DNA from: Octopus sinensis
Lineage: Eukaryota
NCBI RefSeq assembly: GCF_006345805.1
Contig: NW_021836794.1
Span: 1 to 22,673, forward strand
Direction: 5' to 3'
Length of the DNA stretch: 22,673 nt
Positions 1 to 22,673 of the stretch are shown here, piece by piece; the stretch's first letter is position 1; each line of letters begins with the position of its first letter. The notes under the pieces are model-generated. The model had not been told where the DNA came from, did no database searches, and saw only the letters and a program-made list of their open reading frames with translations. The translations under genes were made by a program, and so were the position numbers.

Positions 1-37
1 AACTTTTCTGGTTATTTTCTGTTTTATACACTTAATT

Positions 38-410
<373 letters not shown>

Positions 411-936
411 TCCCTTGTGAACAAATTTATTGCTTAGCCCTTGGTCAACCCTGACTGTGCAGGCCTGAGATCAAAAGCATTCTAGCTGTGACCATCCTGT
501 CTTTTTCCTATTTGCAATGACCATATAACCATGTGAGTTCACATGTCCTTGTTTTAAGATACGAGGCAGATGTGGCTGCTACATCTAACAGACCTAACCA
601 CCACATACACGATCTCTCATTGGTTCATTATTAGCTTGTGCAAATAAATAGACAGGAACAGTTTGGCAGGACCCTGCTTAGATTTTCAGTAGACGCATCA
701 GATAGCATTTTTATCTGACGTACTTACTACTACCACAGATAACTGTGGTTGTTAAATAGGATTGAGTATTGGGTATATCTATTGATGAGGGGGTCTATTC
801 ATATCCATTCCCTGTCTTCAGTCATCATATGTTGTCAGAATCATAAGGATGCCTTCCTCACACTCATATTTGGGTATTTTAAACATGATGTAGCTAACCC
901 CTCTCTCTGTCAAACCACAGTGGAAATCTTTCAAGG

Positions 937-937
<1 letters not shown>

Positions 938-982
<45 letters not shown>

Positions 983-1003
983 AAGAGAGAGAGAATGAGA
1001 GAG
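938..1003. repeat. (GA)n microsatellite
   Basis: Direct reading of the sequence. Confidence 0.95.
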
Positions 1004-1044
1004 TGCAAAATATAATGATGTATTCCTTTCAGTACCTGATGTTG

Positions 1045-1150
1045 TATTGAAAGAATGAAAAAGCAAAGTTGACGTTGATGCGATTTGAACTCAGGGCACA
1101 GAATGCCAGAATGACTACTTCAATACATTCTAAGCAATCCGCTAACAATC
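1045..1150 (-). mobile_element. Degenerate tRNA-derived SINE head
   Basis: Minus strand has a B-box-like GAGTTCAAATC followed by CAACTTTGCTTTTTCATTCTTTC, resembling the head and core of an abundant invertebrate SINE. Heavily diverged; family recognised from memory only. Confidence 0.4.
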
Positions 1151-1256
1151 CTGTCGAATCCCCAAGTAACAACTGGCAGGTATTTAATGCATGGAACATG
1201 CTTGGATGGAGTTGAAAGGCAAGGGGAGGTAATCCCTGTTTTTCTTTACCAGTGAG

Positions 1257-1306
1257 TGTTGCTAATTAAACCATCACCCATGTTGCTAATTGCACTTTAA
1301 TTAGCA
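1257..1306. promoter_or_regulatory. Cluster of three TGCTAATT homeodomain-type sites (candidate enhancer)
   Basis: TGTTGCTAATT at 1257-1267 and 1281-1291, plus inverted AATTAGCA at 1299-1306, in non-repetitive-looking sequence. Confidence 0.3.
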
Positions 1307-2469
1307 GATCGTTCGCAGTCATTATCTCCTGTGTTAACATTTCCTTTATTTACATTTGACAGCAGTTCATTATAAAAAGTCTATTTGAAATGTCTCATCT
1401 TGTCAATCGGTTTCTACTATGTGGTTATTAATAACCAAATTTTGAATATGTTTTCATAATGATGCCTTTAATGGACTTATGTCTGCAAGTTTATTTGAAG
1501 TATGATAATTTTTTTTGTTTTTATTCCAGTTTGTGAATTTGTTTCATATTAAAATTTTGCATGAAGTCACTACGTTTTACCCCCTTAATACATTTTGTTT
1601 GATTTTTAAATTTAAAAATTTAAAACAAGATAAAAAGAAAAGAAAAACAGTTTTCATTAGGAGCAGTGTTATATATTTTTTAATATAGAAATGAGAAATT
1701 TAAAAGCAAATATTTGAACAGCATTGTTAAAAACACAACATTGTGTAATTCCTTCTGTCAAATATAATTCTTCAGAAAAGAACAAGCATTATCAATGTAT
1801 TCTGTTTCTAATTAATTATTTCTTCTCAATTCAATTTAGCTGTTTTCAAATTATTTCAGAGATTGCACTTGTGTAGATAATGCAACACTTAAGGGACATT
1901 GATAATTGAACAAGACAAGTTTACATATTTTCAGTTAATAATCTCATTACTTAATTTCAACAGGAATAATCCTTTACAAGAGTATTCCCCATGACCACCA
2001 CCTCTCCTCCCCTCATCATCCTTCCACACCTTCTCTTCAGGCTAAAAAATTATTCTCAATTTTCAGTTTTCCAGGAAGCAAACGAATGTATCTGCCAATA
2101 ATTTCCCAAACATATTTTTGATATTTTTGAGCAAACAGACAACTGACTAAAATCATTATTATTATTATTATTATATAACATATTGAATTCTTCAGGCTGG
2201 AATTACCTATAAAAGATATTTATATTGGAGAATTAGAGTGGATGGGGATAGGGGGAAGGAAGAATATTTTTAAATCCTTCATTTACTGATGAAGTAATTT
2301 TAATTACACATAATTTTATGAGTTCAATTAAACAAGACACTGGAACGCCATCCTTCTCCACCGCCATTAATACAAAGATAATGAAGAACATAATCCAACC
2401 AACATCTATTTCACAAAGACACAAATATTAAAGTAAACAATATTCTTGAAAAAAAATTTCTCCTTCTCA

Positions 2470-2533
2470 TACATACTCATACATACGCTTATACTCATAC
2501 ATACAAATATATATACATGATATATATATATAT

Positions 2534-2567
<34 letters not shown>

Positions 2568-2795
2568 ATATGCATACATATATATATATATATATATATG
2601 CATACATACATATATACATAAATATATACATGTATGTATGTATATATTATATATATATTATATATATATATATAGTTATATGCATGTATATATATATATA
2701 ATATATATATACATACATACATATATACATAAATACATATATACATACATATATACATACATGTGTATATATATATATATATAATATATAATATA

Positions 2796-2831
<36 letters not shown>

Positions 2832-2939
2832 CATAGTTATATGCATGCATATATATATATATAGATATATGTAGATATATATAGATATATACATACATAC
2901 ATATATACATACATATATACATACATATATACATACATG

Positions 2940-3003
<64 letters not shown>

Positions 3004-3030
3004 CATGTATGTATATATGTATATATTTAT
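2470..3030. repeat. Compound (TA)n/(TACA)n microsatellite
   Basis: Direct reading. Internal blocks such as TATAGTTATATGCATG / CATAGTTATATGCATG recur. Confidence 0.95.
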
Positions 3031-6025
3031 ATAACTTAGAATAACTTAGAAAGGCTTTTGCCAGTATTGGCCCAGGCCATGTCTAACTTAATAGCACCAC
3101 CTGGCGAAGTCTTTCAGTTCAGGATTTGGGCACTGAGGCCCATTCGAGCAGAGAGTTATTGTTTGCGGAGACATATCCGGGTGTGGGTGGTTTGTCCGGG
3201 TCTGTTTGAAGGAATTTGTCCAATGACTTCTTGAATTTTGTGTGGTCAGTTTCTGTTTTGACGTGTCCTGGTGTAATGTTGAAGAGAGCGGGTCCAATTG
3301 AGGTGAAATAGTTGTGCCGTATTGTCGTTATGTGATGCGATTTAGATTTTGTTGTGGACGGATGGAACGTGGTCCAAGCCTTGGATGCATTTTGAAGGTG
3401 ATGCCAACATCATTCGGACAGTGCTGATGGAATATTTTCCACATCATACAGATAATGTAGCGTTCACGGCGTCGTTGGAGTGAATACAGTTTCAGCTTCT
3501 CTAGTTTACCCCAGTAGTCAAGGTCTGACATGCCATCTACTACCTTTTTGTGATTGACCTTTGGGGAGCTTCAATTCTCATGATATTTTGTTTTGTGTAG
3601 GGAGACCACAGTGGACAGCAGTATTCAAGGTGGGGTCGGGCAAAAGTGGAGAAGAGAAGCATAATGGTGTGGGAATCTCTCGACTGGAAGGTTCTGAGAA
3701 TCCAGGAACACATTCTGCGTGCCATATCAACTTTGCTGCTTATATGTGTAGCCCAGCTTATGTTGTTGTCCACTGTTACTCCCAAGTCTCTGATGCTGTT
3801 AGACGCCATGAGAATTTCTCCAGAAGGAAGGGAGTATGGGAGTTTTAGAGCGTCCTCCCTTCCAATGTGGATCAGTTCGAATTTGTCTTCGTTTAGTAAC
3901 ATGTTATTCTTTTCCGCCCATTGGAGAACAGCCAGTAGGTCTGACTGAAGGCTTATTCGGTCATCCACGCCATTGATGACCTTCTGGAGCTTGGAATCAT
4001 CAGCGAAAGTTCTGACGTTATTGTGTTTGATGGTGTCAGTAATATCATTAATGTAGATGATGAAGAGAAGTGGGTCCAACACAGTGCCTTGTGGGACACC
4101 ACTGCTGACTTTGGCTGGGCTGGATTTGACTCCTTCGACTACAACATGTTGGGTTCTGTTAGACAGGAAGCACTTGATCCACTGCAGCAGCTTTCCAGTG
4201 ACACCAATATTGGACAGCTTTCTCAAAAGGATCTTATGATCAACCCTGTCAAAGGCCTTGCTGAAATCAAGGAAGATGACATCAGTGTTGGAACCCTCTC
4301 CCAAGGCTCTCAAAACGTCATCAAAATGATGCAGTAGCTGCATCAGGCAATCCCTTCCATTACGGAATCCATGCTGGTTGGAGTTCAGCATATCATGACT
4401 CTCAAGGAAATGAGTCATACGCGATCTCAGCACTCTCTCAAATACCATAATGATATGAGAGGTGAGTGAGATTGGACGGTAATTCACGGCAAGCGATTTG
4501 TTTCCTTTTTTGAAAACTGGGAATACAAACTGGGATAGGTCTTCTGGTATATATCCAGCATCCAGTGAGTTCCGCCACAGATTGGCTCAAGTGGGTGCAA
4601 GTTGGTGTTGACACATCTTCAAGACACAAGCAGGGAACCTATCGGGACCTACTGCTGATTTATGCTTCATTTCCTTTATTGCTGCTAAGACATCAGTAGC
4701 ACCAAAGGTTATGTCCGATAAAGTGTATTGGGGAGTAACATCACTGATACAGACCAGATCAGTCATATCAGGATTGCTGAAAACAGAGCAATATTGTTTC
4801 TGCAATATCTCTCCCATGGTTTTGGCATTGTCTTGAAGAGTACCATTTTCATCAATCAGAGGGCCAACAGTAGAACCAGTGACTCTGTGTTTTTTTGCAA
4901 ATGAAAAGAATACTTTGGGATTGAGTTTGATCTTCTCAATGGCCCAGGCCTCTTCAGCTCTTCTCTGACTATTGATGATAGACATCATGTTGTTTTGGAG
5001 TTTATGTTTTTTAATCTCTAGCGACGAGATGGCAGTCAGGTTGGTGTGTTGCTGTTGACAGTATTTCAGCTCGTTGGTTTTTTTTGTTAATTCTTTTAAT
5101 TTTCCTGATGAGAGATTTTCTATTTCTAGGGATTCGACACTTAGATTTGTTTGCAGATCTTAATGGGGTGTGGTTTGCACATACGTTCGTAATGGTGTCT
5201 ACAAATGACTGCCAGGACTTTTTGATGTTAGTGGGTGTGTATGTGTGCGTGAAGGACCAATCGACTTGTGCAAGATTATTATTGATCGCTTCCCAGTTTG
5301 CATTGTGGAAATCCATAGTGTCAAATGGATGAACAGGAGGGATGACATTTGTTTTGCATTTTGGCCGGTGAAATCTCAGATCACAGAGAACCATGTCATG
5401 GTCGGAGAGTAGGGTTTTCTCCACTGCAATATTGTGGATAGTATCAGTGTGATTGCTGAAAATTAAGTCTAAGACGTTTTTGTGACATCTCGTTGGTTCG
5501 GGCACCAGTTGGGACAGGAAGAAATCATCCATGAAGTCAAGAAGCGATTCCACTGCCTCCCTGTCAGGGGTTGAGAGAGAAGAACCTGGCGGCAGACTGT
5601 TTGTAGACCAGTCAACCCCGGGAAGGTTGAAGGCTCCCGTCATTAAAATGTTGTCCGGTTGACACTGCTGAATGAAACACTTTATGTTGTTGAGGCATTC
5701 CTTGAAGCATGGTAGGGGCGTTTGGGGTGGTCTGTAGAGCCCAACTACTGTTAAGTTGTTGGTTTGACTGAATATAGCGACTGCTTCGCAGTATCCATTG
5801 GAAAATATGTTCATAGCTTCTGTTGAGAATGAATCATGAACATAAATGGCAGTCCCACCCTTTCTTCTGCCAGCACGATCAGCACGAATGGCTTTGAAAT
5901 TTTTAACTTTCACCTCGGCTTCCAAGTGGAGGTCACTAAGATGGGTTTCAGTGAGGACGAAGAAAGGGATGTGGTTTGGATGGGCATCGATCCAGTCCTC
6001 CAGGAATTTTATCTTCCATTTTTGA

Positions 6026-6026
<1 letters not shown>
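3031..6026 (-). mobile_element. CR1-group LINE, 5'-truncated inside the APE endonuclease, decayed ORF2 (APE + RT)
   Basis: APE motifs LTETHL, GGTAIYV, LYRPP, G(A)FN, EPTR, LDLIFSN, SDH. RT motifs NYRPISLTS, QHGFR, FLDFSKAFDRVDH, GVPQGTVL, FADDSKL. C-terminal RRRERY..FKKSLDKFL. Stop codon at 3119-3121, short 3' UTR and a 10-bp tandem tail (TTCTAAGTTA)x2 at 3031-3050. Confidence 0.93.
3119..6026 (-). pseudogene. LINE ORF2 remnant (endonuclease-reverse transcriptase)
   Basis: ORF-track pieces 5011-5925, 4587-4988, 3540-4487 and 3328-3531 join into one ORF2. Joins require a +1 shift in an A8 run (~5078-5085), an in-frame TGA (4587-4589) and frameshifts near 3540 and ~3345. Confidence 0.9.
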
Positions 6027-6111
<85 letters not shown>

Positions 6112-6235
6112 GGTATATACCTACATATATATATATAAAATTATAAATTTATGAATATATATATAAATACATATATATATATATATATATATTTATATAC
6201 AGAAATACATGCATTCATACATATACACGTGTATA
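6027..6235. repeat. (TA)n microsatellite
   Basis: Direct reading. Confidence 0.95.
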
Positions 6236-6558
6236 TACCCACATACGCATATATACTATCTAAAACAAAATAAAAACCTGATCATGTCCAAAGGGTATTA
6301 GTAGATAGGGTGAGTACTTTACATAGTTTTCGGGTGTAATTAAATGTAAATTATAATGTTTAATTGTTAAAGTGAACAGCAGAAAATTGCACGTGTATGT
6401 TTGTATCTTCCTGCGCGAATGCAAGTGTGCCCTTCGCATGCGAAAAACAAACGCACCTACATCTTAAACTGTCATGTCTTTTATTAATATGTCAAGGGAA
6501 GTAACTCTAAAAGTTGATTTTCAGTTATCTCCCTTAATTATGTAGTTAAGAGAATATA

Positions 6559-6780
6559 AACTTTTCTGGTTATTTTCTGATTTATACACTTAATTTTTCA
6601 ATTATTTGACTGCGGCCATTGTGGAGCAATGCCTTTATTCGTGCAAATCGACCCCAGGACTTATACTTTGTAGGCCTAGTATTTAAACTATCGGTCCCTT
6701 TTCCCGAACCGCTAAGTTCGGGGAATTGTACACACCAGCACCCGTTGTCCAGCACCGAGAAATAAACAGACATTACAAAA

Positions 6781-6831
<51 letters not shown>

Positions 6832-7010
6832 CATATATATATATTCCATGCCGCAGCAGCGCCTTTATTCGCGAAATTCGAACCCAATACTTATTTTTTG
6901 TAGGCCTAGTATTTAATCTATTTTCTCTTTTGACGAAACGGTAAGTTACGGGGACATGAACACACCAGCACCGGTTGTCAAGCGGTGTCGGGGGATAAAC
7001 AGACATACAA
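6559..7010 (-). mobile_element. Composite of two SINE fragments with (CA)n(TA)n; paralog of 1-410
   Basis: Aligns by eye to 1-410 from AACTTTTCTGGTTATTTTCTG to GGGATAAA..ACATACA. This copy retains about 95 bp that the first copy lacks. Confidence 0.8.
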
Positions 7011-7012
7011 AC

Positions 7013-7062
<50 letters not shown>

Positions 7063-7145
7063 CTGTCAATAATATTCTTGTTTGGAAATACTAAATACAT
7101 CATAAACTATGTACTACAGACATTACACAACATATGTACTATATT

Positions 7146-7503
7146 TTATAAGCGATTTAAAAAAAAACACAAAAACCGTTAGATTCACTTCAACATTTCA
7201 TTTTAATTTGTTCAAATCTTTTCGTCACTTTCCGACCGTGACCTGTTCACTGACAAAGCTTCATATATATATATATATATATATGCATATATATATATAT
7301 TACGGAGATGTACTTGCATAGCAAGTGACTTGATCTGAGATCGTGTGCTGGAACGAAAACAATTGCAGCGTGGAAGGTGTTTATAAGCGATTTAAGAAAC
7401 ACACAAAAACCGTTAGATTCACTTCAACATTTCAATTGAATTTGTTCAAATCTTTTCCTCACTTTCCGACCGTGACCTGTTCACTGACAAAGCTTCATAT
7501 GTA

Positions 7504-7534
<31 letters not shown>

Positions 7535-7752
7535 TACGGAGATGTACTTGCATAGCAAGTGACTTGATCTGAGATCGTGTGCTGGAACGAAAATAATTGC
7601 AGCGTGGAAGGTGTTTATAAGCGATTTAAGAAACACACAAAAACCGTTAGATTCACTTCAACATTTCAATTGAATTTGTTCAAATCTTTTCCTCACTTTC
7701 CGACCGTGACCTGTCCACTGACAAAGCTTCATATGTATATATATATATATAC
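7146..7752 (-). repeat. Tandem repeat, 234-bp period (~2.6 units); each unit is a ~200-bp element plus a (TA)n spacer
   Basis: The motif TTTGTTCAAATCTTTTC recurs at 7207, 7441 and 7675. Strand is given as that of the hammerhead-like motif. Confidence 0.95.
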
Positions 7753-8237
7753 ATAGGCAGCAGGCGATAGAGATAGAGTAAGGAATCTTAGAGCAGATAG
7801 AGAGGGTATTGGCAGTAAGAGAGGATGAGGGGCAGAGAGAAGAAAAGTAGTGAGAGAGATAGAGTATAAGGCTAAGGGACAGATGTGAGGAAGAATTAGC
7901 AGTGAGAGAGGATGAGGGGGCAGAGAAGGACAGGCAGAGAGTATGGTAGAGCTGTCATGAGAGGGTGATAGGCAGCAGGCGATAGAGATAGAGTAAGGAA
8001 TCTTAGAGCAGATAGAAAGGCTATAAGCGGTAGAGACAGAGGGAGATGAGGGAGTGGAAGTCAGGACAAGGAAGTGAGGTTTTGGGCAGTGGGAGTCGGT
8101 CGTCAGAGAATCTTGGGAGCGAGCGATGGGATGCAGGAGTTTGGCAGGCTGGATTTAGCGGTACGGAGAGATGGAGGTGCAATAATGGGACGCTGGCGAT
8201 TCAATTAGGAATTAAGGTATTTAATTGTATTGATACG
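7753..8237. repeat. Purine-rich segment with internal direct repeats
   Basis: ATAGGCAGCAGGCGATAGAGATAGAGTAAGGAATCTTAGAGCAGATAG occurs at ~7753 and ~7968. GCAGT(A/G)AGAGAGGATGAGGGG occurs at ~7812 and ~7899. Confidence 0.7.
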
Positions 8238-8762
8238 TGTTACGATGTAAAAGAAAAGAAAGAGAAAAGAAGAGAGAAAAAGAAGGACTCTGATGTAGAC
8301 GATAAGGAACTTTGAACTGTAACGTGAATTGTTGTGATACGAACATTGTATAATGTATCGATTATAGGGTTCTGATTGGACTGTGACGTAACGTGTACCT
8401 TTGAAATACTGTATATGACTTGTTGTGTCTCCGGACTGTTATATTATTACATGCATGTTGTTAAATGCTTTGATCTGTGGTATACCCGTATGATGTATTG
8501 ATTTGTTGTTTGCCTTAAATGCTTTGATGTTGTAACCATTGATTGTCATATAAACTAGTTGTTGAATGTAAGCCAGTGTTGCCAGTTGTTGCCTTGCCTC
8601 TTTTGGTGTCTCTCTCCGGTTGTATCTCTGTGTCTCGGTTGCCTTGCTGCGGTTGTGTCTCTCTCCTCTCCTCTCCCCGACGAGTTTCCGTGGCGGGAAT
8701 ATTCGCTGATCGAGTCGGGCCTGTCTGAGGGATTCCGTACAGTTTTCGGAGGTCCCACTCGT

Positions 8763-8766
<4 letters not shown>
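8238..8766 (+). mobile_element. Possible solo LTR (TG...CA ends)
   Basis: Perfect 8-bp terminal inverted repeat TGTTACGA (8238-8245) / TCGTAACA (8759-8766), 529 bp long. No target-site duplication, PBS or PPT is evident. Confidence 0.4.
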
Positions 8767-8796
<30 letters not shown>

Positions 8797-8802
<6 letters not shown>

Positions 8803-9239
8803 TAGTTATCGCCATACTAATATGGCATTCTTATGAAAATAAGAATAAAGCTGTCCGCTTATTAGCTCCATGAGGCCATCGCCTTAAGTTAGCTATTTGA
8901 TACACAAACTGTATCCATATAACCTTCGAACAAGGGAGGTCAGTCGCTCCACACTAATTGACCGAAGCTAGGTAAATAAAACCTTCGAACAGAGATTGTC
9001 AGAAGCGACACCTACTGGTCTGGCTAGGCTGCATTGAAAAGGGGCAATACCCCGAAACGCGTCTGTAGCTGCCGGTCAAGTAGTGTGGAGCGACTGACCT
9101 CCCTTGTTCGAAGGTTATATGGATACAGTTTGTGTATCAATAGCTAACTTAAGGCGATGGCCTCATGGAGCTAATAAGCGGACAGCTTTATTCTTATTTT
9201 TATATAGATGCCATATTAGTATGGCGATAACTATTATTT
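8797..9239 (+). mobile_element. Fold-back non-autonomous element with hammerhead motif (Penelope-like pLTR / retrozyme-type)
   Basis: Inverted arms 8797-8964 and 9073-9239 (~168 bp, near-identical) around a 108-bp spacer that carries most of the hammerhead motif. (TA)n lies immediately to the left. Confidence 0.7.
9020..9075 (+). ncRNA. Type I hammerhead ribozyme, U3:A8 core variant
   Basis: Stem I GCUGCA (9028-33) / UGUAGC (9064-69), extended by CUGGC/GCCGG. Core UUGAAAA (9034-40). Stem II GGGG-CAAUA-CCCC. GAAA (9054-57). Palindromic stem III ACGCGU. GUC cleavage triplet at 9061-63. Confidence 0.8.
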
Positions 9240-9253
9240 TCCGGGAACGCTGC

Positions 9254-9294
9254 CGTTGTTCTCTTTTAGAGAGACTTAGTAATTTTAATATTTC

Positions 9295-9337
<43 letters not shown>

Positions 9338-9381
9338 TATATAATATATTAAAATTACTAAGTCTCTCTAATAGAACAACG
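9254..9381. repeat. ~37-bp inverted repeat enclosing (TA)n
   Basis: CGTTGTTCT..TTAGAGAGACTTAGTAATTTTAATAT (9254-9291) is the reverse complement of 9346-9381. Confidence 0.85.
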
Positions 9382-9410
9382 CATATATAGATATATATAT
9401 ATGATATATT

Positions 9411-9581
9411 AAGCTTTGTCATGAACAGGTCACCGTCTCAAAGCGACGAAAATATTTGGGACATCTAACGGTTTTGTGTTCTTAAATGGCTTATAAACAC
9501 CTTCCATGATGAAATTGTTTTCGTTCCAGCACACGATATCAGATCAGGTCACTTGCTATGCAAGTACATCTCCGTAATATA

Positions 9582-9662
<81 letters not shown>

Positions 9663-9863
9663 GAAGCTTTGTCAGTGAACAGGTCGCGGTCGGAAAGCGA
9701 CGAAAATATTTTAACAAATTCAATTTAAATTTTGAAGTGAATCTAACGGTTTTTGTGAGTTTCTTAATCGCTTATAAACACCCACCTTCCACGCTGCAAT
9801 TATTTTCGTTCCAGCACACGATCTCAGACCAGGTCACTTGCTATGCAAGTACATCTCCGTAAT
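9411..9863 (+). repeat. Two more units of the 234-bp family, inverted relative to 7146-7752
   Basis: AAGCTTTGTCA..CATCTCCGTAAT at 9411-9578 (internally deleted) and 9664-9863, separated by (TA)n. Confidence 0.93.
9668..9718 (+). ncRNA. Hammerhead-like motif with putative G3:C8 swapped core
   Basis: Stem I UUUGUCA / UAACAAA (6 of 7 pairs). Core GUGAACA. Stem II GUCGC/GCGAC with one extra G. GAAA. Palindrome AAAAUAUUUU. Predicted triplet UUU. The 7207-7257 copy has compensatory GUCAC/GUGAC. Confidence 0.45.
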
Positions 9864-10095
9864 GTACTTTATTGCTACACAGAATAAGTAAAAAAAAAAA
9901 AACAAGAAAAAACATTTTCTAGTAAAAAAATTGTTTTATTTGAATTAGAAAAAAATTCATTTTAATTAACAATAAAACAATCAGTAAATCCGGGAATCTT
10001 GTTAGTGTTTGTTGTTGTATTGTTTGCAGTACTGGTACTATCAGTGGTATTGTCTTGGTGGTAGTTGTTCCTAGGGCTTCTCATGTTGCTGTAAC

Positions 10096-10493
10096 TAGTA
10101 GTAGTAGTAATTAGTTAGTTAATTAGTAGTTAGTTAGTTAGTTTCCTTTTTTGGCTCAAAAAGCAAAAAGCAAGGCCATGTAGGGGGGACATGGAGTTAT
10201 GTACAGGGTGGTGTTCTTGTAAAGAGTTCAGGTCATTTCTGGTCAAGGGAGACTTTGAACCGAGCGGTCGTCAGCATCTTCACCATCTCGTCCGGAAGCT
10301 TGTTCCACGGATCCGCAACCCGGACGGAGAAAGACCCTCTCCTTCGACTGAGATGAGATCGTCGCAGATAGAGCTTTTCGGAGTGACCCCGCAACCTACG
10401 CTCTGGATCAGGAGTGAAGAACAGCTCTTTCGAGAGGTTACACTTTCCGCTTATGATGTTGTGAGCAAGAATGAGATCACCACGGCGTCGTCT
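10096..10493 (-). mobile_element. CR1-like LINE 3' fragment (family 2) with (AACT)n/(TAC)n tail
   Basis: Minus-strand translation RRRRGDLILAHNII..RLRGHSEKLYLRR..FSVRVADPWNKLPDEMV..FKVSLD. 3' UTR hairpin arms CCATGT/ACATGG (10176-10194). Simple-repeat tail at 10096-10143. Confidence 0.85.
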
Positions 10494-10494
10494 A

Positions 10495-11697
10495 GGGGGT
10501 ATGGAGAAAATCAGGTGTAGTGTTGGTGAATCTCAGGAAGCATGGAAGTTTTGAAGGATGCAGTGCTCCGACAACTAACAACTGATGCCGGCAGTTTGTT
10601 CCATGCTTGTGTGTGTATGGAGGGGAGAAGATCAGGTGTAGTGTTGGCGAATCTCAGGAAGCATGGACGTTTTGAAGGATGCAGTGCTCCGACAACTAAC
10701 ACTGATACCGGCAGTTTGTTCCATGCCTCAGTGTGTGTATGGAGGGAGAAGATCAGGTGTAGTGTTGGCGAATCTCAGGAAGCATGGAAGTTTTGAAGGA
10801 TGCAGTGCTCCGACAACTAACAACTGATGCCGGCAGTTTGTTCCATGCTTGTGTGTGTATGGATGGGAGAAAATGAAGTGTAGTGTTTGGTGAATCTCAG
10901 GAAGCATGGAAGTTTTGAAGGATGCAGTGCTCCGACAACTAACAACTATGCCGGCATTTTGTTCCATGCTTCAGCGTGAGTATGGAGGGAAAGATCAGGT
11001 GTAGTGTTGCGAATCTCAGGAAGCATGGAAGTTTTGAAGGATGCAGTGCTCCGACAACTACAAACAACTGATGCCGGCAGTTTGTTCCATGCTTGTGTGT
11101 GTATGGATGGGAGAAAATGAAGTGTAGTGTTGGTGAATCTCAGGAAGCATGGAAGTTTTGAAGGATGGTGCTCCGACAACTAACAACTGATGCCGGCATT
11201 TTGTTCCATGCTTCAGCGTGAGTATGGAGGGGAAAGATCAGGTGTAGTGTTGGCGAATCTCAGAAGCATGGAAGTTTTGAATTGCGTGCTCCGACAACTA
11301 CACTGATGCCGGCAGTTTGTTCCATGCTTGTGTGTGTATGATGGGAGAAATCAAGTGTAGTGTTGGTGAATCTCAGGAAGCATGGAAGTTTTGAAGGATG
11401 CAGTGCTCCGACAACTAACAACTGATGCCGGCAGTTTGTTCCATGCTTCAGCGTGTGTATGTAGCGGAGAAAATCAGGTGTAGTGTTGGCTAATCTCAGG
11501 AAGCATGGAAGTTTTTGAAGGATGCAGTGCTCCGACAACTAACAACTGATGCCGGCAGTTTGTTCCATGCTTCAGCGTGGTATGGAAGGGACAAAATCAG
11601 GTGTAGTGTTGGCGAATCTCAGGAAGCATGGAAGTTTTGAAGGATGCAGTGCTCCGATAACTAACAACTGATGCCGGCAGTTTGTTCCATGCTTCAG
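10495..11697 (-). repeat. Ten tandem ~120-bp units, each the extreme 3' end of the adjacent CR1-like LINE
   Basis: GTGTAGTGT recurs at about 10515, 10635, 10756, 10878, 10999, 11122, 11242, 11355, 11478 and 11601. The unit translates AWNKLPASVVSCRSTASFKTSMLPEIRQHYT* plus a short UTR. Confidence 0.93.
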
Positions 11698-12243
11698 CAA
11701 CTCTCAGCGTGAAAAAATGTTTCCTGAAGTCATGGGAGCTGTGCTGTTTTCTGACTTTCTAAATATGACCACGGGTGTTAGATGGGTGGAGTTTGAAAAG
11801 GTGCTCAGAGTTATTGTTTGTAAGATGGTTAATAATTTTATGGGTGTCTGCCAAGTCAGCTGCCAGACGTCGGTTTTCAATGTATCCATGCCCAGGGAAG
11901 TAAGGCGTTCAGAATATGGCAAATTCCTGATGGAGGGTATTCTTTTGGTTGCACATCGCTGAACGGCTTCCAGACGATTGATATCCTGGGCAAGAAAGGG
12001 GTTCCAGACCGGTGATGCAAATTGCAGGTGAGATCTTACCATAGCTATATAAAGCCGCAGATAGATAGTCGGAGAGCGGCTCACAAAGGACTTGGTGAGT
12101 GATGCCAAGACACCCTCGGCCTTCTTGGCAATTTTAGCAATGTGTTTTGTCCAACACGAATCTCTGTCGACAATAATACCCAGGTCACGTTCACAAGAAG
12201 ACTTTTTGAGATTAGTGTTGTGGAGGGAGTAATTGGACGCTGG
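11580..12243 (-). mobile_element. CR1-like LINE 3' fragment (family 3), 5'-truncated
   Basis: Translation ERDLGIIVD..WTKHIAKIAKKA..LYIAMVRSHLQFASPVWNP..LEAVQRCATKRI..YSERL, then after a frameshift TRGH..FFTLRVAEAWNKLP. Confidence 0.88.
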
Positions 12244-12420
12244 GTAGTAAAAAATTATAGAAAAGAAGGAAGGAAAATCAATGTTTTTTCGTCCTCTCTT
12301 CCGTTGTCACTTTTCATGATGAATATTTTAATTATTATTGTTGAAGCTGTTGTCATCGTCTTATTCTTGTTCTTGCATTGTTGCTGTTGTTGTTATAGCA
12401 ATTGCTGCTGATTTTTTTGT

Positions 12421-15035
12421 GCGCCCTTTTCAAGCCTAGCCTAACCCTAACCCTCATGGGCCCGGTTTCCCGGTTTCTGTGGCGTATGTGTTCCCCCACC
12501 CTCTGCGTTACCCAAGAAACAGGAAGAAAGTATGAGAGAAAGTTGGGGCGAAAAAGTAGAACAGGGGGTCGCCACCGACCCCTGCCGGAGCCTCGTGGAG
12601 CTTTTAGGTGTTTTCGCTCAATAAACACACACAACGCCCGGTCTGGGAATCGAAACCGCGATCCTCCGACCACGAGTCCGCTGCCCTAACCACTGGGCCA
12701 TTGCGCCTCCATAAAAATTTCGCCCTTTTCAAGCCTAGCCGGGCTCGTGGGCCCGGTTTCCCGGTTTCTGTGGCGTATGTGTTCCCCCTCCCCTCAGCGT
12801 TACCCAAGAAACAGAAAGAGAGAGTGAGAAAAAGTTCTGGCAAATGAGTACAACAGGGGTCGCCACCGACCCCTACCGGAGTCTCGTAGAGCTTTTAGGC
12901 GTTTTCGCTCAATTGAAGCACTCCGTCGGTTACGACGACGAGGGCTCCGTTTGATCCGAATCAACGGAACAGCCTGCTCGTGAAATTAACGTGTAAGTGG
13001 CTGAGCACTCCACAGACACGTGCACCCTTAACGTAGTTCTCGGGGATATTCAGCGTGACACAGAGAGTGACAAGGCCGGCCCTTTGAAATACAGGTACAA
13101 CAGAAACAGGAAGTAAGAGTGAGAGAAAGTTGTGGTGAAAGAGTACAACAGGGGTCCCCACAATCCCCTGCAGGAGCACTCCGTCGGTTACGACGATGAG
13201 AGTTCCGGTTGATCCGAATCAACGGAACAGCCTGCACGTGAAATTAACGTGTAAGTGGCTGAGCACTCCACAGACACGTGCACCCTTAACGGAGTTCTCG
13301 GGGATATTCAGCGTGACACAGAGAGTGACAAGGCCGGCCCTTTGAAATACAGGTACAACAGAAACAGGAAGTAAGAGTGAGAGAAAGTTGTGGTGAAAGA
13401 GTACAACAGGGGTCCCCACAATCCCCTGCAGGAGCACTCCGTCGGTTACGACGATGAGAGTTCCGGTTGATCCGAATCAACGGAACAGCCTGCACGTGAA
13501 ATTAACGTGTAAGTGGCTGAGCACTCCACAGACACGTGCACCCTTAACGGAGTTCTCGGGGATTTCAGCGTGACACAGAGAGTGACAAGGCCGGCCCTTT
13601 GAAATACAGGTACAACAGAAACAGGAAGAAAGAGTGAGAGAAAGTTGTGGTGAAAGAGTACAACAGGGGTCGCCACCGACCCCTGCCGGAGCCTCGTGGA
13701 GCTTTTAGGTGTTTTCGCTCAATAAACACTCACAACGCCCGGTACAACAGGTACAACAGAAACAGGAAGAAAGAGTGAGAGAAAGTTGTGGTGAAAGAGT
13801 ACAACAGGGGTCGCCACCGACCCCTGCCGGAGCCTCGTGGTGCTTTTAGGTGTTTTCGCTCAATAAACACTCACAACGCCCGGTACAACAGGTACAACAG
13901 AAACAGGAAGAAAGAGTGAGAGAAAGTTGTGGTGAAAGAGTACAGCAGGGATCACCACCACCCCCAGCAGGAGCACTCCGTCGGTTACGACGATGAGGGT
14001 TCCAGTTGATCCGAATCAACGGAACAGCTTCCTCGTGAAATTAACGTGTAAGTGGCTGAGCACTCCACAGACACGTGTACCCTTAACGTAGTTCTCGGGG
14101 ATATTCAGCGTGACACAGAGAGTGACAAGGGCGGCCCTTTGAAATACAGGTACAACAGAAACAGGAAGTAAGAGTGAGAGAAAGTTGTGGTGAAAGAGTA
14201 CAACAGGGATCACCACAATCCCCTGCCGGAGCCTCGCGGAGCTTTTAGGTGTTTTCGCTCAATAAACACACTCAACGCCCGGTCTGGGAATCGAAACCGC
14301 GATCCTTCGACCACGAATCCGCTGCCCTAACCACTGGGCCATTGCGCCTCCACAAAATAAATTCGCCCATTTCAAGCCTAGCCGGGCTCATGGGCTGGGT
14401 TTCCCGGTTTCTGTGGCGTATGTGACCTCCACCCCAGAAGGACGGGACGTTACCCAAGAAACAGAAAGAGAGAGTGAGAGAAAGTTGTGGCAAATGAGTA
14501 CAACAGGGGTCGCCACCGACCCCTGCCGGAGCCTCGTGGAGCTTTTAGGCGTTTTCGCTCAATAAACACACACAACGCCCGGTACAACAGGTACAACAGA
14601 AACAGGAAGTAAGAGCGAGAGAAAGTTGTGTTGAAAGAGTACAACAGGGGTCGCCACAATCCCCTGCCGGAGCCTCGCGGAGCCTTTAGGTGTTTTCGCT
14701 CAATAAACACACTCAACGCCCGGTCTGGGAATCGAAACCGCGATCCTTCGACCACGAATCCGCTGCCCTAACCACTGGGCCATTGCGCCTCCACATGTGT
14801 ATATATATATAGGCTGGCTCTTTGAAATACAGGTACAACAGAAACAGGAAGTAAGAGCGAGAGAAAGTTGTGGTGAAAGAGTACAACAGGGGTCGCCACC
14901 GACCCCTGCCGGAGCCTCGTGGAGCTTTTAGGCGTTTTCGCTCAATAAACACACACAACGCCCGGTCTGGGAATCGAAACCGCGATCCTCCGACCTCGAG
15001 TCCGCTGCCCTAACCACCGGGCCATTGCGCATCCA
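12421..15035 (-). mobile_element. Cluster of tRNA-derived SINEs and tandemly duplicated SINE modules
   Basis: Four tRNA-like heads (12635-12711, 14276-14352, 14717-14793, 14959-15035), mostly with A-box TGGCCCAGTGG and B-box-like GGTTTCGATTCC. Tail-1 modules start at 12915, 13173, 13431 and 13970. Tail-2 modules lie at ~12421, 12721 and 14363. A 141-bp internal unit starts at 13743, 13884 and 14583. Confidence 0.85.
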
Positions 15036-15100
15036 CTGCAGTTTTTTTTTTAGTGTTCTTGCTATTGCTGGAGTCGCCGAGAATTCAAATAGCTTTGTGC

Positions 15101-15128
15101 TTGTTGTTGTTGTTGTTGTTGTTGTTGT
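15101..15128. repeat. (GTT)n microsatellite
   Basis: Direct reading. Confidence 0.9.
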
Positions 15129-15374
15129 AGGTGTGTTTCAATGAAAATTCAATAAAAGTAGATGTGGAAGGAACATTGGTGGAGCTTAAAAGACTTCGTC
15201 CTGTTTCGGGTGCACAGTAAAGGCTCCGCGGCCCCGGAAGTACTTGGACCCTTTATCGAGAGCAGTCGACTGCAAAAAACAACAAAAAAACGAAAAATAA
15301 AAATATAATTAAATAAAAAGCAATAAAAAACGTAAAACTGTTTCAATTCCATTTTTTTTATGAAAAAAAAATTC

Positions 15375-16520
15375 GTTTCAGTCATTTCACTGCGGCCATG
15401 CTGGAGCACCGCCTGCCTTTAGCCGAGCAAATCGACCCCGGGACTTATTCTTTGTAAGCCTAGTACTTATTCTATCGGTCTCTTTTGCCGAACCGCTAAG
15501 TGACGGGGACGTAAACACACCAGCATCGACCCTGGGACTTATTCTTTGTAAGCCCAGTACTTATTCTATCGGTCTGTTTTGCCGAACCGCTAAGTGACGG
15601 GGACGTAAACACACCAGCATCGACCCTGGACTTATTCTTTGTAAGCCCAGTACTTATTCTATCGGTCTGTTTTGCCGAACCGCTAAGTGACGGGGACGCA
15701 AACACACCAGCATCGACCCTGGGACTTATTCTTTGTAAGCCCAGTACTTATTCTATCGGTCTCTTTTGCCGAACCGCTAAGTGACGGGGACGTAAACACA
15801 CCAGCATCGACCCTGGGACTTATTCTTTGTTAGCCCAGTACTTATTCTATCGGTCTCTTTTGCCGAACCGCTAAGTGACGGGGACGTAAATACACCAGCA
15901 TCGACCCCGGGACTTATTCTTTGTAAGCCCAGTACTTATTCTATCGGTCTCTTTTGCCGAACCGCTAAGTGACGGGGACGTAAACACACCAGCATCGACC
16001 CCGGACTTATTCTTTGTAAGCCTAGTACTTATTCTATTGGTCTCTTTTGCCGAACCGCTAAGTGACGGGGACGTAACACACCAGCATCGACCCTGGGACT
16101 TATTCTTTGTAAGCCCAGTACTTATTCTATCGGTCTGTTTTGCCGAACCGCTAAGTGACGGGGACGTAAACACACCAGCATCGACCCTGGGACTTATTCT
16201 TTGTAAGCCCAGTACTTATTCTATCGGTCTCTTTTGCCGAACCGCTAAGTGACGGGGACGTAAACACACCAGCATCGACCCCGGGACTTATTCTTTGTAA
16301 GCCCAGTACTTATTCTATCGGTCTCTTTTGCCGAACCGCTTAGTGATGGGGACGTAAACACACCAGCATCGACCCTGGGACTTATTCTTTGTTAGCCAGT
16401 ACTTATTCTATCGGTCTCTTTTGCCGAACCGCTAAGTGACGGGGACGTAAACACACACCAGCATCGACCCGGGACTTATTCTTTGTAAGCCCAGTACTTA
16501 TTCTATCGGTCTCTTTTGCC
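15375..16520 (-). repeat. SINE 3' end followed by 11.6 tandem copies of a ~94-bp internal SINE segment
   Basis: ATCGACCC starts at 15431, 15525, 15619, 15712, 15806, 15900, 15994, 16086, 16180, 16274, 16368 and 16463. The last unit is interrupted at 16520. Confidence 0.95.
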
Positions 16521-16589
16521 GCGTATGTACTAACAAAAATGCGTGTGTGCAACAAACTAGAAAAAATTGCGAGGATGGTGAAAAGGATA

Positions 16590-16669
16590 ATGTGGGACCT
16601 GCGCAGGTTTCAGATTTTTCAAGATATGTCTGCCCACATATACTTGATCTATCTTCATCAGCCAAACAT
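16590..16669 (-). ncRNA. Type I hammerhead ribozyme (canonical CUGAUGA core)
   Basis: Minus strand reads AUGUUUGG-CUGAUGA-AGAU..[hairpin]..AUCU-GAAA-CCUGCGCAGG-UC^CCACAU. Stem III is the 12-nt palindrome ACCUGCGCAGGU. Predicted cut between 16596 and 16595. Confidence 0.8.
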
Positions 16670-17261
16670 ATACCACGACAACCTTTCAGATGTTACCACT
16701 TTAATGCCATTACACTCGACTGAAACGCCGAAACGCTAACAGCACGAGAACGGTGAAGAAGTTTCAATAAATTAGTAATGCAATACTAGAGTATTGCTTT
16801 CCAGTAAAGAATAGCCCGTGAGGGAAAAATATACAAAGAAGTAAATATATGGCCCAACGAAGTACCGATATTTACTGGAAATAGCGAACGTAATAATACG
16901 ACGCTAATGTATAGCTTCACCGCGTATGTAATAGCAAAAATGTTCTCCCTGGAGGTAAGACAATTTTTTCTAGTTTGTTGCACACACGCATTTTTGCTAT
17001 TACATACGCGGTGAAGCTATACATTAGCGTCGTATTATTACGTTCGCTATTTCCAGTAAATATCGGTACTTCGTTGGGCCATATATTTACTTCTTTGTAT
17101 ATTTTCCCCTCACGGGCTACTTTTTACTGGAAAGCAATACTCTAGTATTGCATTACTAATTTATTGAAACTTCTTCACCGTTCTCGTGCTGTTAGCGTTT
17201 CGGCGTTTCAGTCGAGTGTAATGGCATTAATGTGGTAACATCTGAAAGGTTGTCGTGGTAT

Positions 17262-17341
17262 ATGTTTGGCTGATGAAGATAGATCAAGTATATGTGGGCA
17301 GGCATATCTTGAAAAATCTGAAACCGGCGCCGGTCCCTTAT
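17262..17341 (+). ncRNA. Type I hammerhead ribozyme (canonical CUGAUGA core), second copy
   Basis: CUGAUGA 17270-76. Stem II AGAU (17277-80) / AUCU (17316-19), capped by the hairpin UCAAG-U-AUAUG/CAUAU-CUUGA. GAAA 17320-23. Palindrome ACCGGCGCCGGU 17323-34. GUC 17333-35. Stem I is weaker than in the other copy. Confidence 0.75.
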
Positions 17342-17522
17342 TATCCTTTTCTAGGTATTTCATCTTTCAGATGTTCTCCCTGGAGGTAAGACAATTTTTT
17401 CAAGTTTGTTGCACACACGCATTTTTGCTAGTACATACGCGGTGAAGCTATACATTAGCGTCGTATTATTACGTTCGCTATTTCCAGTAAATATCGGTAC
17501 TTCATTGTGCCATATATTTACT

Positions 17523-17524
<2 letters not shown>

Positions 17525-17605
<81 letters not shown>
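17525..17605. repeat. (CT)n(AT)n microsatellite
   Basis: Direct reading. Confidence 0.95.
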
Positions 17606-17607
<2 letters not shown>

Positions 17608-17629
17608 ATGTATGTGTATTGTGTGTTTG

Positions 17630-17828
17630 TTGTGTGTCTGTGTTTGTCCCCCTAGCATTGCCTGACAACCGATGCTGGTTGTTTATGTCCCTGTCACTTA
17701 GCGGTTCGGCAAAAGAGACCGATAGAATAAGTACTGGGCTCACAAAGAATAAGTCCCGGGGTCGAGTTGCTCGATTAAAGGCGGTGCTCCAACATGGCCG
17801 CAATCAAATGACTGAAACAAGTAAAAAC
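17630..17828 (+). mobile_element. SINE 3' half (same family as 15375-16520, opposite orientation)
   Basis: GACAACCGATGCTGG..CTTAGCGGTTCGGCAAAAGAGACCGATAGAATAAGTACT..GGCGGTGCTCCAACATGGCCGCAATCAAATGACTGAAACAAG is the reverse complement of the array unit and its end. Confidence 0.9.
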
Positions 17829-17835
17829 AAGAAAA

Positions 17836-18951
<1,116 letters not shown>

Positions 18952-18957
18952 TAGATA

Positions 18958-21900
18958 TGTTCTTTATTAGCCACATAGGGCTGCACACAGATAGAACAAA
19001 TTACAAGGTAGAGCTTTTCTTTTGGGGTAAAAAAAGGAGAGTGGTGGTTTTCGATCAAAAGGGATCGTAAAAGGAAAGAAAAGGACAAAAAAAAGGGGAG
19101 GGTTAAAAAAAGGGGGGGAGAAAAAAAATGAATAATAGGGATCGTTATCACAGAAATGTCAATATGAAGTGTAAAGGGGAGGACAGGTGAGGTTTACCCG
19201 TGGAAAGAAAAGCCTACGGAAAAGACCACGGTAACCTCGGTCAATGAAGTCACATGTTATATTTCTTTTTTTTTTTTTTTTTTGCAAATAAGCAACTCTC
19301 TGTATTAATTTTTATGGTTCATAGAATCATAGTCAAGTGGCTTCGTCATTCATACGTGCCATCCTTCCTACATTCACCCATCTTTTTTTAAAACATTCAC
19401 TAGACAAAACTTGCCTCTCTTCTCTCACTTTCCTCTTCAAGTGATACTTGAAGAAGTTGATGAGAGATTGACCAGAGAGGAAAGTGTTTGTCTCCAATCC
19501 TTTCAGGCGCGTCCACCAGATACATTCTTTCGCCATAGCCACAAGTATGATAAAATTAGCTCTTCCTTCCCGTTTGAAAGAAGGAGGCGTGACGATATTA
19601 ACGATAGACTCGGCTGATAAACCGACACGTCCCACACGTGACAGCAGTCGTTCGACATAAGCCCACAGGTCGGAAATTGCTGGACACTGCACGATTGCGT
19701 GCAGAGCGGTTTCGTCGCTCTGCCCGCATCTCGGGCAGGTCGGCCCCGTGTTTCTCGAGCCATGCCTATAGAGCTTATCCCGAACGGGTAGCGCTTCTCG
19801 GTAGCACCGCCAGGCCAGGGATCTCTGGAAGTTGTCCATAGGTCCCGGCCGAAAGTCGTTTGAAACAGGCGGGTCAGGTATTCCCTCGACGCCCAGGTTG
19901 CCCCGAGCTCGTCGTCCTACTCCTCCACTAATCCCCTATAGAATGCTTTGGTTGTGTTGAAGTCACTCAAGGTCGACCCGGGACGGCAGAGTTGCTTGAG
20001 AGCAACGCGACACTCGCGGTGCCATTCGCCCTTCCTCGGCCTCTTTTGATCCACGACTGTAGTTCGGTCATGGAGACGAGTTGCGGGAATGCGTGCCTCA
20101 CAAACGGCGACCACACCTGTTCACCGTCGTCTACATAGAGCCGGGGATGTCACAGTCTCAGCGCGTGTCTGCGCATCATCAACCACGGCATGCCCAGCCC
20201 TCCTTTTAACGGGTGTTGACAGCAAATGGATCGCCTGACCATCGGGACGCATCCTTTCCACAAGAAGCGGAAGAGGATGCGTTCTAGTTTGGTGATGGTA
20301 GGGTCGGGACAAGGTACGACTGTCAGGCGGTAGTAGATGATGGACGCGATGTACGCGTTCACCACCTCCGCCCGACCTTTTAGGGACAGTTTCCTCTCGG
20401 CCCATTGCTGGGCGAGAGTGACCACCCTACTCGTTATCTCGTTCCAGTTCTTCTCCATTTGGAGGTCCGGACCGAACCAGACCCCGAGCAACTCAACCGG
20501 GCCGTCTGTCCAGCGTCCCACGACGGAGGTACTGGTGGACGGCATGGGCTTGCTTCTCCAGGTGCCGAGCCACAAGCCCTGACTTTTCCCGGTTAATTTT
20601 TGCTCCTGTCACCGCTTCGTAGTCTTTCAGTGTCTCGCCGACCCGCTCGATGTGCTCGTGGCTTGACACTATGACGGTGACGTCGTCCGCGTATGCAGAC
20701 ACGCTCGTCCCGCATCCCAATTCTCGCGGGATGCCCCTTAGAGTCGCCAGCTTCCGCAGTAGTGGCTCAAGAGTCAATACGTATAGAAGCGCCGAGAGGG
20801 GGCATCCCTGACGGACCGAACGTGCAATGTCGAAAGGTCTCGATAGATGTCCATTTACGCGAATTACCGAACGGATGCTCTGTACAAGGCAGCTATCCAG
20901 CCGCGGAAAACGGGACCGAAACCAGCCGCTCTCAGGACTGCCTCCAAGTATCGATGGTCTACCCTATCAAAGGCTTTCGATTGATCCAAGTTGATCAGGG
21001 CCCCACCCATGCCAGGTTCGTTAACTACCCCTGTCTATGATGTAGCGCATCAGATGGAGGTTGTCATGGATGCTCCGGCCCGGCACGGCGCATGTTTGTG
21101 CGTTGTCGACCAGTTTCTCGATGACAAGCGCCAACCTCTTGGCTAACACCTTTGTCAAAATTTTCAGGTCTGCATTGAGCAGCGTGATTGGTCTAAAGTT
21201 ATCTATAATGTTTCCCTTGTTTGGATCTTTCTTCAGCAGAGTTACAGCTCCTCGACTCACAAAACCGGGTATGCTCCCGTTTTGCTGCCAGTTGTAGTAT
21301 ACCGCTGCCAAGACGTCTTCAAACAAGTCTGGCATACAATTGTAAAACTCGTAGGGTAGACCATCCAAACCCGGTGATTTGTCCCTCGAGCATTCTGCTA
21401 TCGCTTCCTGCACTTCCGCCGCCGTGATGGCACCTTCGCAGCACCCTGCCTTTCTTGTCGAGAGTCGTGGCAGGCTATGTAGGTAGGCACTGAAGTCCAC
21501 CCTACGTTCTTGCCATCCACTCGTTCCGAACAGTCGGGCAAAATGCTGCTGAAAGGCCTCACACATTTTACTTGGCTCGAGCAATTCGCGCCCCTGTTCA
21601 TCTACCAGTGACCGAATGGTGGCTTTGTTGCCCTGTTGCGCCTCTGCCACCCGGGCCTCTCTCGCGGCTCCAACACCTTCGTTCCTTAGAGCACGCATCC
21701 TAGCTCTGACAGCACATCCTTCGTGTTTGGCGTTGAAGTGTTGGTCGAGGGCCAACCTCGCCGCCAAAACGTCGGATGCGATGCCGCTTCTAATTGCCTC
21801 TTCTAGCTTCTTAACTAGCTCACCCTCTACTCTATTTCTATCTATGGCTAGTGCTTTGCTGTACCTAATCGCTTCTGCTTTTACTGCTCTCTTGAGGGCA

Positions 21901-22275
21901 AACCACCATTTGTTGTTGATGATGGCTCCCGTCAAAGCCCTCTTTACTTGTGTGCTAATCCGGTCTCTGAAAACTTGTCTGGACGGGAATGAGGCGTTCA
22001 GTTTCCAGTACCCAGGACCCTGTCTATGTGCCTTATCTAAGTCTAGCGTACACGTCACCAATTTGTGATCCGTGTAGCTGACTGTGTGGAATTGTGGACA
22101 TCCTAAGTTATCCTTGTCTACTGTCCTACACAGTATCTTATCTAGATACGATCTCGACGACCCACTGCGGTTGCTCCATGTCCACGTTGGTGCATTTGGG
22201 TGGTCGAGTCGGTACCTGTCAGACAGTTGGAATCGTCTGAGCAGGTCTCTGAGGCATTTGCATCCCCTTCTGTTT
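18958..22275 (-). mobile_element. Tx1/L1-clade non-LTR retrotransposon, 5'-truncated within APE, flanked by (GATA)n on both sides
   Basis: Motifs TWTWSN..SYLDKI..TDH, GPGYWKLN, KSPGLDGLPYEFY, FRPITLLNADLKILTKVLAKRL, LDQSKAFDRVDH, VRQGCPLS, YADD, LSLKGRAEVVN and GGLGMP. C-X2-C-X8-H-X4-C knuckle at 19684-19737. Stop at 19333; AATAAA at 18963-68 (minus strand). Confidence 0.92.
19333..22275 (-). pseudogene. Tx1/L1 ORF2 remnant (partial APE, RT, CCHC)
   Basis: Reassembled from ORF-track pieces 21021-22286, 20493-20777, 20150-20575, 19917-20114 and 19333-19839. Frameshifts lie near 21030, ~20885 and ~20580, a stop at 20150-52, and further breaks downstream. Confidence 0.88.
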
Positions 22276-22299
22276 GATAGATACATAGATAGATAGATT

Positions 22300-22361
<62 letters not shown>

Positions 22362-22370
22362 CAGATAGAC

Positions 22371-22428
<58 letters not shown>
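22276..22428. repeat. (GATA)n microsatellite
   Basis: Direct reading; same orientation as 18008-18948. Confidence 0.97.
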
Positions 22429-22673
22429 CACAGAATACAATCTACAGATTGTTCTGCTTATAATTCAATTCCTAATTCATCCAGACATATCCAAAAATTA
22501 TGGTTCTATGAAAGATACACAGGATCGAACTCCGATCTCAGATTTTAAAAATATTTAAAAAAAATTTGTCTTTTCACATTATTTGAAGAATTTTTCACTT
22601 ACTGCTATGACTGCCAAACCATCTTTTGGTTTTTTGGTACGTGTGAAATATTGGTTCAATTCCTTGGCCACAT

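What the first reader, a model, noticed from the sequence alone, without database searches (positions are those of the whole stretch)
16590..17341. Two hammerhead copies whose palindromic stem III differs by a compensatory double change
Seen: both copies have CUGAUGA, stem II AGAU/AUCU with a long capping hairpin, GAAA and a GUC site. Stem III is ACCUGCGCAGGU in one and ACCGGCGCCGGU in the other: two substitutions, both perfect 12-nt palindromes. The arms are otherwise nearly identical. Known: palindromic stem III allows dimeric cleavage in Penelope-like and retrozyme hammerheads. Inference: selection on RNA structure, so probably a functional ribozyme family with an unusually long stem II extension and an unusually long palindrome. 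Caveat: hairpin-templated repair of a DNA palindrome can also produce paired changes.
Basis: partly seen in the sequence, partly recalled or inferred. Interest (0 to 1): 0.85.

Follow-up and report, generated by a model that had tools for sequence, protein, structure and literature searches.

The report
Paired hammerhead motifs in retroelement repeat
Two mirror-image copies of a roughly 430-base mobile repeat in an animal-type genome each carry a hammerhead-like self-cutting RNA motif of the sort already known from Penelope-like elements and 'retrozymes'; it is probably an ordinary new member of that class, and neither its activity nor its conservation across a family could be tested here.

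Summary
Both copies have CUGAUGA, a 4-bp AGAU/AUCU helix II capped by an interrupted hairpin, GAAA, a 12-nt self-complementary helix III and GUC. Helix III differs only by G-C to U-A at pair 15.4/16.4. A relaxed hammerhead descriptor hits only these two sites in the window, against 1 hit in 1500 shuffled windows.

The motifs lie at the 3' end of a 391-nt body (431-nt period). The repeat is present as two head-to-head, partly tandem copies inserted between a satellite and a microsatellite. This matches published Penelope-like element (PLE) and non-LTR retrozyme insertions, including hammerhead pairs on opposite strands.

The unit is AT-rich (39% GC) and folds unusually well in the hammerhead sense (z -5.1, against -3.0 antisense).

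Weak points:
- No Rfam hammerhead model matches, even at E<=10.
- Pair 10.1-11.1 is A-U, not G-C.
- Helix I is poor, and the predicted minimum-energy fold pairs the catalytic core away.
- Each strand has only one hammerhead at this locus.
- No other family member was found in any reachable collection, so the covariation rests on one pair (chance p about 0.006-0.024).

Verdict: likely a new member of a known kind. Catalysis and selection are unproven.

The parts
16519..16569 (-). Truncated second unit of the minus-strand element (body positions 1 to about 54). Its 3' end abuts the 94-bp satellite with a 3-nt overlap (CCG, 16519-16521).
   Evidence: 96% identity to 16961-17011; satellite ends at 16521.
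16570..16579 (-). 10-nt linker (ACCATCCTCG on the - strand) between the two units of the minus-strand element. It is unrelated in length to the 40-nt linker of the plus-strand element.
   Evidence: alignment.
16580..16942 (-). Minus-strand copy of the unit, 5'-truncated at body position 29. This is the left arm of the inverted repeat.
   Evidence: I1; 97.5% identity, 9 mismatches.
16590..16667 (-). Hammerhead-like motif, minus-strand copy. Helix I 3' strand 16590-16595; cut after 16596; helix III 16597-16608 (ACCUGCGCAGGU); core TCATCAG 16655-16661; helix I 5' strand 16662-16667.
16940..16960 (+). 5' leader of the plus-strand element, identical to the last 21 nt of the 40-nt linker. ATG 16940-16942 is shared with the end of the minus-strand copy, giving microhomology at the head-to-head junction.
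   Evidence: (D20).
16961..17351 (+). Full 391-nt body of the plus-strand unit. Positions 16989-17351 form the right arm of the inverted repeat.
   Evidence: Fold statistics.
17264..17341 (+). Hammerhead-like motif, plus-strand copy. Helix I 5' strand 17264-17269; core CUGAUGA 17270-17276; helix II 17277-17319; GAA 17320-17322; helix III 17323-17334 (ACCGGCGCCGGU); C17 at 17335 (cut after it); helix I 3' strand 17336-17341.
17352..17391 (+). 40-nt linker ('tail') between the first and second plus-strand units.
   Evidence: Published PLE insertions carry 30-40 bp tails (PMC8557442).
17392..17525 (+). Truncated second plus-strand unit (body positions 1-134). It ends in CTTCT at the start of a (CT)n microsatellite.
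   Evidence: D20, 97%.
17526..17669 (.). (CT)n(TA)n(TG-rich) microsatellite that forms the right-hand target or flank. It is the simple-repeat tail of a minus-strand SINE-like copy at 17670-17822.

Best explanation
The region is a composite insertion of a short, non-coding retroelement of the retrozyme / Penelope-like-element (PLE) type. The body is 391 nt and the period is 401-431 nt depending on the linker.

Layout (shown). Two copies lie head to head. A minus-strand copy of about 1.05 units spans 16942 down to 16519. A plus-strand copy of 1.36 units spans 16940 to 17525. Their 3' ends face outward into a satellite and a (CT)n microsatellite. All three junctions carry 3-5 nt of microhomology. 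Each copy has one non-canonical type I hammerhead 16 nt before the end of the body.

Mechanism (inferred from the published biology of this class, not shown here). In family members with two or more tandem units, a multimeric sense transcript cuts itself after GUC. Cutting most likely goes through a double hammerhead in which two 12-nt self-complementary helix III segments pair into one 12-bp helix. A host ligase closes the monomer into a highly base-paired circle, which a PLE or LINE reverse transcriptase copies into new loci. Priming from both target ends would give the head-to-head structure.

The helix III difference (inferred). The G-C to U-A change separates two family variants. These also differ in the linker and in helix I. 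The change keeps both the hairpin and the self-dimer intact.

Status of this locus (shown). These two copies are truncated and carry one hammerhead per strand, so the locus cannot release unit-length RNA.
For: - Complete hammerhead core and closed helices II and III in both copies.
- The relaxed descriptor hits only these two sites; 1 hit in 1500 shuffled windows.
- Among 118 chance matches to the same core plus 4-bp helix II in metagenomes, only 5 have a helix III of at least 4 bp, and 4% have an inner hairpin as stable as this one.
- Helix III is wholly self-complementary, loop included. Predicted homodimers are -26.5 and -23.5 kcal/mol, hairpins -3.3 and -1.8, and the mixed dimer -14.1.
- Structure-preserving differences between the copies: G-C to U-A in helix III, U.G to U-A closing the helix II loop, and C-G to U.G at 17120.
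- Unit properties match published non-LTR retrozymes (150-450 bp tandem repeats, GC below 45-50%, highly self-paired; PMC7229834). Here the period is 431 nt and GC is 39%. The circular minimum free energy is -123.4 against -93.8+-5.8 for shuffles (z -5.1) with 20 G.U pairs. The antisense strand gives only z -3.0.
- The insertion layout matches published PLE insertions (PMC8557442): partial tandem, an adjacent inverted 5'-truncated copy, a 30-40 bp tail and a microsatellite target.
- Hammerhead pairs 100-700 bp apart on opposite strands are reported for PLEs (PMC4209133).
- The arms are 97.5% alike, but the flanking SINE-like copies are only about 83-90% alike. The different linkers (40 vs 10 nt) argue for two template variants and against a simple local duplication.
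Against: - No Rfam hammerhead family matches at gathering score or at E<=10.
- Pair 10.1-11.1 is A-U. G-C there is the most conserved helix pair after 15.1-16.1 (PMC3088659; PMC4209133).
- Helix I is 2 G-C pairs followed by mismatches (75% of cells paired).
- The predicted local minimum-energy and RNAalifold consensus folds pair UGAUG(A) of the core with the bases just 3' of the cut. The hammerhead fold costs +4.1 kcal/mol in the + copy and +6.4 in the - copy.
- Local hammerhead segments fold no better than their shuffles (z -0.25 to +1.1).
- The unit's z of -5.1 is not unique. 3 of 54 control strand-segments from the same window reach z <= -5.
- No PLE reverse transcriptase or GIY-YIG ORF lies in the window; only LINE-type ORFs do.
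- No second family member was found anywhere.
- Divergence between tandem units of one element (2.6%) equals that between the arms (2.5%). The paired change could therefore have arisen after insertion, where selection on a dead copy is implausible.
Confidence: 0.6

Rival explanations
1. The hammerhead resemblance is fortuitous or a long-dead relic. The 431-nt unit is simply one more structured tandem/inverted repeat in a very repeat-rich region. No self-cleavage occurs. The paired helix III change is chance, or a DNA-level effect on a short palindrome.
For: - No Rfam match.
- A-U at 10.1-11.1, weak helix I, and the core sequestered in the predicted fold.
- At about 7e-4 hits per 22.7-kb window, a gigabase genome should hold tens of chance matches. 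One that landed in a repeat would be amplified.
- The window holds at least five other tandem arrays.
- The covariation is a single event.
- PMC3088659 warns that consensus matches occur by chance.
Against: - The motif sits exactly where PLE and retrozyme hammerheads sit, in a unit of the right size, GC content and insertion layout.
- Helix III is fully palindromic, loop included, which is a family signature.
- Three of the five differences in the hammerhead region keep pairing.
- The unit folds better in the sense direction than the antisense.
Confidence: 0.22
2. The working entity is the 363-bp inverted repeat itself. It would be a fold-back or MITE-like DNA element, or a hairpin-RNA locus giving small RNAs. 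The hammerhead-like sequence would be incidental.
For: - Arms 98% complementary with a 46-nt spacer.
- The centre scores weakly against several miRNA-precursor models, all far below gathering score.
Against: - No terminal inverted repeat plus target-site duplication is seen at the outer ends.
- The outer ends are asymmetric: 54 nt of second unit on one side and 134-155 nt on the other.
- The linkers differ.
- Each arm continues into a tandem second unit. This fits retro-insertion of a multimeric or circular template, not a fold-back transposon.
- The miRNA-model hits only reflect the hairpin shape.
Confidence: 0.07
3. The GC-rich palindrome is the 3' hairpin of a Helitron/Helentron-type rolling-circle DNA transposon. 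In those elements hairpin structure, not sequence, is conserved, and tandem copies arise by read-through.
For: - A 12-nt GC-rich palindrome lies 16 nt before the end of the body.
- The + copy continues ...TTTTCTAG, which resembles a CTRR end.
- A compensatory change in a terminal hairpin would be expected for such elements (from general knowledge, not tested here).
Against: - The - copy has ...TTTTCACC at the same place, so homology ends before any CTRR.
- There is no 5' TC terminus.
- This reading leaves unexplained the adjacent CUGAUGA, helix II and GAAA, which abut the palindrome in exact hammerhead register.
Confidence: 0.03
4. The inverted repeat is an assembly or library artefact, such as a chimeric palindromic read. 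PLE-type structures are known to trouble assemblers.
For: PMC8557442 notes that such structures cause assembly problems.
Against: - The arms differ by 9 substitutions, including transversions.
- The linkers are entirely different and the outer flanks differ. An artefactual palindrome would have near-identical arms.
Confidence: 0.03

Closest known systems
Hammerheads of Penelope-like elements (min-HHRs and their variants in Drosophila virilis, rotifers, shrimps and mosquitoes; Cervera & de la Pena 2014, PMC4209133)
   Same: - Type I topology.
- Short, poor helix I and enlarged helix II.
- Small palindromic helix III that implies dimeric action.
- Motifs often found as pairs 100-700 bp apart on opposite strands.
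- High variability of the motif relative to its surroundings.
- Located in repeats arranged as partial tandems and inverted copies.
   Different: - No PLE ORF in the window.
- A10.1-U11.1 instead of the 'highly conserved' G10.1-C11.1.
- No unpaired base between A9 and 10.1.
- Helix II is 15 bp, interrupted, and spans 43 nt, against 6-8 bp.
- Helix III is 4 bp plus a tetraloop, against 0-2 bp plus loop.
Metazoan non-LTR retrozymes (Cervera & de la Pena 2020, PMC7229834; Li et al. 2026 preprint, 10.64898/2026.07.22.740005)
   Same: - Non-coding unit of 150-450 bp, low GC, tandem arrangement.
- Type I hammerhead.
- Strongly self-paired predicted RNA.
- Co-occurrence with, and derivation from, PLE pseudo-LTRs.
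   Different: - Only 1.05-1.36 units per strand and one hammerhead per strand here. The 'two consecutive complete HHR units' criterion for an active retrozyme is not met at this locus.
- Canonical retrozyme hammerheads have 6-bp helix I, 4-bp helix II and loop-loop contacts. This one does not.
- Expression as circular RNA is unknown.
'HHR_half_core' cases noted in Naiad PLEs (Craig et al. 2021, PMC8557442)
   Same: CUGANGA and GAAA are separated by 35-50 nt, outside the standard descriptors. Here the separation is 43 nt.
   Different: - Those cases were only flagged as core halves, with no helices described.
- Here the gap is filled by a well-formed hairpin, and helix III and the GUC site follow in register.
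- No link to Naiads could be tested.
Newt satellite 2 and avocado sunblotch viroid-type double hammerheads (Forster et al. 1988, as cited in PMC4209133)
   Same: A self-complementary helix III lets two motifs form one extended helix III and cut as a dimer.
   Different: Their monomeric helix III is too weak to fold alone. Here the 4-bp G+C-rich hairpin could suffice for a monomer, so dimerisation is optional, not obligatory.

Membership tests
Hammerhead ribozyme (Rfam RF00163, RF00008, RF02275, RF02276, RF02277) | Match to a curated covariance model | tested here: not met
   No hit at gathering score over the whole window. No hammerhead hit at E<=10 over 16300-17700. The likely causes are the 35-nt insert in helix II and the weak helix I.
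Hammerhead ribozyme (general) | Conserved core C3 U4 G5 A6 N7 G8 A9, G12 A13 A14, A15.1-U16.1, H17 | tested here: met
   All positions are present in both copies.
Hammerhead ribozyme (general) | Three helices around the core | tested here: inconclusive
   Helices II and III are 100% paired. Helix I is 75% paired, with two G-C pairs followed by mismatches. The predicted minimum-energy fold uses a shifted outer helix that pairs the core.
Hammerhead ribozyme (general) | G10.1-C11.1 pair | tested here: not met
   A17277-U17319 in both copies. This pair is highly conserved but not invariant.
Hammerhead ribozyme (general) | Site-specific self-cleavage | not testable with these tools
   Needs in vitro transcription.
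PLE-type hammerhead | Palindromic positions 15.2-16.2 and loop 3 | tested here: met
   ACCGGCGCCGGU and ACCUGCGCAGGU are both perfect 12-nt palindromes. Predicted homodimers are -26.5 and -23.5 kcal/mol.
PLE-type hammerhead | Located in the pseudo-LTR of an element encoding RT plus GIY-YIG endonuclease | tested here: not met
   No such ORF is in the window. The only RT ORFs are LINE-type, with EEP endonuclease or zf-RVT. An autonomous partner elsewhere in the genome cannot be excluded.
PLE-type insertion | Partial tandem plus adjacent inverted 5'-truncated copy, 30-40 bp tail, microsatellite target | tested here: met
   Layout, compared with the description in PMC8557442. That the tail is homologous to PLE tails is an inference.
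Non-LTR retrozyme | Tandem repeat unit of 150-450 bp, GC below 45-50% | tested here: met
   Period 431 nt; GC 39%.
Non-LTR retrozyme | [quoted passage not shown] | tested here: not met
   Each strand carries one complete hammerhead. The second units stop before it, at 17525 and at 16519.
Non-LTR retrozyme | Highly self-paired monomer RNA | tested here: met
   Circular fold z -5.1 in the sense direction and -3.0 antisense; 66% of bases paired. However, 3 of 54 control strand-segments also reach z <= -5.
Non-LTR retrozyme | Many genomic copies; expressed as circular RNA | not testable with these tools
   The source genome and its transcriptome are not in any reachable collection.

The most novel reading that the evidence does not exclude
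This is a distinct hammerhead architecture. Helix II would be a long interrupted hairpin whose internal loop, 4 bp from the core, replaces loop 2. Pair 10.1-11.1 would be A-U. A 12-nt G+C-rich self-complementary helix III would make cleavage depend on self-dimerisation. The G-C to U-A change would then define two dimerisation classes that pair poorly with each other (predicted -14 kcal/mol against -24 to -26 for self-pairs). A competing helix that hides the core would act as an on/off switch protecting the circular monomer. If so, the 'half-core' motifs dismissed in Naiad-type PLEs may be real ribozymes missed by current descriptors.
Probability: 0.1. Interest if true: 0.6.

Novelty: new member of a known kind. 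Interest (0 to 1): 0.35.

Why it matters
If it is active, this would be one more lineage-specific hammerhead-bearing retroelement. It would also be a concrete case in which the standard tools miss a probable hammerhead because helix II is long and 10.1-11.1 is A-U: Rfam covariance models failed here, and helix II lies outside the published RNAmotif-type descriptors. That bears on how completely such ribozymes have been counted in invertebrate genomes, and on whether PLE clades described as lacking hammerheads really lack them. The locus also gives a clean example of a head-to-head, microhomology-joined insertion of a multimeric or circular template. If it is inactive, it is an ordinary decayed repeat.

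Tried and rejected
- Rfam at gathering score, and at E<=10 over the region: no hammerhead family. Only weak miRNA-like hits caused by the hairpin at the centre of the inverted repeat.
- Family search by DNA. A gapped core pattern and two exact 22-24-mers found nothing in viral contigs and prokaryote genome contigs.
- The single metagenome scan used too loose a pattern. It returned 120 unrelated chance matches with no BLAST similarity to the unit. These were reused as a null set.
- Family search through spurious ORFs. A 59-aa ORF across the hammerhead, and a six-frame translation of 1.2 units, found no relatives.
- Source organism. The LINE RT finds relatives at no more than 57% identity (78% over part of its length, on a 786-nt ENA contig). 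The exact ORF is not on record, and neighbouring contigs lack the repeat. Sequence-string searches of the literature found nothing. A keyword search for hammerheads or retrozymes in crustaceans returned only papers with no mention of either. The organism stays unidentified. The repeat and microsatellite content looks like an invertebrate animal genome, but that is my impression only.
- Large segmental palindrome. Rejected, because the flanking SINE-like copies are only about 83-90% alike and homology stops at their ends.
- CpG decay as the cause of the paired change. Rejected, because both changes are transversions (G/T and C/A).
- An alternative register that uses the inner GAAA of CUUGAAAA as G12-A15.1. 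Rejected, because helix II would not close next to the core.
- tRNA-derived SINE check: no tRNA-like sequence in the window.

Full report
1. THE OBSERVATION

On the + strand:
- CUGAUGA lies at 17270-17276.
- AGAU (17277-17280) pairs with AUCU (17316-17319).
- These pairs enclose a 35-nt insert. It folds as a 3x3 internal loop, 5 bp, a one-base bulge, 6 bp and a 6-nt loop.
- GAA (17320-17322) leads into ACCGGCGCCGGU (17323-17334), then C17335.
- The predicted cut is after 17335.

On the - strand:
- The same motif runs from 16667 down to 16590.
- Helix III is ACCUGCGCAGGU (16597-16608).
- The predicted cut is after 16596.

The two motifs sit near the outer ends of a 363-nt inverted repeat (16580-16942 and 16989-17351, 46 nt apart). 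The arms differ at nine positions. Positions 17326 and 17331 are the two sides of pair 15.4-16.4, which is G-C in one copy and U-A in the other. Both changes are transversions, so CpG decay does not explain them.

2. IS IT MORE THAN CHANCE?

- I used a deliberately relaxed descriptor: CUGANGA; at least 4 bp closing helix II with up to 60 nt inside; GAAA; at least 4 bp in helix III; H17; at least 2 bp in helix I. It hits only these two places in the window. It gave one hit in 1500 dinucleotide-preserving shuffles of the window.
- A mis-aimed metagenome scan returned 120 loci unrelated to the unit, holding 118 chance matches to the core plus the 4-bp helix II. Of these 118, five are followed by a helix III of at least 4 bp, and 4% have an inner hairpin as stable as this one.
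- The motif is therefore very unlikely to be accidental in this one window. At about 7e-4 per window, though, a gigabase genome would hold tens of accidental matches.
- For the paired change, nine substitutions thrown at random onto the arm produce a doubly changed, still-pairing pair with p=0.006 inside the hammerhead region and p=0.024 anywhere in the predicted fold.
- Five of the nine differences fall within 38 nt at the 3' half of the motif (p=0.034). PLE hammerheads are reported to be unusually variable.
- With two sequences, formal covariation controls have no power.

3. ANATOMY OF THE LOCUS

The repeat has a 391-nt body, CAAUUUUUUC...CCUUUUC.

The + element is:
- a 21-nt leader (16940-16960);
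- the body (16961-17351);
- a 40-nt linker (17352-17391);
- the first 134 nt of a second body (17392-17525).

Its period is 431 nt.

The - element is:
- the body from position 29 onward (16942 down to 16580);
- a 10-nt linker unrelated to the 40-nt one (16579 down to 16570);
- about 54 nt of a second body (16569 down to 16519).

The 5' ends meet head to head, sharing ATG (16940-16942). The 3' ends face outward. One joins a 94-bp satellite with a CCG overlap. The other joins a (CT)n microsatellite with a CTTCT overlap.

The flanks are two SINE-like copies in opposite orientation. They are only about 83-90% alike, and homology stops at their ends. The 97.5% inverted repeat is therefore not part of a larger segmental palindrome. 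The hammerhead cut site lies 16 nt before the end of the body.

4. COMPARISON WITH PUBLISHED ELEMENTS

- PLE insertions are described as partial tandems, often with an inverted 5'-truncated copy immediately adjacent. They also carry a 30-40 bp tail and show a bias for microsatellites (PMC8557442).
- PLE hammerheads are type I. They have a short helix I, an enlarged helix II and a small palindromic helix III. They act as dimers and cleave poorly in vitro. They are often found as pairs 100-700 bp apart on opposite strands (PMC4209133).
- Metazoan non-LTR retrozymes are tandem units of 150-450 bp with low GC. They are expressed as highly self-paired circular RNAs (PMC7229834). They are now argued to derive from PLE pseudo-LTRs.

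The present unit fits on size, GC content (39%), layout and motif position.

5. RNA-LEVEL EVIDENCE FOR THE UNIT

- The cut-to-cut 431-nt monomer folds, as a circle, at -123.4 kcal/mol. Its shuffles give -93.8+-5.8 (z -5.1). The fold has 20 G.U pairs.
- The antisense strand reaches only -95.3 kcal/mol (z -3.0).
- A virtual 401-nt monomer of the - variant gives z -3.9 in the sense direction and -2.7 antisense.
- The excess of wobble pairs on the hammerhead strand points to an RNA-level structure.
- The support is moderate. Among 54 control strand-segments of the same length from this window, 3 reach z <= -5.

6. WEAKNESSES OF THE RIBOZYME READING

- No Rfam hammerhead model matches, even at E<=10.
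- Pair 10.1-11.1 is A-U. G-C there is the most conserved helix pair after 15.1-16.1.
- Helix I is two G-C pairs followed by mismatches. The - copy is slightly better because A at 1.3 pairs with U at 2.3.
- In both copies the predicted minimum-energy fold and the RNAalifold consensus keep helices II and III. They replace helix I with a shifted helix, in which UGAUG(A) of the core pairs with the bases just 3' of the cut, and G2.1-G2.2 pair with a second CC nine bases further on.
- Forcing the hammerhead fold costs +4.1 kcal/mol in the + copy and +6.4 in the - copy. This may be an inactive conformer of the kind that protects circular forms. It may also simply mean the motif is not an efficient ribozyme.
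- The 12-bp self-dimer of helix III is predicted at -26.5 and -23.5 kcal/mol, against -3.3 and -1.8 for the hairpins. That could drive a double-hammerhead form. The mixed dimer is much weaker at -14.1 kcal/mol.

7. WHAT THE PAIRED CHANGE CAN AND CANNOT SHOW

- The divergence between the two tandem units within the + element (2.6%) is the same as between the arms (2.5%). The nine differences could therefore have arisen after insertion. In that case selection on a truncated single-hammerhead copy is implausible.
- Against that, the completely different linkers cannot come from a few point mutations. They suggest two template variants.
- One further detail is unexplained. Both second units share G where both first units have T (TAGTAC against TATTAC).
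- Only a family-wide alignment can settle whether helix III covaries under selection. No other copy could be found in any reachable collection.

8. RIVALS

- A fortuitous or dead hammerhead in a structured repeat: 0.22.
- The inverted repeat itself as a fold-back or hairpin-RNA element: 0.07. There are no terminal repeats with target-site duplication, the ends are asymmetric and the units are tandem.
- A Helitron-type 3' hairpin: 0.03. The CTRR-like end exists in one copy only. This reading also does not explain the abutting core.
- An assembly artefact: 0.03. The arms, linkers and flanks all differ.

9. VERDICT

The most likely reading is a truncated, head-to-head pair of copies of a PLE-related, retrozyme-like repeat, each with a non-canonical type I hammerhead (confidence 0.6). 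That makes it a new member of a known kind. Its long helix II and A-U at 10.1-11.1 take it outside current models. Catalytic activity, dimer dependence and selection on helix III remain untested. Interest is 0.35.

Noticed in passing
window 38-136, 244-402, 6596-6749, 6846-7001, 15372-15530 (+), 17670-17822 (-): A dispersed SINE-like module of about 150-190 nt, each copy followed by a compound microsatellite tail. Copies are 77-90% alike. No tRNA-like part was found by ARAGORN.
   Followed up: partly
window 15431-16521: The 94-nt 3' part of one SINE-like copy has been amplified into 11.6 tandem copies at 96% identity. The array is cut off at unit position 54 by the minus-strand retroelement copy.
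   Followed up: partly
window 17268-17276 with 17338-17346 (and 16585-16593 with 16655-16663 on the - strand): In both copies the bases just 3' of the predicted cut can pair with UGAUG(A) of the hammerhead core, and a second CC can replace C1.1-C1.2 opposite G2.1-G2.2. This predicted conformer is 4-6 kcal/mol more stable and would switch the ribozyme off.
   Followed up: partly
window 16998 and 16933 versus 17429 and 16533: Both first units read TATTAC where both truncated second units read TAGTAC, although the linkers between the units differ completely (40 vs 10 nt). The shared unit-specific difference on both arms is unexplained.
   Followed up: no
window 3540-5925 (-) and 19333-22286 (-): Two decayed LINE-type retrotransposons. 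One has an EEP endonuclease plus RVT_1. The other has RVT_1 plus zf-RVT. In both, the reading frames are split into several ORFs. The closest database proteins are only 57% identical (78% over part of the length, on a 786-nt ENA contig).
   Followed up: partly
window 7145-7751 with 9479-9767; about 9000-9430: A 234-bp tandem repeat (2.6 copies) has inverted partners about 2 kb downstream (arms 130-143 nt, 92-94% complementary). The 431-nt segment starting at 9000 folds far better than its shuffles on both strands (z about -10.5), as expected for a DNA-level palindrome.
   Followed up: no
window 10499-11698, 12917-14232, 13606-15036: Three further satellite-like arrays with periods of 121/243, 258 and 141/242 bp. 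None matched an Rfam family or the hammerhead descriptor.
   Followed up: partly
window 20100-20530 (-): A segment inside the second LINE folds unusually well on its sense strand (z -6.4, against -3.8 on the other strand).
   Followed up: no
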